From positions 3,267 through 67,266 of the forward strand of contig JAFSWG010000033.1 in NCBI GenBank assembly GCA_017444645.1: a stretch of 64,000 nucleotides of DNA, read 5' to 3'. Made by a program: the position numbers and the translations under genes. This document shows positions 1-64,000 of the stretch, piece after piece (position 1 is the stretch's first letter; every line of letters starts with the position of its first letter). The notes beneath the pieces were generated by a model. That model saw only the letters and a program-made list of their open reading frames with translations. It was not told the origin of the DNA and did not search any database. Origin of the DNA: Acholeplasmatales bacterium (GTDB lineage: Bacteria > Bacillota_I > Bacilli_A > Acholeplasmatales > Anaeroplasmataceae).

Positions 1-1
1 T

Positions 2-1285
2 GGTGCATCTCGTGTTCGTGATATGTTTAAAACAGCAAAAGAAAATGCACCATGTATCGTATTCATTGATGAAATTGATGCCGTTGGTAGACAACGTGGT
101 GCTGGTATGGGTGGAGGACACGATGAACGTGAACAAACACTTAACCAATTATTAGTTGAAATGGATGGATTTGTTGGAAATACTGGTATTATCATTATGG
201 CAGCAACTAACCGTCCTGACGTATTAGACCCTGCGTTATTAAGACCAGGTCGTTTTGATAGACAAATTACTATTTCTAACCCAGATGTATTAGGTAGAGA
301 AGCAATATTAAAGGTACATGCTAGAAATAAACATTTAGATCCTAGCGTTAAATTAAATGAAATAGCACAAAGAACTCCAGGATTCTCTGGTGCAGATATT
401 GAAAACTTATTAAATGAAGCAGCATTGCTTGCAGCAAGAGAAAATCGTAAGGTTATCTCTACATCAGATATCGATGAAGCAATTGACCGTGTTATGATGG
501 GACCTGCAAAGAAATCTAAAAAATATACTGAACATGAACGTAAGCTTGTTGCTTACCATGAAGCAGGACATGCTGTTATTGGTTTAAGACTTGAAAATGC
601 ATCAGTAGTTCAAAAGATTACAATTGTACCACGTGGTCAAGCTGGTGGTTATAATTTAATGATGCCAAAAGAAGAAACATACTTTAGAACTAAAGAACAA
701 TTATTAGAAACTATTACAGGTTTCTTAGGTGGACGTGTTGCTGAAGAAATAACATTCTCTGATATTTCTACAGGTGCATCAAATGACTTTGAAAATGCAA
801 CAAAAATCGCTCGTGCAATGGTTACAGAATATGGTATGTCTGATTTAGGTCCTATTCAATATGAACAACCTAATGGTAGTATCTTCCTAGGAAGAGATTA
901 TTTAAAGGATAAAAACTTCTCTGATCAAGTTGCATTAGAAATTGATAAAGAAGTTAGAAGTATTATTGAAGGATGTTATTCAAAGGCTAAAGAGGTATTA
1001 ACTACTAATACAGAATTATTAAAGACAATAGCTGAATATTTATTATTAGTTGAAACATTAACTAAATCTGATATTGATGAAATTAATAAAACAGGTCATT
1101 TAAAATGGGTTGATGAAAAATTCAAAGAACCAGAGCCTGAAACAGCAACTGAAACTAAAGAAGATGTAAATACTTCTACTGATGCAAAAACTGAAGAACC
1201 AACTGTTGAAGTAAAAGAAGAATCTAACAAGGAAGAGGTAGTAGCTGAAAAGGATGATAATCCTAAATCAGATACTAATGAATAA
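2..1285 (+). CDS. ftsH: ATP-dependent zinc metalloprotease FtsH (5' truncated by window edge)
   Basis: Walker [34 protein letters not shown], zinc motif HEAGH; frame open from position 2 (GASRVRDMF); acidic low-complexity C-tail. Confidence 0.98.
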
Positions 1286-1548
1286 TGAGATTAGATAAAT
1301 ATCTTAAAGTCTCTAGATTAATTAAAAGAAGAACAGTCGCAAAGGATGTTGCTAACGCATCAAGAGTATTAGTTAATGACATTCCTGCTAAACCTTCTAA
1401 AGAATTAAAAATTGGAGATATTATTACTGTTGAATTTGGTACAAAGGTTGTTAAGGTGAAAGTTATATCACTTGAAGCATCAGTAAAAAAAGCTGACGCA
1501 ACTCTTATGTATGAGTTCTTAAGTGAAGAAAAAAGAGAACAAAATTAA
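1285..1548 (+). CDS. rqcP: S4-domain RNA-binding protein, YabO/RqcP (Hsp15) family
   Basis: [20 protein letters not shown] start typical of YabO; 87 aa; TAATG overlap with ftsH. Confidence 0.88.
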   Translation: MRLDKYLKVSRLIKRRTVAKDVANASRVLVNDIPAKPSKELKIGDIITVEFGTKVVKVKVISLEASVKKADATLMYEFLSEEKREQN

Positions 1549-1613
1549 AAAAATTAAATTTTTTTGAAAAATTATTAAATTTCCTGACTATTATTATAAT
1601 GGAGGGAAAAATA

Positions 1614-3761
1614 ATGATAAAAAAATTTTTAATGCTAAGTGTCATTACAATTGTGATGACACTTTTTCTTTTAAGTGCTTCAATAAGCACTTATGCAGCG
1701 ACTAAAACATATGAGGATGGTTATATGCCATTAAATGAATCGACCTCGTATGTTGATGAAATTAAACCAAATATTATAAAATCATATTCAGATTCATGCT
1801 GTACTGAATATGCGTCAGGCTTATTATGGTCTAGTAAAAATAATGGTTTAAAAATCATCAGAAAAAGAATAGTATATGGAGAAACAAGTGATAATTATAT
1901 TACTACTGAATTTATTCCATATCAAAATGGCTTGGGTAAATTTATATTAAAGTATAATGATGTAATTTATATTGAATATTCAATGATAAAAGCTGATAAT
2001 ATAAAAATATTTAACACAGCTAATACATTAGATTTTAATGATCCAACAAAGCCAGAATATCAAAATTGTGAAAGAGTAAGATTAGGTGCACCAGAAACCA
2101 CAATTGAAAATAATACAGGTATAAATATGCCATTGTTAACTGATTACGAGGATCTTGCAATTGTTAAGACATATGAGTCTACAAATACTATTGAGATTAG
2201 TAAGAATATAATTGATGTTCCTACTAGAGAAGAATTGTTACATAAGCCAATTGAATTAGGCTCAGGATTAAAAATTGATGAATCTAATAATTTCATAATT
2301 GGTGGTAATTATATTACTGATTCAAATGGATTTATTGAAAATGGTACATATTATTTCAAGGTAGGTGCCAAATACGAAAATAAGCTATATTCAGTAATTT
2401 ATAAAATAAATGTATTACCAATAAATTACAATTTACCTGAAATAAATACTAATGTTACAAGACAAGTAACATTAGATGAAATAAAGTCTGAAATAGATAG
2501 AATGGGTATAGTAAATTATGAGATAGACCAATCACAATATTTAAGATATTTTGATGTAGTAGGTAATTATATAATAAATGTTAATGTTAGTGCTAAAGGT
2601 AAAACATTTGCTTATAATCTACCAATTATTGTAAGTGATACTGGTGATAATAAGATTAAATTAAAAAATAAGGATTTATTAACTGTAGGTTATAATGAAG
2701 AATTAGATTATGAAGCTTTCAAAGACAATATTGATTTTAGTTATATATTATTAAAAGAATATACAATTAATTATGATGATTATATTAAAAATAAAGATAA
2801 AATAGGTAGCTATCTAATTCATATTAAAGCTATAGATACAGATGATATTATATATATTCAATCTTATTTTATAGATGTAGTTGATGATGTAGCACCAACT
2901 GTAAGTATTAATGGAATATTAAAAACTAAATATAGCTATAAAGAAAATGTATCTATTGAATCAATAAAGGATATGTTAAAGGTTGAGGATAAATCAAAAG
3001 TTACAATTACTTATAATTCTCAAGGTATTGATTTTAGTATTCCTGGAGAATATGTAATTAATTTTATTATTAAAGATGAATATCAAAATGAAACAATGTA
3101 TCCTGTTAACATTGAAATAGTAGATGATATAGCACCTAAAATAATAGTTAATGATATCCAAGCCACAACTGATTTATTATTAACTGAAGATATAATAAAG
3201 TCACAAATATACGTAAATGATGAAATTGATGGAAAGTTATCTAAAGAAAATATAAGTATAATTGATATCAACAATTATAGTAATAACTATGATAAACCAG
3301 GTACTTATAGATTCGAGGCTACAGCAACAGATTCAAGTGGTAATGAAGGATATAGTTCATTTAATATTGTTGTTAATGCTAAGGAAGAAGAAATTCAAAA
3401 ACCAAATGATAATACAATAGTTGTTGATAGGGATGTAAAATTAACAGAAGATGATGTAAAAGAATACCTTGTAGATAAAGGATATATTGATTCAAATGCT
3501 GAAGTAGAAATATCATCTGATTATTTTACTGATGAACAGATTTCAAAAGATACATATGACTTAGAAGTAAAAAATGGAGATAATATTAATAATTATGAAA
3601 TTAAAATAAAAGAAAATAATGTATCTTATGATATGGCAAGTACAACAAATGAGAATAATGAATCAAGTAATTTACCATTAATTATTACGTTTATAATAAT
3701 TGGTGTATTAGCAACAGCTAGTGGAATATTAATATTTGTAATTTATAAGAAACGTCATTAA
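1614..3761 (+). CDS. Surface protein with signal peptide, repeated Ig-like domains and C-terminal membrane anchor
   Basis: GGAGG RBS at 1601-1605 favours ATG 1614; KK plus hydrophobic signal ending TYA; repeated V-D-D-x-A-P-x-I/V linkers; C-terminal TM followed by KKRH. Confidence 0.7.
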   Translation: MIKKFLMLSVITIVMTLFLLSASISTYAATKTYEDGYMPLNESTSYVDEIKPNIIKSYSDSCCTEYASGLLWSSKNNGLKIIRKRIVYGETSDNYITTEFIPYQNGLGKFILKYNDVIYIEYSMIKADNIKIFNTANTLDFNDPTKPEYQNCERVRLGAPETTIENNTGINMPLLTDYEDLAIVKTYESTNTIEISKNIIDVPTREELLHKPIELGSGLKIDESNNFIIGGNYITDSNGFIENGTYYFKVGAKYENKLYSVIYKINVLPINYNLPEINTNVTRQVTLDEIKSEIDRMGIVNYEIDQSQYLRYFDVVGNYIINVNVSAKGKTFAYNLPIIVSDTGDNKIKLKNKDLLTVGYNEELDYEAFKDNIDFSYILLKEYTINYDDYIKNKDKIGSYLIHIKAIDTDDIIYIQSYFIDVVDDVAPTVSINGILKTKYSYKENVSIESIKDMLKVEDKSKVTITYNSQGIDFSIPGEYVINFIIKDEYQNETMYPVNIEIVDDIAPKIIVNDIQATTDLLLTEDIIKSQIYVNDEIDGKLSKENISIIDINNYSNNYDKPGTYRFEATATDSSGNEGYSSFNIVVNAKEEEIQKPNDNTIVVDRDVKLTEDDVKEYLVDKGYIDSNAEVEISSDYFTDEQISKDTYDLEVKNGDNINNYEIKIKENNVSYDMASTTNENNESSNLPLIITFIIIGVLATASGILIFVIYKKRH

Positions 3762-3764
3762 GTA

Positions 3765-3796
3765 TTGAAAAAATGCATAATTATGCTATAATTATG
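3765..3796 (+). promoter_or_regulatory. Sigma-A promoter of the TA operon with overlapping palindromic operator
   Basis: TTGAAA 3765-3770, 16-nt spacer, TGcTATAAT ending 3792; palindrome GCATAATTATGC 3775-3786 and second ATAATTATG 3788-3796. Confidence 0.75.
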
Positions 3797-3816
3797 TTAT
3801 GAAAGAAGGTGTTTTT

Positions 3817-4074
3817 ATGCAAATAATACCAATTAAAGAATTAAGAGACACAAATAAAATATCAGATTTATGTAATGAAACAAATGAACCAATTTATATT
3901 ACAAAAAATGGATATGGTGACATGGTTATCATGAGTATAAAGACATATGAAGAAAAATTGGAAAGAATCGCAATTTACGAGTCTATATTAGCCGGACTTA
4001 AAGACGTTGAAGAAGGAAGAGTAGTAGATGGCCCTACTGCAATTAAGGAGTTAAGAAAAAAATATGGCTTATAA
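3817..4074 (+). CDS. Phd/YefM family antitoxin
   Basis: MQIIPIKELR...EPIYITKNGYGDMVIMSI..YE pattern; overlaps downstream toxin; start moved to ATG 3817 after GAAGGT RBS. Confidence 0.9.
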   Translation: MQIIPIKELRDTNKISDLCNETNEPIYITKNGYGDMVIMSIKTYEEKLERIAIYESILAGLKDVEEGRVVDGPTAIKELRKKYGL

Positions 4075-4363
4075 ATATGAATTTAGTGATGCTGCATTAA
4101 AAGATATTGAGCACGTACTAAATTATATTTCAAATGAATTATGTAATAGGAAAGCAGCGGATGATTTAATTATTGAGATTGACAAAAATATTAAAAATAT
4201 ATGCTTGTTCCCAATGTCTTATCCTAACTGTGAGTATTATTATACAAAAAATGAAATGCTTAGACATTTAAGAATCAAAAAGTTTATTTTAACCTATAAA
4301 ATAACAGAAGATAAAATTTTGATTTTAAGTTTTAGATATTTTAAACAAAATAGAATTATGTAA
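4064..4363 (+). CDS. RelE/ParE family toxin
   Basis: YKYEFSDAALKDIEHVLNYIS...FP.SYP...LRHLRIKKFILTYKI; 99 aa; overlaps antitoxin. Confidence 0.85.
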   Translation: MAYKYEFSDAALKDIEHVLNYISNELCNRKAADDLIIEIDKNIKNICLFPMSYPNCEYYYTKNEMLRHLRIKKFILTYKITEDKILILSFRYFKQNRIM

Positions 4364-4391
4364 AAAATGTTGTAAAGGTGGAAGATTTTCT

Positions 4392-5732
4392 ATGGTTGAT
4401 AATATTGCTGCAATTGCTACGCCATATGGTGTTGGCGCTATATCATTAATTAGATGTAGTGGACCAGATGCAATTAAATTAGTAAATAATATATTTAAAG
4501 GAAAAGATTTAAATAATGTTAAAACACACACAATTCATCATGGTTATATTATGGATAATGATGAGATAGTAGATGATGTATTATGTAGTGTATTTATAGG
4601 ACCTAAATCATTTGATGGTGAAAATATGGTTGAAATTAGTACACATGGTGGAATCTATGTTACTAATTTAGTGTTACAAACATTATTAAAAAATGGATTT
4701 AGATTAGCTGAAAGAGGAGAATTTTCTAAAAGAGCATTCTTAAATCATAAGCTTGATTTAACTCAAGCTGAATCAATAATGGATGTAATATCTTCTACAA
4801 ATAAGCTTGCCCTAAAGGGAAGCCAATCTTCACTTAGAAAATCAACATATAATTTGATAAAGAAGTTTAGAGATAAATTATTAGATATATTAGCTAAAAT
4901 AGAAGTTAATATTGATTATCCAGAGTATGATGACGCTATTGAAGTAACTAATACATATTTAAAGCCACTAATTGATGAAATGCTATTAGATATGAAAGAA
5001 ATATTAAAAAATTCTGAGATATCTACAATTGCTATACATGGTATCAAAACATGTATTGTAGGAAAGCCTAATGTTGGAAAATCTTCATTATTGAATACAT
5101 TACTTGATGAGGATAAAGCAATTGTATCAAGTGTTGCTGGAACAACAAGAGATATGGTTGAAGGGAGCTTTAATCTAGGAAATATTACATTACATTTAAT
5201 CGATACTGCAGGTATTCACGAAAGTACTGATTTAGTTGAATCTATAGGTATTAAAAAATCAGAGGCAGCGATAGAATCAGCAGATTTAATATTCTTAGTT
5301 CTTGATTCTAGTAATGAACTAGAAGAAGAGGATTATGAATTATTAAAGCTTACAGAGAATAAAAAGAGAATAATTATAGCTAACAAAATTGATTTAAATC
5401 CAAAATGGAATATTGATAATGCAATATATATATCAGCTTTAAATAAAGAAGGATTAAAAGAATTAGAAAATAAAATATTAGAAATAACTAATATTAATAC
5501 GTTCGAATCATTAAATGGTAATTATTTAAATAACACTAGACAAATTAATTTAATGCAGAAGGCCTATAATTCCTTATTAAATGCTAAATCATCATGTGAT
5601 AACATGATTGATATAGATTTAATAGAAATTGATATTAAAGACGCATTTGATTCTTTAGGAGAAATAACAGGTGAAGCATCTCCTGAGGAATTAATAACAG
5701 CATTATTTACAAAGTTCTGTTTAGGAAAATAA
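4392..5732 (+). CDS. mnmE: tRNA modification GTPase MnmE
   Basis: IAAIATP start, GKPNVGKSS, DTAG, NKID, C-terminal FCLGK. Confidence 0.98.
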   Translation: MVDNIAAIATPYGVGAISLIRCSGPDAIKLVNNIFKGKDLNNVKTHTIHHGYIMDNDEIVDDVLCSVFIGPKSFDGENMVEISTHGGIYVTNLVLQTLLKNGFRLAERGEFSKRAFLNHKLDLTQAESIMDVISSTNKLALKGSQSSLRKSTYNLIKKFRDKLLDILAKIEVNIDYPEYDDAIEVTNTYLKPLIDEMLLDMKEILKNSEISTIAIHGIKTCIVGKPNVGKSSLLNTLLDEDKAIVSSVAGTTRDMVEGSFNLGNITLHLIDTAGIHESTDLVESIGIKKSEAAIESADLIFLVLDSSNELEEEDYELLKLTENKKRIIIANKIDLNPKWNIDNAIYISALNKEGLKELENKILEITNINTFESLNGNYLNNTRQINLMQKAYNSLLNAKSSCDNMIDIDLIEIDIKDAFDSLGEITGEASPEELITALFTKFCLGK

Positions 5733-5733
5733 T

Positions 5734-5768
5734 AAATATCCCTCATACAATGTGTGAGGGATATTTTT
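5734..5768 (+). terminator. Intrinsic terminator after mnmE
   Basis: AAATATCCCTCA...TGAGGGATATTT stem then T-run. Confidence 0.85.
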
Positions 5769-5872
5769 ATGAAAAGTATTATAATTTTATTTTAACAATA
5801 TTATAAAAAAACATAGTTTTTCTATAATTATATAGTATAATTATAATAGTTTTTAGAAAGAGAGGCGATATA

Positions 5873-6439
5873 ATGGGTCCAAAAGAATTCTTTTCTGCAG
5901 TATGGAAATTAATGTTTCCTAAGAAAGAAAAAGTAGTTGAAAGACCAGGTGTAATAGGACACTATGATTCTAAGCCTTATCATAATTTTCATTATGCATT
6001 AATATATGCAAATGAAACAATGGTTTTTGATAATGAAAAAGTAGAGATATTCTCTAGAATATATAAGAATACTACATTTGTTAATGTACTAGTTAAAGAT
6101 GAAGATGGTTTTAACATAGATGATTATCATTTCGATAAAATAAAATCCGTATTAGATGGTAAAACTTATTTATCAACTAAAGGAGAGGAATTGGAATTTA
6201 GTGAAACTAAGAACAATATTGTTTTAGTATTATTCCAACACTATAATGAAAATACTGTTAATCAAGCTGTTAAATTCTGTAATTCATCAAAAACTAATTT
6301 TGAACAAGCCGTAGTATATAATGCTAAAAATGTACAAATGGATTTTTATAAACCAGTACCTAAATTCTATGCTTTATATGATATATTCTGCGAAGATCTA
6401 TATTTTGATTTAGCATTTATTGATGATACGAGGGAATAA
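5873..6439 (+). CDS. Hypothetical protein
   Basis: 188-aa ORF with GAGG RBS; no motif recognised. Confidence 0.7.
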   Translation: MGPKEFFSAVWKLMFPKKEKVVERPGVIGHYDSKPYHNFHYALIYANETMVFDNEKVEIFSRIYKNTTFVNVLVKDEDGFNIDDYHFDKIKSVLDGKTYLSTKGEELEFSETKNNIVLVLFQHYNENTVNQAVKFCNSSKTNFEQAVVYNAKNVQMDFYKPVPKFYALYDIFCEDLYFDLAFIDDTRE

Positions 6440-6440
6440 T

Positions 6441-7085
6441 ATGAAAAATATTAAAGCGAGAACCCTATGGATAATAGTTGGTGTATTGTTTGTAATTGCT
6501 GTTGGATTAATATTTGCAGTTCAATACACAAATGATGTTTTAAACAAGGTTTGTTTAGTTTCATTAATTGTTACTTTTATATTAATTACAGTTTTAATTC
6601 AATTTGCTTCAATTAAAAGCTTTGGTAAAGCAAAGATGATTAAGTATAAAGAAATTGAATATAAAACAGATTTAAATGATTTTGAAGAAGTATTAAATAA
6701 GCTTGGTTATAAAAAAACAATTAGAGTATATGGATATAGTTATCTATTAATAGAAAATAGACATGCATATAAAATATCTATTGTAGAATCATCTAATGCT
6801 TATTTTAATAATGATAACGAAGATGACAAAAATCAAAAGCCTAATAAAGAATTAGATAGATGTAAGACATTTATGGGGATAGAAATATTCAATGAAATTG
6901 ATGAAGCAAATGTTGATAAATTAAAAGAATTTACTATTCAAACAAATAATATTTACTATACTGCCTTTGTAAAAATGGAAAACGGAAATTATAAATGTTT
7001 AAATTATGAAGAACCTAAGGATTTACATACTGAATGTTTCGAAAAAATCCTAAAAGATTTACATTTTACTGAAAAAGATAACTAG
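6441..7085 (+). CDS. Hypothetical membrane protein (two N-terminal TM helices)
   Basis: GAGGG RBS before ATG 6441; two hydrophobic segments then a soluble domain. Confidence 0.7.
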   Translation: MKNIKARTLWIIVGVLFVIAVGLIFAVQYTNDVLNKVCLVSLIVTFILITVLIQFASIKSFGKAKMIKYKEIEYKTDLNDFEEVLNKLGYKKTIRVYGYSYLLIENRHAYKISIVESSNAYFNNDNEDDKNQKPNKELDRCKTFMGIEIFNEIDEANVDKLKEFTIQTNNIYYTAFVKMENGNYKCLNYEEPKDLHTECFEKILKDLHFTEKDN

Positions 7086-7097
7086 GAATAGAAAAAT

Positions 7098-7130
7098 GCT
7101 CAAAGATTTTATCTTTGAGTTTTTCTTTTT
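7098..7130 (+). terminator. Intrinsic terminator
   Basis: GCTCAAAGAT-ttt-ATCTTTGAGT plus T-tract. Confidence 0.8.
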
Positions 7131-7152
7131 ACTTTAAAATTATAAAAAATTT

Positions 7153-7202
7153 CTAAAACGTTTAAGGAAATCGTTTACAAATCAAATCTTTAATGATAGA
7201 AT
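7153..7202 (+). promoter_or_regulatory. msmK promoter with LacI-type operator
   Basis: CTAAAACGTTTAAG 7153-7166 (13/14 match to operators at 15671 and 15855); TTTACA 7174-7179, 17 nt, TGaTAGAAT ending 7202. Confidence 0.72.
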
Positions 7203-7240
7203 AATGTTGATAGAGGCAAATTTTAACTTGGAGGATAATT

Positions 7241-9145
7241 ATGGCCAGTTTGAGTTTGAAACACATTTACAAAGTATATGATAATGGATTTAAAGCAGTA
7301 AACGATTTTTCTATGGATATTGCAGATAAAGAATTCATCGTTTTCGTAGGTCCATCAGGATGTGGTAAATCAACTACATTAAGAATGATTGCAGGATTAG
7401 AAGAAATCACTGCAGGCGAATTAAAAATTGGTGACGTTGTAGTTAATAACTATGCACCAAAAGACAGAGATATAGCAATGGTATTCCAAAGTTATGCATT
7501 ATACCCACACATGACTGTATATGATAACATTGCATATAGCTTAAAAATTTCTAAAGTTCCTAAAGAGGAAATCGATAAAAGAGTAAGAGAAGCAGCTGAA
7601 AGTTTAAATATCACTGAATATTTAGATAGAAAGCCCAAAGCTTTATCAGGAGGACAACGTCAAAGAGTTGCCCTAGGTCGTGCGATTGTAAGAAACCCTA
7701 AGGTATTCTTACTAGATGAACCATTATCAAATCTAGATGCTAAATTACGTGCATCAATGAGAAGTGAAATTACTAAACTTCATCAAAGACTACAAACTAC
7801 ATTTATTTATGTAACACATGATCAGGTTGAGGCCATGACTATGGGTACTAGAATTGTAGTTATGAGAAGTGGTTTTGTTCAACAAATTGACACACCAAAA
7901 AATATTTATAATTACCCTGCAAATAAATTTGTTGCTGGTTTTATCGGAACTCCACAAATGAATTTCTATGATGCAGTTTACGATGTAAAAGAAGATAATA
8001 TTTATCTTGATATGGGCTTTGCTAAGATTAGATTATTAAAAGATTTCTTACCAAAGATTAAAGATCAAGTAATTGTATCTGGTAAAAAGGTAGTTGTAGG
8101 TGTTAGACCAGAAAATATTTATTTATACAATGATAAAATGGATAGCGATAAGCTAGACATTATTGATGCTAAAGTTACTGTAGTTGAAGCATTAGGTTCT
8201 GAAACTATAGTTTATGCTGATTTAGATTTAGAAAATGAAAGAGGAATTACAGATAATTCAACAGAAGTTAGAATTAAAATGTTATCTAACTTTGATGTTA
8301 AAGTCGGAGAAACTGTTAAGATTGCTGTAGACCTAGAAAGAATTCACTTATTTGATGCTGAAAGCGAAGAATCAGTTATTCAACGTATTCCAGATGTATT
8401 CTCTAGTGATGCTAATATTGAAGGTAATAAGCTTTCTATTTATGGAAAGGAAATTACATTACCTGAGGCAGTATTAAGCCAAGTACATGATGGATATGTA
8501 TCAGTTAACGTTCCTACTGCAGCAGTAGAATTAGGTGGAAAATATAGTGGTGAAATTGTTCATAAGGATGTTGTAGATACTCAAAATCTATATTGGATTC
8601 AAAGTGGAAAGAGTATTGTATTCCTTAAGACTCCATTAGACGTAAATCTTGAAGGCAAAGTTAATTTTGATATTAATATTGCAGCTATGAAATTATCTGG
8701 TGAAGATTATGTAGCACATAGAATCAATTTATTAGCTAAATTACCTGTTCAAGCTGTTTTACCTTCAAAAGAACAATTACAATTTAAGAGTAATGATGAT
8801 TTATTTAATGTTCCATTTGATATTGCTCAAAAAATGTTTAATACAAAAGGAAAGAAGTTATTAAAGACAAATATTTCAGTATTATTCAACACAGACAATG
8901 ATGGACCTCTTCATTTTAAGGCAAAAGTTCTAAGCATTTTAGATTATGGTGATTTTAAATATGCAAAGGTTGATTACTTTGGAAACCAATTCTTTGTAGT
9001 AGATAAAGGATATAATTCTGGAGACGAAATTACTGTTAATCTAGATTTAGATGATGCGTTAATTACAGATGAAGATATGAATATCATTCTTGTTGGTCAA
9101 GAACCAAGAAGATTACAAAAAATTGATAATTCAAAAGCTGAATAG
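7241..9145 (+). CDS. msmK: Carbohydrate ABC transporter ATPase, MsmK/MalK type, with long C-terminal extension
   Basis: GPSGCGKST, LSGGQRQR, LLDEPLSNLDAKLR, YVTHDQ, FVAGFIG; 634 aa versus about 370-380 aa typical. Confidence 0.9.
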   Translation: MASLSLKHIYKVYDNGFKAVNDFSMDIADKEFIVFVGPSGCGKSTTLRMIAGLEEITAGELKIGDVVVNNYAPKDRDIAMVFQSYALYPHMTVYDNIAYSLKISKVPKEEIDKRVREAAESLNITEYLDRKPKALSGGQRQRVALGRAIVRNPKVFLLDEPLSNLDAKLRASMRSEITKLHQRLQTTFIYVTHDQVEAMTMGTRIVVMRSGFVQQIDTPKNIYNYPANKFVAGFIGTPQMNFYDAVYDVKEDNIYLDMGFAKIRLLKDFLPKIKDQVIVSGKKVVVGVRPENIYLYNDKMDSDKLDIIDAKVTVVEALGSETIVYADLDLENERGITDNSTEVRIKMLSNFDVKVGETVKIAVDLERIHLFDAESEESVIQRIPDVFSSDANIEGNKLSIYGKEITLPEAVLSQVHDGYVSVNVPTAAVELGGKYSGEIVHKDVVDTQNLYWIQSGKSIVFLKTPLDVNLEGKVNFDINIAAMKLSGEDYVAHRINLLAKLPVQAVLPSKEQLQFKSNDDLFNVPFDIAQKMFNTKGKKLLKTNISVLFNTDNDGPLHFKAKVLSILDYGDFKYAKVDYFGNQFFVVDKGYNSGDEITVNLDLDDALITDEDMNIILVGQEPRRLQKIDNSKAE

Positions 9146-9157
9146 AATAGTTTTAAA

Positions 9158-9184
9158 GGAGATGCTAAGGCATCTCCATTTTAC
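9158..9184 (+). terminator. Intrinsic terminator after msmK
   Basis: GGAGATGC-taag-GCATCTCC then ATTTT. Confidence 0.75.
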
Positions 9185-9189
9185 TTATA

Positions 9190-9252
9190 TTGAAAAAAAA
9201 CTGTAAATATGATAAAATCTTTACATAATATTTATTAGTTCTAAACTAATAA
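9190..9252 (+). promoter_or_regulatory. Sigma-A promoter of the STAS/alarmone operon plus downstream inverted repeat
   Basis: TTGAAA 9190-9195, 17 nt, TGaTAAAAT ending 9218; TTATTAGTT-cta-AACTAATAA 9232-9252. Confidence 0.68.
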
Positions 9253-9275
9253 TTCTAACCCTGGAGGTAATCTTT

Positions 9276-9578
9276 ATGGAAATAAAGAAAGAAATAAAAG
9301 AAGATACATTAAATGTAGTAGTGTCAGGGAGATTGGATACTAATACAGCACCAGAACTTGAATCATCAATAAATGACGATATTGTTGGCATTAATGATTT
9401 AAATTTTGATTTTGCAAAATTAGATTATATTTCAAGTGCTGGATTAAGAGTCATTTTAAAATTTCATAAGCAAATGACATCTGTTGGTGGTACATTAACT
9501 ATTTATCATCCAACTGATGAGGTTCTAGAAGTATTTGATATGACAGGATTCTCTACATTTTTAACTATTAAGGAGTAA
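9276..9578 (+). CDS. STAS-domain anti-anti-sigma factor type protein (SpoIIAA/RsbV family)
   Basis: GRLDTNTAPEL, LDYISSAGLR phospho-acceptor loop, VLEVFDMTGF; 100 aa. Confidence 0.93.
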   Translation: MEIKKEIKEDTLNVVVSGRLDTNTAPELESSINDDIVGINDLNFDFAKLDYISSAGLRVILKFHKQMTSVGGTLTIYHPTDEVLEVFDMTGFSTFLTIKE

Positions 9579-9582
9579 TTAT

Positions 9583-10680
9583 ATGGATTTACATTGCGAA
9601 ATGATATTAGAGCAATATAAACAAAAAAAGCCTTTATTTATAAAAGTTAAAGATATTGCCCTTCAGGAATTAAATAAATATGTTAAAGAATTTGGAACTA
9701 TTGTTAATAGTGTAGAGGGTCGAGTAAAAGAAGAAAAGTCATTAGCTGGTAAGCTGGAATTAAAAGGCTATAAATACCAATCAATTGACGATATAACAGA
9801 TATTGTTGGTACTAGAGTAGTTACTTTTTATAATGATGAAGTAGATAAATTTGCAGCTAAGATTGAACAAAATTTTGATGTAGATTGGGATAATTCAATC
9901 GATAAAAGAAAAATGCATAATATAGATCAATTTGGTTACATGTCATTACATTATATTTGTAGAATACCAAAGGAATTATATTATGATCCAGAAAATCCAG
10001 AAATTAATAATGTTAGATTTGAAATTCAATTAAGAAGTATTTTACAACATGCGTGGGCTGTTGTACAACATGATACCGGATATAAAACAGATGTAGAAAT
10101 ACCAAAGGAATATTTAAGATCTTTAAGCAGATTATCAGGATTACTTGAACTTGTTGACGAATCTTTCTGTCAATTACGTATTTCAATTGATGATTATAGA
10201 AGAAGAGTAAAACAAGTTGTCAAAAATGGTAAATTTGAAGATATTGAGCTTAATGGTGATTCATATTCAGCATATCTAGATAATGGTGGATTTGAGGCTT
10301 TAAACAAGCATATAGCCGCAATTCAAAATATGGAAATTGAAGATGTATCATTAAAAGCTTTCTTAAGAGTATTTAAATCATTTGGATTTACTACATTAAA
10401 GCAATTAGATGATTTCGTTAAGGATTATTCAGATGTTGCTTATGAATTTGCAGTTAGACAATTCTCAGGAAGAGATTTAGATATTATTACCAGTGCGGCA
10501 GGACCTTTAGCTTTATGTGTAGTTTATGTATTATCTAAAGACATGGGTGAAAAGGTAGTTAAGATGATATTAGATGCTGTATATGGCCCAAGAACAATGA
10601 ACGAAAGGACTGCGGCTAGATTAACAAAAATTGGTAAGAGTATGGGTTTAATCAAGGTTGGTGATGATAGTGAAGAATAG
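9583..10680 (+). CDS. Small alarmone synthetase (RelA_SpoT synthetase domain) with C-terminal extension
   Basis: GRVKEEKSLAGK, DITDIVGTR, FGYMSLHY, FEIQLRSILQHAWA..QHDTGYK; no HD, TGS or ACT domain; about 150-aa extra tail. Confidence 0.92.
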   Translation: MDLHCEMILEQYKQKKPLFIKVKDIALQELNKYVKEFGTIVNSVEGRVKEEKSLAGKLELKGYKYQSIDDITDIVGTRVVTFYNDEVDKFAAKIEQNFDVDWDNSIDKRKMHNIDQFGYMSLHYICRIPKELYYDPENPEINNVRFEIQLRSILQHAWAVVQHDTGYKTDVEIPKEYLRSLSRLSGLLELVDESFCQLRISIDDYRRRVKQVVKNGKFEDIELNGDSYSAYLDNGGFEALNKHIAAIQNMEIEDVSLKAFLRVFKSFGFTTLKQLDDFVKDYSDVAYEFAVRQFSGRDLDIITSAAGPLALCVVYVLSKDMGEKVVKMILDAVYGPRTMNERTAARLTKIGKSMGLIKVGDDSEE

Positions 10681-11251
10681 AGATTTAGATACATCACTAG
10701 TTGATAAAGCTATTGTTTATGCAACAAAATATCATGCAAATACAAGAAGAAAGGGTAAAAATATTCCTTATATTTTACATCCTCTTGAGGCTATGAGTAT
10801 TGTTGCTACTATAACTGATGATCAAGAACTAATAGCTGCTGCAGCACTTCATGATTTAATAGAAGATACTGACGCAACATATGAAGATATTGAAAATGAA
10901 TTTGGTAAGAGAGTTGCTGATATTGTTTTAAGTGAATCTAATAATGCTTTACCAAATCATCAAGAATTAAGCTGGCATCAAATTAGGGAGATGACAGCAA
11001 ATAATTTAAAGCATTCTTCAATAGACTGTAAAATAGTTGCTTTAGGAGATAAATTATCTAATATGCGAGCTATTTATACAGATTATAAATTGTTAGGTAA
11101 TGAGCTTTGGAATAGATTCAATGAAAAGAATCCTTTAGAGCACAAATGGCGTTATGTTGAGTTAACTAAATGTTTTGATGAATTAGTTGATACTAATGCA
11201 TATAAAGAATTTAAGCATTTAGTTGAAAAGGTGTTTGATGGTATAGAATAA
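10664..11251 (+). CDS. Small alarmone hydrolase (Mesh1/SpoT-like HD domain)
   Basis: H....RKG..IPYILHP, AAALHDLIEDT, ALGDKLSNMR; start uncertain (ATG 10664 or GTG 10670); overlaps synthetase stop. Confidence 0.88.
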   Translation: MIVKNRDLDTSLVDKAIVYATKYHANTRRKGKNIPYILHPLEAMSIVATITDDQELIAAAALHDLIEDTDATYEDIENEFGKRVADIVLSESNNALPNHQELSWHQIREMTANNLKHSSIDCKIVALGDKLSNMRAIYTDYKLLGNELWNRFNEKNPLEHKWRYVELTKCFDELVDTNAYKEFKHLVEKVFDGIE

Positions 11252-13116
11252 TGGATAAGCATAATAGAAGAATAAGTGATGAAATATACAAGAAAAACGA
11301 AATAGATGCGAATAAAGCATTAACAAAAGGATGCGTTTTTTCAGCTGTAATTATTTTTATTGTGTGGATATTATATTTGTCAGGTGCATTTAGTGTATCA
11401 AAACAAACATTAACTGTTGTTTCTATTTTCTTTCCTATTTTAACGTTTTTACTATTATCTACACTTCTATATTCAAGAACTAAATTAGTAGAAAAACCTG
11501 GATATAAATTTTTCTTAATTATTCAATTTATATTAGTTACATTTGCAGTTAATGTTTTAATACCAAAGCATGGAATACTATTATGGGCAACTTGTATATT
11601 ATTAGTTAATCATTATTATAGCCCTAAGTTATCAATGATTACATTTATATGTGTTGCAGTATTTATGTTTATTGGTATATATTTTGGAATGTTATTAGGT
11701 GAATGGGATGCTAATTTGATGAATGGGGCAGGAATTTTAACATTACCTACTGGAGAAACATTTGATGTAGATAGTGCTTCATTTAGACAAAGAGTTGAGT
11801 GGCTAGATTATCTTAGAGATGAAAAAGGCGACAATAGATTCTTGAAAGCTTTTATATATTATTATTTAGCTAGATTTATGATATTAGTTATTGTAGCTAA
11901 TATTGGTTATGCATTATCAAAAAGAACAATGAAATTATTATTGTTAGAAGTTGATAGAGCAGAAAATGAACAAAGAATAGAATCAGAGCTTAGTGTTGCT
12001 ACATCAATTCAATATAGTGTATTACCAAAAGAATTAAATGATGATAATAAAGATAATATATTTGGATTAATGGAGCCAGCTAAAGAAGTTGGTGGAGACT
12101 TATATGATTATTTTTATATTGATGAGGTTCATATTGCGTTAGTAATTGCCGATGTATCTGGTAAAGGTATTCCTGCAGCATTGTTCATGATGAAAACAGA
12201 AGCTTTGATTAAATCATTAACTTTAGCATTTAAGCAAGATACAGCAATGATAATGAATAGAATAAATGTATCTTTATGTAGTAATAATGAAGAAAGTGTA
12301 TTTGTTACATGTTGGTTAGGTATTTTAAATCTAGCAACTGGTGAATTAAAGTATACAAATGCTGGTCATAATAAAATTCTTATTTTCCATAATGGAACCC
12401 CAAAGTATACTACAGATAAACCTGGTGTAGTACTAGGCGCATTCGAAGGCTCTAAATATGTGGAAAACACAGTAAATTTAGAGAAAAACGATAAAATAGT
12501 TTTATATACAGATGGTGTAACAGAAGCTCATAATTTAAACAATGAATTATATGGAGAAAAGAGATTATTAAAGTATGCAACTGTTAATAACGGATTATGT
12601 CCAAAGGATTTCGTTACTAAGCTTAGAAAAGATGTTGAATCATTTTCTAATGGAGCCCCACAATTTGATGATATAACTATTTTAATGTTTAAATATGTTA
12701 ATGAAAATAGTATTATTCAAAGTAGAATCTTTGAGGCAGATGTTAAAGAATTAGATAATCTATTTGATTATTCATCTGCGTTATTAAGATTATTAGAGTT
12801 CTCTAATAGAGATATAATAATGATTAATACAGCATTAGAAGAAATATTCGTTAATGTTGCAAATTATGCCTATGAAGAAAAAGGAACAGTAGAAATAACA
12901 TTATCAAAATTCAAAGATCATGTAACATTTGTATTTAAAGATAGTGGAAAGCCATTTAATCCATTAGATAAAGTTGATCCTAATATAACTGCTAAGAGTG
13001 AAGAAAGAGAAATTGGTGGTTTAGGTATCTTTATGGTTAAGAAGATAATGGATTCTGTTAAATACGAATATGTTGATAATCAAAATGTATTAACTTTAAT
13101 TAAATATAAAAAATAA
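11251..13116 (+). CDS. Membrane-bound PP2C (SpoIIE/RsbU-type) phosphatase fused to RsbW/SpoIIAB-type HATPase serine kinase
   Basis: About six N-terminal TM helices; PP2C motifs VGGDLYD, IADVSGKG, NAGH, YTDGVTEA, DDIT; kinase motifs ALEEIFVNVANYAY, DSGKPFNP, GGLGIFMVKKIMD. Confidence 0.92.
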   Translation: MDKHNRRISDEIYKKNEIDANKALTKGCVFSAVIIFIVWILYLSGAFSVSKQTLTVVSIFFPILTFLLLSTLLYSRTKLVEKPGYKFFLIIQFILVTFAVNVLIPKHGILLWATCILLVNHYYSPKLSMITFICVAVFMFIGIYFGMLLGEWDANLMNGAGILTLPTGETFDVDSASFRQRVEWLDYLRDEKGDNRFLKAFIYYYLARFMILVIVANIGYALSKRTMKLLLLEVDRAENEQRIESELSVATSIQYSVLPKELNDDNKDNIFGLMEPAKEVGGDLYDYFYIDEVHIALVIADVSGKGIPAALFMMKTEALIKSLTLAFKQDTAMIMNRINVSLCSNNEESVFVTCWLGILNLATGELKYTNAGHNKILIFHNGTPKYTTDKPGVVLGAFEGSKYVENTVNLEKNDKIVLYTDGVTEAHNLNNELYGEKRLLKYATVNNGLCPKDFVTKLRKDVESFSNGAPQFDDITILMFKYVNENSIIQSRIFEADVKELDNLFDYSSALLRLLEFSNRDIIMINTALEEIFVNVANYAYEEKGTVEITLSKFKDHVTFVFKDSGKPFNPLDKVDPNITAKSEEREIGGLGIFMVKKIMDSVKYEYVDNQNVLTLIKYKK

Positions 13117-13134
13117 AATAAGTTATTAAGTAAT

Positions 13135-13164
13135 AAATGGACAACTCAAGCGTTGTCCATTTTT
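13135..13164 (+). terminator. Intrinsic terminator closing the STAS/alarmone operon
   Basis: AAATGGACAAC-tcaagc-GTTGTCCATTT plus T-run. Confidence 0.85.
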
Positions 13165-13171
13165 CTCCTAT

Positions 13172-13205
13172 AAAAGGAAACAAGCTGGTAATTTTCATTA
13201 CCAGC
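13172..13205 (-). terminator. Terminator for the GH94 gene
   Basis: GCTGGTAAT-tttc-ATTACCAGC stem followed on the minus strand by TTGTTTCCTTTT. Confidence 0.65.
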
Positions 13206-13227
13206 CTATCCCAAGAGAAGGAAAAAA

Positions 13228-15651
13228 TTATAAAGCGATATTTACATCAACTTCAGTAAGATCCTTATTGTATGGAATTACTTTTCCATCAATGGCCTTA
13301 TTATCTATAGTCATCAGATACTTACCTGAAGCGTTGTTAGTAATTGTAATATTGTATTTAACTCCTCTAAATACTCTTGTAACCTTAGCATGCTTAATTT
13401 CTTTTGGAAGATGCGGATCAATCATTAATCCATCATAATCTGGTTTAATACCTAATATTGCTTGGCTTGCTGCATACATTGTCCAAGAAGCAGTACCAGT
13501 TAACCAGCTATTCTTAGCTTCTCCATAGTTTTTAGCATCTCTACCTGCAATTGTTTGTGAATAGATGTAAGGTTCAGTTTTATGGATTTCTGATACCTCC
13601 TCTAAATATGCAGGACAATTTCTTCTATATACATCAAATGCTCTTTCATTGTTTCCAATTACTGTATTTGCGATAACAATCCATGGATTATTATGGCAGA
13701 ATACTGAGCCATTTTCTTTATATCCCATTGGATATGATGATACTTCCCCAAGTTCAATGTGATATTCTTTGTAACATGGATGTAGAATTTCTACACCATA
13801 ATCATTTGTTAAAATCTTTTCAACTGAATCAAGTGCTTTTTTACCATATCCTAAATCTTCACCGATTCTAGCCATTGTACAGAAGCCTTGTGGTTCAACG
13901 AAGATTTGACCATCTTCACATTCGTGGCTTCCAACTTTGTGTTCGAATGCATCATATGCTCTAACGAACCATTCTCCATCCCAACCATATTTAACAGTAG
14001 CATCTTCAACAGATTTAACTTCAGCTAAAATCTTTTTAGCTTCGTCATTATTACCAATATGGTTTAAGATAGTTGCAAATTCTTTTCCATATAATACAAA
14101 CATACCAGCGATGAATACTGATTCAGCCTTTCCTGATTCGAAATTAGAAGCAGTTTGGAATGATTCACCTGGTGTTTTAGAGAAGCAGTTTAAATTTAAG
14201 CAGTCATTCCAATCGGCTCTACCAATTAGTGGTAAACCATGTGGTCCTTTATGAGTAATAATATAATTTAAAGAAGCTCTTAAATGGTCGATTAATGGTT
14301 TTTCCGAACCTTCCTTATTGTTGAATGGAGTAGGGTCATTTAAGATTGTATAATCGCCAGTTTCTTTGATATATTGGCTTACTGCATCAATTAACCAAAG
14401 TGGGTCATCATTAAATCCTCCACCAATATCAGCATTACCACGCTTTGTAAGTGGTTGATATTGATGGTAAGTAGAACCATCTTCAAATTGGATTGATGCG
14501 ATATCTTTAATACGCTCTCTAGATTTTTCAGGAATTAGGTGTAAGAATCCTAATAAGTCTTGGCAGCTATCTCTGAAGCCCATACCACGACCAGTTCCTG
14601 ATTCATAATATGATGCAGATCTTGACATATTAAATGTAACCATACATTGATATTGATTCCAAATGTTAACCATACGGTCAAATTTTTCATTATCAGATTT
14701 AACATTTAATGTAGAAAGAAGATCTACCCATTTAGTCTTTAGCTCGTTGAAAGCTTTTAATACTTGTTCTTTAGTAGCATATTTCTTTTGTAATTCATAT
14801 GCTTTTTCTTTATTGATAACATGAAGCTTTTCAAATTTCTTATCATCTTCATTTTCAATATATCCTGTTTGGAAAATAACAGTTTTAGACTCACCTGGTT
14901 TAATTTCTAGATTAAACATATGTGAAGCAATAGGTGCCCATCCAGAAGCCTTAGTATTATAAGATGTCTTATTTAATACAGCAGAAGGATCACACCATGA
15001 ATTATATAATCCAATAAATGTATCTAAATCAGAATCATAACCATCATGTTTAATATTAGTATGGTAGAAAGCATAATGATTACGTCTTTCTCTATATTCT
15101 GTTTTATGGTAAATAGTAGTATCATCAATTTCAACTTCACCAATATTCCAGTTTCTTTGGAAATTAGTTTGATCATCAACTGCGTTCCATAAACACCATT
15201 CGATTACGCCATGAAGTGTTACGTTTTTAGTTTCTTTACTATTATTTGTTAAAGTTAATTGATTTATTTCACATAAATCCTTTAATGGAACGAAACATAA
15301 TAATTCAGCCTTTAAATTATTTTTTTCACTTTCAAATACTGAATATCCTAAACCATGTCTACATTTATAACTATCAAGTTTTGTCTTCATTGGTAGGAAA
15401 CCAGGATTCCAGATTGTTCCATTATCATTAATATAATAATATCTTCCACCATAATCTCTTGGAACGTTATTGTATCTAAATCTAGTAATTCTTCTAAGCT
15501 TAGCATCTTTGTAGAACATATAACCTCCACAAGTATTACTCATTAAGCTGAAGAAGCCGTCTTGTCCAAAATAATTTATCCAAGGAAGTGGTGTATTATA
15601 ATTTGTTATTACATATTCATATTCTTTGTCGTCAAAATGTCCAAATTTCAT
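13228..15651 (-). CDS. GH94 glycoside phosphorylase, probably cellobiose phosphorylase
   Basis: MKFGHFDD..EYVIT..TPLPWINY, GRGMGFRDSCQD, GRADWNDCLNL, KNSWLTGT; 807 aa. Confidence 0.9.
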   Translation of the reverse strand: MKFGHFDDKEYEYVITNYNTPLPWINYFGQDGFFSLMSNTCGGYMFYKDAKLRRITRFRYNNVPRDYGGRYYYINDNGTIWNPGFLPMKTKLDSYKCRHGLGYSVFESEKNNLKAELLCFVPLKDLCEINQLTLTNNSKETKNVTLHGVIEWCLWNAVDDQTNFQRNWNIGEVEIDDTTIYHKTEYRERRNHYAFYHTNIKHDGYDSDLDTFIGLYNSWCDPSAVLNKTSYNTKASGWAPIASHMFNLEIKPGESKTVIFQTGYIENEDDKKFEKLHVINKEKAYELQKKYATKEQVLKAFNELKTKWVDLLSTLNVKSDNEKFDRMVNIWNQYQCMVTFNMSRSASYYESGTGRGMGFRDSCQDLLGFLHLIPEKSRERIKDIASIQFEDGSTYHQYQPLTKRGNADIGGGFNDDPLWLIDAVSQYIKETGDYTILNDPTPFNNKEGSEKPLIDHLRASLNYIITHKGPHGLPLIGRADWNDCLNLNCFSKTPGESFQTASNFESGKAESVFIAGMFVLYGKEFATILNHIGNNDEAKKILAEVKSVEDATVKYGWDGEWFVRAYDAFEHKVGSHECEDGQIFVEPQGFCTMARIGEDLGYGKKALDSVEKILTNDYGVEILHPCYKEYHIELGEVSSYPMGYKENGSVFCHNNPWIVIANTVIGNNERAFDVYRRNCPAYLEEVSEIHKTEPYIYSQTIAGRDAKNYGEAKNSWLTGTASWTMYAASQAILGIKPDYDGLMIDPHLPKEIKHAKVTRVFRGVKYNITITNNASGKYLMTIDNKAIDGKVIPYNKDLTEVDVNIAL

Positions 15652-15670
15652 AAATTGCTCCCTTTCATTT

Positions 15671-15728
15671 CGAAAACGTTTAAGTAACTCTTTTCCCTAA
15701 TTATATAGATTATTTTTTTCGAAATCAA
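15671..15728 (-). promoter_or_regulatory. GH94 promoter and LacI-type operator
   Basis: Minus-strand TTGATT (15728-15723), 17 nt, TATAAT (15705-15700); operator CGAAAACGTTTAAG 15671-15684 lies just downstream of it. Confidence 0.75.
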
Positions 15729-15818
15729 TATAAAATTTAATAAAAAGGATGAAAATTTTTCAAAAAAGTGTAAAAAATCTAAAAAATTATTTTTTTTCGA
15801 AAATTTTTCAAAAAAGTA

Positions 15819-15868
15819 TTGACATTTAAAAAACGCTTTCCTATAATAAAAGTACGAAAACGTTTAAG
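15819..15868 (+). promoter_or_regulatory. lacI/ABC operon promoter and LacI-type operator
   Basis: TTGACA 15819-15824, 17 nt, TATAAT 15842-15847; CGAAAACGTTTAAG 15855-15868; weaker AAAAACGCTTTC in the spacer. Confidence 0.85.
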
Positions 15869-15891
15869 AAGTTTAGAAAAATGGTGATATC

Positions 15892-16902
15892 ATGGTCAAG
15901 ATTAAGGACATAGCCGAGCGATGCGGACTGTCAATTGCCTCTGTTAGTAAGGCATTGCATGGCGAATCAGATCTAAATCCAAAAACTGCAGAGTATATCA
16001 GAAGTGTTGCAAGGGAAATGGGGTATGTTCCTAACGCATCAGCAAGATTACTTAAAACAAAAAGAAGTTATAACGTTGGTGTTCTATTCGTAGACGAAAC
16101 GAGTTCTGGTCTAGAACATGAATACTTCTCATCTATTTTAAATTCTATAAAGAACGAGAGTGAGAAGCATGGATATGATATAACTTTTATTTCTCACCAT
16201 TTTGGAAAAAACTACTTAACATTTTATGAGCATGCTAAATATCGTAATGTAGACGGAGTGATAATCGCATCAGTTGATTTCAAGGATCCAGAAGTTATTC
16301 AGCTTGTGGAAAGCGAAATTCCAACTGTGACGATCGACTACGAATTTAACGATGTCGCGTCTGTTGTATCAGATAACGTACAGGGTGTAAGAGACATAGT
16401 TAATTTCTTAGTCGAAATGGGACATACAAAAATCGCATTTATCACTGGCGACGATACTTCAGTAACTCAAAAAAGAGTTGCAAGCTTTTATAAGACTTGC
16501 GGCGAGAATAAGATATCAGTAAATGATGAATATATTAAGAAAGGAAGGTACCATATACCGAAAGTAAGTGGAGAAGCGACAAGAGAATTATTAGCTTTAG
16601 ACGAAAAACCAACGGTAATTATGTATCCAGATGATTATTCACTTTTGGGTGGGATAACTGAGATAGAGAAACATGGACTTAAAGTTCCTGAGGATATAAG
16701 TGTTGTTGGTTACGATGGAATTAAGCTTTCAAGGTTACTTAGACCTATAGTTACAACTTATGTTCAAAATTCTACTGAGATTGGTATTCAAGCTACTAAA
16801 AAACTAATTGACCTAATTGAAAATCCAAGGACTACAATTGCCGATAGAACCTTAGTCATTGGAGGACTTCAACAAGGCGAAACAGTAAGAAAAATTAAGT
16901 AA
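15892..16902 (+). CDS. LacI-family transcriptional regulator
   Basis: IKDIAERCGLSIASVSKAL HTH, GYVPNASARLL hinge, VPEDISVVGYDG. Confidence 0.96.
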   Translation: MVKIKDIAERCGLSIASVSKALHGESDLNPKTAEYIRSVAREMGYVPNASARLLKTKRSYNVGVLFVDETSSGLEHEYFSSILNSIKNESEKHGYDITFISHHFGKNYLTFYEHAKYRNVDGVIIASVDFKDPEVIQLVESEIPTVTIDYEFNDVASVVSDNVQGVRDIVNFLVEMGHTKIAFITGDDTSVTQKRVASFYKTCGENKISVNDEYIKKGRYHIPKVSGEATRELLALDEKPTVIMYPDDYSLLGGITEIEKHGLKVPEDISVVGYDGIKLSRLLRPIVTTYVQNSTEIGIQATKKLIDLIENPRTTIADRTLVIGGLQQGETVRKIK

Positions 16903-17014
16903 GTTCAAAAAATGGTGTTGACCATTTAAAATAAACAATAATGGATGTCAACCATTAAAAAAATGGCAGAACAAGAAAGAGAGAAAAATTTTTAAAAAGG
17001 GGAAAGAAAAAGAA

Positions 17015-18379
17015 ATGAAAAAGAAAGTATTAAAAGGCGCAGCTGTAGCTGCATTAGGTGGACTTGTTGCATTAAGTCTAGCATCATGTGGATCAAGTGA
17101 TTCATATAAAGCTGAAGTATCAGATGGTGGTAAAGTATTAAATATTAGAGTATGGAATGAAGAATTCATTTCAAGATTTAAGGATTACTATCCAGGTGCA
17201 AAAGAAGTTAAAGCAAATGAAGAATTCACTTTAACTGATGGTACAACTGTTAAGTTCCAAATGACAGCTAATAAAGATAATGCATATCAAAATGCACTTG
17301 ACATCGCTTTAAAGAATCAATCAAAAGCTGCAGCTGACGACAAAGTTGATATGTTCTTATTTGAAGCTGATTATGCTTTAAAATATGTAAATTCAAATTA
17401 TTCATTAGACGTTAAAGATTTAGGTATGACAGATAGTGATACAGCTGATATGTATCAATATACTAAAGATATTGCTACAGTAAATAATAGATTAAAAGGC
17501 GTATCATGGCAAGCAACTCCAGGTCTATTTGCATATAGAACAGATATTGCAGAAGCAGTTTTAGGAACTTCTGATCCAGTAGAAGTTCAAAAACAATTAG
17601 CCGATTGGACTAAGTTCGATGAAACTGCAGCTAAGATGAAAGCAAAAGGATATGCAATGCTTTCTGGTTATGATGATGCATATAGAGTATTCTCTAATAA
17701 TATTAAGTCACCATTAGTAAATAGTGATAAGAAGATTGTTATCGATGAAAATCTAAAAACTTGGATTAAGCAAACTAAAGATTATACTGATAAGGGATAT
17801 AACAATAAAACAACATTATGGGATGACAATTGGAATAAACAACAAACAATTAATGGAAATACATTCGGTTTCTTCTATTCTACATGGGGTATCAACTTCA
17901 CATTAGCTGGTAATGCTGAAATTAAGAATGACAAAGGTGAAAACTTAGTTGGTAAGTATAGAGTATGTGAAGGTCCAGCTTCATATTATTGGGGTGGAAC
18001 ATGGATGGCAGCAGCAAATGGTACTGATAATAAGAGTCAAGTATTAGATATCATGAAGAAGTTAACTTGTGATGCTACAATTGCTGAAAAGATTACTCGT
18101 GATACATTAGATTATACTAATAATAAGACAGCTATGAATAAGATTGCCAACGATGCAACTTATGGTTCTGAGTTCTTAGGTGGACAAAACCATATTAAAT
18201 TATTCGCAGCAGCTGCACCAAAGATTGATATGAAGAATATTTCTGCATACGATCAAGGAATTAATGAAAAGTTACAAGAAGCAATGAAAGATTATTTTGC
18301 TGGTACTGTAACAGAAGAAAAAGCATGGGAAAACTTCTATACAAAAGTAACAACAGTTTATCCAGAATTAAAGAAATAA
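17015..18379 (+). CDS. Carbohydrate ABC transporter substrate-binding lipoprotein
   Basis: Lipobox LASC; Trp-rich sugar SBP motifs (YYWGGTW); precedes two permeases. Confidence 0.9.
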   Translation: MKKKVLKGAAVAALGGLVALSLASCGSSDSYKAEVSDGGKVLNIRVWNEEFISRFKDYYPGAKEVKANEEFTLTDGTTVKFQMTANKDNAYQNALDIALKNQSKAAADDKVDMFLFEADYALKYVNSNYSLDVKDLGMTDSDTADMYQYTKDIATVNNRLKGVSWQATPGLFAYRTDIAEAVLGTSDPVEVQKQLADWTKFDETAAKMKAKGYAMLSGYDDAYRVFSNNIKSPLVNSDKKIVIDENLKTWIKQTKDYTDKGYNNKTTLWDDNWNKQQTINGNTFGFFYSTWGINFTLAGNAEIKNDKGENLVGKYRVCEGPASYYWGGTWMAAANGTDNKSQVLDIMKKLTCDATIAEKITRDTLDYTNNKTAMNKIANDATYGSEFLGGQNHIKLFAAAAPKIDMKNISAYDQGINEKLQEAMKDYFAGTVTEEKAWENFYTKVTTVYPELKK

Positions 18380-18394
18380 TATTTTAAAGAAAAA

Positions 18395-18419
18395 AGGGCA
18401 GGCAAAAGTTGCCTGCCTT
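18395..18419 (+). promoter_or_regulatory. Stem-loop after the SBP gene (likely mRNA stabiliser or partial terminator)
   Basis: AGGGCAGGCAA-aag-TTGCCTGCCTT with no real U-tract. Confidence 0.6.
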
Positions 18420-18450
18420 AATTTAAATTATAAGAAAGTAGGTAGTTTTC

Positions 18451-19431
18451 ATGGTAAATGATACATCTATAATTGATAATAAACATTTATCTACAACAAG
18501 AAAAAAAGTAAATTATGCAAAATGGGGTTATATTTTCATTATTCCTTTTTTCCTAATTTATGCTATTTTCTCGCTATGGCCACTTTTACAAACATTCTTC
18601 TATAGTTTCTTTGAAATGTATTCTTCAGGTTTGGATGATATTGGTCCTAATTTCATTGGATTTGGAAATTATGTTAAATTATTTACAACTACACATTTCT
18701 TCGAATATTTGGGAAATACATTAATTCTTTGGATTTTATGTTTTGTTCCACAAATTGTTGTATCACTATTGTTAGCTGTATGGTTTACAGATAGAAGATT
18801 AAAATTAAAAGGTCAAAGATTTTTTAAAACTGTAATTTATATGCCAAACCTAATTATGGCATCAGCATTTGGTTTCTTATTTATAACATTATTGTCACCA
18901 ACAGGTCCAATTATTAATATGTTAATGGATGCAGGAATATTACAAGAACAATTTAATATTTTGGATTCTGTATGGGGAACAAGGGCTGTCATAGGTTTAA
19001 TGAATTTCTTAATGTGGTTTGGTAATACAACACTACTTTTAATGAGTGGTGTTATGGGCATTGATGAAGATATATTTGAGGCTGCAACAGTTGATGGTGC
19101 AGGAGCTTTTAGAACATTTTTTGATATTACTATGCCATTATTAAAACCAATTTTTGTATATGTATTTATTACTTCATTAATTGGTGGTATCCAATTATTC
19201 GATGTTGCTCAGATGTTTACTAGAAATTCTGGTGGACCTGATATGACTTCTGAAACATTAATAATGTACTTGAATCTAACATTTAGAACAAGTAGCAATT
19301 ATGGTATGGCAGGAGCTATTTCTGTAATAATTTTCATTATGACTGCTGCATTGAGTATTGCTGTATATTTTATTTCTTATAGAGATGCAGCTCCAAAAAA
19401 GCGTAAGAAGGTGAAGACAGATGCAAAATAG
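18451..19431 (+). CDS. Carbohydrate ABC transporter permease (MalF-like)
   Basis: FIGFGNY, EAA motif IFEAATVDGA, multiple TM helices. Confidence 0.95.
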   Translation: MVNDTSIIDNKHLSTTRKKVNYAKWGYIFIIPFFLIYAIFSLWPLLQTFFYSFFEMYSSGLDDIGPNFIGFGNYVKLFTTTHFFEYLGNTLILWILCFVPQIVVSLLLAVWFTDRRLKLKGQRFFKTVIYMPNLIMASAFGFLFITLLSPTGPIINMLMDAGILQEQFNILDSVWGTRAVIGLMNFLMWFGNTTLLLMSGVMGIDEDIFEAATVDGAGAFRTFFDITMPLLKPIFVYVFITSLIGGIQLFDVAQMFTRNSGGPDMTSETLIMYLNLTFRTSSNYGMAGAISVIIFIMTAALSIAVYFISYRDAAPKKRKKVKTDAK

Positions 19432-20365
19432 TATTGAAAAACAATCACATGAACAAATCCTTGATACTAGGGGTGCAGGTCACGACGAAAAAAGTTTTAA
19501 GGCAAAAGCTTTAATAACTACAAGAAGAATAATTGCATATACTATTTTAATTCTTTTATCTTTAATGTGTTTATTCACTATTTATATCTTAATTATTAAT
19601 GCTACTAGAAGTACAAGTGAAATTCAAACTGGATTTAGTTTTATTCCAGGAACACATTTTGGGGATAACTGGAATAGTTTATTTTCAGGAAATTTACCCG
19701 TTTTAAAGGGATTTTTAAATAGTTTCATTATTTCATTTTTAAGTGCTACGCTATGTGCTTATTTTAGTGCTTTAACAGCATATGGAATACATATGTACAA
19801 CTTCAAATTGAAAAGAATAGCATTTATGTTTATTTTATTGGTTATGATGGTTCCTTCACAAGTTGGAGCAATTGGTTTAGTTAAGATGTGTAATGATTTA
19901 GGATTTACGACATCAAATAACCCAATATTGGTATATATGCCGTTAATTCTTCCATCAGTTGCTTCTCCAATAGTATTCTTCTATATGAAGCAATATCTTG
20001 AATCAATTTTACCAAAAGAAATGGTAGAAGCAGCAAGAGTAGATGGTGCAGGTGAAATGAGAATATTCCATGGTATGGTATTACCAATTTTAAAACCAGC
20101 TTTAGCTATTCAATTTATTTTTGCGTTTGTATCAAGTTGGAATAATTATTTCGTTCCACAATTACTATTAGCAAATAAAGGAAATGATTATAAAACAATT
20201 CCATTAGTATTGGCAGTGTTAAATGACCAATCAAATCCAGAGGCTTTTGACCTTGGAAAAGTTTATATGGTAATGTTATTAGCAATTGTTCCACTATTAA
20301 TAGTATATTTAATATTCTCAAAATTCATATTAAAGAATTTAACATCTGGATCTGTAAAAGGATAA
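19421..20365 (+). CDS. Carbohydrate ABC transporter permease (MalG-like)
   Basis: EAARVDGAGE, SSWNNY, C-terminal GSVKG. Confidence 0.95.
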   Translation: MQNSIEKQSHEQILDTRGAGHDEKSFKAKALITTRRIIAYTILILLSLMCLFTIYILIINATRSTSEIQTGFSFIPGTHFGDNWNSLFSGNLPVLKGFLNSFIISFLSATLCAYFSALTAYGIHMYNFKLKRIAFMFILLVMMVPSQVGAIGLVKMCNDLGFTTSNNPILVYMPLILPSVASPIVFFYMKQYLESILPKEMVEAARVDGAGEMRIFHGMVLPILKPALAIQFIFAFVSSWNNYFVPQLLLANKGNDYKTIPLVLAVLNDQSNPEAFDLGKVYMVMLLAIVPLLIVYLIFSKFILKNLTSGSVKG

Positions 20366-20377
20366 GATTTAGTAATA

Positions 20378-20410
20378 AAAAGACAATGGGATCCATTGTC
20401 TTTTCTTTTT
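20378..20410 (+). terminator. Terminator-like hairpin between permeases and GH1
   Basis: AAAAGACAATGG-gat-CCATTGTCTTTT plus T-tract. Confidence 0.7.
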
Positions 20411-20424
20411 AAGGAGGACAGTTT

Positions 20425-21768
20425 ATGTTTAATATAGACTTTATATTTGGTGCTTCAACCGCATCGTATCAAATCGAAGGTTCAATAGATAAAGATGGTA
20501 AAACATCATCTATTTGGGACACATTTACTAAAACAAAAGAAAATATATTAGATGGTAGTGATGGTAGCATTGTTTGTGATAGCTATATTAAATATAAAGA
20601 TGATGTTAAATTATTACATGAATTAGGTGTTAAAGCATACCGTTTTTCTATCGCTTGGTCTAGAGTGATAGATAAAAATAATAATCCTAATCAAAAAGGA
20701 TTAGATTATTATATTAATTTATGCAAAGAATTAAGAAAATATAATATTAAACCTTATGTCACACTATACCACTGGGATATGCCTCAGTGGTTAGAGGATA
20801 TAGGTGGTTTTTTAAATGATGAAATATCTAATTATTTTATGCATTATACAGATGTTGTAACAAAAGCCTTTGATGGTTATGTTTCAGATTATATAACAAT
20901 TAATGAGCCACAATGTATTATGTTTTTAGGACATAGATTATGTGTACACGCTCCTGGAGTTAAATATAATGATAAAGAAATGCTAAAAGCAATTCATAAT
21001 TTACTTTTATGCCATGGTAAATCTGTAAAAATAATTAGGAAAAACGTAAAAAATTCAACAGTAGGATTCGCACCATGCTCAAGGCCGATGATTCCTACAA
21101 CAAATGATCAATTATTATACAAAAAATGTTACGAAGAATATTATAAATTAGATAGGGATAATGAGTATCCAAATAATGTATCAATTTATAGTGACCCAGT
21201 ATTTTTAGGTGATTATCCTAAAGAATACTATGAGAAATTTAAGGATATATTACCTAAGATAACAAAAGAAGATTTAGAACTAATCAATCAACCAGTTGAT
21301 TATATTTATCAAAATTTTTATTCAGGAACATTTTATTCTTTAGATAAAGATAATAATTTAGTAAAAGAACCATTTCCTTTTGGATATCCTGAAGGAAATA
21401 TTGATTGGCTACAAGTCGTACCACAAACATTATATTATGGACCCAAATATTTATATGAAAGATATAAAAAGCCAATTATAATAAGCGAAAATGGTTTCTG
21501 TAATAATGATGTAATATCATTAGACGGAAAAATACATGATCCTGAAAGAATAGATTATATTAATAGATATTTAATTGAATTAGAAAAAATCTCTAAAGAA
21601 ATACCAATTAAAGGATATTTCTATTGGAGTTTATTTGATAATTTTGAATGGAATAGTGGGCTAAAGAAAAGATTTGGCCTAGTATACATTGATTATAAAA
21701 ATGGTAATAGAATCAAAAAGGATTCATATTTCGAATATAAAAAGATTATAGAAAAAGGGGGTATATAG
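20425..21768 (+). CDS. GH1 beta-glucosidase
   Basis: FGASTASYQIEG, TINEP acid/base, ISENG nucleophile, WSLFDNFEW. Confidence 0.95.
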   Translation: MFNIDFIFGASTASYQIEGSIDKDGKTSSIWDTFTKTKENILDGSDGSIVCDSYIKYKDDVKLLHELGVKAYRFSIAWSRVIDKNNNPNQKGLDYYINLCKELRKYNIKPYVTLYHWDMPQWLEDIGGFLNDEISNYFMHYTDVVTKAFDGYVSDYITINEPQCIMFLGHRLCVHAPGVKYNDKEMLKAIHNLLLCHGKSVKIIRKNVKNSTVGFAPCSRPMIPTTNDQLLYKKCYEEYYKLDRDNEYPNNVSIYSDPVFLGDYPKEYYEKFKDILPKITKEDLELINQPVDYIYQNFYSGTFYSLDKDNNLVKEPFPFGYPEGNIDWLQVVPQTLYYGPKYLYERYKKPIIISENGFCNNDVISLDGKIHDPERIDYINRYLIELEKISKEIPIKGYFYWSLFDNFEWNSGLKKRFGLVYIDYKNGNRIKKDSYFEYKKIIEKGGI

Positions 21769-21769
21769 T

Positions 21770-22777
21770 ATGGTATCTTTTATTGAAATGCGAAATAATT
21801 TTAAAACTATTGTTACATTATCAAATTTAGGTGCTTCTATATATGATATTAAAACAGTAGATAAGGATAATAAAATAGAATCTATTCTATATACTACAAA
21901 AAAAGAAGAAGATTTTATAACTGAAAGAAGTTATCTAGGTAAAACAATAGGTAGAACTGGAGGAAGAATATCAAATTCTAAATTTAAATTAAATGATATA
22001 GAGTATGTTATTAAATCCAATGATCCTAATGGACTTCATGGTGGAATTGATGGGGTAAGCTATAAAGAATTTGAATATCACAAAGTTGAAGCTGAAGATT
22101 ATTTCGAAGTAAAATTTTCATATTATTCCAATGACCTTGAATCAGGTTATCCTGGAGATTTAATTATAAATGTAATATATAGGTTATATAAAAACATTAA
22201 TAAATTAACTGTAACTTATGATGCAATCGCATCAAAAGATACATTAGTTAATTTATCTAATCATTCATATTTTAATTTAAGTGGCAATTCTAAAGATAAT
22301 ATATTAAATCATGAATTATATATTAACGCATCTAAAATGGAAAGAATTGAAAAATTAATTCCACAAGAAATTGTTGATTGTAAAGAAATATATTCATTTA
22401 AAAATATGCATAAAATAGGCGATTATATTAATGATAAAGAAATCATAGATAATACAAATGGATATGATTATCCATATATTTTTGATGATGATACAATAGA
22501 TAAATTTAATGTTTTATTAAAGGATGATAATTCAAAAAGAATTTTAAAAATTAAAACATCTTATCCTACAGTTGTAGTATATACATGTAATTATACTGAA
22601 GATAAAATAATGAATAATGGTGAAGTGATGACACCATATTATGCAGTATGTTTAGAATGTATGTATCATCCTAACACAATCAATAGTGACTTTTTAAAAG
22701 AAAAAAAGGATATATTATTAAAAAATAAAAAATATAAAGAAACAATAGAATATTATTTTGGGGTAGAAAATGACTAA
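21770..22777 (+). CDS. galM: Aldose 1-epimerase (mutarotase)
   Basis: GRTGGRI, LHGG, GYPG, NLSNHSYFNL, CLE. Confidence 0.9.
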   Translation: MVSFIEMRNNFKTIVTLSNLGASIYDIKTVDKDNKIESILYTTKKEEDFITERSYLGKTIGRTGGRISNSKFKLNDIEYVIKSNDPNGLHGGIDGVSYKEFEYHKVEAEDYFEVKFSYYSNDLESGYPGDLIINVIYRLYKNINKLTVTYDAIASKDTLVNLSNHSYFNLSGNSKDNILNHELYINASKMERIEKLIPQEIVDCKEIYSFKNMHKIGDYINDKEIIDNTNGYDYPYIFDDDTIDKFNVLLKDDNSKRILKIKTSYPTVVVYTCNYTEDKIMNNGEVMTPYYAVCLECMYHPNTINSDFLKEKKDILLKNKKYKETIEYYFGVEND

Positions 22778-23804
22778 ACTAGATGGATTTATTAAAGGTG
22801 TAAACTTAGGTGGATGGTTATCTCAAGGAAGCTTAGAGATATCACATTTAGATTCTTTTATCAAAGAAGAAGATATTAAAAGAATCAAAGATATGGGATG
22901 TGATCATTTACGTTTACCTGTAGATTTTGAAAATATATATGACGAGAAAAAAGAATGTGATAATCCGGTAGGTTATAAATATATAGATTTATGTATAGAA
23001 TGGTGTAAAAAATATGGATTAAATGTAGTATTAGATCTTCATAAAGCACCAGGCTATATATTTGATGATTTTGAATATTCTGCAGGATTTTTCACAAATG
23101 AAAAATTAATGGGATTATTCTTAGATATTTGGGATAGATTATCAAAAAGATATGCTAAATATTCAGATATGATGATGTTTGAAATGCTTAATGAAGTAAC
23201 ATCATTTGATGTAATTAACGAATGGAATGATTTAGCACTTAGATGTATTAAAGTAATTAGAAAGAATGCACCTAAGGTAAAGATTTTATATGGTGGTGTA
23301 GGTTATTCTAGCGTAAAGGCTGTTAAATTCATACCAGCACCATATGATGAAAATATTGTATTTAATGTACATTGTTATGAACCAATGGCATTTACTCATC
23401 AAGGCGCATATTGGGTAGATAAGATGCCTACTGATTTTAGAATAGGATATCCAGTTGACGAAATAAAATATAAAGAAATTTGTAAAATTGTACCATCACT
23501 TGTTAATGGTACATTAGGGGATGCAGATAATGCATTAAAAATGCTTGAAAATAATTTCTTTATTAATTTATTTAAAGAATGTGTTGATTGCGCTGAAAAG
23601 TATAATGTAGGTTTATATTGTGGTGAATATGGTGTTATCGATAGAGCTGATCCAAAATCATCATTAATTTGGATTAAACATATTAATCAAGCATTTGAGT
23701 ACTATGGTATCGCAAGAGCAATTTGGAGCTATAAGAAGATGGATTTTGGTATTATTGATGACCATTATAAAGACATCTATGATGAATTGATAAAATATTT
23801 ATGA
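22770..23804 (+). CDS. GH5 endoglucanase/cellodextrinase (CelC-like), no signal peptide
   Basis: GVNLGGWLSQ, HLRLP, LDLH, EMLNE acid/base, HCYEP..FTHQGA, CGEYG nucleophile. Confidence 0.88.
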   Translation: MTKLDGFIKGVNLGGWLSQGSLEISHLDSFIKEEDIKRIKDMGCDHLRLPVDFENIYDEKKECDNPVGYKYIDLCIEWCKKYGLNVVLDLHKAPGYIFDDFEYSAGFFTNEKLMGLFLDIWDRLSKRYAKYSDMMMFEMLNEVTSFDVINEWNDLALRCIKVIRKNAPKVKILYGGVGYSSVKAVKFIPAPYDENIVFNVHCYEPMAFTHQGAYWVDKMPTDFRIGYPVDEIKYKEICKIVPSLVNGTLGDADNALKMLENNFFINLFKECVDCAEKYNVGLYCGEYGVIDRADPKSSLIWIKHINQAFEYYGIARAIWSYKKMDFGIIDDHYKDIYDELIKYL

Positions 23805-23886
23805 TTATTGTGTAAATTTTTCCTAATAATTATTGAAATTTATCTATTCTGTAATATAATAATTACTTGGTAAATGAGGTAATAAT

Positions 23887-24291
23887 ATGTGGGAAATGAA
23901 ACAACCAAATTATGGTGATCAAATTAGAGTAAATAGAGGCTTTTATTATCATCATGGAATATATGAGGATGATAATCATGTTTATCAATTTGCTTCCCCA
24001 AAAGGAAGTGAAGTATCACCTGATACAGCACTAATCATTTGTACAACACTAGAAGAATTTTTAAAGGGTGGTGTTGTAGAGGTTAGATGCTATTTAGATA
24101 ATGAATTAAAGAATAAGAGAAGTCCTGATGAAATAATTAATTATGCTAAATCAAAGCTTGGCACGGGACTTGGCACATATAATTTAATTACAAATAATTG
24201 TGAGCATTTTTCTAATATGTGTGCTTTTGGTAAAGCACAAAGTAATCAAGTAGAAGATGTAATTAAAATGTTATTTGGAGGAAGATATTAA
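23887..24291 (+). CDS. LRAT/NC-domain (permuted NlpC/P60) protein
   Basis: GDQI...YYHHGIY H-box and YNLITNNCEHF NC motif. Confidence 0.88.
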   Translation: MWEMKQPNYGDQIRVNRGFYYHHGIYEDDNHVYQFASPKGSEVSPDTALIICTTLEEFLKGGVVEVRCYLDNELKNKRSPDEIINYAKSKLGTGLGTYNLITNNCEHFSNMCAFGKAQSNQVEDVIKMLFGGRY

Positions 24292-25178
24292 TGAGACTTG
24301 GAGTAGATGTAGGTGGAACTACTGTAAAGGTGGGATTCATTGATAATTACGAAATAGTAGATAGATTAGTAGTAGAAACTAAAAAAGAAACATTATTTGA
24401 TGATGTATTTGTTGCAGTAAAGGAATATGCTACAAAAAAGAATTATAAAATTGATGGTATTGGAGTAGGACTTCCAGGACATGTTGTAGGTACTGTAATC
24501 GACAGATTACCTAATGTAGGTATCAGTAATTTAGATGTTAAGCCAATAGCTAATAAATATTTTCCTGGTGTATTTGTCGCATGCACTAATGATGCTAATG
24601 CCGCTGCACTTGGTGAATTATTAGCCGATGATGATAAGAAAGCGTCTGCATATATGATTACACTTGGTACAGGTGTTGGCGGTGGCCTTGTTATAGATGG
24701 CAAAGTTAGGGATGGTAGCCATTCAAATTGTGGTGAAATAGGACATATGTTTGTTGATTATGTTCATAATTATAAATGCTCATGTGGATTAAACGGATGT
24801 CTAGAAACAGTAGCTTCTGCAACAGGAATAGTAAGAGTAGCTAATCAATATCAGCATGAGTTTAAAACTACATTAGAAGGTGAAATAACATCTGCAAAGG
24901 CTGTTATTGATGCAGCAAAAGCTGGAGATCCACTAGGACTTTTTGTATTAGATGTAGTAGCTGATTCACTAGGTAGATCTATATCAATAATCGAACTTGC
25001 AGTAGATGTAGATACATTCTATATCGGTGGTGGAGTAAGCAATGCAGGTGATATATTAATTAATAGAATTGCTGATTATTACAAAAGATATGCTCATTAT
25101 GCTGTAAAGGATATAAATATAAAGAGAGCAAAACTTGGAAATGATGCAGGTATGCTAGGTGCTGCTTATCTATGGTAA
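24291..25178 (+). CDS. ROK-family glucokinase
   Basis: GVDVGGT, NDANAAALGE, TLGTGVGGG, GEIGH, CSCGLNGCLE. Confidence 0.92.
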   Translation: MRLGVDVGGTTVKVGFIDNYEIVDRLVVETKKETLFDDVFVAVKEYATKKNYKIDGIGVGLPGHVVGTVIDRLPNVGISNLDVKPIANKYFPGVFVACTNDANAAALGELLADDDKKASAYMITLGTGVGGGLVIDGKVRDGSHSNCGEIGHMFVDYVHNYKCSCGLNGCLETVASATGIVRVANQYQHEFKTTLEGEITSAKAVIDAAKAGDPLGLFVLDVVADSLGRSISIIELAVDVDTFYIGGGVSNAGDILINRIADYYKRYAHYAVKDINIKRAKLGNDAGMLGAAYLW

Positions 25179-25184
25179 AAAATT

Positions 25185-25889
25185 ATGAAAGATAATAATG
25201 TCAAAGCAACTAAAATATATAAGCCAGAGATTTTATCGTGCCCTATTTGTAATAATAATTTAAAATATTGTTATACAGTATCAAATAAGGTTGTACAGTT
25301 TTCATCTGGAAAAACTATTAGAATCAAAAATCTTGGTTATAAATGTCCTAGCTGTAATGATGATGTATTTTTTTCACAAACAGCTAATAAATTAGCATTT
25401 AAAGGTTATACATATTCTGCAAAGGTAGTATGTATGATTGATTATGAAAAAACTATAAAGCATAAAGGAAGAGAAGCTATCTGTGATTTTCTAGCAAATA
25501 AGAATATAGAAATATCAGATAGAAATGTAGATATAATCCATAAAAAGTTTATGGAATTATATGAAATGGATTATGATTCCAAGATAAAAGAATCATATAA
25601 GAATATGCTAGATAAATTTAAAGAAATTAGAATATGCTTAGATTTAATTACTGTAAATGAGAAATCATATGTTTTAATGTATGATTACTTTGCAGGTAAT
25701 ATTATTGCAATATGGAAATTCAATGGAATGGATGATCCTAATTTAATTGATACTTTATCAATATATATTAAGGATAGAGAAGATATATCTACAATATTTA
25801 CTGTTAGAGGATATGTATCTAAATTCGTTCCAATAATTAAATCTATAATATCTAAAAAAACAAAAGTATATTCATTTTTAAAATTTTAA
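25185..25889 (+). CDS. Zinc-ribbon protein resembling a degenerate DDE transposase
   Basis: CPIC...CPSC, helical HTH-like segment, then ICLD...Y....D...G.I RNase-H-like strands; no terminal inverted repeats seen. Confidence 0.5.
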   Translation: MKDNNVKATKIYKPEILSCPICNNNLKYCYTVSNKVVQFSSGKTIRIKNLGYKCPSCNDDVFFSQTANKLAFKGYTYSAKVVCMIDYEKTIKHKGREAICDFLANKNIEISDRNVDIIHKKFMELYEMDYDSKIKESYKNMLDKFKEIRICLDLITVNEKSYVLMYDYFAGNIIAIWKFNGMDDPNLIDTLSIYIKDREDISTIFTVRGYVSKFVPIIKSIISKKTKVYSFLKF

Positions 25890-25894
25890 CAAAG

Positions 25895-25920
25895 AAAGCT
25901 CCCGCAACTGGGAGCTTTTT
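25895..25920 (+). terminator. Intrinsic terminator
   Basis: AAAGCTCCC-gcaact-GGGAGCTTT plus T-run. Confidence 0.85.
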
Positions 25921-25976
25921 CCTAGCAAATAAGAAATAAATCAATTTTACTTTTAACAATAAAATTATATTAAAAT

Positions 25977-26060
25977 CGAATAAAATTCGTCGAATTTTTA
26001 TTTAAAAAATCGATATTTTACCGAATAATCTTTGACAACTCGTCTAGTATGTGCTAAAAT
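25977..26060 (+). promoter_or_regulatory. Promoter of the Lrp regulator with upstream Lrp-box-like sites
   Basis: TTGACA 26032-26037, 17 nt, TGcTAAAAT ending 26060; CGAATAAAATTCG 25977-25989 and degenerate copies. Confidence 0.7.
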
Positions 26061-26092
26061 TATAATACATTTTATTGAAAGAGGGAGTGTTT

Positions 26093-26563
26093 ATGGCTAC
26101 ACTTAATTTTGATGAATTTGATAAGAAGATTTTAAAATATTTGCAAGAAGATTCATCTATATCTAATATAGATTTATCTAAGAAGATTGGGCTTGCGCCA
26201 TCTTCATGCTTACTTAGAGTTAAAAATTTAAAAGAACAAAAGGTTCTTAAACAGTTTACTGCAGTAGTTGATGAAAAGATTTTAGGATTTGAAATCACTT
26301 GTTTCGCTAAAGTATCTATGTCTCCATTAAATAGAGAGACTTCTACTAAATTTATTGAAGAAGCAAAGAAGATTCCTGAAATTATTGAATGTTATACAAT
26401 TACTGGTGAGGCTGCATTCTTGCTAAAAATTGTTGCAAAGAGCTTCCAATATTATAGAGATTTCGTTTTTGATAAGCTTTTAGCTGTACCTCATGTATCT
26501 AATATTGATACATCTATCGTAGTTGGTACAGAAAAGAAGACAAACGTTATTCCACTAGATTAG
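26093..26563 (+). CDS. Lrp/AsnC family transcriptional regulator
   Basis: DEFDKKILKYLQED...LSKKIGL...RVKNL HTH, ECYTITGE; GGGAG RBS before ATG 26093. Confidence 0.95.
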   Translation: MATLNFDEFDKKILKYLQEDSSISNIDLSKKIGLAPSSCLLRVKNLKEQKVLKQFTAVVDEKILGFEITCFAKVSMSPLNRETSTKFIEEAKKIPEIIECYTITGEAAFLLKIVAKSFQYYRDFVFDKLLAVPHVSNIDTSIVVGTEKKTNVIPLD

Positions 26564-26567
26564 TATT

Positions 26568-26591
26568 AGCCCTTTTTGAGGGCTTTTTTTT
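26568..26591 (+). terminator. Intrinsic terminator after lrp
   Basis: AGCCCTT-ttt-GAGGGCT plus T-run. Confidence 0.75.
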
Positions 26592-26612
26592 CGGAAAAAA
26601 AGAGGTGTTTTT

Positions 26613-28430
26613 ATGAGTGGTATAAAGAGAATAGCCAAATGGAGCGTAAGGTATTTACCTGTATTTATTGCGATATTAGCTTTATCTATTTTATTACAAT
26701 GGTTATATTCATATTTACCATTATTTGTTCAATATTCATTCGCAGTATTAGGGTATGGTGATATTAATAAGGTTGCATTGCCATCATTTTTAATTAATTT
26801 ATTTAAACAGGGCGATACTGTATTAAATATTATATTGATGGTATCTATGTCTATGATATTGCTTCAAGCAATTAGAAGTGTATTAAGATTTATCGATAAT
26901 TATATGCAAGGTGCCTTAACTCAATATATGGGTCATAGATTAAGAACAAGATTATATAAGCATATATGTGATTTGCCATTTTCATATCACAGTAACTCAG
27001 ATGTTGGTGATTTAATTCAAAGATCAACATCTGATATTGATCAGGTATCAAATTTCGTATCTACACAGGTACCAAATTTTATTTCAATATTTATTACAGT
27101 TGGTATAGGTGCATATCAAGTTGGTAAAATTTCATTAACATTAATGTGGGTAAGTTTAATTATTGTTCCCGTTACTGCGATATCTTCAGTGTTATATTTT
27201 AGATATTGTAATAAGAAATTTAATGAAATTGAAGAAGTAGAAAGTAATATGACTACTATAATTCAAGAAAATGTTAATGGTGCTAGAGTAGTAAGAGCCT
27301 TTTCAAATGAGAAATATGAATTTGAAAAGATGGATGAAGCAAATAAATTGTATACTAAGAAAAATGCTAGATTTAATAATGTTATGGCAGCATTTTGGGG
27401 AATGTCAGATATGACAGTATTTTTACAATACGCCTTAACTATATTCACTGGTATTATGTTAGCAAAAAATGGCACACTAGGTGGTGCTGATATTATTGCC
27501 GCAATGCTTTTAATGAATATGCTAGTATGGCCAATGAGAGGCTTAGGTAGAACAGTTGCTTCATTTGGCAAAGCTAATGTTGCTGCAAAGCGTATTGGAG
27601 AAATATTTGATTTAGATACTGAATTTGAAAATAATGGAACTGAAAAGCCAAAGCTTACAGGTGATATTGAATTCAAAAATGTTTCATTTAAATTTAAAGA
27701 TACAAATCAATCATTATTAAATGATATTTCATTTAAGATTAAGACAGGACAAACTGTTGCTTTAGTAGGTAAAACAGGCTCTGGTAAGTCAACTATTTGT
27801 AATATTTTAGCTAGATTTTTAGATTATGATTCAGGTAATGTTTATATTAATGGAAATGAATTAAAAACTATTGAAAAGAAGTATTTAAGAAAAAATGTTA
27901 AATATGTATTACAAGATCCTTTCTTATTTTCTAGAACAGTATATGAAAATATAGCAATTTCTAATCCTAAAATATCAGAAGAAAAAGTAATAAGTGCGGC
28001 AAAAGAGGCTGCAATTCATAATGAAGTTATTAAATTTGATAAAGGATATAAAACAATTGTTGGTGAAAAAGGAACAACCCTATCAGGTGGACAAAAACAA
28101 AGAGTTGCAATTGCACGTATGCTAATCGATGAAGCTCCTGTAATAATATTTGATGATTCATTATCGGCATTAGATACAGGAACAGATGTATTAATAAGAA
28201 AAGCCTTAAAAGTAAAAGATCAAAATCAAACAATGATAATTATTACTCATAGAACAACGACAGCTAAAGAGGCTGATTTAATATTAGTTCTAGATGAGGG
28301 TAAAATTGTTGCTTCAGGAACTCATGATGAGTTAAAGGATAAACCAGGATTATATAAAGAATTATGGGGTATTCAAGGAGAACTTGAAAAAGAATTTATT
28401 AATGTATTAAAGAAGGAGGTTATTGAATAA
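26613..28430 (+). CDS. Heterodimeric ABC exporter subunit A (TMD-NBD; degenerate Walker B)
   Basis: GKTGSGKST, LSGGQKQR, IIFDD in place of DE. Confidence 0.93.
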   Translation: MSGIKRIAKWSVRYLPVFIAILALSILLQWLYSYLPLFVQYSFAVLGYGDINKVALPSFLINLFKQGDTVLNIILMVSMSMILLQAIRSVLRFIDNYMQGALTQYMGHRLRTRLYKHICDLPFSYHSNSDVGDLIQRSTSDIDQVSNFVSTQVPNFISIFITVGIGAYQVGKISLTLMWVSLIIVPVTAISSVLYFRYCNKKFNEIEEVESNMTTIIQENVNGARVVRAFSNEKYEFEKMDEANKLYTKKNARFNNVMAAFWGMSDMTVFLQYALTIFTGIMLAKNGTLGGADIIAAMLLMNMLVWPMRGLGRTVASFGKANVAAKRIGEIFDLDTEFENNGTEKPKLTGDIEFKNVSFKFKDTNQSLLNDISFKIKTGQTVALVGKTGSGKSTICNILARFLDYDSGNVYINGNELKTIEKKYLRKNVKYVLQDPFLFSRTVYENIAISNPKISEEKVISAAKEAAIHNEVIKFDKGYKTIVGEKGTTLSGGQKQRVAIARMLIDEAPVIIFDDSLSALDTGTDVLIRKALKVKDQNQTMIIITHRTTTAKEADLILVLDEGKIVASGTHDELKDKPGLYKELWGIQGELEKEFINVLKKEVIE

Positions 28431-30256
28431 TGGAAGAATTAGAAGATTTTGAAGAACTAGATGATAAGAATTCACATTATGATAATCATCCTTGGAAGAA
28501 AATATTTAAAACAGTATTTAAACATAAGGGACCGGCTATTGGATTAATAATATCTGTTGTATTTTTAGCCACACTTGATACATTATATCCATTCATCAAT
28601 AAATATGCCTTAGATAATTATTTTGGTGAAAATCCTTCATTTGATAATATTTATATTTTCATGGCATTTTATATTGGTGTTGCAGTTTTATATGGATTAA
28701 CTATATTTAGTTTTATTTTCTTTGCTGGTAAGGTTGAAGTTAATACATCTTATGAATTAAGAAAAGAAGCTTATTTAAATTTACAAAAGTTACCATTTTC
28801 TTATTTTGATAGAACAGCTCAAGGCTGGATTATGGCAAGACTTACAAGTGATTCAAGAAAATTATCAGAAATAATATCTTGGGGTGTAGTAGATTTACTT
28901 TGGGGTATTCTAACTATGTTTGGAATATTAGGAATATTAATGGTATTAAATATTCAATTAGCACTTATAATATTGATTATTTTACCAATTATTTTAGCAA
29001 TTACTATATTCATTAATTCAAAGATATTAAAAGCATATAGAAACGCAAGAAAAGAGAATTCTAAAATAACAGCTGCAATGAATGAAGGCTTTATGGGTGC
29101 TAAAGCAACTAAATCTTTAGTCATTGAAGATTCAAATAGCGAGGAATTCAATTATAAATCATTTAAATATAGAAGAGCTTCTTTAAGAGCGGTAGCTTTA
29201 TCTGCATTATTTGGACCAATTGTATTTATTACATGCTATGCTGCAGTTGGCTCTACAATATATTTAGGAACAGTTTTAGCAATTAATGTTCCGCTATTAT
29301 ATTTATTTGTTGATTATACAATTAAATTCTTTGATCCAGTAATGAATGTATCGTCAATACTTGGTGAATTTAAGCAAGCTCAAGCTTCAGCTGAAAGAAT
29401 TATAGCTTTAACTGAAGAAAAGCCAGAGATAACTGATACACCTGAGGTTATTGAAAAATATGGTACTATTTTCGAACCTAAGTTTGAGAACTTTGAACCA
29501 TTAATTGGTGATGTAGAATTTAAAAATGTAACATTTAAATATAACAATGGTGAAGAAGTATTAACTAATTTTAATTTGAATATTAAAGCTGGATCTAGTG
29601 TGGCATTAGTAGGTCATACAGGTTCTGGTAAATCTACCTTAGTTAATTTAATTTGTAGATTTTATGAACCAACATCAGGTGAAATATTAATTGATGGTAA
29701 AAATTATAAGGATAGAAGTATTACTTGGCTTCATTCTAATTTAGGATATGTATTACAAACACCACAATTATTTACTGGTACAATATTAGAAAATGTTAGA
29801 TATGGTAATTTAAAGGCAACAGACGAAGAATGTATTAATGCATTAAAAATGGTATCTGCAGATGAATTTATTGAAAAATTAGATGATAAATATAATACTA
29901 ATGTAGGAGAAGGTGGAGGAAAGCTTTCCTTAGGTGAAAAGCAATTAATATCTTTCGCAAGAGCAATAGTTAATGATCCAAGAATATTAATATTAGATGA
30001 AGCAACATCTTCAATTGATACAGAAACTGAATCAAAAATTCAAAACGCAATTGATGTAACTATGAAGGGTAGAACTACATTTATGATTGCTCATAGATTA
30101 TCTACAGTAGTTAACGCAGATGTTATTTTAGTAATGAAAGATGGTAAGGTTATGGAATCAGGTAATCATCATGAATTATTAAATAAACGTGGATATTATT
30201 TTGAATTATATAAAAACCAATTTTCAGAAGAATCTATTGGAAAGCTTCTTGCATAG
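28430..30256 (+). CDS. Heterodimeric ABC exporter subunit B (TMD-NBD; degenerate signature)
   Basis: GHTGSGKST, LSLGEKQL, LILDEATS, IAHRLST. Confidence 0.93.
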   Translation: MEELEDFEELDDKNSHYDNHPWKKIFKTVFKHKGPAIGLIISVVFLATLDTLYPFINKYALDNYFGENPSFDNIYIFMAFYIGVAVLYGLTIFSFIFFAGKVEVNTSYELRKEAYLNLQKLPFSYFDRTAQGWIMARLTSDSRKLSEIISWGVVDLLWGILTMFGILGILMVLNIQLALIILIILPIILAITIFINSKILKAYRNARKENSKITAAMNEGFMGAKATKSLVIEDSNSEEFNYKSFKYRRASLRAVALSALFGPIVFITCYAAVGSTIYLGTVLAINVPLLYLFVDYTIKFFDPVMNVSSILGEFKQAQASAERIIALTEEKPEITDTPEVIEKYGTIFEPKFENFEPLIGDVEFKNVTFKYNNGEEVLTNFNLNIKAGSSVALVGHTGSGKSTLVNLICRFYEPTSGEILIDGKNYKDRSITWLHSNLGYVLQTPQLFTGTILENVRYGNLKATDEECINALKMVSADEFIEKLDDKYNTNVGEGGGKLSLGEKQLISFARAIVNDPRILILDEATSSIDTETESKIQNAIDVTMKGRTTFMIAHRLSTVVNADVILVMKDGKVMESGNHHELLNKRGYYFELYKNQFSEESIGKLLA

Positions 30257-30304
30257 TTTTAGTTAATAAACTATAATTGTTATGGTTATTAGAGGTATTT
30301 AAAA

Positions 30305-31540
30305 ATGAATCAAGAATTATTTAAGAAAAACAGAAAAAAGATATTTGATCAAATGATTGATAATTCAATATTTGTTATTTTCTCTAGAAAAAATGGCGAT
30401 GATGATATATTTAAGCAATCATATAACGTCAATAGAAATTATTTCTATGTTTCTGGTGTATTAGAATATGAAAATATTGTAGTATTAACAAAGATAAATA
30501 ATAAAACTACAGAAATGATTTTTATTAATCCATATGATGAATTCAAGGCTAAATGGGTTGGAGCTCCTAAATCAAAGGAGGAAATAACTGAATTATCAGG
30601 TATTACTGATGTAAGATACTTAGATAAATTCAATTCTAATTTATTAAGCTTATTATCATATTGTAATAATTTATATCTAGATTTTATTCCAACAGAAATC
30701 GATTCTAATTTAGATGAGGATAGATTATTTGCTAAAAATATTAAAGAAAAAATGCCATGGATTAATATATTAAATGGTAGAAAGCTATTTAGTGTTGCTA
30801 GAACTATTAAAGAGCCTGAAGAAATAGAAGAAATGAAAAAGGCTATTGAAATAACTAATAAAGGAATCCAAAATATATTAGCTCACATGGGAAGCATGTA
30901 TGAATATCAATTAGAATCATATTTTGATCAAGCTATTAAGTATTATGGAGCAACAGGCTATGCTTTTCCTACAATAGCAGCATCAGGTAAAAATGCTACA
31001 TGCTTACACTATATGGAAAATAAAGATATAGCTAAGGATGGAGATTTAATATTATTTGATTTAGGCTGTAGCTTAAATATGTATTGTTCTGATATATCAA
31101 GAACATTCCCTGTATCTGGTAAATTTAGTCCAAGACAAAAACAATTATATGATATTGTTTTAAAGGGACAAGAGGTTGTATTTAATAACGCAAAGCCAGG
31201 TGTTACAACAAAAGAATTAAATCAAATATTAGTTAAATATTATGAAAAAGAATTAAAGAATATTGGCTTAATTAATAAACCAGAAGATGTATTTAAATAT
31301 TATTATCATGGAGTAAGTCATCATATTGGCTTAGATTGTCATGATTTATGTGAATACGATAAATTAAAACCAGGTTCAATTATTTCTAATGAACCAGGAT
31401 TATATATCGAAGAAGAAAATATAGGTATTCGTATAGAAGATGATATTTTAATTACTGAAACTGGTGCTGAGTGGTTAAGTCCACAAATCATAAAAACAAC
31501 AAAAGCTATTGAAGAATTTATAGAGAGGAATAGAAAATAA
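30305..31540 (+). CDS. pepP: Xaa-Pro aminopeptidase (M24B)
   Basis: LHY, LFDLG...YCSDISRTFP, HGVSHHIGLDCHD, EPGLY, GIRIEDD. Confidence 0.92.
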   Translation: MNQELFKKNRKKIFDQMIDNSIFVIFSRKNGDDDIFKQSYNVNRNYFYVSGVLEYENIVVLTKINNKTTEMIFINPYDEFKAKWVGAPKSKEEITELSGITDVRYLDKFNSNLLSLLSYCNNLYLDFIPTEIDSNLDEDRLFAKNIKEKMPWINILNGRKLFSVARTIKEPEEIEEMKKAIEITNKGIQNILAHMGSMYEYQLESYFDQAIKYYGATGYAFPTIAASGKNATCLHYMENKDIAKDGDLILFDLGCSLNMYCSDISRTFPVSGKFSPRQKQLYDIVLKGQEVVFNNAKPGVTTKELNQILVKYYEKELKNIGLINKPEDVFKYYYHGVSHHIGLDCHDLCEYDKLKPGSIISNEPGLYIEEENIGIRIEDDILITETGAEWLSPQIIKTTKAIEEFIERNRK

Positions 31541-32766
31541 TGAATAAGACTATATTAAAAAATTATGCAAAGCTAATTGTTGAAATTGGTGCAAATGTTC
31601 AAAAAGGACAAGATGTTGTTGTTAATGCTAGAGTTAATGAAGCATATTTTGCTGAATTAGTAGTAGAGGCTGCATACAAGGCTAAGGCTAGAAGTGTAAG
31701 AGTTGAATGGAGTGATGATCAAGTTACTCGTTTAGCTTATAAATATCAAACAACAAAAACTTTATCTGAAATGCCAAAGTGGCAAGAAGAAAAATTACAA
31801 CATGCTGTAGATACATTACCTGCAAGAATTTATATTGTATCTGATGACCCAGATGCCCTAAAGGGTGTTGACCAAGATAAGTTTACTAAGGTTAGAATGG
31901 CACTTGGTCCAACTATTATGAAATATCGTGAACAAATGGAAAATAAATATCAATGGGTTATCGCAGGTGTACCTAGTGAAGCTTGGGCTAAGAAGGTATT
32001 CCCTAATGAAACTAAAAATAACGCAATTAAGAAATTATGGGATGCAATCTTAACTACAACAAGAGCTTTAGGTGATCCAATTAAAAATTGGAATGAGCAT
32101 AATAAAGTATTAAAAGAAAAATGTGAATGGTTAAATAATTTAAAAATTGACACATTATATTACAAATCTTCTAATGGTACAGATTTCTCAATCAAATTAA
32201 AGCAAGGTATGATTTTTGAAGGTGGAGCTGCAAAGACTCTTCAAGGTATAGTATATCAACCAAATATGCCAACAGAAGAATGCTTTACATCACCAGATAA
32301 ATATTCAGCAAACGGTACTGTTATGGCAACAAAACCTCTTTCAGTAGATGGTAAGGTTGTTGATAACTTTGGATTTAGATTTGAAAATGGTAAAGTAGTT
32401 GAAGTTATTGCTAAGGAACAAGAACATAAAGAAGTATTAGAACATTTAATTTCTGTTGATGAAGGAGCAAGACAACTTGGTGAAGTTGCTTTAGTACCTT
32501 TTGATTCACCAATTAATCAAACAGGTATTTTATTCTTCGAAACATTATATGATGAAAATGCATGCTGCCATTTAGCTTTAGGTAGAGCATTTGAAGAATG
32601 TATTAAGGATTTTGATAAAATGACAGAAGAAGAAAGAAAAGCATTTGATTTAAATGTTTCTATTATTCATGTTGATTTTATGATTGGATCAAGAGATTTA
32701 AATATTACTGCTAAAACAATTGATGGCAATACAGTAGAAATATTTAAGAATGGTACATGGGCATAA
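31540..32766 (+). CDS. M29 aminopeptidase (AmpS/PepS)
   Basis: PNMPTEECFTSP, LGEVAL, TLYDENACCHLALG, SIIHVDFMIG. Confidence 0.93.
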   Translation: MNKTILKNYAKLIVEIGANVQKGQDVVVNARVNEAYFAELVVEAAYKAKARSVRVEWSDDQVTRLAYKYQTTKTLSEMPKWQEEKLQHAVDTLPARIYIVSDDPDALKGVDQDKFTKVRMALGPTIMKYREQMENKYQWVIAGVPSEAWAKKVFPNETKNNAIKKLWDAILTTTRALGDPIKNWNEHNKVLKEKCEWLNNLKIDTLYYKSSNGTDFSIKLKQGMIFEGGAAKTLQGIVYQPNMPTEECFTSPDKYSANGTVMATKPLSVDGKVVDNFGFRFENGKVVEVIAKEQEHKEVLEHLISVDEGARQLGEVALVPFDSPINQTGILFFETLYDENACCHLALGRAFEECIKDFDKMTEEERKAFDLNVSIIHVDFMIGSRDLNITAKTIDGNTVEIFKNGTWA

Positions 32767-33293
32767 TGCTACATCCTATTAAACATTTCATTACAATAAC
32801 TAAGCATAGACATTTAGTAATGCATTATTGCTTTAAATGTGGGTTATACAAGCAAGGCTTATTACATGATTTATCAAAATATGGCTTCACTGAATTTTGG
32901 CGTGGAGCTAAATATTATGCAGGAAATAAATCACCACATTATAATGAAAGAATGACAAATGGTTATTCTTTAGCTTGGATGCATCATAAGGGTAGAAATA
33001 AACATCATGTAGAATATTGGTCTGATGTAAATATGGAAACTCATAAATATGAATATGTAATAATTCCAAATAAATATATTGCTGAAGGAATGTGTGATAG
33101 AATCGCTGCTTCAAAGGTATATAATAAAAAGGAATTTAAACCTGAATTTGTAAAAGATTATTTTCAAAAAGAAACAGCATTTTTGCCAATGCATGAAAAG
33201 GTTAGAGAAACATATTTATTCTTAATGGATTATTATATCGAAAATGGTGAAAAAGCACTATTTAAATACATAAAAAAGAATATGAGAAAATAA
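32766..33293 (+). CDS. HD-like DUF5662-type protein
   Basis: HRHLV, LLHDLSKY, AWMHHKGRNKHH.EYW, CDRIAAS. Confidence 0.78.
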   Translation: MLHPIKHFITITKHRHLVMHYCFKCGLYKQGLLHDLSKYGFTEFWRGAKYYAGNKSPHYNERMTNGYSLAWMHHKGRNKHHVEYWSDVNMETHKYEYVIIPNKYIAEGMCDRIAASKVYNKKEFKPEFVKDYFQKETAFLPMHEKVRETYLFLMDYYIENGEKALFKYIKKNMRK

Positions 33294-33330
33294 TTATTGT
33301 AAATTATTAAATTAATAGTATAATAATTTT

Positions 33331-33390
33331 GGGAATGATTGTCTCCCTTGCTTTATGCAAAACCGCTTATTTAAGCTGATGACGTCTATG
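33331..33390 (+). ncRNA. Fluoride (crcB-motif) riboswitch aptamer
   Basis: GGGAATGATTGTCTCCC P1, AAACCGC, P2 GCTTA/TAAGC, GCTGATGACGTCT pseudoknot; starts 7 nt after TATAAT (33319-33324). Confidence 0.88.
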
Positions 33391-33420
33391 ATTATTCATG
33401 GGACATTATCGGCTTTTTTT
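33374..33420 (+). terminator. Riboswitch expression platform (intrinsic terminator overlapping the aptamer)
   Basis: AGCTGATGACGTCTATG pairs with CATGGGACATTATCGGCT, followed by T7. Confidence 0.8.
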
Positions 33421-33440
33421 GATTTTTGGAGGTGCTAAAA

Positions 33441-34649
33441 ATGAATATATTTTTATCATTATTCATTATATTTTTTGCAGGAATATTGGGTGGATTTATA
33501 TTTGAAAAAATAAAATTACCTAAATTAATTTTCTATATTATTTTAGGTATATTAATTGGTCCATCTGTATTTAATATTGTTGATGATACATTAATAAATA
33601 TATCATCATATTTAAGGCAAATTGCATTAGTTATTATATTAACTAGATCAGGATTATCTTTAGATATTAATAATTTAAAGAAAATAGGAAGACCTGCGAT
33701 ATTAATGTGTTTTATTCCTGCAACATTTGAAATAATTGGTATAACAATATTCGCACCATTATTTTTATCTATATCATATTTAGAAGCATTATTATTAGGT
33801 TCTGTATTAGCTGCAGTATCTCCAGCAATTGTAGTACCTAGAATGATTAAGCTAATGGATGAAGGATATAATAAAAATAATGTACCAGAGCTTGTAATGG
33901 CTGGCGCTTCATGTGACGATATATTTGTCATTGTTTTATTTTATTCATTTAAAGAATTAGTAAAAACTTCAACATTTAATGCTTGGAATATATCTCAAAT
34001 ACCAATCAGTATTATAACAGGTATAGTGTTAGGCTTAATAATAGGCTTATTAATGGTTGCAATAATTAAACATTTAAAGCTAAATAAGGTGATAAATGTA
34101 GTTTTAATGCTAGGACTATCATTTGGTATGATTGCGTTAGAAAATGTATTAAAACCTTATTTTAGCGTCTCTTCTTTATTAGCAATAATTGTAATGGCAT
34201 TAGTGATAAATATATTTAAAAAAGAAGAAGCAAAAGAAATTCAAAAATCATACAACAATCTATGGCAAGGATTTGAAATATTATTATTTACTTTAGTGGG
34301 TATCGCAACAAATATTAATTATGCATTTTCTAAAGATGGACTAATTATAGTAGGGCTAATATTTATTGCGTTAATATTTAGAAGTATTGGTGTTATTATT
34401 TGTATAATTTGTACTAAATTTAATAAGAAAGAAAAGATATTTATTATTATTTCATATCTTCCTAAAGCAACCGTTCAAGCCTCTATTGGAGCCATCGCTT
34501 TAAGTGAGGGTTTAGCATGCGGAGAAATAGTACTTACAGCTGCAGTTGTATCAATACTAATCACAGCTCCTTTAGGTGCGATATTAATAGATAGTTTATA
34601 TAAGAAATTATTAAAATACGACAATGAAATTATTGAAAATATACAATGA
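33441..34649 (+). CDS. Cation/proton antiporter, NHA (SLC9B)-like
   Basis: About 12-13 TM; AAVSPAIVVP, GASCDDIF di-aspartate, YLPKATVQA; GGAGG RBS before ATG 33441. Confidence 0.9.
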   Translation: MNIFLSLFIIFFAGILGGFIFEKIKLPKLIFYIILGILIGPSVFNIVDDTLINISSYLRQIALVIILTRSGLSLDINNLKKIGRPAILMCFIPATFEIIGITIFAPLFLSISYLEALLLGSVLAAVSPAIVVPRMIKLMDEGYNKNNVPELVMAGASCDDIFVIVLFYSFKELVKTSTFNAWNISQIPISIITGIVLGLIIGLLMVAIIKHLKLNKVINVVLMLGLSFGMIALENVLKPYFSVSSLLAIIVMALVINIFKKEEAKEIQKSYNNLWQGFEILLFTLVGIATNINYAFSKDGLIIVGLIFIALIFRSIGVIICIICTKFNKKEKIFIIISYLPKATVQASIGAIALSEGLACGEIVLTAAVVSILITAPLGAILIDSLYKKLLKYDNEIIENIQ

Positions 34650-34711
34650 TATATATTCTTTTATTTTAATAAAAATAATGTTATAATTTAAAACGTTTGG
34701 AGGAAGCATTT

Positions 34712-35521
34712 ATGATTGAAGTTAAAGGCTTAACATATGCATATACTGAAAAAGATGTTGCAGTAACTGATGTGTCATTTGATGTAAAAGATCATGAATG
34801 GCTTTCTATTATTGGGCATAATGGCTCTGGAAAATCAACTATAGCTAAGCTATTAGTTGGTCTTTTAGCTCCAACTAGTGGAACTATTTCATATGATGGT
34901 GTTGTATTAAATGAAAACACAGTTAATGATTTAAGAAAAAGAATCGGTATTGTATTTCAAAATCCTGATAATCAATTTGTTGGCTATAATGTAAAATACG
35001 ATATTGCATTTGGCCTTGAAAATCATATGGTTCCAAGAGATGAAATGTTAAAGCTAATCGATGAATATACTAAAAAAGTCGATATGAATGAATATCTTGA
35101 AAGAGAACCCCAAACATTATCTGGCGGGCAAAAACAAAGAGTCGCAATAGCCGGTATTTTAGCACTTAATTGTGACATTATTATCTTAGATGAATCAACA
35201 TCTATGTTAGATCCTCAAGGTACAGAAGAAATTATAAATATTATTGAAGAATTACATAATAAATATAATAAAACAATTATAACAATCACTCATGATTTAA
35301 ATTTAGCTTCAAAAAGTGATCATATAATTGTTATGAGACAAGGTAAACAAATCTTATCTGGTACACCAAATGAGGTTTTTGAAAGAAGAGATATATTATT
35401 ATCATCTAATTTAGATATGCCATTTGGCTTAAGGGCAGCCTTCTTGGCAAAAGAGGATGATATTATAAGTAAAAACAAGGAGTTAATAGATACTCTATGG
35501 GAATATCATTTAAAGAAGTAA
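34712..35521 (+). CDS. ecfA1: ECF transporter ATPase A1
   Basis: GHNGSGKST, FQNPDNQFVG, LSGGQKQR. Confidence 0.93.
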   Translation: MIEVKGLTYAYTEKDVAVTDVSFDVKDHEWLSIIGHNGSGKSTIAKLLVGLLAPTSGTISYDGVVLNENTVNDLRKRIGIVFQNPDNQFVGYNVKYDIAFGLENHMVPRDEMLKLIDEYTKKVDMNEYLEREPQTLSGGQKQRVAIAGILALNCDIIILDESTSMLDPQGTEEIINIIEELHNKYNKTIITITHDLNLASKSDHIIVMRQGKQILSGTPNEVFERRDILLSSNLDMPFGLRAAFLAKEDDIISKNKELIDTLWEYHLKK

Positions 35522-36369
35522 CTCATTCCTTTAGAGGAATAAAGAAAAAGGAAATATATACTGCCCTAGAAAATATTTCCTTAGATATTGACGAAAAAAA
35601 TGAATTTATTGCGGTAGTTGGAAAAACAGGTTCTGGTAAATCAACAATGCTTAAGCATATGAATGGACTATATTTACCAACAGCTGGAAATGTATGTGTA
35701 TTTGATTCTATTATTACTCCAAATCAAAGGAAGAATCCAAAATTAAAAAAAGTAAGAAAAAGAGTAGGATATGTATTCCAATTTCCTGAATATCAATTAT
35801 TTGAAGAAACAGTGTTAAAGGATATAATGTTCGCTCCAATTAATTTTGGTATGAAGCCAGAAGAAGCAAAAGCTAAAGCAATCTCAGTTGCTAAATTATT
35901 AAAAATAGAAAAATTATTAAATAAGTCACCTTTCAATTTATCTGGTGGACAAATGAGAAAGGTAGCTATAGCTGGTATTTTAGCATATGATCCTGATATT
36001 TTATTATTAGATGAGCCAACAAGAGGACTTGATCCACTTGGTGCTAAAGAAATAATGGAAATATTCTATAAAATTCATAAAGAAACAGGTAAAACAATTA
36101 TAATGATTACCCATGATATGAATTTAGTATATCAATACGCAACAAGAGTTGTTGTAATGAAGGATGCTAAAATTACTTTTGATGGAAAAAAAGAAGAAGT
36201 ATTTGGATCAAATATTTATAAAGATAATAATTTAGCTAAGCCAGAAATATTAGAATTAATTGATTATCTTAATGAAAAATTACATTTAAATATTTCTTAT
36301 GATACCTATACATTAGATGATTTATTAGTGAAACTAAGAAATCTAAAGGTAGGTGATAGTAATGAATAA
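35497..36369 (+). CDS. ecfA2: ECF transporter ATPase A2
   Basis: GKTGSGKST, FQFPEYQLFEETV, SPFNLSGGQMR. Confidence 0.93.
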   Translation: MGISFKEVTHSFRGIKKKEIYTALENISLDIDEKNEFIAVVGKTGSGKSTMLKHMNGLYLPTAGNVCVFDSIITPNQRKNPKLKKVRKRVGYVFQFPEYQLFEETVLKDIMFAPINFGMKPEEAKAKAISVAKLLKIEKLLNKSPFNLSGGQMRKVAIAGILAYDPDILLLDEPTRGLDPLGAKEIMEIFYKIHKETGKTIIMITHDMNLVYQYATRVVVMKDAKITFDGKKEEVFGSNIYKDNNLAKPEILELIDYLNEKLHLNISYDTYTLDDLLVKLRNLKVGDSNE

Positions 36370-37384
36370 TTTTACTTTTGGTCAATATGTTCCAGGAAAA
36401 AGTTGGATATATAAGGCAGACCCAAGAACTAAAATATTACTTACTATCGCATTAATAGTATTAATATTCTTAATACCTGATTTACTTTGGATGACTTATG
36501 CGTTAGGTGCATTTGTATTAATATTTATATCAACAAGAATATCTATTATAAAAATATTAAAAAGTATAAAGGGTGTTATATTTTTATTGTTATTTACAGT
36601 AATTTTACAGCTAATTTATACTAAAGGAACTGAATTAGATCCTAATCCTTTATATACATTTAATATGCAAATAGGATTATGGCAATTATTAATATGCATT
36701 GGATTAATAGTAATATATTTTGTACTAAAAAAATATATACCATTTAAATTATTATTTTTCTTGGTATTATTCGCTATAGGATTTATAGTATTATGGAAAA
36801 ATCCATTTGTTGACACAGGTTCAAGCTTTTCATGGACATGGCAATTTGATAACATGAAATGGGCTGATTTTAATTTTGATATTTATAAAGCTGGTCTTGA
36901 AAAGAGTGGATTTATATTTATTAGAATTGTTTTAATGATTTCAATAACACAGTTATTAACATTAACTACAATGTCAACAGATATTAATAATGGTCTTGAA
37001 TGGATTTTATCTCCATTAAAATTATTAAAAATACCAGTTGGTGTATTTGCAATGCTAATATCATTAACATTGAGATTTATTCCTACTTTATTATCTGAAA
37101 GTAGAAAGATAATGCAAGCTCAAGCTTCACGTGGTGTTGATTTCAACGAAGGTAGCCTAAAGGATAAAGTAAATCAAATAATATCATTATTAATTCCAAT
37201 GTTTGTTATTTCATTTAAAAGAGCAGATGAACTATCAGATGCTATGGAAGCAAGAGGCTATGTAATTGGTGCTAAAAGAACAAGAATAGATTTATTAAGA
37301 TTTAGATTTATTGATTTCTTCTGTATTTTTGTTGTAGTCGCAATGTTTGCTGTAGTAATTATTCATATGGTAGGTGTATTTTAA
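36362..37384 (+). CDS. ecfT: ECF transporter transmembrane component T (with internal insertion)
   Basis: GQYVPG.S.I...DPRTK, LRFIPTL, AQASRG, AMEARGY. Confidence 0.92.
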   Translation: MNNFTFGQYVPGKSWIYKADPRTKILLTIALIVLIFLIPDLLWMTYALGAFVLIFISTRISIIKILKSIKGVIFLLLFTVILQLIYTKGTELDPNPLYTFNMQIGLWQLLICIGLIVIYFVLKKYIPFKLLFFLVLFAIGFIVLWKNPFVDTGSSFSWTWQFDNMKWADFNFDIYKAGLEKSGFIFIRIVLMISITQLLTLTTMSTDINNGLEWILSPLKLLKIPVGVFAMLISLTLRFIPTLLSESRKIMQAQASRGVDFNEGSLKDKVNQIISLLIPMFVISFKRADELSDAMEARGYVIGAKRTRIDLLRFRFIDFFCIFVVVAMFAVVIIHMVGVF

Positions 37385-38121
37385 TGAGATATAAATGCAT
37401 AGTATCATATGATGGATATAATTATATGGGATTTCAGGTTCAGGATAATGAACCCACAATAGAATTATATATAGAAGAAGCAATAAAAAAAATGCTTGGA
37501 ATTGATGTTAAAATATATCCATCAGGTAGAACTGATAGATATGTTCATGCAATAGCTCAAGTATTTCACTTTGATTTAGATAAGGATTTACCAGATAATG
37601 GTATTAAAAGAGGAATTAATGCATTCTTACCTGATGATATACATATAATGGATGTTAAGCATGTATCAGATGATTTTCATGCTAGGTTTAGTGCGATATC
37701 TAAAGAATATAGATATTATATAAACACAGGTGAATATAATCCTTTAACAATTAGATATATGCCTAATATCACAAATTTAGATGTTGATAAAATGGATGAA
37801 GCAATTAAATTATTTATTGGTACTCATAATTTCAAAGGCTTTGCCTCAGCTCAAATTGATGAAAGAAAGGATACTAATAAGACTATATTTGATGCTCATA
37901 TCAATAGATTAGATGATAAACTAGAATTTGTTTTTATAGGTACTGGATTTTTAAAATATCAGGTTAGAAGAATGATGGGTATTTTAATTGAAATTGGTAG
38001 AGGATTTCAAAATAAAGAATTAATAAATGAAGTATTAGAAAAATATGATCCTAAAATAAGCCATAAGGTAGCACCTGGGTGTGGATTATATTTATACAAG
38101 GTGAATTATAAAGATGAATAA
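37384..38121 (+). CDS. truA: tRNA pseudouridine(38-40) synthase
   Basis: YDGYNYMGFQ, SGRTDRYVHA, FHARFSA, GFLKYQVR; follows ecfT. Confidence 0.96.
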   Translation: MRYKCIVSYDGYNYMGFQVQDNEPTIELYIEEAIKKMLGIDVKIYPSGRTDRYVHAIAQVFHFDLDKDLPDNGIKRGINAFLPDDIHIMDVKHVSDDFHARFSAISKEYRYYINTGEYNPLTIRYMPNITNLDVDKMDEAIKLFIGTHNFKGFASAQIDERKDTNKTIFDAHINRLDDKLEFVFIGTGFLKYQVRRMMGILIEIGRGFQNKELINEVLEKYDPKISHKVAPGCGLYLYKVNYKDE

Positions 38122-38500
38122 TGACAGAAAAGAAAATGGAGTATATCTTAAGCATAATGGATGTAATTGCTGTCAAGCAGTTATATTAAGCTATAAAGAT
38201 ATGCTAGATTTAGATGAAGAAACATTAAGAAAGCTTGGTTCAAGCTATGGAGTTGGCATGGGATGCATGGAAGCAACATGTGGTGCATTAATTGGTGCTA
38301 CTATGGTACTTGGTTTACTTAATGATGGTTCAATTGGAACAATGAAAAAATCTAAAGCAATATTAGAAAGATTCAAAGAGTTATCTAAGGATACAATTTG
38401 TAAGAACCTAAAAGGAATCGAAACAGGTGTTGTTTTAACATCTTGTGATGATTGTGTTAGAAATGCAATTCAATCTCTAGATGAGTTTTTAGGTGAATAA
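38114..38500 (+). CDS. C_GCAxxG_C_C family putative redox protein
   Basis: NCCQAV, TCGALIG, ICKNL, CDDCV cysteine pattern. Confidence 0.85.
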   Translation: MNNDRKENGVYLKHNGCNCCQAVILSYKDMLDLDEETLRKLGSSYGVGMGCMEATCGALIGATMVLGLLNDGSIGTMKKSKAILERFKELSKDTICKNLKGIETGVVLTSCDDCVRNAIQSLDEFLGE

Positions 38501-38508
38501 GAATTATT

Positions 38509-38537
38509 GGAGTGGCGTTTGCCACTCTTTATTTTTT
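38509..38537 (+). terminator. Intrinsic terminator
   Basis: GAGTGGC-gttt-GCCACTC plus T-rich tail. Confidence 0.8.
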
Positions 38538-38645
38538 GGCACCATTTAGATAAAGTTATGGTGCCAAAATGGCACTATTTTTCATAAAGAGTGGTGCCAA
38601 AATGGCACTAAACACGTTGACATTATGGTGCCAATTCAGTATAAT
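38537..38645 (+). promoter_or_regulatory. Phased operator array and sigma-A promoter of the XRE-MNT gene
   Basis: TGGTGCCAAAATGGCACTA at 38559-38577 and 38592-38610; half sites 38537-38544 and 38626-38634; TTGACA 38617-38622, 17 nt, TATAAT 38640-38645. Confidence 0.85.
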
Positions 38646-38661
38646 TATCATAGGTGAGAAT

Positions 38662-39132
38662 ATGACAATAAGAGAATTAAGGATTGCAAAAGGATTATCT
38701 CAAGCAAAATGTGCAGATTATTTAGCTATTCCATTAAGAACATATAAAAGATATGAAGCTGATGAGAATCGGATTAATAAAATAAAATATCAGTACATAT
38801 TAAATCGCTTAGATGAATATAATTTAATAGATGAAGAACATGGAATTCTTACGATTGAGCAAATAAGAAATGTTTGTAGTTCTATATTTAAAAAATATTC
38901 TGTTGATTTTTGTTATTTATTTGGTTCATATTCAAAGGGAACTTCAACTGAAAAAAGTGATATAGATTTACTTGTATCTATGCCAATTGACGGGCTCAAG
39001 TTTTATGAATTAATTGAGGAACTACGTGAGAATCTTAAGAAAAAAATTGATTTATTGGATATTTCTCAATTAAACAATAATAATACACTTGTTCAAGAAA
39101 TATTAAGAGATGGAGTTAAGATATATGGATAA
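38662..39132 (+). CDS. XRE-HTH fused to minimal nucleotidyltransferase (MNT) antitoxin
   Basis: IRELRIAKGLSQ..CADYLAIPLRTYKRYE HTH; YLFGSYSKG...SDIDLLV GSx10DxD motif; AGGTGA RBS before ATG 38662. Confidence 0.9.
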   Translation: MTIRELRIAKGLSQAKCADYLAIPLRTYKRYEADENRINKIKYQYILNRLDEYNLIDEEHGILTIEQIRNVCSSIFKKYSVDFCYLFGSYSKGTSTEKSDIDLLVSMPIDGLKFYELIEELRENLKKKIDLLDISQLNNNNTLVQEILRDGVKIYG

Positions 39133-39181
39133 TATAAAGAATGACTTTTATTATGTTAATAAAAGGAGAAATGTTGTATAA
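39125..39181 (+). pseudogene. Probable 5' remnant of the cognate HEPN toxin (18 codons)
   Basis: ATG overlaps the MNT stop (ATGGATAA); MDNIKNDFYYVNK then early stop; occupies the usual toxin position. Confidence 0.5.
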
Positions 39182-39214
39182 TATAAACAAATGTTTTTTA
39201 TTGGAGAAGTAATT

Positions 39215-39847
39215 ATGGAAATGAAGGGATTTATTACCTTTGAAGGTGGAGAATGTAGTGGAAAAACTACTGTAATTAACGCTATTAGCGAGGAATTTAA
39301 AAAAAGAAATATTGATTTTATTGTAACTAGAGAACCAGGTGGTATTAGAATAGCTGAAGATATTAGAAATCTAATATTAGACGTTAAAAATACTGATATG
39401 ACACCTGAATGTGAGGCATTACTTTATGCTGCAAGTCGTATGCAACATTTAACACAAAAAGTAATACCTGCAATAAAGGATAATAAAATAGTTTTATGTG
39501 ATAGATTTTTAGATTCTAGCTTAGCATATCAAGGCTATGCTAGAGGTCTTGGTATGGAAAATATATTGAATGTAAATTCGTTTGCCTTAAATTATTTACC
39601 TGAATTAACAATCTTTATTGATGTTACTCCTGAAGTAGCACTAAAAAGAATGTCCAACAAGGATAGAGGTGGCAAGTGCGATAGATTAGATCAAGAGAAA
39701 ATAGATTTCCATGAAAATGTATACAAAGGATATCATGAATTATTAAAGATGTATCCTGATAGAATTGTTAGAGTAGATGGAAATAAGTCACTTGATGAAG
39801 TAGTAAATGATTGTAAAAATATTGTTCTTAAATATATAGGAAGGTAG
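39215..39847 (+). CDS. tmk: Thymidylate kinase
   Basis: FITFEGGECSGKTT, TREPGG, LCDRFLDSSLAYQG. Confidence 0.97.
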   Translation: MEMKGFITFEGGECSGKTTVINAISEEFKKRNIDFIVTREPGGIRIAEDIRNLILDVKNTDMTPECEALLYAASRMQHLTQKVIPAIKDNKIVLCDRFLDSSLAYQGYARGLGMENILNVNSFALNYLPELTIFIDVTPEVALKRMSNKDRGGKCDRLDQEKIDFHENVYKGYHELLKMYPDRIVRVDGNKSLDEVVNDCKNIVLKYIGR

Positions 39848-39854
39848 TGTTAGC

Positions 39855-40820
39855 TTGGACATTAAAAAGGCAGTAAAAACTCAAGAAAATATCTTTAATA
39901 TGCTAAAAAAAGCTAAAGCAAATAATCGCTTGAGTCACGCTTACCTTTTTTATGGAGAAGAAGGCACAGGTAAAAAGGAAATGGCCTATGCTTTAGCTAC
40001 ATTATTATATTGTCCTAATGGTGGATGCTTAGAATGTGATGTTTGTAAAACAATATTAACTGGTAATCATATGAATATCGATTATATTGGAATTAAAGAA
40101 GACAAAAAGCTTATTTCAAAGGAACAAGTTGTTGAGCTTCAAGAAGAATTTGCTAAAACATCTCTAGTAGAAGGAACAAGAGTATATATAGTAGATGGTA
40201 TTGATACTGCAAGTAGTGCAGCTCAAAACTCATTATTAAAATTTATAGAAGAACCAATTAATAAAACACCTACAGTTGGTATATTTATCGCGAAAGAATT
40301 ATCAAATGTAGTTTCAACAATTCAATCTAGATGTATAATCGAGCATTTTAATGCAATAGACCATAAATCTAGAGCGAAGATTTTAATTGATTCTGGATAT
40401 GATGAATTATCTAGTATATTAGCTACTGGATTAACAAATAATCCAGACGAGGCAGTAGATATTATTAACAATTCTAATTTTGAAACCTTTAAGGCTGCGT
40501 TTTTAGATTTAATAAATATTCAAAAGCCTAAGGAATCAATTTATTATTATTTGAATCATATTTCTATATTTTCTAATCAAGAAAATTTAAAAGTTTTATT
40601 AACTTGGTATATGTTATTTTTAGAGGATGCTAATATTTGTATCGGCAATGATACTAATTTGATTTTATACCCATTATGTGATAAAATTATCACATATAGA
40701 AAGAAGATGGAAAATAGGCTTAGGGACTTACTTGAAATGACTCTTTCTTTATTTAAAAAATTAGATGGTAATGTTACAGCAAAGAATGTATTTCATGAGC
40801 TGATAACTAAAATTGTATAG
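39855..40820 (+). CDS. holB: DNA polymerase III delta' subunit
   Basis: RLSHAYLF.G..GTGK, zinc Cys cluster, NSLLKFIEEP, TIQSRC; follows tmk. Confidence 0.93.
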   Translation: MDIKKAVKTQENIFNMLKKAKANNRLSHAYLFYGEEGTGKKEMAYALATLLYCPNGGCLECDVCKTILTGNHMNIDYIGIKEDKKLISKEQVVELQEEFAKTSLVEGTRVYIVDGIDTASSAAQNSLLKFIEEPINKTPTVGIFIAKELSNVVSTIQSRCIIEHFNAIDHKSRAKILIDSGYDELSSILATGLTNNPDEAVDIINNSNFETFKAAFLDLINIQKPKESIYYYLNHISIFSNQENLKVLLTWYMLFLEDANICIGNDTNLILYPLCDKIITYRKKMENRLRDLLEMTLSLFKKLDGNVTAKNVFHELITKIV

Positions 40821-40828
40821 AGGTTATT

Positions 40829-41707
40829 ATGAGAGCTATAAAGGTACAATTTAAGCCTGTTGGTAAAAGATATTTCTTTGGAGTAGGTAATTTAAATGTT
40901 GCTTCAGGAGATAAAGTAGTTGTCAATACCATTAGGGGAATTGAAATGGGATATTGCGTTGGAGATATTTTTGATTTAAGTGAAAAAAGCTTAACATCAG
41001 AATTGAAAAACATCGTAAGAATCGCAACAGAAGATGATATTAATAATTATGAGAATAATAAAAGTGAACAAGATGAAATTGTAGCTAATACAAAAAGATT
41101 TGCTAAAACACATGAACTTGAAATGAAGGTTTTAGAAGCTGAATATACATTAGATAGAGCTAAACTAATTATTTATTTCGAGTCTGAAGGTAGAGTAGAT
41201 TTTAGAGATTTAGTTAAAGATTTAGCTGAAATATACCATACTAGAATTGAATTACGTCAGGTTGGAAGTAGAGATGGAGCTAAGGTATTTGGTGGAATTG
41301 GTCCATGTGGATTAATTGTATGCTGTAAAACATTTATCACACAATTTGATAATGTATCAGTAAAGATGGCTAAAAACCAAAGCTTATCATTAAACCCAGT
41401 AAAAATCAGTGGAAACTGTGGAAAGCTTCTATGCTGTATTAATTATGAGAACGAATTATATACAGAGCTTCGTAAGAATGCACCAGATATTGGTGATATA
41501 GTAGAAACTGAAAATGGTCCAGCTAAGGTACTATCTTGTGATGTTATTAATAGAAATTTAAAAGTTAAATATCAAAATGAAGAAAACTCATTTGGTTATT
41601 TAAAATTAGATGATGTTAAATTCTTACCATCAGGTAAAAAGAATAAGAATAAAACTAATAACTATGATTTAGAAGAGGAATTCGAAAATGCCCTTAATTT
41701 GGAATGA
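40829..41707 (+). CDS. ricT: PSP1-domain protein RicT/YaaT
   Basis: GRVDFRDLVKDLA...TRIELRQVG.RD, GPCG..CC, KISGNCGKLLCC. Confidence 0.93.
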   Translation: MRAIKVQFKPVGKRYFFGVGNLNVASGDKVVVNTIRGIEMGYCVGDIFDLSEKSLTSELKNIVRIATEDDINNYENNKSEQDEIVANTKRFAKTHELEMKVLEAEYTLDRAKLIIYFESEGRVDFRDLVKDLAEIYHTRIELRQVGSRDGAKVFGGIGPCGLIVCCKTFITQFDNVSVKMAKNQSLSLNPVKISGNCGKLLCCINYENELYTELRKNAPDIGDIVETENGPAKVLSCDVINRNLKVKYQNEENSFGYLKLDDVKFLPSGKKNKNKTNNYDLEEEFENALNLE

Positions 41708-42418
41708 GTTATTAGGTAGAGAAAATATAAAATTTGTCAGGATCCTGATATATTTAATTTTTCTATAGATTCAATGCTGATAGCATATTTTACAACTATT
41801 AATAAGGGTGTAAAAAATATTTGTGATTTATGTAGTGGTAATGCACCAATACCAATGTATTTAACATTAAGAACTGATGCTAAAATAGTTGGTGTTGAAG
41901 TACAAGAATATACATATAAGCTTGCAAAAATGTCAGTTGAATATAATCATTTAGAAAATCAGATTGAATTAATAAATGATAATTTAATCGGCATAAATGA
42001 AAAAATTGGAAAGCATACATTTGATTTAGTTACATGTAATCCTCCATTTTTCAAATTAGGAAGCCATAATATTAATCCAACCGATGCTAAAGCAATTGCA
42101 AGACATGAAATTCTTGCAACACTTGATGATATATGTAAAGAAGCATCATTGTTATTAAATTCAAAAGGTAGATTTTCAATGGTTCATAGACCTGATAGAT
42201 TAATGGAGATAATTGATACATTAAGAAAATATCATATTGAACCAAAAAGATTACAACTAGTTTATCCTAGGATGAATAGTGAATGTAATCATATATTAAT
42301 TGAAGGTATAAAGGATGGTAGTGAAGGTTCATTAAGAATACTTCCTCCACTTTATGTTTATAAAGAAGATGGTAAATGGACTGATGAGGTCTTAAAAATT
42401 TATAATTACGAGGAGTGA
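41688..42418 (+). pseudogene. tRNA1(Val) A37 N6-methyltransferase (YabB/TrmN6) with a 1-nt frameshift near codon 15
   Basis: DLCSGNA, VTCNPPFF, IARHE, MVHRPDRL; N-terminus MPLIWNELLGRENIK from ATG 41688 (GAGG RBS) is out of frame with ICQDPDIFNFSIDS; could be a sequencing error. Confidence 0.7.
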
Positions 42419-42423
42419 TAGAA

Positions 42424-42831
42424 ATGTTTTTAAGTTTATTAAACAAAAAGGAAATGCTTAAGTTTATGGATTTAGCTATCTATATGGTTGATATTGATGG
42501 TGAACCAACAGATGTTGAAAAAAGATTATTACATAAGCTAATGGCAGAATTAGAACCAGTAAAGGACGAATATACATTCCGTTTAACAGATACTGCTGAA
42601 AATACAATTAAGTTCTTTAAAGAATCAAATCCAGTTGTTAAGAATGTTGTATATTTAAATCTTGTTATGATTTCAATGCAAGATGATTTATATAATACAA
42701 CTGAATTATTATTCCTAGAAAAAATTCAAAAGGAATTAGATATTTCAGCAGAAAAGAGAAGAGAATTAATTTCTGTTGTTTATGCTGAACGTGACTTAAG
42801 AGAAAAGACTATTCGTATTTTAAAGAACTAA
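42424..42831 (+). CDS. Hypothetical protein, TerB-like
   Basis: Two acidic repeats DIDGEPTDVE and QDDLYNTTE in an all-helical protein; GAGGAG RBS. Confidence 0.55.
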   Translation: MFLSLLNKKEMLKFMDLAIYMVDIDGEPTDVEKRLLHKLMAELEPVKDEYTFRLTDTAENTIKFFKESNPVVKNVVYLNLVMISMQDDLYNTTELLFLEKIQKELDISAEKRRELISVVYAERDLREKTIRILKN

Positions 42832-43673
42832 TGAGAATTAGAAGCTTTGAAGAAAAACAAGGTATTTTATATCTTGTAGCAACTCCTATTGGTAATATGT
42901 CAGATATTACCCTAAGAGCTATAGAAATATTAAAAAGTGTTGATAAGATATATGCTGAAGATACTAGAAATTCTATTAATCTTTTAAAGCATTATAATAT
43001 CACAACTCATCTTGAGTCATATCATGAATTCAATCAAGAAACTAAAACTCTTGATGTTGTTAATGAAATAAAATCAGGATTAAATATCGCATTAATTTCT
43101 GATGCAGGCTTGCCTGTAATATCTGATCCCGGATATAAAATTGTAAAAGAAGCAAGAAAAGAAGGATTAAGAGTTTCAACCATTCCTGGTCCTTCAGCTG
43201 GAATAAGTGCTTTAATAGCTTCTGGAATAGCACCAATGCCATATACATTTTATGGTTTTTTGGATTCTAAACAATCTAAAAGAATATCTGAGCTTAATGA
43301 TTTAAAATATGTTAATCATACAATTATTTTTTATGAAGCTCCTCATAGATTAAAAGATACATTAACTGATATGTATGAGGTTTTAGGAAATAGAAATATT
43401 TGTATTGCTAGAGAATTAACTAAAACATTTGAAGAATATATTGAAACTACATTAAGTGACGCTTTGAATTTAGATACATTAAAAGGTGAAATAGTATTAA
43501 TTCTTGAAGGTTATAAAGAAAATAATGATGAATCAATTAATCCTATGGAAAGAATTGATGAATTAATTAAACTAGGCTATAAGCCGAATGAAGCAATTAA
43601 AGAAACTGCAAAACAATTGAATAAGGATAGAAAAGAATTATATAAAGAATATTCTGATTATAAAAATAAATAG
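42831..43673 (+). CDS. rsmI: 16S rRNA C1402 2'-O-methyltransferase
   Basis: LYLVATPIGNMSDITLRA, AEDTR, SDAGLPVISDPG, FYEAPHR, ARELTK.FEE. Confidence 0.97.
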   Translation: MRIRSFEEKQGILYLVATPIGNMSDITLRAIEILKSVDKIYAEDTRNSINLLKHYNITTHLESYHEFNQETKTLDVVNEIKSGLNIALISDAGLPVISDPGYKIVKEARKEGLRVSTIPGPSAGISALIASGIAPMPYTFYGFLDSKQSKRISELNDLKYVNHTIIFYEAPHRLKDTLTDMYEVLGNRNICIARELTKTFEEYIETTLSDALNLDTLKGEIVLILEGYKENNDESINPMERIDELIKLGYKPNEAIKETAKQLNKDRKELYKEYSDYKNK

Positions 43674-43686
43674 GGGGGGAATTAAA

Positions 43687-44193
43687 ATGGCTAATGATTT
43701 CGATGGCTATATTAAAAATATAAGCTATGATGATTTTATTAAATTATTTGATTCTTTAGATACTGGTTTAGTTTATATTGGAGGAGATTGGTGCTTTCAT
43801 TGTAACAATGTAATTGATATTGTTGTAGAAGAAGCAAAAAAACAAAAGCTTCCATTTATTTATGGCTATGATCCTATTTTTACTAATGTTTATGGTGAAA
43901 AAGAAGATTTAAGAGATTGTAAGAGCTTAGAGATTAAGCTTAAATATTATGCAATAGTTGAAAAATCTCATTTTAAATCAAAAGAATTAGTAAAGGATAC
44001 ATTAATTCCAAAGATTCATGTTCCATTCTTTATGGCAATTAGAAATGGCAGCTGTGTAGGATATTATACAATTGAATTAATTAAAGAAAATGGAATATTA
44101 CATTTAGAAAATGATACTGAAGATAAAACAGAAGAATTTAAGAATAATATTAAAGATTTAATTTCTAAAATCGAATATGAAAAATTATTCTAA
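43687..44193 (+). CDS. Thioredoxin-fold protein
   Basis: VYIGGDWCFHC CxxC motif; HVP cis-Pro loop. Confidence 0.7.
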   Translation: MANDFDGYIKNISYDDFIKLFDSLDTGLVYIGGDWCFHCNNVIDIVVEEAKKQKLPFIYGYDPIFTNVYGEKEDLRDCKSLEIKLKYYAIVEKSHFKSKELVKDTLIPKIHVPFFMAIRNGSCVGYYTIELIKENGILHLENDTEDKTEEFKNNIKDLISKIEYEKLF

Positions 44194-44197
44194 TTAT

Positions 44198-44217
44198 AGG
44201 AGCCTTGGCTCCTTTAT
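44198..44217 (+). terminator. Short intrinsic terminator
   Basis: AGGAGC-cttg-GCTCCT then TTAT. Confidence 0.6.
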
Positions 44218-44299
44218 CTATTTAATAAATAGATTAATTGATTAATTATGTTAATTTTGATATAATCAATAAGAATATTATAAAGACGGAGGTCTTAGA

Positions 44300-46231
44300 A
44301 TGGAAAATAAGAAATTTTATTTAACTACCGCAATCGCATATACTTCATCTAAACCACATATTGGTAATGTATATGAAGCAATTCTTGCAGATTGCATTGT
44401 AAGATATAAGAAAAAAGATGGCTATGATACATATTTCCAAACTGGAACTGATGAGCATGGTCAAAAGATAGAACAAAAGGCTATTAAGGCAGGAACTACA
44501 CCTAAAGCTCATGTTGATAAGGTATCTAAGGAATTAAGAGATACTTATGATATGATGAATGTTAAATATGATCATTTCATTAGAACAACTGATAAAGATC
44601 ATGAAAAGATTGTTGCTGAAGCATTTGAAAAGATGTTAGCTAAAGGTGACATTTATAAAGGAAAATATGAAGGATATTATTGTGTAGATTGTGAATCATA
44701 TTTTACTGAAAAAGATTTAGTTGATGGATGCTGTCCTGACTGTGGTGCCAAGGTTACTAAAAATAGTGAAGAATGCTATTTCTTAAAGCTTGAGCCATAT
44801 AGAGAAAGACTATTAAATTATATTAATGATAATCCAAAATTCATTCAACCAGAATCAAGAAAGAATGAAATGATTAACAATTTCTTGAAGAATCCTATTC
44901 CTGATTTATGTGTATCTAGAACATCATATAAATGGGGTATTCAAGTTATTTCAGATCCTAAGCATGTAATTTATGTTTGGATTGATGCCCTAATGAACTA
45001 TGTTACCGGTTTAGGTTATGATGTTAATGGTAATCATGGTGAATTATATAAGAAATATTGGCCATGTGATGTTCATCTAATTGGTAAAGATATTTTAAGA
45101 TTCCATACAATTTATTGGCCAATTATGTTAATGTCATTAGATTTACCTTTACCTAAACAAGTATTTGGTCATCCATGGATTTTAACTAATCATAATAAAA
45201 TGTCTAAATCAAAGAATAATGTATTATATACTGATGATTTAACATCATATTTTGGTGTTGATGCAGTTAGATATTATGTATTACATGAAATACCATTTGC
45301 ACAAGACGGTAATATTACATATGAATTAGTATGTGAAAGAACTAATTCAGATTTAGCTAATACATATGGTAATTTAGTTAATAGAACAATTGCCATGGTA
45401 AAGAAATACTTCGGTGATGCTAAAATCACTAAGGGTACTAAGACAGATTTCGATGATGAATTAATTAATCAAATTAATGAATCAGTTAAGAATTATAAAG
45501 GTTTAATGGATCAATTTAGAGTAGCTGATGCGTTAGAGGAAGCAATGAAATTATTACGTCAAGCTAATAAATTCATTGATGAAACAGCTCCTTGGGCTTT
45601 AGCAAAGGATGAATCCAAAAAAGATTTGTTATTAAATGTTTTATATAATTTATTAGAATCTATTAGAATTGGTACAGTATTATTAGAACCAGCTATTCCT
45701 GAAACAGCTAAAAAGGTATATACAGCATTAAATACAAATTTAACAGAATTTAAGGATTTAGATTTTGGTACTAATAAGGAATATGAAATTTCTAAATGTG
45801 ATGTATTATTCCAAAGATTAGATGTTAATGAAATAATGGAAAAGGTAGCTTTAGCTGAAGAAGCAAAGCAAAAAGCTTTAGAAGCAGCAGCTACACCTGC
45901 AACACCTGAAATTTCTATTGAGGATTTTGAGAAAATCAATTTAGTAGTAGGTGAAATATTAGAAGCTAAAAAGCATCCAAAGGCTGATAAACTTTTAGTA
46001 TTTAAGATTAATATTGGTACAGAAGTAAGACAAATAGTTTCTGGTATAGCTAAATTCTATGAACCTGAAAAATTAGTTGGTAAAAAGGTTATTGTAGTTA
46101 AGAATCTTAAAGCAATTAAATTAAGAGGGGAAGAATCTCATGGTATGTTACTATGTGGTTCTGATGAAGCAGATTCATATTTAGAATTAGTTAATATAGC
46201 TGATTGTAAGCCAGGAGATATAGTAAGATAA
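44300..46231 (+). CDS. metG: Methionine--tRNA ligase with C-terminal tRNA-binding domain
   Basis: PHIGN, TGTDEHGQK, YVWIDAL, KMSKS, HPKADKL. Confidence 0.98.
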   Translation: MENKKFYLTTAIAYTSSKPHIGNVYEAILADCIVRYKKKDGYDTYFQTGTDEHGQKIEQKAIKAGTTPKAHVDKVSKELRDTYDMMNVKYDHFIRTTDKDHEKIVAEAFEKMLAKGDIYKGKYEGYYCVDCESYFTEKDLVDGCCPDCGAKVTKNSEECYFLKLEPYRERLLNYINDNPKFIQPESRKNEMINNFLKNPIPDLCVSRTSYKWGIQVISDPKHVIYVWIDALMNYVTGLGYDVNGNHGELYKKYWPCDVHLIGKDILRFHTIYWPIMLMSLDLPLPKQVFGHPWILTNHNKMSKSKNNVLYTDDLTSYFGVDAVRYYVLHEIPFAQDGNITYELVCERTNSDLANTYGNLVNRTIAMVKKYFGDAKITKGTKTDFDDELINQINESVKNYKGLMDQFRVADALEEAMKLLRQANKFIDETAPWALAKDESKKDLLLNVLYNLLESIRIGTVLLEPAIPETAKKVYTALNTNLTEFKDLDFGTNKEYEISKCDVLFQRLDVNEIMEKVALAEEAKQKALEAAATPATPEISIEDFEKINLVVGEILEAKKHPKADKLLVFKINIGTEVRQIVSGIAKFYEPEKLVGKKVIVVKNLKAIKLRGEESHGMLLCGSDEADSYLELVNIADCKPGDIVR

Positions 46232-46232
46232 T

Positions 46233-46312
46233 TAAAAGGGATGCGACATCGCATCCCTTTTATGATACTAAAGTATCTAAGTCATATTCATTTAATAATG
46301 GATATATTTTCT
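46233..46312. repeat. 80-bp direct repeat, left copy (bidirectional terminator plus displaced hflX 3' end)
   Basis: 77/80 identical to 48568-48647; minus strand reads KIYPLLNEYDLDTLVS-stop. Confidence 0.95.
46234..46261. terminator. Bidirectional terminator after metG
   Basis: AAAAGGGATGCG-acat-CGCATCCCTTTT. Confidence 0.9.
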
Positions 46313-46527
46313 AATTAATTGGAATATCATCCCTTTTAATATTAATTTAAAAATGATAAAATAATTATGTGTTTTGTATGTGCACTTGTTACATTTGTTT
46401 TTTGGAGTAAATTGTTTTGCAAATGATATCAATCATGGTGGTGGGGTGATCAAGAATTATGGAATTTAACTTCTACTGCATATTTTGTTTCCAACATTAG
46501 TATAGGATTGAGGTATTATAACTAATT

Positions 46528-48570
46528 ATGATAGAATTAAAAAATATATCTAAATCATATAATAACCAAATATTGTTTGATAATGTTTCGTTTGAATTTA
46601 ATAACAATGGATTTTATCTAATTGGTGGCGAAAGTGGTATTGGAAAAACAACTTTATTGAATATTCTATCAGGACTAGATTTTAATTTTACAGGAAATGT
46701 TATCTATAATAGTGTTACTCAAACTAATAAAAATATTAATGATTTAAGAAGAAGTGAATATGGATTTATATTCCAAGAAATAAATTTGATTCCTGAACTT
46801 AATGTTTATGATAATATAGTCTTGTCTTTACATTTAAAATCTGAAAAAATTATCAAGGAAAAAGTAATTGAGATATTAAGAAAAGTAAGATTAGAAGGGT
46901 ATGAAAAGAAAAAGATAAATGAACTATCGGGCGGCGAAAAACAAAGAGTTGCAATAGCTAGAGCATTAATTAAAGAGCCCAAGGTAGTATTTGCTGATGA
47001 ACCAACTGGTATGTTGGACAAAGAAAATGCATTAATAATCTATGAAATATTAAAAGAAATATCACAAAATAGGTTAGTTGTAATGGTTAGTCATGATGTA
47101 GAAACTGCAAAATCTTTTTCTGATTATTATATTCAAATAATAAATAAAAATATTGTTTGCGATAGAATATCGTATAATGATAATCCAACTGAAAACGTCA
47201 ACAAAAAAGTAAAAAAAAGTCATTTAAGTTTTTTATTCTTTATAAAACTAGGTATTACCTATTTAAAAATCAAACCTATAATGTTTATTTTTTCAATTTT
47301 ATTGTCTATTTTTTCCATTGCTTTTTTAGGAATTTCGTTTTCTATATCGAGTTATAACGGTATTGATTATGAATCAAATATTATATTATCGTCTAATTAT
47401 GATACTTTTGCTTTGTATAAAAACAAAAGTAATGGAAATTCCATTTATCAAACAGTAATAGATAATGATAGCTTATTAAAATTTAATAATGATCTCAATT
47501 CAAATTTTAAAGGCGTTAAAATGATTTATAATTGTGATATAAATTTTTCTGAGAAAATTAATTATTTAGAAAATTATAATGCTGTAATTACGAATTCATT
47601 GTCAGGACTATCATATATATCACAAAGTATGATAGATGATAATGGGTATATTTTATATGGAAGATTGCCTGAAAATGCAGATGAAATTGTTATAACAGAA
47701 TATTTTTATCAATCATTTTTAGAACTTGGATATATCGATTCATATAATAACGTTATAAAAACCCCATCTAAAGATGAAATTTTAAATAAAAATATAACTT
47801 TGAGTTATAGTTTAGTAAGCAATGATTCTAAAAATTATAAGATATGTGGTATTTTAGATACTAAATTTAATTATGAGAAATATAGTGAATTTTTAAATTA
47901 TGAAAAGAATAAGAAATACGATACAGCTTTATATAATGAATTGAATAGCTATAAGCAATGCAGCATACATTCGATTGCTTATGTAACTAAACAAGAATAT
48001 GAATCGTTTAATAAATTTGATTTTATAATTGATTATATGCCGAAAAACATTGACAAATTAAAACAATATATATATTATTTTTCCAATTCCAATGATTATA
48101 TGTATACTTTTGTTTTACCTACAAGTTATTGGTTTAATAATGTTGATTCAATGAGTAATATAATTAAAAATATATGTTTGATAGTAGGAATTGTTTTCCT
48201 TATATTTTCAATGATTTTATTAATCACAATATTTAATAATTTGATTGCTCACAAAAATAAAGATATTGGAATAATGCGTGCTTTTGGAGCAAAAACCAAA
48301 TCAATTATAGAAATTTTTATGATAGAAGCATTAATTTTATTTATTATTAGTATTGTATCTTCATCTATTATTTCTCCAATAGTTTTAGATATAATTAACA
48401 AAAATATTAATTTTGATTATTATTTAATTGCTAAGCCATTTAATTTTAAAATTATAAATTTTATAGAGCTTGTATGCGTTGAATTTATATGCTGTACAAT
48501 TTCTTTAATTTTGCCTTTGGTTAAAATTTTAAAAAGAAATACAATTGAAATAATAAATAAAATAGACTAA
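46528..48570 (+). CDS. MacB/FtsX-type ABC transporter, ATPase-permease fusion
   Basis: GESGIGKTT, LSGGEKQRVAIARAL, ADEPTG, TM, large extracellular loop, KDIGIMRAFGA FtsX motif. Confidence 0.9.
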   Translation: MIELKNISKSYNNQILFDNVSFEFNNNGFYLIGGESGIGKTTLLNILSGLDFNFTGNVIYNSVTQTNKNINDLRRSEYGFIFQEINLIPELNVYDNIVLSLHLKSEKIIKEKVIEILRKVRLEGYEKKKINELSGGEKQRVAIARALIKEPKVVFADEPTGMLDKENALIIYEILKEISQNRLVVMVSHDVETAKSFSDYYIQIINKNIVCDRISYNDNPTENVNKKVKKSHLSFLFFIKLGITYLKIKPIMFIFSILLSIFSIAFLGISFSISSYNGIDYESNIILSSNYDTFALYKNKSNGNSIYQTVIDNDSLLKFNNDLNSNFKGVKMIYNCDINFSEKINYLENYNAVITNSLSGLSYISQSMIDDNGYILYGRLPENADEIVITEYFYQSFLELGYIDSYNNVIKTPSKDEILNKNITLSYSLVSNDSKNYKICGILDTKFNYEKYSEFLNYEKNKKYDTALYNELNSYKQCSIHSIAYVTKQEYESFNKFDFIIDYMPKNIDKLKQYIYYFSNSNDYMYTFVLPTSYWFNNVDSMSNIIKNICLIVGIVFLIFSMILLITIFNNLIAHKNKDIGIMRAFGAKTKSIIEIFMIEALILFIISIVSSSIISPIVLDIINKNINFDYYLIAKPFNFKIINFIELVCVEFICCTISLILPLVKILKRNTIEIINKID

Positions 48571-48647
48571 AAGGGATGCGGTATCGCATCCCTTTTATGA
48601 TACTAAAGTATCTAAGTCATATTCACTTAATAATGGATATATTTTCT
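48568..48647. repeat. 80-bp direct repeat, right copy (terminator plus functional hflX 3' end)
   Basis: 77/80 identical to 46233-46312. Confidence 0.95.
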
Positions 48648-49866
48648 TTGGTATTTCTACTTCATAATATGTTCCATTTGATTCATAATTTCTTTTACTA
48701 ATCTGACATTTTTCTTCAATTAGATTAGCTAAATCTCCTTTATTATAAGGAATTAATAATCTAGCTGATATAAATGATGGAGATATTTCTTCTAATATTG
48801 TATTTAATAATAAATCAATATTTTGTTTAGTTTTATTAGAATATCTAATAGATTTATAACCCGGTGTATCTATATATTCACTAATAGTTTTATCCCATTT
48901 ATTTAATAAAAATATTTGAGGTATATGGCTTGCTCCAATAGAATGTAATACTTCCATAACAACATTAATTTGCTGATTTAAGTAATTTGTAGATGTGTCT
49001 ACAACATGAATAATGAAATCAGCATTTTTTATTTCTTGTAATGTGTTATAGAAAGAATTTACTAAATTATGGGGTAATTTAGATACAAATCCAATTGTAT
49101 CTACTAACATGAAATTAACCTTGTTATATGTTATTTTTCTATTATATGTAAATAAAGTAGAGAATAACTGGTCCTTAGCATATACATCCTTAGTTTCATC
49201 AGTTTCATTTTTCTTTGTATATTCTAATATAGAATTCATAGTAGTAGATTTACCAGCATTTGTATATCCTACTAAAGCAACAATAGGTATTTCGTTTCTT
49301 TTTCTTTTTTCTATTTGGTTTTCTTTCATCTTCTTAACTGCGATTAATTCATCTCTTAAATGATTAATTTCAGACATTAAATGACGTCTATCTAATTCTC
49401 TTTGTGTTTCACCAGCACCACGAGTAGCAGTAGATGCACCACCACCAATACGAGATTCTTTTTCTCTTAGATATTGAATTCTTGGCAATAAATACATATC
49501 TTTAGCTAATTTGATTTCTAACTTTGATTCTCTTGATTGAGCTCTTAATTCAAATATTTTTAATATTAAGTAGCTTCTATCTAATACTTCAATTTTTAAT
49601 TCATCTGATATATTTCTTAATTGAGCAGGTGATAATTCATCGTTAAAGATTACCATATCAGCATTAGAACCAACGATATTTAATAAAATTTCTTGAATCT
49701 TACCTTTACCTACATAGGTTGCAGGATTTGGAGAATCTAGCTGTTGGCTTATTTTTCCAACTATTTCTATATCTAAGGAATTAGCTAGATTTTCTAATTC
49801 ATCTAATGAATATTCTATATCATATCTATCATATTTAGTTGTAACACCTACAAGCAATGCCTTCAT
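48595..49866 (-). CDS. hflX: Ribosome-splitting GTPase HflX
   Basis: ELSPAQLRN, RGAGETQRELDRR, VGYTNAGKST, DTIGFV, NKWD; GGAGG RBS before ATG 49866. Confidence 0.97.
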   Translation of the reverse strand: MKALLVGVTTKYDRYDIEYSLDELENLANSLDIEIVGKISQQLDSPNPATYVGKGKIQEILLNIVGSNADMVIFNDELSPAQLRNISDELKIEVLDRSYLILKIFELRAQSRESKLEIKLAKDMYLLPRIQYLREKESRIGGGASTATRGAGETQRELDRRHLMSEINHLRDELIAVKKMKENQIEKRKRNEIPIVALVGYTNAGKSTTMNSILEYTKKNETDETKDVYAKDQLFSTLFTYNRKITYNKVNFMLVDTIGFVSKLPHNLVNSFYNTLQEIKNADFIIHVVDTSTNYLNQQINVVMEVLHSIGASHIPQIFLLNKWDKTISEYIDTPGYKSIRYSNKTKQNIDLLLNTILEEISPSFISARLLIPYNKGDLANLIEEKCQISKRNYESNGTYYEVEIPKKIYPLLSEYDLDTLVS

Positions 49867-49987
49867 TAATATCACCTCCATTATTATAACAATTTAGATA
49901 AAACAAATAAAGTTGAAAATGAATTAAAAATAAACTATAATAAGGTTGTGATTAATTACAATTTGAAAGGTTATATAAGGTAGTATT

Positions 49988-50830
49988 ATGGTTAAAATTA
50001 TTACTGATTCAACATGTGATTTAACAGAAGAATTAATTAAGAAAAATAATATAGAGGTTTTACCTTTATATGTTAATTTTGGGCAAGAAACATTTAAAGA
50101 TGGTGTAGAGATTAATACACCTAAATTATATGAAGAAGTAGAAAAAAGAAAAGCATTACCAAAAACATCAGCTATTTCAGCATTAGAATTAGAAGAATCT
50201 TTTAGAAAATGGACTGATATGGGTTATGAAGTTGTTTATACCGGTATTTCAGGACAAATGTCTTCAACACTTCAAAATGCTAGATTAGCAGCAAAAGAAA
50301 TTGGAGAAGATAAGGTATTCGCAGTTGATTCTAAAAATTTATCAACAGGTATTTCTTTACTTGTATTAAAAGCATGTAAGGATAGAGATGCTGGCTTATC
50401 TGCAAAAGAGATTGCCGCTAATATGGAAAAGAATGCTGAAAAGGTTTATACTCAATTCGTTATTGAGACAATGGAATATTTACATAAGGGTGGTAGATGT
50501 TCTGGTATTGCTAGATTTGCAGCAACAGTACTTAGAATTAAGCCAATTATTCAAGTAAGAGAAGGAAAGATGAGTGTTCAACAAAAGCCAATTGGTAAAA
50601 CAAAGGTTGCTTTAGATAGAATGCTTGATCAAATAAGAGGAGATAAGGATAGATTAGATCCTGATTGTATTTTTATTACTCATTCAATCGCTACTGAATC
50701 TGCAGCATATTTAAATGAAATGCTAAAAAAAGAATTCCCTGGTGTACCAATTTATGAAACAATGGCTGGATGTGTTATTTCATCACATTGTGGTAGAGGT
50801 TGCATCGGAATCTTATATATGGTAAAGTAG
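49988..50830 (+). CDS. DegV/FakB family fatty-acid-binding protein
   Basis: IITDSTCDL, PKTS, ISGQMSST, YLHKGGR, IKPII, VISSHCG. Confidence 0.95.
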   Translation: MVKIITDSTCDLTEELIKKNNIEVLPLYVNFGQETFKDGVEINTPKLYEEVEKRKALPKTSAISALELEESFRKWTDMGYEVVYTGISGQMSSTLQNARLAAKEIGEDKVFAVDSKNLSTGISLLVLKACKDRDAGLSAKEIAANMEKNAEKVYTQFVIETMEYLHKGGRCSGIARFAATVLRIKPIIQVREGKMSVQQKPIGKTKVALDRMLDQIRGDKDRLDPDCIFITHSIATESAAYLNEMLKKEFPGVPIYETMAGCVISSHCGRGCIGILYMVK

Positions 50831-50888
50831 TTAAAAATTAAATATTTAACAAATTGAAGGTCTTATTATAAAATTTTTTTAAAAAATA

Positions 50889-50917
50889 TTGAAAATAAGA
50901 CCTTTTTTTAATATAAT
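50889..50917 (+). promoter_or_regulatory. Sigma-A promoter of yebC
   Basis: TTGAAA 50889-50894, 17 nt, TATAAT 50912-50917. Confidence 0.65.
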
Positions 50918-50959
50918 ATTCGAGTAATATTTATCTTAAATTGAAAGGTTGTGTTGATT

Positions 50960-51694
50960 ATGGGAAGAGCCCATGAAGTACGTGCAGCATCAATGGCAAA
51001 GACTGCTGCTATGAAATCTAGTAAATATGCTAAATGGGGAAAGGAAATCTTTGCTGCTGCAAAGGCTGGAGTACCTGACCCTGATATGAATCAAGGATTA
51101 AAGAACGTTATTGCTCGTGCAAAGAAGGATCAAGTTCCTGCAGATGTAATTAAGCGTGCAATTGAAAAGGCAGCTGGTGTTAAATCAGGTGCTACAAAAG
51201 AAAAATCATACGAAGGTATGGGCCCAGGAAATGTTGCTGTTATCGTTAACTGCTTAACTGATAATGATAACCGTACATTTACAGAAGTTCGTACAGCATT
51301 CAATAAGACTGGTGGAACAATTGGTCAAGCTGTTGGCTATTTATTTAGCAAGAAGGCTGTTTTCGAATTTGAAGGAATGTCTGAAGATGAAGTATTAGAA
51401 GCTCTAATGATGGGTGAAAATGCTGATTATGAGGATTTAACAGTTGATGAGGATGGATTTGTTAAAATCACTGCTCAACCTGAATCATTCGAAGGAATTA
51501 AGGCAGCAATTTTAGCTGTTAAGCCAGATCTTGAATTTGAAACTGCATCATGTGATTTAGTTCCATCTAGCTATGTAGATTTAGATGAAGATCATCTTGG
51601 AAAATTCAAGAGATTACTAGAAGCTTTAGCTGAGTATGATGATGTTGATGAAGTAATTCATAACGCTAATTTACCAGCAGAAGACGAAGAATAA
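50960..51694 (+). CDS. YebC/PmpR family protein
   Basis: MGRAH, PDPDMN, IKRAIEKA, YEGMGPG, CLTDNDNRT, DDVDEVIHN. Confidence 0.95.
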   Translation: MGRAHEVRAASMAKTAAMKSSKYAKWGKEIFAAAKAGVPDPDMNQGLKNVIARAKKDQVPADVIKRAIEKAAGVKSGATKEKSYEGMGPGNVAVIVNCLTDNDNRTFTEVRTAFNKTGGTIGQAVGYLFSKKAVFEFEGMSEDEVLEALMMGENADYEDLTVDEDGFVKITAQPESFEGIKAAILAVKPDLEFETASCDLVPSSYVDLDEDHLGKFKRLLEALAEYDDVDEVIHNANLPAEDEE

Positions 51695-51701
51695 AAATCA
51701 T

Positions 51702-51725
51702 AGGAAGCCTGGTGGCTTCCTTTGT
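51702..51725 (+). terminator. Intrinsic terminator
   Basis: AGGAAGCC-tggt-GGCTTCCT then TTGTT. Confidence 0.75.
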
Positions 51726-51743
51726 TCGTTTTAGGAGATTTGT

Positions 51744-52241
51744 ATGAAAGTCGTAATAGAACCAGATCATTTTAATAGAACTTTAAAAAGAATGACTCAT
51801 GAGATTATTGAAAGAAATGAAGATTTAACTAGAGTTATTTTAGTGGGAATAGAAAGAAAAGGAACACCTATAGCAAAAGAAATTGCATCTTTGATTTATC
51901 AATTTGAAGAAATAAATGTTCCTGTTGAATCTATTGATATTTCTTCACATCGTGATGATCATAAAAAGACATTAGAGAACACAACTAATTTTAAAACTAA
52001 TGTTGACGATAAAATTGTAATTCTTGTAGATGATGTTTTATATACAGGAAGAAGTGTACGTGCTGCAATGGACGCAATTATCGACATGGGTAGACCTGCT
52101 AAAATTGAACTTGCAATTTTAGTTGATAGAGGACATAGAGAATTACCTATTAGAGCTGATTTTGTAGGTAAATCAATTCCTACAAGTAAAGATGAAAAAG
52201 TTATTTGTGATTTTAACGAAAGACAAATAATCATAAAGTAA
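51744..52241 (+). CDS. pyrR: PyrR bifunctional attenuation regulator / uracil phosphoribosyltransferase
   Basis: RMTHEIIERN, ILVDDVLYTGRSVRAAMDA, LVDRGHRELPIRADFVGK. Confidence 0.95.
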   Translation: MKVVIEPDHFNRTLKRMTHEIIERNEDLTRVILVGIERKGTPIAKEIASLIYQFEEINVPVESIDISSHRDDHKKTLENTTNFKTNVDDKIVILVDDVLYTGRSVRAAMDAIIDMGRPAKIELAILVDRGHRELPIRADFVGKSIPTSKDEKVICDFNERQIIIK

Positions 52242-52354
52242 ACGTTTTCCTTTATTTTTTAAGTTTAAATAATATATTATTTATGATATTATTGTTGTAT
52301 ATCGTAAAAAAACAGTTGTTTTTGATAGAAAATCAAATCAGAAAGGAATAGTAT

Positions 52355-54019
52355 ATGCTAACTGATTTAGAAATTGCACAACAAGCTGATATTAAGCCTG
52401 TTAAAGAAATTGCTAAAAAATTAAATATTAATGAGGATGACCTAGAGTTTTATGGAAAATATAAAGCTAAGGTAGATCCTGTTTCTATTAAAGGTGAGGA
52501 AAAAGGAAAAGTAATATTAGTTACTGCGATTTCACCTACACCAGCAGGTGAAGGTAAATCCACAACAACTATAGGACTTTCAGATGCCTTAAATAGCTTA
52601 AATTATAAGACAGTTGTTGCCTTACGTGAACCATCATTCGGACCTGTAATGGGTGTAAAGGGTGGAGCTGCAGGTGGAGGATATGCTCAAGTAATACCTA
52701 TGGAAGATATTAATTTACATTTCACAGGTGACTTACACGCAATCACTACTGCAAATAACGCAATCGCATCAATGATTGATAATCATATTCACCAAGGCAA
52801 TGAACTTGGAATTGATCCAACGAGAATAATTTGGCATAGATGCTTAGATATGAATGATAGAGCATTAAGAAGTGTAATTGTAGGACTTGGTGGTACATCT
52901 AATGGTCAACCTAGAGAAGATCATTTTGATATTACAGTTGCATCTGAAGTAATGGCTGTATTATGCTTATCTACATCATTAGAAGATTTTAAAGCAAGAA
53001 TTGCTAGAATGGTTGTTGCATATACATACGATAAAAAGCCAGTTACAGTTAATGATTTAAAAGCAACTGGTGCAGTAGCATTAATAATGAAGGATGCCTT
53101 AAAGCCTAATTTAGTTCAAACATTAGAACATAATCCTGCATTTATTCATGGTGGACCATTCGCTAATATAGCTCATGGTTGTAATTCAGTTTTGGCTACA
53201 AAAACAGCAATGAAGTTAGCAGATTATGTAGTTACTGAAGCAGGATTTGGTGCTGATTTAGGTGCTGAGAAATTCTTAGATATTAAATGTAGACAAACTG
53301 GTATTAAGCCATCTTGTGTTGTTATAGTTGCGACTATTCGTGCTTTAAAAATGCATGGTGGAGTATTAAAAGAAAATTTAAAAGATGAAAATGTTGATGC
53401 TTTAATGAAAGGTATTTGTAACCTTGAAAAGCATATTGAGAATATAAAGAAATATAATTTACCTTATGTTGTAGCAATTAATAAATTCTACACGGATACA
53501 AATGCTGAAATTGAAGCTTTAGAAAATTGGGCTTCTAAAAATAACCACCCTATTTCATTATCAGAAGTATTTACTAATGGTGGAAAAGGTGGAGTTGATT
53601 TAGCTAAAAAGGTTATTGATGAAATCAAGAATCACGATGGTAGTAAAACATTTAAGCTATTATATGATGAAAATGATTCAATCAAAAATAAAATTGAAAC
53701 AATTGCTAAAGAGATTTATGGTGCTGGAAATGTTGAATTCTCTAGCCTTGCTAAAACTCAAATTAAGCAATTAAAGAAATATGGTTGGGATAACTTGCCA
53801 GTATGTATGGCAAAGACTCAATATTCGTTCTCAGATAACCCTAAATTATTAGGTAGACCTGAAGGATTTACATTAACAATTAGAGAACTTAAGCCATCAA
53901 TCGGAGCTGGCTTTATTGTTGCGTTAACTGGAGATATTATGACTATGCCTGGTCTTCCAAAGGAACCAGCTGCAGAGAAGATGGATATAATCAACGGAAA
54001 GACTGTTGGTTTATTCTAA
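52355..54019 (+). CDS. fhs: Formate--tetrahydrofolate ligase
   Basis: [42 protein letters not shown]. Confidence 0.98.
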
Positions 54020-54045
54020 TAATGGAATTGTAAAGGAGATTAATT

Positions 54046-55770
54046 ATGGAATATGTTACAGGAAAAAGACAGGTTGTAATGAACTTTTCAGAGAAGTTCT
54101 GCAAAACTGAGGTTGAAGTTTTAAATTCAGATTGTTTCAAGGAAGTATGGACAAGATATGTTGAAGGCTTATATAAGTCTGAAAATCAAGCATTCTTACC
54201 AGTATTAAATATTTTCCCTAGAAACTCTGTTGTTGAATATACAACTAATTTGTTTAAATTATTATTTGCATTTGATATTGATGAAATCAAAGAAATGGAT
54301 AAGTTATATTCAAAAGCATTAGCTAAAAAGGATGTATTATATGATTTAGTTCAACATTTCTATGACTATTGGAGACGTTTAGAGCGTTATGCAGTAGTTT
54401 TAACAAGAAATGTTAAGGATGGTGTTGAATCTACATCATTTATTAATGCTCAAACTGAATTTAACAGTGTTGTTCTTTCCACATATAGAGGAGTATCAGA
54501 AAAATTATTTGGTGCTAAATTCTCAGTATATCGTCAACTTCCAGCTGGCGTTAATGCTGCATTATTATTATCAAAGAATGAATGGATGGATAAAGATTCT
54601 GAATATGCATTCTTAAAAAAATGTGATGCAATTGAACAAATTGTAATTCGTCCACCATTTATTTCATATTCAGCTAAGAATAAGAGAACTGGTACATATC
54701 CAGAAGCTAAGAAAAACCCAATGGATAGAATTAGAGATAACTTTGTAGCAAATGATTATTATTGTTATGCAGCTAAAGTAGGTTCTGCATTAGCTTATAT
54801 ATATTTCCATAGAGATTATATGGCTCATGGTATTACAATTGGAAATTTATTTGAATTCGTACCACTTGCTGCTTGTAAGGGTAAAAAACCAGATTTATTA
54901 TATGTATTCGGTGGAGAATATGATGGTGAATCAGAATTCTTCTATGATAAGAAAAATGATATTTATGTTGGTTTAGCACCACATAATGATTCAATTGATT
55001 ATTTTGGATATATGAAGAAAATGTTATTAACTTTATATAACACTAAGATGATTGATAATGGTAATTTACCTATCCATGGTGCATGTGTACATATCACATT
55101 AAAAGATGGTAGAACTAAGAATGTTGTTATCATGGGTGACTCTGGTGCAGGTAAGAGTGAGTCTTTAGAGGCTTTATCTGAAATGGCTGGAGATGATATT
55201 TCTTCACAATTAACTGTCTTTGATGATATGGGTACATTTAAGGTTGAAGATGGTAATGTTGTTGCTTACGGTACTGAAATTGGTGCATTCGTAAGAACTG
55301 ATGATATGACTGCAGGTTATGCATATCGTGAAATGGATAGAGCAATATTCATGAATCCTGATAAGCAAAATTCACGTTTAGTAATCCCAGTAGCTACATA
55401 CCCTCAAATCATGAAGGGATATAATGTAGATATGTATTTATATGCTAATAACTATGATCCTGATTGCGCTGACGCTGTTGAATTCTACAGTAATGCTGAA
55501 GAAGCTAAGCCTATTTTCATCCGTGGTGCACGTCGTGCAAAGGGAACTACTCAAGAAACTGGTATGACTGAATCATTCTTCGCTAATCCATTTGGACCTG
55601 TTCAAAGAGAAGAACAAACTAGAAAGATTATTGATAATGTATTCAATGCTTTAATTGCAAATGGTACTAAGGTTGGTGTGCTTCACACAAGATTAGCTGT
55701 TCCTGGAATGGAACATGATGGTCCTATGGAAGCTGCAAAGAGATTATTCGAATTATTAGAAGAGAAATAA
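54046..55770 (+). CDS. Phosphoenolpyruvate carboxykinase-like protein (divergent family)
   Basis: YFGYMKK, PIHGA, P-loop GDSGAGKSE, metal-binding [20 protein letters not shown]. Confidence 0.7.
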
Positions 55771-55774
55771 GATT

Positions 55775-56248
55775 ATGGCTATTAGAGTAGGAATAATAAT
55801 GGGATCTAATTCAGACTATGAAGTCATGAAAGATGCCTGTGATGTTTTAGATCAATTTGGTGTTGAGTATGAAAAAAGAGTTGTTTCAGCTCATAGAACT
55901 CCAGATTTAATGTATGAATATGCACATTCTGCTGAAGAAAGAGGCATTAAAGTAATTATTGCCGGAGCAGGAGGGGCAGCACATTTACCAGGTATGGTAG
56001 CTGCAATGACTACATTACCTGTAATTGGAGTACCAGTAAAATCTAGAGCTTTAAATGGTTTAGATTCTTTACTTTCAATCGTTCAAATGCCAGGAGGAGT
56101 ACCTGTTTTAACAGTTGCTATAAATGGTGCTAAAAATGCAGCTTTGTCTGCAGTTGCAATCTTAGCTACAAATGATAAAGATTTAAGCAAGAAGCTTAAA
56201 GAATTTAGACAAAATCAAACTGATACAGTTTTAAAAATTGAATTATAA
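55775..56248 (+). CDS. purE: N5-CAIR mutase
   Basis: [37 protein letters not shown]. Confidence 0.98.
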
Positions 56249-56256
56249 TAACAATT

Positions 56257-56313
56257 AAGACCTTACCACAGCGTAAGGCCTTTTTTGACATTTAATCTGA
56301 TTTATGCTATACT
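56257..56313 (+). promoter_or_regulatory. Terminator after purE overlapping a sigma-A promoter for the lipoprotein gene
   Basis: CCTTAC...GTAAGG hairpin with T-run; TTGACA 56285-56290, 17 nt, TGcTATACT ending 56313. Confidence 0.72.
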
Positions 56314-56344
56314 TTTAATGTCATAAAACGAGGAGGAATTTAAT

Positions 56345-56899
56345 ATGAAGCTAAAAAACATGCTTTTACTTAGTGGAGTAGCTTTTTTAAGTGTTTTTGC
56401 TCTAGCATCTTGTGGAGGTTCTAATGCTACCTCAACTACAACTAATACAAATTCGACTACGACTACAACTCAAACTCAAAATGAAGAGAAGGATTTGTTA
56501 TTATTTGTTGACGACAATAATATTTACTATGATAAAAATATATTAGATTCAGAAGGTGTCACATTAAAAATCGATGATAAGACTGCTGTAGTAGGAAATA
56601 ATGCATTTACATCATCTTCAACAATTAAATTTGAAGGAACAACAGAAAATAAATTATATATCTATATGGTATGAATGACTAAAGATAATAATGAAGAATC
56701 ATATACATTCGCAATGTCATATGGATTAAATGCAAGTACTGCTGAAGGAATGAATGTAGCTACTAAAAAGCTTAAAACTTTAATGGCAAATAAAACAAAA
56801 GTATTTGTTTCAGTTTCAACTCGTGCAGATGATTGGAATAAAACATTATCATTAAAACTTAATAGTTATATTGAAAGAAATTCACAAGGTGGTTTTTAA
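56345..56899 (+). pseudogene. Lipoprotein gene interrupted by an in-frame TGA (56672-56674)
   Basis: Lipobox LASC, Thr-rich linker; second ORF starts in the same frame directly after TGA with no clear RBS. Confidence 0.62.
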
Positions 56900-56909
56900 T
56901 ATGAAATTT

Positions 56910-56945
56910 ATAGAGGATATTTCAAAAAGATATCCTCTATTTTTC
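56910..56945 (+). terminator. Intrinsic terminator after the lipoprotein gene
   Basis: ATAGAGGATAT...ATATCCTCTAT plus T-run. Confidence 0.85.
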
Positions 56946-57174
56946 TTTTATTTATAAATGTTTTTTTGTTTACTCTTAAAGTCTTTTATGTTAAAATATA
57001 CAATGTAGTTTTTAATAGAGCTCTAATAATAATATAATTATTATTAAGGGAAAATGAAAAAACTATAATATGATAAGAACTTGTCAGAGGATGAATCTAT
57101 GATTAATCAAATGATGCAAGTTAATAATTATCATAGACCATTAAAATATAATAATGGTTTTTTAAACGCGAATG

Positions 57175-57206
57175 AAGTGGCATTTTAAATGCTGCTTTTT
57201 TGTTTT
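57175..57206 (+). terminator. Terminator-like hairpin in the purK leader (possible attenuator)
   Basis: AAGTGGCATT-tta-AATGCTGCTT then TTTTGTTTT, just upstream of the purK RBS. Confidence 0.55.
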
Positions 57207-57220
57207 AATTGAGGTATTTT

Positions 57221-58303
57221 ATGAAGACAGTAGGAATTATTGGTGGTGGCCAGCTTGGAATGATGCTGGCAGAGGAAATTCATAATTTAGGTGCTAAAGC
57301 AGTTTGCTTAGATCCTAATCCTAAGTGTTCAGCAAGCTTTGTGTGCGATGATATCGTTGTATCAAAATACGATGATATAGAAGGATTAAAAAAACTTGGT
57401 GATATGTCAGATGTAATCACTTATGAATTTGAAAATGTACCATCTAAGCAACTTAAATTTTTGTTAGATACATACAATATCCCTCAAGGTATTCAACCAC
57501 TATTCGATTCTCAAAATAGAATTAGAGAAAAAGAAAATGCTAAAAAACATGGATTGAAAACTCCAATGTTTATGGCAATCAATTCTATGGATGATTTACT
57601 AAAGGGAATAAATGAAATCGGACTTCCATGTCTTTATAAAACAACTACCATGGGATACGATGGACATGGACAAGTACTTATTAAAACATTAAATGATGTT
57701 GAAAAAGTTAAACCATTCCTTGATGGTGAAGGTATTTTAGAAGAGTTTATAAAATATGATTTTGAAACATCAGTAATAATGGTTAGAAGTAAAGAAAAAA
57801 CAATTGTATTTCCAATGGGAATCAATAAGCATAAAAAAGGAATACTTGATGAAGTATTTGTTGATAAGCAATTAGCCGTATTTGAAAAAATAAAAAATGA
57901 TGCAATTCATTTTATGGAAAGCGCTGGGTATTTTGGAATTCTTTGTATAGAAATATTTGTTAAAGGAAATGATTATTTCTTTAATGAAATGGCTCCTAGA
58001 CCACATAACAGTGGACACTATACAATTGAAGGTTGTACAACAAATCAATATAGGGAACTTGCAAGATTCCTATTAAATATCCCTCTTGAAGAACCAAAAT
58101 TAAAATCACCGACTGTTATGAAAAACATTTTGGGATTCGATTACGAGAATATGAAGAAGTTAGAAAATAGTGATATAGTTCATATTCATGATTATTTCAA
58201 ATCAGAGGTTAGAGAAAAAAGAAAGATGGCTCATATAACATTTACTAATACGACACAAGATGAGTACATTGAAAAATATAAAAAATTATTTTGCGAGGAT
58301 TAA
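57221..58303 (+). CDS. purK: N5-CAIR synthetase
   Basis: GIIGGGQLGMML, TYEFENV, GYDGHGQ, NEMAPRPHNSGH, RKMAH. Confidence 0.97.
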   Translation: MKTVGIIGGGQLGMMLAEEIHNLGAKAVCLDPNPKCSASFVCDDIVVSKYDDIEGLKKLGDMSDVITYEFENVPSKQLKFLLDTYNIPQGIQPLFDSQNRIREKENAKKHGLKTPMFMAINSMDDLLKGINEIGLPCLYKTTTMGYDGHGQVLIKTLNDVEKVKPFLDGEGILEEFIKYDFETSVIMVRSKEKTIVFPMGINKHKKGILDEVFVDKQLAVFEKIKNDAIHFMESAGYFGILCIEIFVKGNDYFFNEMAPRPHNSGHYTIEGCTTNQYRELARFLLNIPLEEPKLKSPTVMKNILGFDYENMKKLENSDIVHIHDYFKSEVREKRKMAHITFTNTTQDEYIEKYKKLFCED

Positions 58304-58304
58304 T

Positions 58305-61300
58305 ATGGGAAATTTTAGAATATATGTAGAAAAGAAAGAAAAATATCAAGTAGAAGCAAAATCATTACAAGCTGAACTTAATTTAAATCTAGGATTAAAT
58401 CAAAAGAATGTTAGAACAATTAATGTTTATGATTTGTTTAATTTCGATAATGAATTATTAGAAAAGGCTAGATATAGAGTATTTGGTGAAATTGTAACTG
58501 ATAATGTATTTGATGAATTAGACTTAAATGGTAAGAAATATATTGCTATTGAATTCTTACCAGGACAATTTGACCAAAGAGCTTCATCTGCAATTGACTG
58601 TGTTAAACTTATTAATCCAGAAGCAGATATAAATATTAGATCAGGAAGAATCATTATCTTAGATGATGATACAACTGATGAAGACTTAGCAAAAGTTAAG
58701 AAGTATGAAATAAATGCTGTTGAAGCTAGAGAAAAGAATTTAGCAGATTTAACAGACATGGAAAAAGCTCCTATTAAACCTGTAGAGGTTTTAGAAGGCT
58801 TCACAAAAATGGAAGATAAGGATTTAGATGCTTATTGTAAGAAAATGGGTCTTGCAATGAACGCAGATGATTTAAAATGCGTTGTTGAATATTTCAAAGA
58901 AGAAAAAAGAGATCCATGGGAAACTGAATTAAGAATTCTAGACACTTATTGGTCAGATCACTGTAGACATACAACATTTGGTACAGTATTAGACGATATC
59001 AAAATTGATGAATCTTTTATGAAGGCTGAATTAGAAGAAGCTTTAGATAATTATTACAATATTAGATCAGACCTTCAAAGAGAAGATAAAAAGATTTGTT
59101 TAATGGATTTAGCAACAATTGGTGCTAGATATTTAAGAAAGATTGGTAAGTTAGATGATTTAGAAGAATCAGAAGAAAACAATGCTTGTTCAATCTTTGT
59201 TACAATTGATGTTGATGGTAAACCTGAAAAATGGTTATTACAATTTAAAAATGAAACTCATAACCATCCAACTGAAATTGAACCATTTGGTGGTGCATCA
59301 ACTTGTTTAGGTGGAGCTATTCGTGACCCACTATCAGGTAGAGCTTATGTATATCAAGCAATGCGTGTTACAGGTGCAGGAAATATTTATGCAGATGTAA
59401 AAGATACATTACCTGGTAAATTACCACAAAGAATTATTTCAACTAAGGCAGCAGCTGGTTATTCATCATATGGTAATCAAATCGGTTTAGCAACAACACA
59501 TGTTAGAGAAATCTATCATGATGATTATGTAGCTAAGCGTCTAGAAGTTGGTGCTGTAGTTGGTGCAGTTAGAGCAGATGTTATAAGAAGAGAATCACCT
59601 ACTCCAGGAGATGTAATTTTACTTCTTGGTGGTAGAACTGGTAGAGATGGCATCGGTGGTGCAACAGGATCATCAAAGGAGCATACAACTAAATCATTAG
59701 AGGTTTGTTCATCTGAGGTTCAAAAAGGTAATGCACCAGAAGAAAGAAAAATAAGCCATTTATTTAGAAGACCTGAAGTAACAAGATTAATTAAGAAATC
59801 AAATGACTTTGGTGCTGGTGGTGTTTCAGTAGCAATCGGTGAATTAGCTGATGGACTTGAAATTTCACTTGATGCAGTACCTACAAAATATACAGGTTTA
59901 AATGCAACTGAAGTAGCTATTTCTGAATCACAAGAAAGAATGGCTGTTGTAGTTGAACCGAAAGATGTAGAAGAATTTATTAAATATTGTAAAGAAGAGA
60001 ATATTGAAGTAACAAAGGTTGCTGAGGTTAAAGCAGAGCCAAGATTAATCATGAATTATCGCGGAAGACAAATTGTTAATATTTCACGTAAGTTCATTGA
60101 TTCTGCAGGTGCATTACATCATGCAAATGCAGTAATTGGTGAAGTAGAAAATAAGAACCCATTCTTAAAAGAAGATCAACCTTTAGTAGATAGAGTATTT
60201 AAAACATTAGCTGATAACAACGTTGTAAGTCAAAAGGGCTTAATTGAAATGTTTGACTCAACAATTGGTGCTTCAACAGTATTAATGCCTTTTGGTGGTA
60301 AATTACAAAAGACTGAAACTCAAGTATCAGTAGAAAAATTACCAGTTAAGGATGGATATACAGATACAGCATCAATTATGGCATTTGGTTATAATCCATA
60401 TATTGCAAAATGGAGTCCATATCATGGAGCTGAATATGCAATTGTTGAAGCAATTTCAAAGGTAGTTGCTGCAGGTGCTAGATATAATAATATGAGATTC
60501 TCATATCAAGAGTTCTTTGAAAGAATGACAAACGAGCATTCTTGGGGTAAGCCACTTGCTGCATTACTTGGTGCATTAAAGATGCAAACTGAATTTGGTC
60601 TTCCATCTATTGGTGGTAAGGATTCAATGTCTGGTACATTCAATGATTCTTTATCTGTACCTCCAATGCTAATGGCATTTGGTATTACAACTGTTAATGC
60701 TAATACAGTTATATCTCCTGATTTCAAATCAAGGGGACATAAATTATATTTAGTAAAGCATGAGGAGAAAGAAGATTATACTCCAAATGTTGAACAATTA
60801 ATGGAAAACTTTGAATTCGTATCTCATAATATTGAAAAAGGTAAAATCGTATCAGCTTACGCATTAGGCCATGGTGGATTAATTGAAGCATTAGCTAAAT
60901 GTAGTTTTGGTAATGAAACAGGATTCTATGTTAAGTATGATGAAAAAGAATTAGATAGATTTAATTATGGTTCAATCCTAATCGAAGTTAAGGGTAGCCT
61001 TGATTATCCAAAGGATTGTGAACCGAATGTAATCCATATTGGTCGTACAAGCCATTTCCATATTGGAGTTATTAATGGTGAAAAGTTCACTTTAGCTGCA
61101 TTAGAAGAAGCTAATACAAAGAAGTTCACAAAAGTATATAAAGATAAAGGATATAACAATTGTGAATTATTACAATTTAAGCCAACTAAAGCTAAAGTTG
61201 AATTATTAAAGAATAAAGATGAAGTAATCGCATACTTACCAGTATTCCCTGGTACAAACTGTGATTATGATACATCACGTGCATTTAAGAAGGCTGGTGC

Positions 61301-62018
61301 TAAGACTGTTGTTACAGTATTTAGAAACCAAAATTCTAATGATATTAATGAAAGTATTAAGGAAATGGTTACAAATATTGATAATGCAGATATCTTTGTA
61401 TTATCCGGAGGATTCTCAGCTGGTGATGAACCAGATGGATCAGCTAAATTTATTGCAAATGTATTAAATCAAGAAGATATTAAAGCAGCAATAAATAGAT
61501 TAATCGAAAGAAAAGGCTTAATCTTAGGTATTTGTAACGGATTCCAAGCATTAGTTAAATCAGGTTTACTTCCAAATGGAAAGATTGGTGAAGTAACAGC
61601 TGATTCACCTACATTATTTAGAAATGATATCAATAGACACGTATCACAAATGGTATCAACTAAGATAATGACAAACAAATCACCTTGGTTAGCATCATAC
61701 AAGACTGGTGAAGTTCATAGTATTGCAGTAAGCCATGGTGAAGGTAAATTCATGGTATCTAAGGAAGAAGCAGAAAGACTTGCTAAAAATGGTCAAATCG
61801 CATTTGTTTATGTAGATCAAGATGAAAACCCAACAACAGAAGCTCCATACAATCCAAATGGTTCAGAATATGCAATTGAAGGTATTATTTCTGAAGATGG
61901 ATTAATTCTTGGTAAAATGGGACATTCTGAAAGATATGAAGAAAATCTATTCAAGAATATTAAAGGTAATAAGAAACAAGATATTTTTGAAAATGCAGTA
62001 AAGTATTTCAAGAAATAA
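58305..62018 (+). CDS. purL: FGAM synthase, large single-chain type with fused glutaminase
   Basis: WSDHCRH, KNETHNHPTEIEPFGGA, ISESQERM, IGGKDSMSG, FPGTNCD, GICNGFQ, MGHSER; GAGG RBS before ATG 58305. Confidence 0.97.
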   Translation: MGNFRIYVEKKEKYQVEAKSLQAELNLNLGLNQKNVRTINVYDLFNFDNELLEKARYRVFGEIVTDNVFDELDLNGKKYIAIEFLPGQFDQRASSAIDCVKLINPEADINIRSGRIIILDDDTTDEDLAKVKKYEINAVEAREKNLADLTDMEKAPIKPVEVLEGFTKMEDKDLDAYCKKMGLAMNADDLKCVVEYFKEEKRDPWETELRILDTYWSDHCRHTTFGTVLDDIKIDESFMKAELEEALDNYYNIRSDLQREDKKICLMDLATIGARYLRKIGKLDDLEESEENNACSIFVTIDVDGKPEKWLLQFKNETHNHPTEIEPFGGASTCLGGAIRDPLSGRAYVYQAMRVTGAGNIYADVKDTLPGKLPQRIISTKAAAGYSSYGNQIGLATTHVREIYHDDYVAKRLEVGAVVGAVRADVIRRESPTPGDVILLLGGRTGRDGIGGATGSSKEHTTKSLEVCSSEVQKGNAPEERKISHLFRRPEVTRLIKKSNDFGAGGVSVAIGELADGLEISLDAVPTKYTGLNATEVAISESQERMAVVVEPKDVEEFIKYCKEENIEVTKVAEVKAEPRLIMNYRGRQIVNISRKFIDSAGALHHANAVIGEVENKNPFLKEDQPLVDRVFKTLADNNVVSQKGLIEMFDSTIGASTVLMPFGGKLQKTETQVSVEKLPVKDGYTDTASIMAFGYNPYIAKWSPYHGAEYAIVEAISKVVAAGARYNNMRFSYQEFFERMTNEHSWGKPLAALLGALKMQTEFGLPSIGGKDSMSGTFNDSLSVPPMLMAFGITTVNANTVISPDFKSRGHKLYLVKHEEKEDYTPNVEQLMENFEFVSHNIEKGKIVSAYALGHGGLIEALAKCSFGNETGFYVKYDEKELDRFNYGSILIEVKGSLDYPKDCEPNVIHIGRTSHFHIGVINGEKFTLAALEEANTKKFTKVYKDKGYNNCELLQFKPTKAKVELLKNKDEVIAYLPVFPGTNCDYDTSRAFKKAGAKTVVTVFRNQNSNDINESIKEMVTNIDNADIFVLSGGFSAGDEPDGSAKFIANVLNQEDIKAAINRLIERKGLILGICNGFQALVKSGLLPNGKIGEVTADSPTLFRNDINRHVSQMVSTKIMTNKSPWLASYKTGEVHSIAVSHGEGKFMVSKEEAERLAKNGQIAFVYVDQDENPTTEAPYNPNGSEYAIEGIISEDGLILGKMGHSERYEENLFKNIKGNKKQDIFENAVKYFKK

Positions 62019-62031
62019 GAGGATAAAAATT

Positions 62032-62745
62032 ATGGAAAAGAAAGAATTATTATACGAAGGAAAAGCAAAACAAGTATACGCAACAGATGATAAGAATATC
62101 ATCGTAATGCATTATAAGGATGATGCAACAGCAGGCAATGGTGCAAAGCATGCACAATTTGCAAAAAAAGGTGAATTAAATAACAAAATCACTACTATTA
62201 TTTACAATAGATTAATTAAAGCAGGTATTCCTACACACTATATTAAGACTTTAAATGACACTGATCAATTATGTTATAAGGTTGATATTTTCCCTCTTGA
62301 GGTTATTACTAGAAATATTATTGCTGGATCAATGGCTAAGAGATTAGGCATTACTGAAGGTACAGTAGCAAAAAATACAATTTTTGAAATTTGCTATAAA
62401 AATGATGAATTAGGCGATCCACTTATTAATGACCATCATGCAGTTGCAGTTGGAGCTGCAACTTATGATGAATTAAAAGAAATTTATTCATTAACTTCAA
62501 AAATTAATGATGAATTAAAGAAAATGTTCTTAGAAATTGGTGTTAAGCTAGTTGATTTCAAAGTTGAATTTGGTAGAACATCAGATGGAAGAATCGTTTT
62601 AGCAGACGAAATCTCTCCAGATTGCTGCAGACTTTGGGATGCTAAGACAAATGATCATTTAGATAAAGATAGATTTAGAAGAGACTTAGGCGATGTTATG
62701 GGAGCATATGAAGAAATCTATGCTCGTCTACAAAAATTAGCTTAA
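62032..62745 (+). CDS. purC: SAICAR synthetase
   Basis: LYEGKAKQVY, PLEVITRN, LVDFKVEFG, LADEISPD, DKDRFR. Confidence 0.98.
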   Translation: MEKKELLYEGKAKQVYATDDKNIIVMHYKDDATAGNGAKHAQFAKKGELNNKITTIIYNRLIKAGIPTHYIKTLNDTDQLCYKVDIFPLEVITRNIIAGSMAKRLGITEGTVAKNTIFEICYKNDELGDPLINDHHAVAVGAATYDELKEIYSLTSKINDELKKMFLEIGVKLVDFKVEFGRTSDGRIVLADEISPDCCRLWDAKTNDHLDKDRFRRDLGDVMGAYEEIYARLQKLA

Positions 62746-62764
62746 TATTTAGGAGGAATTAATT

Positions 62765-63799
62765 ATGGGTTCAAAAGCATATGGCCAATCTGGTGTAGAT
62801 TTAGAAGCTGGCTATGAAGCAGTAAGAAGATATAAGAAGCACGTTAAAAGAACAGATAGACCAGGATGTGTATCTGGAATTGGTTCATTCGGTGGAATGT
62901 TCGATTTAGCAAGCTTAGGTTATAAAGAACCAATGCTAGTATCTGGTACAGATGGTGTTGGTACAAAATTAAAATTAGCATTTGAAATGGATAAGCATGA
63001 TACAATTGGTATTGATGCTGTTGCAATGTGTGTTAATGATGTATTAGCACAAGGTGCAGAACCATTATATTTCTTAGATTATGTAGCACTTGGTCATGCA
63101 ATTCCTGAAAAACTTGAAAAAATAGTTTCTGGTATTGCTGATGGTTGTGTTCAAGCAGGATGTGCATTAATCGGTGGTGAAACTGCTGAAATGCCTGGTA
63201 TGTATTCAGATGGTGAATATGATATCGCTGGATTTGCAGTTGGTGTTGTAGAAAAGTCAAAATTAATTGATGATTCTAAGGTTACTGCAGGTGATATTTT
63301 AGTAGGTGTTGCATCTACTGGTGTACATTCAAATGGTTTTTCATTAGTTAGAAAGATTATTGCTGATAATAATATTGACTTACATTCTTATAGTGATGAA
63401 TTAGGTGGAGTTGTTGGTGAAGTATTCTTAACTCCAACAAGAATTTATTGTAAGCAAGTTTTAGATGTTATTAAAAATGTAGACGTTCATGGTGTTGCTC
63501 ATATCACTGGTGGAGGATTTGATGAAAATATTCCACGTATATTAACTGATAAGCAAGGCTTAGATATAAAAGAAGGATCATGGCCTATTTTACCAGTATT
63601 CAAGTTCTTAGAAAAATATGGTAAGGTTGACCATAGAGAAATGTTCAATATCTATAACATGGGTATTGGTATGGTTATTGCTGTAGCTAATGAAGAAGAT
63701 GCTAAAAAGGCTATTGAAATATTAGCTAAGCATGGTGATAAAGCATACATTATTGGTTCTGTTACAAATAATGCTGGTAAGGTAGAGATTCATAAATAA
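62765..63799 (+). CDS. purM: AIR synthetase
   Basis: [40 protein letters not shown]. Confidence 0.98.
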
Positions 63800-64000
63800 T
63801 GAAAAATATAGCTATTTTTGCCAGTGGAAGTGGAACTAATTTTGAAGCTATTGTAAATGCAGTTGAAAATGGAACAATTAAAGATGCAAAAGTTGTTTTA
63901 ATGGTATGTGATAATAAAAAGGCATATGTAATTGAAAGAGCAAAAAATCATAATGTTCCATCATTCGTATTTAGAGCAAAGGATTATGAATCTAAAGAAG
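63799..64000 (+). CDS. purN: GAR transformylase (3' truncated by window edge)
   Basis: [18 protein letters not shown]; TAATG overlap with purM. Confidence 0.95.
   Translation, partial: MKNIAIFASGSGTNFEAIVNAVENGTIKDAKVVLMVCDNKKAYVIERAKNHNVPSFVFRAKDYESKE

What the first reader, a model, noticed from the sequence alone, without database searches (positions are those of the whole stretch)
9190..13164. Partner-switching module fused into one operon with an alarmone synthetase/hydrolase pair, with no sigma factor
Seen: four tightly coupled genes (4-nt gap, overlap, TAATG overlap) between their own promoter and terminator. They encode a STAS protein with an intact phospho-acceptor loop, a small alarmone synthetase, a Mesh1-like HD hydrolase, and a multi-TM protein carrying both PP2C phosphatase and RsbW/SpoIIAB-type kinase domains, all with recognisable catalytic motifs. 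Known: STAS/kinase/PP2C trios (RsbUVW, SpoIIE/AA/AB) normally control an alternative sigma factor, and SAS/SAH pairs set (p)ppGpp or (p)ppApp levels or act as toxin-antitoxin pairs. No sigma factor is in this window. Inference: a membrane-sensed phosphoswitch whose output is alarmone synthesis or hydrolysis, giving a ribosome-independent route into the stringent response. I do not know of a characterised system with this architecture.
Basis: partly seen in the sequence, partly recalled or inferred. Interest (0 to 1): 0.9.

Follow-up and report, generated by a model that had tools for sequence, protein, structure and literature searches.

The report
Phospho-switch wired to an alarmone synthetase
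A rumen bacterium carries a four-gene operon in which a membrane sensor with a phosphatase/kinase/STAS switch, which normally controls a sigma factor, sits with a stress-nucleotide (alarmone) synthetase and its hydrolase; the linkage holds in hundreds of gut species, and modelling predicts that the switch protein docks on a new domain of the synthetase.

Summary
Four tightly coupled genes at 9276-13116 encode:
- a STAS protein;
- a 365-aa RelA/SpoT synthetase with a conserved C-terminal domain of no known family;
- an HD alarmone hydrolase;
- a 6-TM PP2C-HATPase_c_2 protein.

All catalytic motifs are intact. This genome (74% complete) holds no other STAS or RsbW-type kinase and no SigB/F/G-type sigma.

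At least 578 species genomes hold a relative of the synthetase. These are gut and rumen Bacillota, Bacteroidota, Fibrobacter and Akkermansia. In 61 loci with full flanks:
- STAS lies beside it in 50, the hydrolase in 50, the kinase in 48 and PP2C in 38;
- gene order is shuffled, and genes are split or fused.

A three-chain model places STAS, including phospho-acceptor Ser54, on the synthetase C-domain at the near-invariant Asp298-x-Asp300-Ile301. The score is 0.76 against a best control of 0.13.

Best reading: a SiaABCD-like partner switch whose output is alarmone synthesis, not transcription. Three things are untested: the product, the sign of control and the signal.

I found no paper describing this. 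Earlier agents of this scan reported the same cassette in other genomes. I class it as a new variant of a known kind.

The parts
9158..9177 (+). Terminator-like hairpin of the upstream ABC-ATPase gene; marks the 5' limit of the operon
9190..9218 (+). Promoter-like site: TTGAAA, 17 nt, TG, TAAAAT (extended -10)
   Evidence: A consensus match only; 39 such sites were found in the region against 31.6 expected by chance.
9276..9578 (+). STAS protein, 100 aa (anti-sigma-antagonist superfamily). Ser53, Ser54, Gly56, Leu57 and Arg58 are invariant in 35 relatives.
9583..10197 (+). Catalytic domain of the small alarmone synthetase (aa 1-205). It has the RelQ/RelP fold and all synthetase motifs are invariant.
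10204..10680 (+). C-terminal domain of the synthetase (aa 208-365). No Pfam family and no PDB fold match. It holds the near-invariant Gln293, Asp298, Asp300 and Ile301 and is the predicted STAS docking site.
10664..11251 (+). Small alarmone hydrolase (HD_4), 195 aa from ATG 10664 (the ORF opens at TTG 10658). The metal and Glu-Asp catalytic residues are invariant.
11251..11925 (+). N-terminal region of the sensor protein with about six TM helices (aa 1-225); no known family
12130..12693 (+). PP2C (SpoIIE-type) phosphatase domain, aa 294-481
12730..13104 (+). RsbW/SpoIIAB-type serine kinase domain (HATPase_c_2), aa 494-618
13139..13168 (+). Hairpin GGACAAC-TCAAGC-GTTGTCC followed by ATTTTT; likely the operon terminator
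   Evidence: read directly; not listed by the scanner

Best explanation
This is a partner-switching phospho-switch whose output is an alarmone enzyme, not a sigma factor.

Proposed mechanism:
1. The membrane protein senses a signal through its six-TM region. That sets the balance between its PP2C phosphatase and its RsbW-type kinase, both of which act on Ser54 of the STAS protein.
2. Unphosphorylated STAS docks, through the face that carries Ser54, on the C-terminal domain of the 365-aa synthetase, at Asp298-x-Asp300-Ile301. This changes synthetase activity.
3. A phosphate on Ser54 would face the two aspartates and release STAS.
4. The co-transcribed HD hydrolase removes the product. It resets the signal and guards against overshoot.

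Status of each step:
- Shown: domain content, intact motifs, conserved linkage, and absence of a cognate sigma in the assemblies searched.
- Predicted by model: the STAS-synthetase contact.
- Inferred: phosphorylation of Ser54, release on phosphorylation, whether binding activates or inhibits, (p)ppGpp as the product, and the nature of the signal.
For: Linkage:
- All four genes co-occur in 18 loci found with the protein alone.
- A profile scan found relatives in at least 578 species genomes.
- A census of 96 loci, counting this window, gave synthetase 96, hydrolase 77, STAS 74, kinase 71 and PP2C 55.
- In the 61 loci with at least 5 kb on both sides: STAS 50, hydrolase 50, kinase 48, PP2C 38.
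- Gene order differs between lineages. PP2C and kinase are fused or split, and the hydrolase is free or fused to an APH-type kinase. Linkage has therefore survived many rearrangements.
- Sensor parts differ: multi-TM here, dCache in Bacteroidales.

Fusions, each seen on one contig only:
- kinase-synthetase-C-domain (P0145);
- synthetase-C-domain-hydrolase (P0229);
- hydrolase-STAS-like-APH.

No sigma target:
- This genome has one STAS, one HATPase_c_2 and one SpoIIE-type PP2C, all in this operon.
- No SigB/F/G model hit reached the cut-off here or in five other carrier genomes.

Contact:
- A three-chain model of synthetase, hydrolase and STAS scored 0.76; the best of 3 controls scored 0.13.
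- That mark was reached by 58 of 80 solved complexes and 2 of 110 mismatched pairs. The counts hold only roughly, because my own alignments and three chains were used.
- The runs agree in at least 92% of contacts, and the partner's pLDDT is at least 89.
- STAS residues 53-54, 57-58, 61 and 81-100 touch synthetase residues 253-259, 293-309 and 330-346. None touch the hydrolase.
- The C-domain has no PDB fold match, so the pass is unlikely to come from a remembered complex.
- The core contact residues are the most conserved in the C-domain over 94 sequences: Gln293 0.90, Asp298 0.98, Asp300 1.0, Ile301 0.99.
- A phage-borne relative that stands without STAS lacks this motif.

Enzyme type:
- The family profile matches RelP/RelQ at 59-68 bits over aa 5-204, against 19 bits for CapRel.
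- The fold matches SAS1 (RelQ) with TM-score 0.82.
- The hydrolase is nearest to solved small alarmone hydrolases (7qoe, E 2e-23).

Precedent: in SiaABCD, unphosphorylated SiaC binds and activates the cyclase SiaD (PMC7647112 discussion; PMC8457831).
Against: - No biochemistry exists; the contact is a model only.
- Taken as a whole, the predicted interface is no more conserved than the rest of the C-domain (0.59 against 0.62, p = 0.72).
- A distance-matrix co-evolution test did not single out STAS with the C-domain.
- In Fibrobacter the synthetase and hydrolase stand alone. STAS and kinase genes of the same family lie elsewhere in those genomes, so the switch may have other or additional targets.
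- Distribution is patchy: 5 of 24 congeners, and 1 of 25 high-quality relatives. That pattern also fits an accessory or conflict module.
- This genome is only 74% complete, and even its primary sigma was not detected. Absence of a SigB/F-type sigma is therefore not proven.
- The STAS face in the model is the same one that binds kinases, so its conservation is expected in any case.
Confidence: 0.6

Rival explanations
1. The wiring is the same but the output route differs. The RsbW-type kinase domain, not STAS, binds or phosphorylates the synthetase or hydrolase. STAS acts only as the antagonist that pulls the kinase off, exactly as in sigma-factor partner switches.
For: - This is the classical logic of RsbW and SpoIIAB (established knowledge).
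- One metagenomic protein fuses HATPase_c_2 directly to the synthetase (P0145).
- Kinase and C-domain distances also correlate (partial r 0.32).
Against: - The model puts STAS itself on the C-domain with a high score.
- Some loci keep a STAS-like domain with the synthetase and hydrolase but have no HATPase_c_2 kinase (L033).
Confidence: 0.15
2. This is a regulated toxSAS-like growth-arrest or anti-phage module. The synthetase is a toxic effector making (pp)pApp, excess (p)ppGpp or pyrophosphorylated tRNA, the hydrolase is its antidote, and the switch is the trigger.
For: - Synthetase-hydrolase pairs with overlapping genes are the FaRel/ATfaRel layout (PMC7229694).
- There is a PADLOC candidate hit, PDC-S33, on the catalytic domain.
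- Relatives of the catalytic domain at 27-46% identity sit on plasmids and phages, including a lone 357-aa copy in a phage-like Bacteroides record.
- Distribution is patchy among close relatives, and related copies occur in four phyla.
Against: - The family is much nearer to RelP/RelQ than to CapRel, and no other toxSAS structure matched.
- No full-length relative was found in 50,697 phage records.
- Neighbours here are sugar-use genes, not mobile or defence genes.
- An extracytoplasmic dCache or multi-TM sensor suggests sensing of the environment.
- The phage-borne relative lacks the STAS-contact motif.
Confidence: 0.15
3. This is an ordinary anti-sigma partner switch whose sigma factor is encoded elsewhere or in the missing quarter of the genome. 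The alarmone genes merely share the transcript.
For: - The assembly is 73.6% complete and even its primary sigma was not detected.
- In Fibrobacter the switch genes and the alarmone genes are unlinked.
Against: - Linkage is kept through many rearrangements in four phyla.
- No SigB/F/G-type sigma reached the model cut-off in six carrier genomes.
- Fusion proteins join switch parts to alarmone enzymes.
- A modelled STAS-synthetase contact exists.
Confidence: 0.07

Closest known systems
SiaABCD of Pseudomonas aeruginosa (PMC7647112; PMC8457831)
   Same: - A membrane PP2C phosphatase and a kinase set the phosphorylation state of a small STAS-like protein.
- The unphosphorylated form of that protein binds and controls a nucleotide-messenger synthase.
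- All the genes are in one operon.
   Different: - The output there is a GGDEF diguanylate cyclase making c-di-GMP; here it is a RelA/SpoT synthetase plus its hydrolase.
- Here phosphatase and kinase are fused in one protein.
- The STAS here is a canonical anti-sigma-antagonist type with a Ser acceptor, not SiaC with Thr68.
- The receiving domain on the enzyme is a domain of no known family.
HptB-HsbR-HsbA-HsbD (Pseudomonas) and BgrU/BgrW/BgrV-BgrR (Sinorhizobium), as summarised in PMC7647112
   Same: - Both are partner switches with an enzyme output.
- HsbR, like this protein, carries PP2C and an RsbW-type kinase in one chain (the HsbR architecture is from my own knowledge).
   Different: - The outputs are diguanylate cyclases.
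- The input is a receiver domain or another sensor, not a six-TM region.
- No hydrolase partner is encoded.
RsbU/RsbV/RsbW and SpoIIE/SpoIIAA/SpoIIAB of Bacillus
   Same: The same three protein families are present: PP2C, STAS with a phospho-serine loop, and an HATPase_c_2 kinase.
   Different: - No sigma factor target was found.
- Scores are far below the equivalog cut-offs for RsbW (41.8 against 145) and SpoIIAA (51.8 against 114.75).
RelQ/RelP (SAS1/SAS2) small alarmone synthetases of Firmicutes
   Same: - The catalytic fold and motifs are shared, and these are the best PDB matches.
- They are ribosome-independent synthetases.
   Different: - About 20-27% identity.
- Scores 55 bits against a 320-bit cut-off of the YjbM model.
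- Carries an extra 160-aa C-domain.
- This genome has a separate 238-aa RelQ/RelP-like gene.
FaRel/ATfaRel and CapRel toxSAS systems (PMC7229694)
   Same: - A synthetase is coupled to an HD hydrolase gene, as in FaRel.
- The synthetase has a regulatory C-terminal domain of similar total length, as in CapRel.
   Different: - Sequence similarity to CapRel is weak (19 bits).
- The setting is chromosomal and sensor-linked.
- The C-domain fold does not match CapRel's.

Membership tests
RelA/SpoT homologue, small alarmone synthetase | Synthetase domain above Pfam's RelA_SpoT threshold | tested here: met
   61.9 bits against a cut-off of 27
RelA/SpoT homologue, small alarmone synthetase | Catalytic motifs RxKxxxSxxxK, DxxGxR, GYxSxH and ExQxR are present and conserved | tested here: met
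   Arg47, Lys49, Ser53, Lys57, Asp73, Gly76, Arg78, Gly118, Tyr119, Ser121, His123, Glu147, Gln149 and Arg151 are invariant in 30 relatives. Which residues count as catalytic is from my own knowledge of the RelQ/RelP structures.
RelA/SpoT homologue, small alarmone synthetase | Makes (p)ppGpp or pGpp from ATP and GTP, GDP or GMP | not testable with these tools
   Needs an enzyme assay
RelQ (YjbM) equivalog | Score above the NCBIfam NF053588 cut-off | tested here: not met
   55 bits against 320
toxSAS (CapRel, FaRel, FaRel2, PhRel) | Sequence membership of a validated toxSAS subfamily | tested here: inconclusive
   The profile gives CapRel 19 bits against RelP/RelQ 59-68 bits. No other toxSAS chain matched at E <= 1. 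The subfamily HMMs of PMC7229694 were not available.
toxSAS (CapRel, FaRel, FaRel2, PhRel) | Toxic when expressed and neutralised by the neighbouring gene | not testable with these tools
   Needs a toxicity-neutralisation assay
Small alarmone hydrolase (HD domain of RSH) | HD_4 domain with the His, His-Asp and Asp metal site and the Glu-Asp pair | tested here: met
   68.2 bits against 27.2. His39, His63, Asp64, Glu67, Asp68, Asp129 and Asn133 are invariant in 30 relatives. Nearest solved structure is 7qoe, E 1.8e-23.
Partner-switching module (RsbUVW / SpoIIE-AA-AB type) | STAS antagonist with a conserved phospho-acceptor serine | tested here: met
   TIGR00377 gives 69 bits against 53.45. Ser53 and Ser54 are invariant in 35 relatives. 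That Ser54 corresponds to SpoIIAA Ser58 is from my own alignment from memory.
Partner-switching module (RsbUVW / SpoIIE-AA-AB type) | HATPase_c_2 serine kinase and PP2C phosphatase | tested here: met
   75.9 and 167.5 bits; motifs located
Partner-switching module (RsbUVW / SpoIIE-AA-AB type) | A cognate group-3 sigma factor (SigB/SigF type) held by the kinase | tested here: not met
   No TIGR02980 hit reached the cut-off in this genome (best 24 bits) or in five other carrier genomes (best 140 bits against 234). The assemblies are incomplete.
Partner switch with enzyme output (SiaABCD type) | The STAS-like protein binds the messenger-making enzyme directly | tested here: inconclusive
   A model only: score 0.76 against a best control of 0.13. 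The mark was reached by 58 of 80 solved complexes and 2 of 110 mismatched pairs. No experiment.
Partner switch with enzyme output (SiaABCD type) | The output enzyme is a GGDEF diguanylate cyclase | tested here: not met
   The output candidates are a RelA_SpoT synthetase and an HD hydrolase

The most novel reading that the evidence does not exclude
The cassette is a self-contained second-messenger pathway for a nucleotide other than ordinary (p)ppGpp. Candidates are (pp)pApp or a further-modified product, which the APH-type kinase and the Y_phosphatase3 protein of the fuller versions of the cassette would make and unmake. The pathway would be gated from outside the cell by STAS docking on a previously unknown receiver domain of the synthetase.
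Probability: 0.12. Interest if true: 0.9.

Novelty: new variant of a known kind. Interest (0 to 1): 0.75.

Why it matters
- Known inputs to alarmone synthesis are the ribosome (RelA/Rel), a few protein partners of long RSH enzymes, and transcription or allostery for RelQ/RelP.
- A serine phospho-switch fed by a membrane or periplasmic sensor would be a direct route from an outside signal to a stress nucleotide.
- The cassette is common in rumen and gut anaerobes (Bacteroidales, Fibrobacter, Akkermansia, Acholeplasmatales, Clostridia), whose growth control matters for fibre digestion and host health.
- It also defines a new protein domain, the synthetase C-domain, with a testable job as a reader of STAS phosphorylation.
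- It extends partner switching from c-di-GMP to alarmones.

Tried and rejected
- **C-domain fold.** The model is confident (pLDDT 90, pTM 0.85). Foldseek against the PDB gave nothing below E = 2. VIA-align against 48,161 chains gave a best Z of 4.3. Pfam gave nothing. Atlas feature hits were at most 0.78. I assign no fold.
- **Interface conservation.** The interface is not enriched in conserved residues.
- **Mirror-tree partial correlations.** These did not discriminate between partners.
- **Insertion test.** I looked for an empty site between the ABC-ATPase and GH94 genes in congeners. The best matches to the 634-aa ATPase were only 51-54% identical and covered aa 1-381, so there was no usable orthologue.
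- **PADLOC.** The only hit was the candidate PDC-S33, on the catalytic domain.
- **Literature.** No paper holds both 'alarmone synthetase' and 'anti-sigma factor antagonist'. Other term sets found only SiaABCD-type work and unrelated papers. The toxSAS census paper does not mention STAS or PP2C. The library is incomplete.
- **RNA.** Short contigs from metatranscriptome libraries of three or four studies lie on parts of all four genes at 95% identity or more, and two bridge the synthetase/hydrolase junction. DNA carry-over cannot be excluded. Uncovered stretches mean nothing. I do not use this as proof of expression.
- **Single-contig fusions.** P0145, P0229 and P0134 may be gene-calling or assembly artefacts. 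P0134 (amidohydrolase-like plus C-domain) I could not interpret.

Full report
**What is there**

The window has about 28% G+C. It lies in a 1.59-Mb, 69-contig assembly that is 73.6% complete. The closest loci come from rumen Acholeplasmatales/Bacilli MAGs.

Between a terminator-like hairpin of the upstream ABC-ATPase gene (9158-9177) and a hairpin with a T run (13139-13168) lie a promoter-like site (9190-9218) and four same-strand ORFs:

| Gene | Coordinates | Size |
|---|---|---|
| STAS | 9276-9578 | 100 aa |
| RelA_SpoT synthetase | 9583-10680 | 365 aa |
| HD_4 hydrolase | 10664 (or 10658)-11251 | 195 (197) aa |
| Multi-TM / PP2C / HATPase_c_2 | 11251-13116 | 621 aa |

The junctions are a 4-nt gap, a 17-nt overlap and a TAATG overlap. 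Catalytic and phospho-acceptor motifs are all present, and they are invariant in 30-35 relatives. Hydropathy gives about six TM helices, with the N-terminus inside.

**The synthetase**

- Residues 1-205 fold like RelQ/RelP. Foldseek matches 5dec with TM-score 0.82 on the target.
- The family profile scores 59-68 bits against RelP/RelQ chains, but only 19 bits against CapRel.
- It is not a RelQ orthologue: 55 bits against a 320-bit cut-off.
- The genome separately encodes a long Rel (751-aa frame) and a 238-aa RelQ/RelP-like enzyme.
- Residues 208-365 form a well-conserved domain that models confidently on its own (pLDDT 90, pTM 0.85).
- That domain has no Pfam family and no convincing PDB fold match.
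- A profile of it against 1.84 billion representative proteins found only 126 clusters. Nearly all were fragments or proteins of about 350-360 aa with the domain at the C-terminus of a synthetase.

**The hydrolase**

It is nearest to solved bacterial small alarmone hydrolases (7qoe, E 1.8e-23). It keeps the metal site and the Glu-Asp pair.

**Is the linkage real?**

- A protein scan found 18 loci. All those with enough flank carry the same four families.
The 80 best come from gut and rumen MAGs of Acholeplasmatales, Erysipelotrichaceae, Lachnospiraceae, other Clostridia, Fibrobacter, Bacteroidales and Akkermansia.
- I built profiles from the first hits and scored all ORFs of 96 loci, counting this window. 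The counts were hydrolase 77, STAS 74, HATPase_c_2 71, PP2C 55, an APH-type kinase 52 and a Y_phosphatase3 protein 28.
- Among the 61 loci with at least 5 kb on both sides: STAS 50, hydrolase 50, kinase 48, PP2C 38, APH 35, Y_phosphatase3 19.

Gene order is different in different lineages:
- STAS-synthetase-hydrolase-PP2C/kinase in this window and its close relatives;
- PP2C/kinase-STAS-synthetase-APH-hydrolase-phosphatase in one Bacteroidales group;
- synthetase-hydrolase-APH-PP2C/kinase-STAS in another;
- forms with PP2C and kinase as separate genes;
- forms where the hydrolase is fused to APH.

The sensor part varies too: multi-TM here, dCache in Bacteroidales. Linkage that survives this much rearrangement argues for a working unit. 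The four-gene form in this window, without APH or Y_phosphatase3, is a minority (4 of 61).

**Fusions**

- A Lachnospiraceae locus encodes hydrolase-STAS-like-APH in one chain. The STAS-like part has Phe where the acceptor serine should be.
- Metagenomic proteins exist with kinase-synthetase-C-domain (P0145) and synthetase-C-domain-hydrolase (P0229).
- Each was seen on one contig only, so I count them as weak support.

**Is there a sigma factor?**

- In this assembly the Sigma70_r2 model finds three genes. Two are ECF-type, each with its own large neighbour. One is SigH-like and lies beside rlmB.
- The SigB/F/G model finds nothing near its cut-off here (24 bits against 234).
- In five other carrier genomes the best hit is 140 bits, in frames that look like primary sigmas.
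- The genome's only STAS, only HATPase_c_2 and only SpoIIE-type PP2C are those of this operon.
- Caveat: the assembly is incomplete, and even its primary sigma was not detected.

**A physical link**

I modelled synthetase, hydrolase and STAS together, each with its alignment, and scored STAS as the partner.
- The score was 0.76, and the best of three controls was 0.13.
- That mark was reached by 58 of 80 solved complexes and 2 of 110 mismatched pairs in the tool's calibration. The calibration holds only roughly here, because I used my own alignments and three chains.
- The runs agree in at least 92% of contacts, and the partner's pLDDT is at least 89.
- STAS chose the synthetase, not the hydrolase. 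Its residues 53-54, 57-58, 61 and 81-100 touch synthetase residues 253-259, 293-309 and 330-346.
- Ser54 lies against residues 299-301.
- Over 94 family members Asp298, Asp300 and Ile301 are 98-100% conserved and Gln293 is 90% conserved. The rim of the interface is variable, and the interface as a whole is no more conserved than the rest of the domain.
- Because the C-domain resembles no solved structure, the pass is unlikely to be a memory of a known complex.
- A phosphate on Ser54 would face two invariant aspartates. This gives a simple reason for release on phosphorylation. That last step is my inference.

**Mechanism proposed**

The sensor sets the phosphatase/kinase balance, and this fixes the share of unphosphorylated STAS. 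Free STAS divides between the kinase domain (the textbook partner) and the synthetase C-domain, so the synthetase is switched. The hydrolase drains the product.

This is the logic shown for SiaABCD, where unphosphorylated SiaC binds and activates the cyclase SiaD. It is also the logic of HsbA-HsbD and BgrV-BgrR (PMC7647112, discussion; PMC8457831). I cannot tell whether STAS activates or inhibits, what the product is, or what is sensed.

**Rivals**

1. The kinase domain, not STAS, may contact the enzymes. I could not model this.
2. It may be a toxSAS-like conflict module.
   - For: the overlapping synthetase-hydrolase layout recalls FaRel/ATfaRel (PMC7229694). Catalytic-domain relatives sit on plasmids and phages, including a lone 357-aa copy between terminase and HNH genes of a phage-like Bacteroides finegoldii record. 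The cassette is patchy among close relatives (5 of 24 congeners; 1 of 25 high-quality genomes).
   - Against: the family is nearer to RelP/RelQ. No full-length relative was found among phage records. The context here is sugar-use genes. The sensors are extracytoplasmic. The phage-borne copy lacks the Asp-x-Asp-Ile motif.
3. It may be an ordinary anti-sigma switch with a distant sigma. Fibrobacter, where the switch genes are unlinked from synthetase and hydrolase, shows the switch can live apart. But no candidate sigma appeared anywhere.

**Novelty**

I found no paper that joins a STAS/partner switch to an alarmone synthetase. The searchable library is incomplete.

Earlier agents of this scan reported the same cassette in Bacteroidales and other genomes and reached similar readings. 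I took the SiaABCD lead from them and checked the paper myself.
- the Acholeplasmatales four-gene form;
- the modelled STAS-to-C-domain contact with its conserved motif;
- the finding that the C-domain is restricted to this synthetase family;
- the kinase-synthetase and synthetase-hydrolase fusions.

I class it as a new variant of a known kind: a partner switch with a second-messenger enzyme as output.

Noticed in passing
L118:5989-7062 (Bacteroides finegoldii record NZ_OY725946.1): A lone 357-aa synthetase, 36% identical over 93% of the query, lies on the opposite strand between terminase and HNH genes of a 28-kb circular phage-like record. It has no STAS or hydrolase beside it, and its C-terminal part lacks the Asp-x-Asp-Ile motif. 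It may be a CapRel-like fused module.
   Followed up: partly
L033:2018-3844 (Lachnospiraceae MAG); also L031, L065, L075, L088: Long hydrolase-APH fusions of 563-636 aa. In L033 a roughly 100-aa STAS-like middle domain reads IDFSGLR, with Phe at the acceptor position, so it is not phosphorylatable there. The other four have the extra length for such a domain but were not examined. It might tether the hydrolase to the synthetase.
   Followed up: partly
L048, L055, L059, L063 (Bacteroidaceae MAGs): These loci have kinase-STAS-Y_phosphatase3-synthetase with no PP2C in reach. The Y_phosphatase3 protein may stand in for PP2C as the STAS phosphatase in these lineages. Other loci have both.
   Followed up: no
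L005:7035-7910 and 51 other loci: An APH-family (aminoglycoside/choline kinase-like) protein of about 276-290 aa belongs to the fuller cassette. It is absent from this window and from this genome. Its substrate is unknown.
   Followed up: no
window 7241-9145: The upstream MalK/MsmK-like ABC ATPase is 634 aa. Residues 381-634 match no Pfam family, and congeners have only 367-392-aa versions.
   Followed up: partly
window 13228-16902: A GH94 (cellobiose/cellodextrin phosphorylase-type) gene lies on the minus strand, followed by a LacI-family regulator. The alarmone operon sits between sugar-uptake and cellodextrin-use genes.
   Followed up: no
L108-L117 (Fibrobacter genomes G001-G005): Each Fibrobacter genome has two or three STAS genes of this family beside a stand-alone kinase or a PP2C-kinase fusion. 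They are unlinked from the hydrolase-synthetase pair.
   Followed up: partly
P0134 (422 aa, metagenomic): The synthetase C-domain (aa 273-420) lies behind a weak amidohydrolase-like region instead of a synthetase domain. It may be an artefact or a second host protein for this domain.
   Followed up: no
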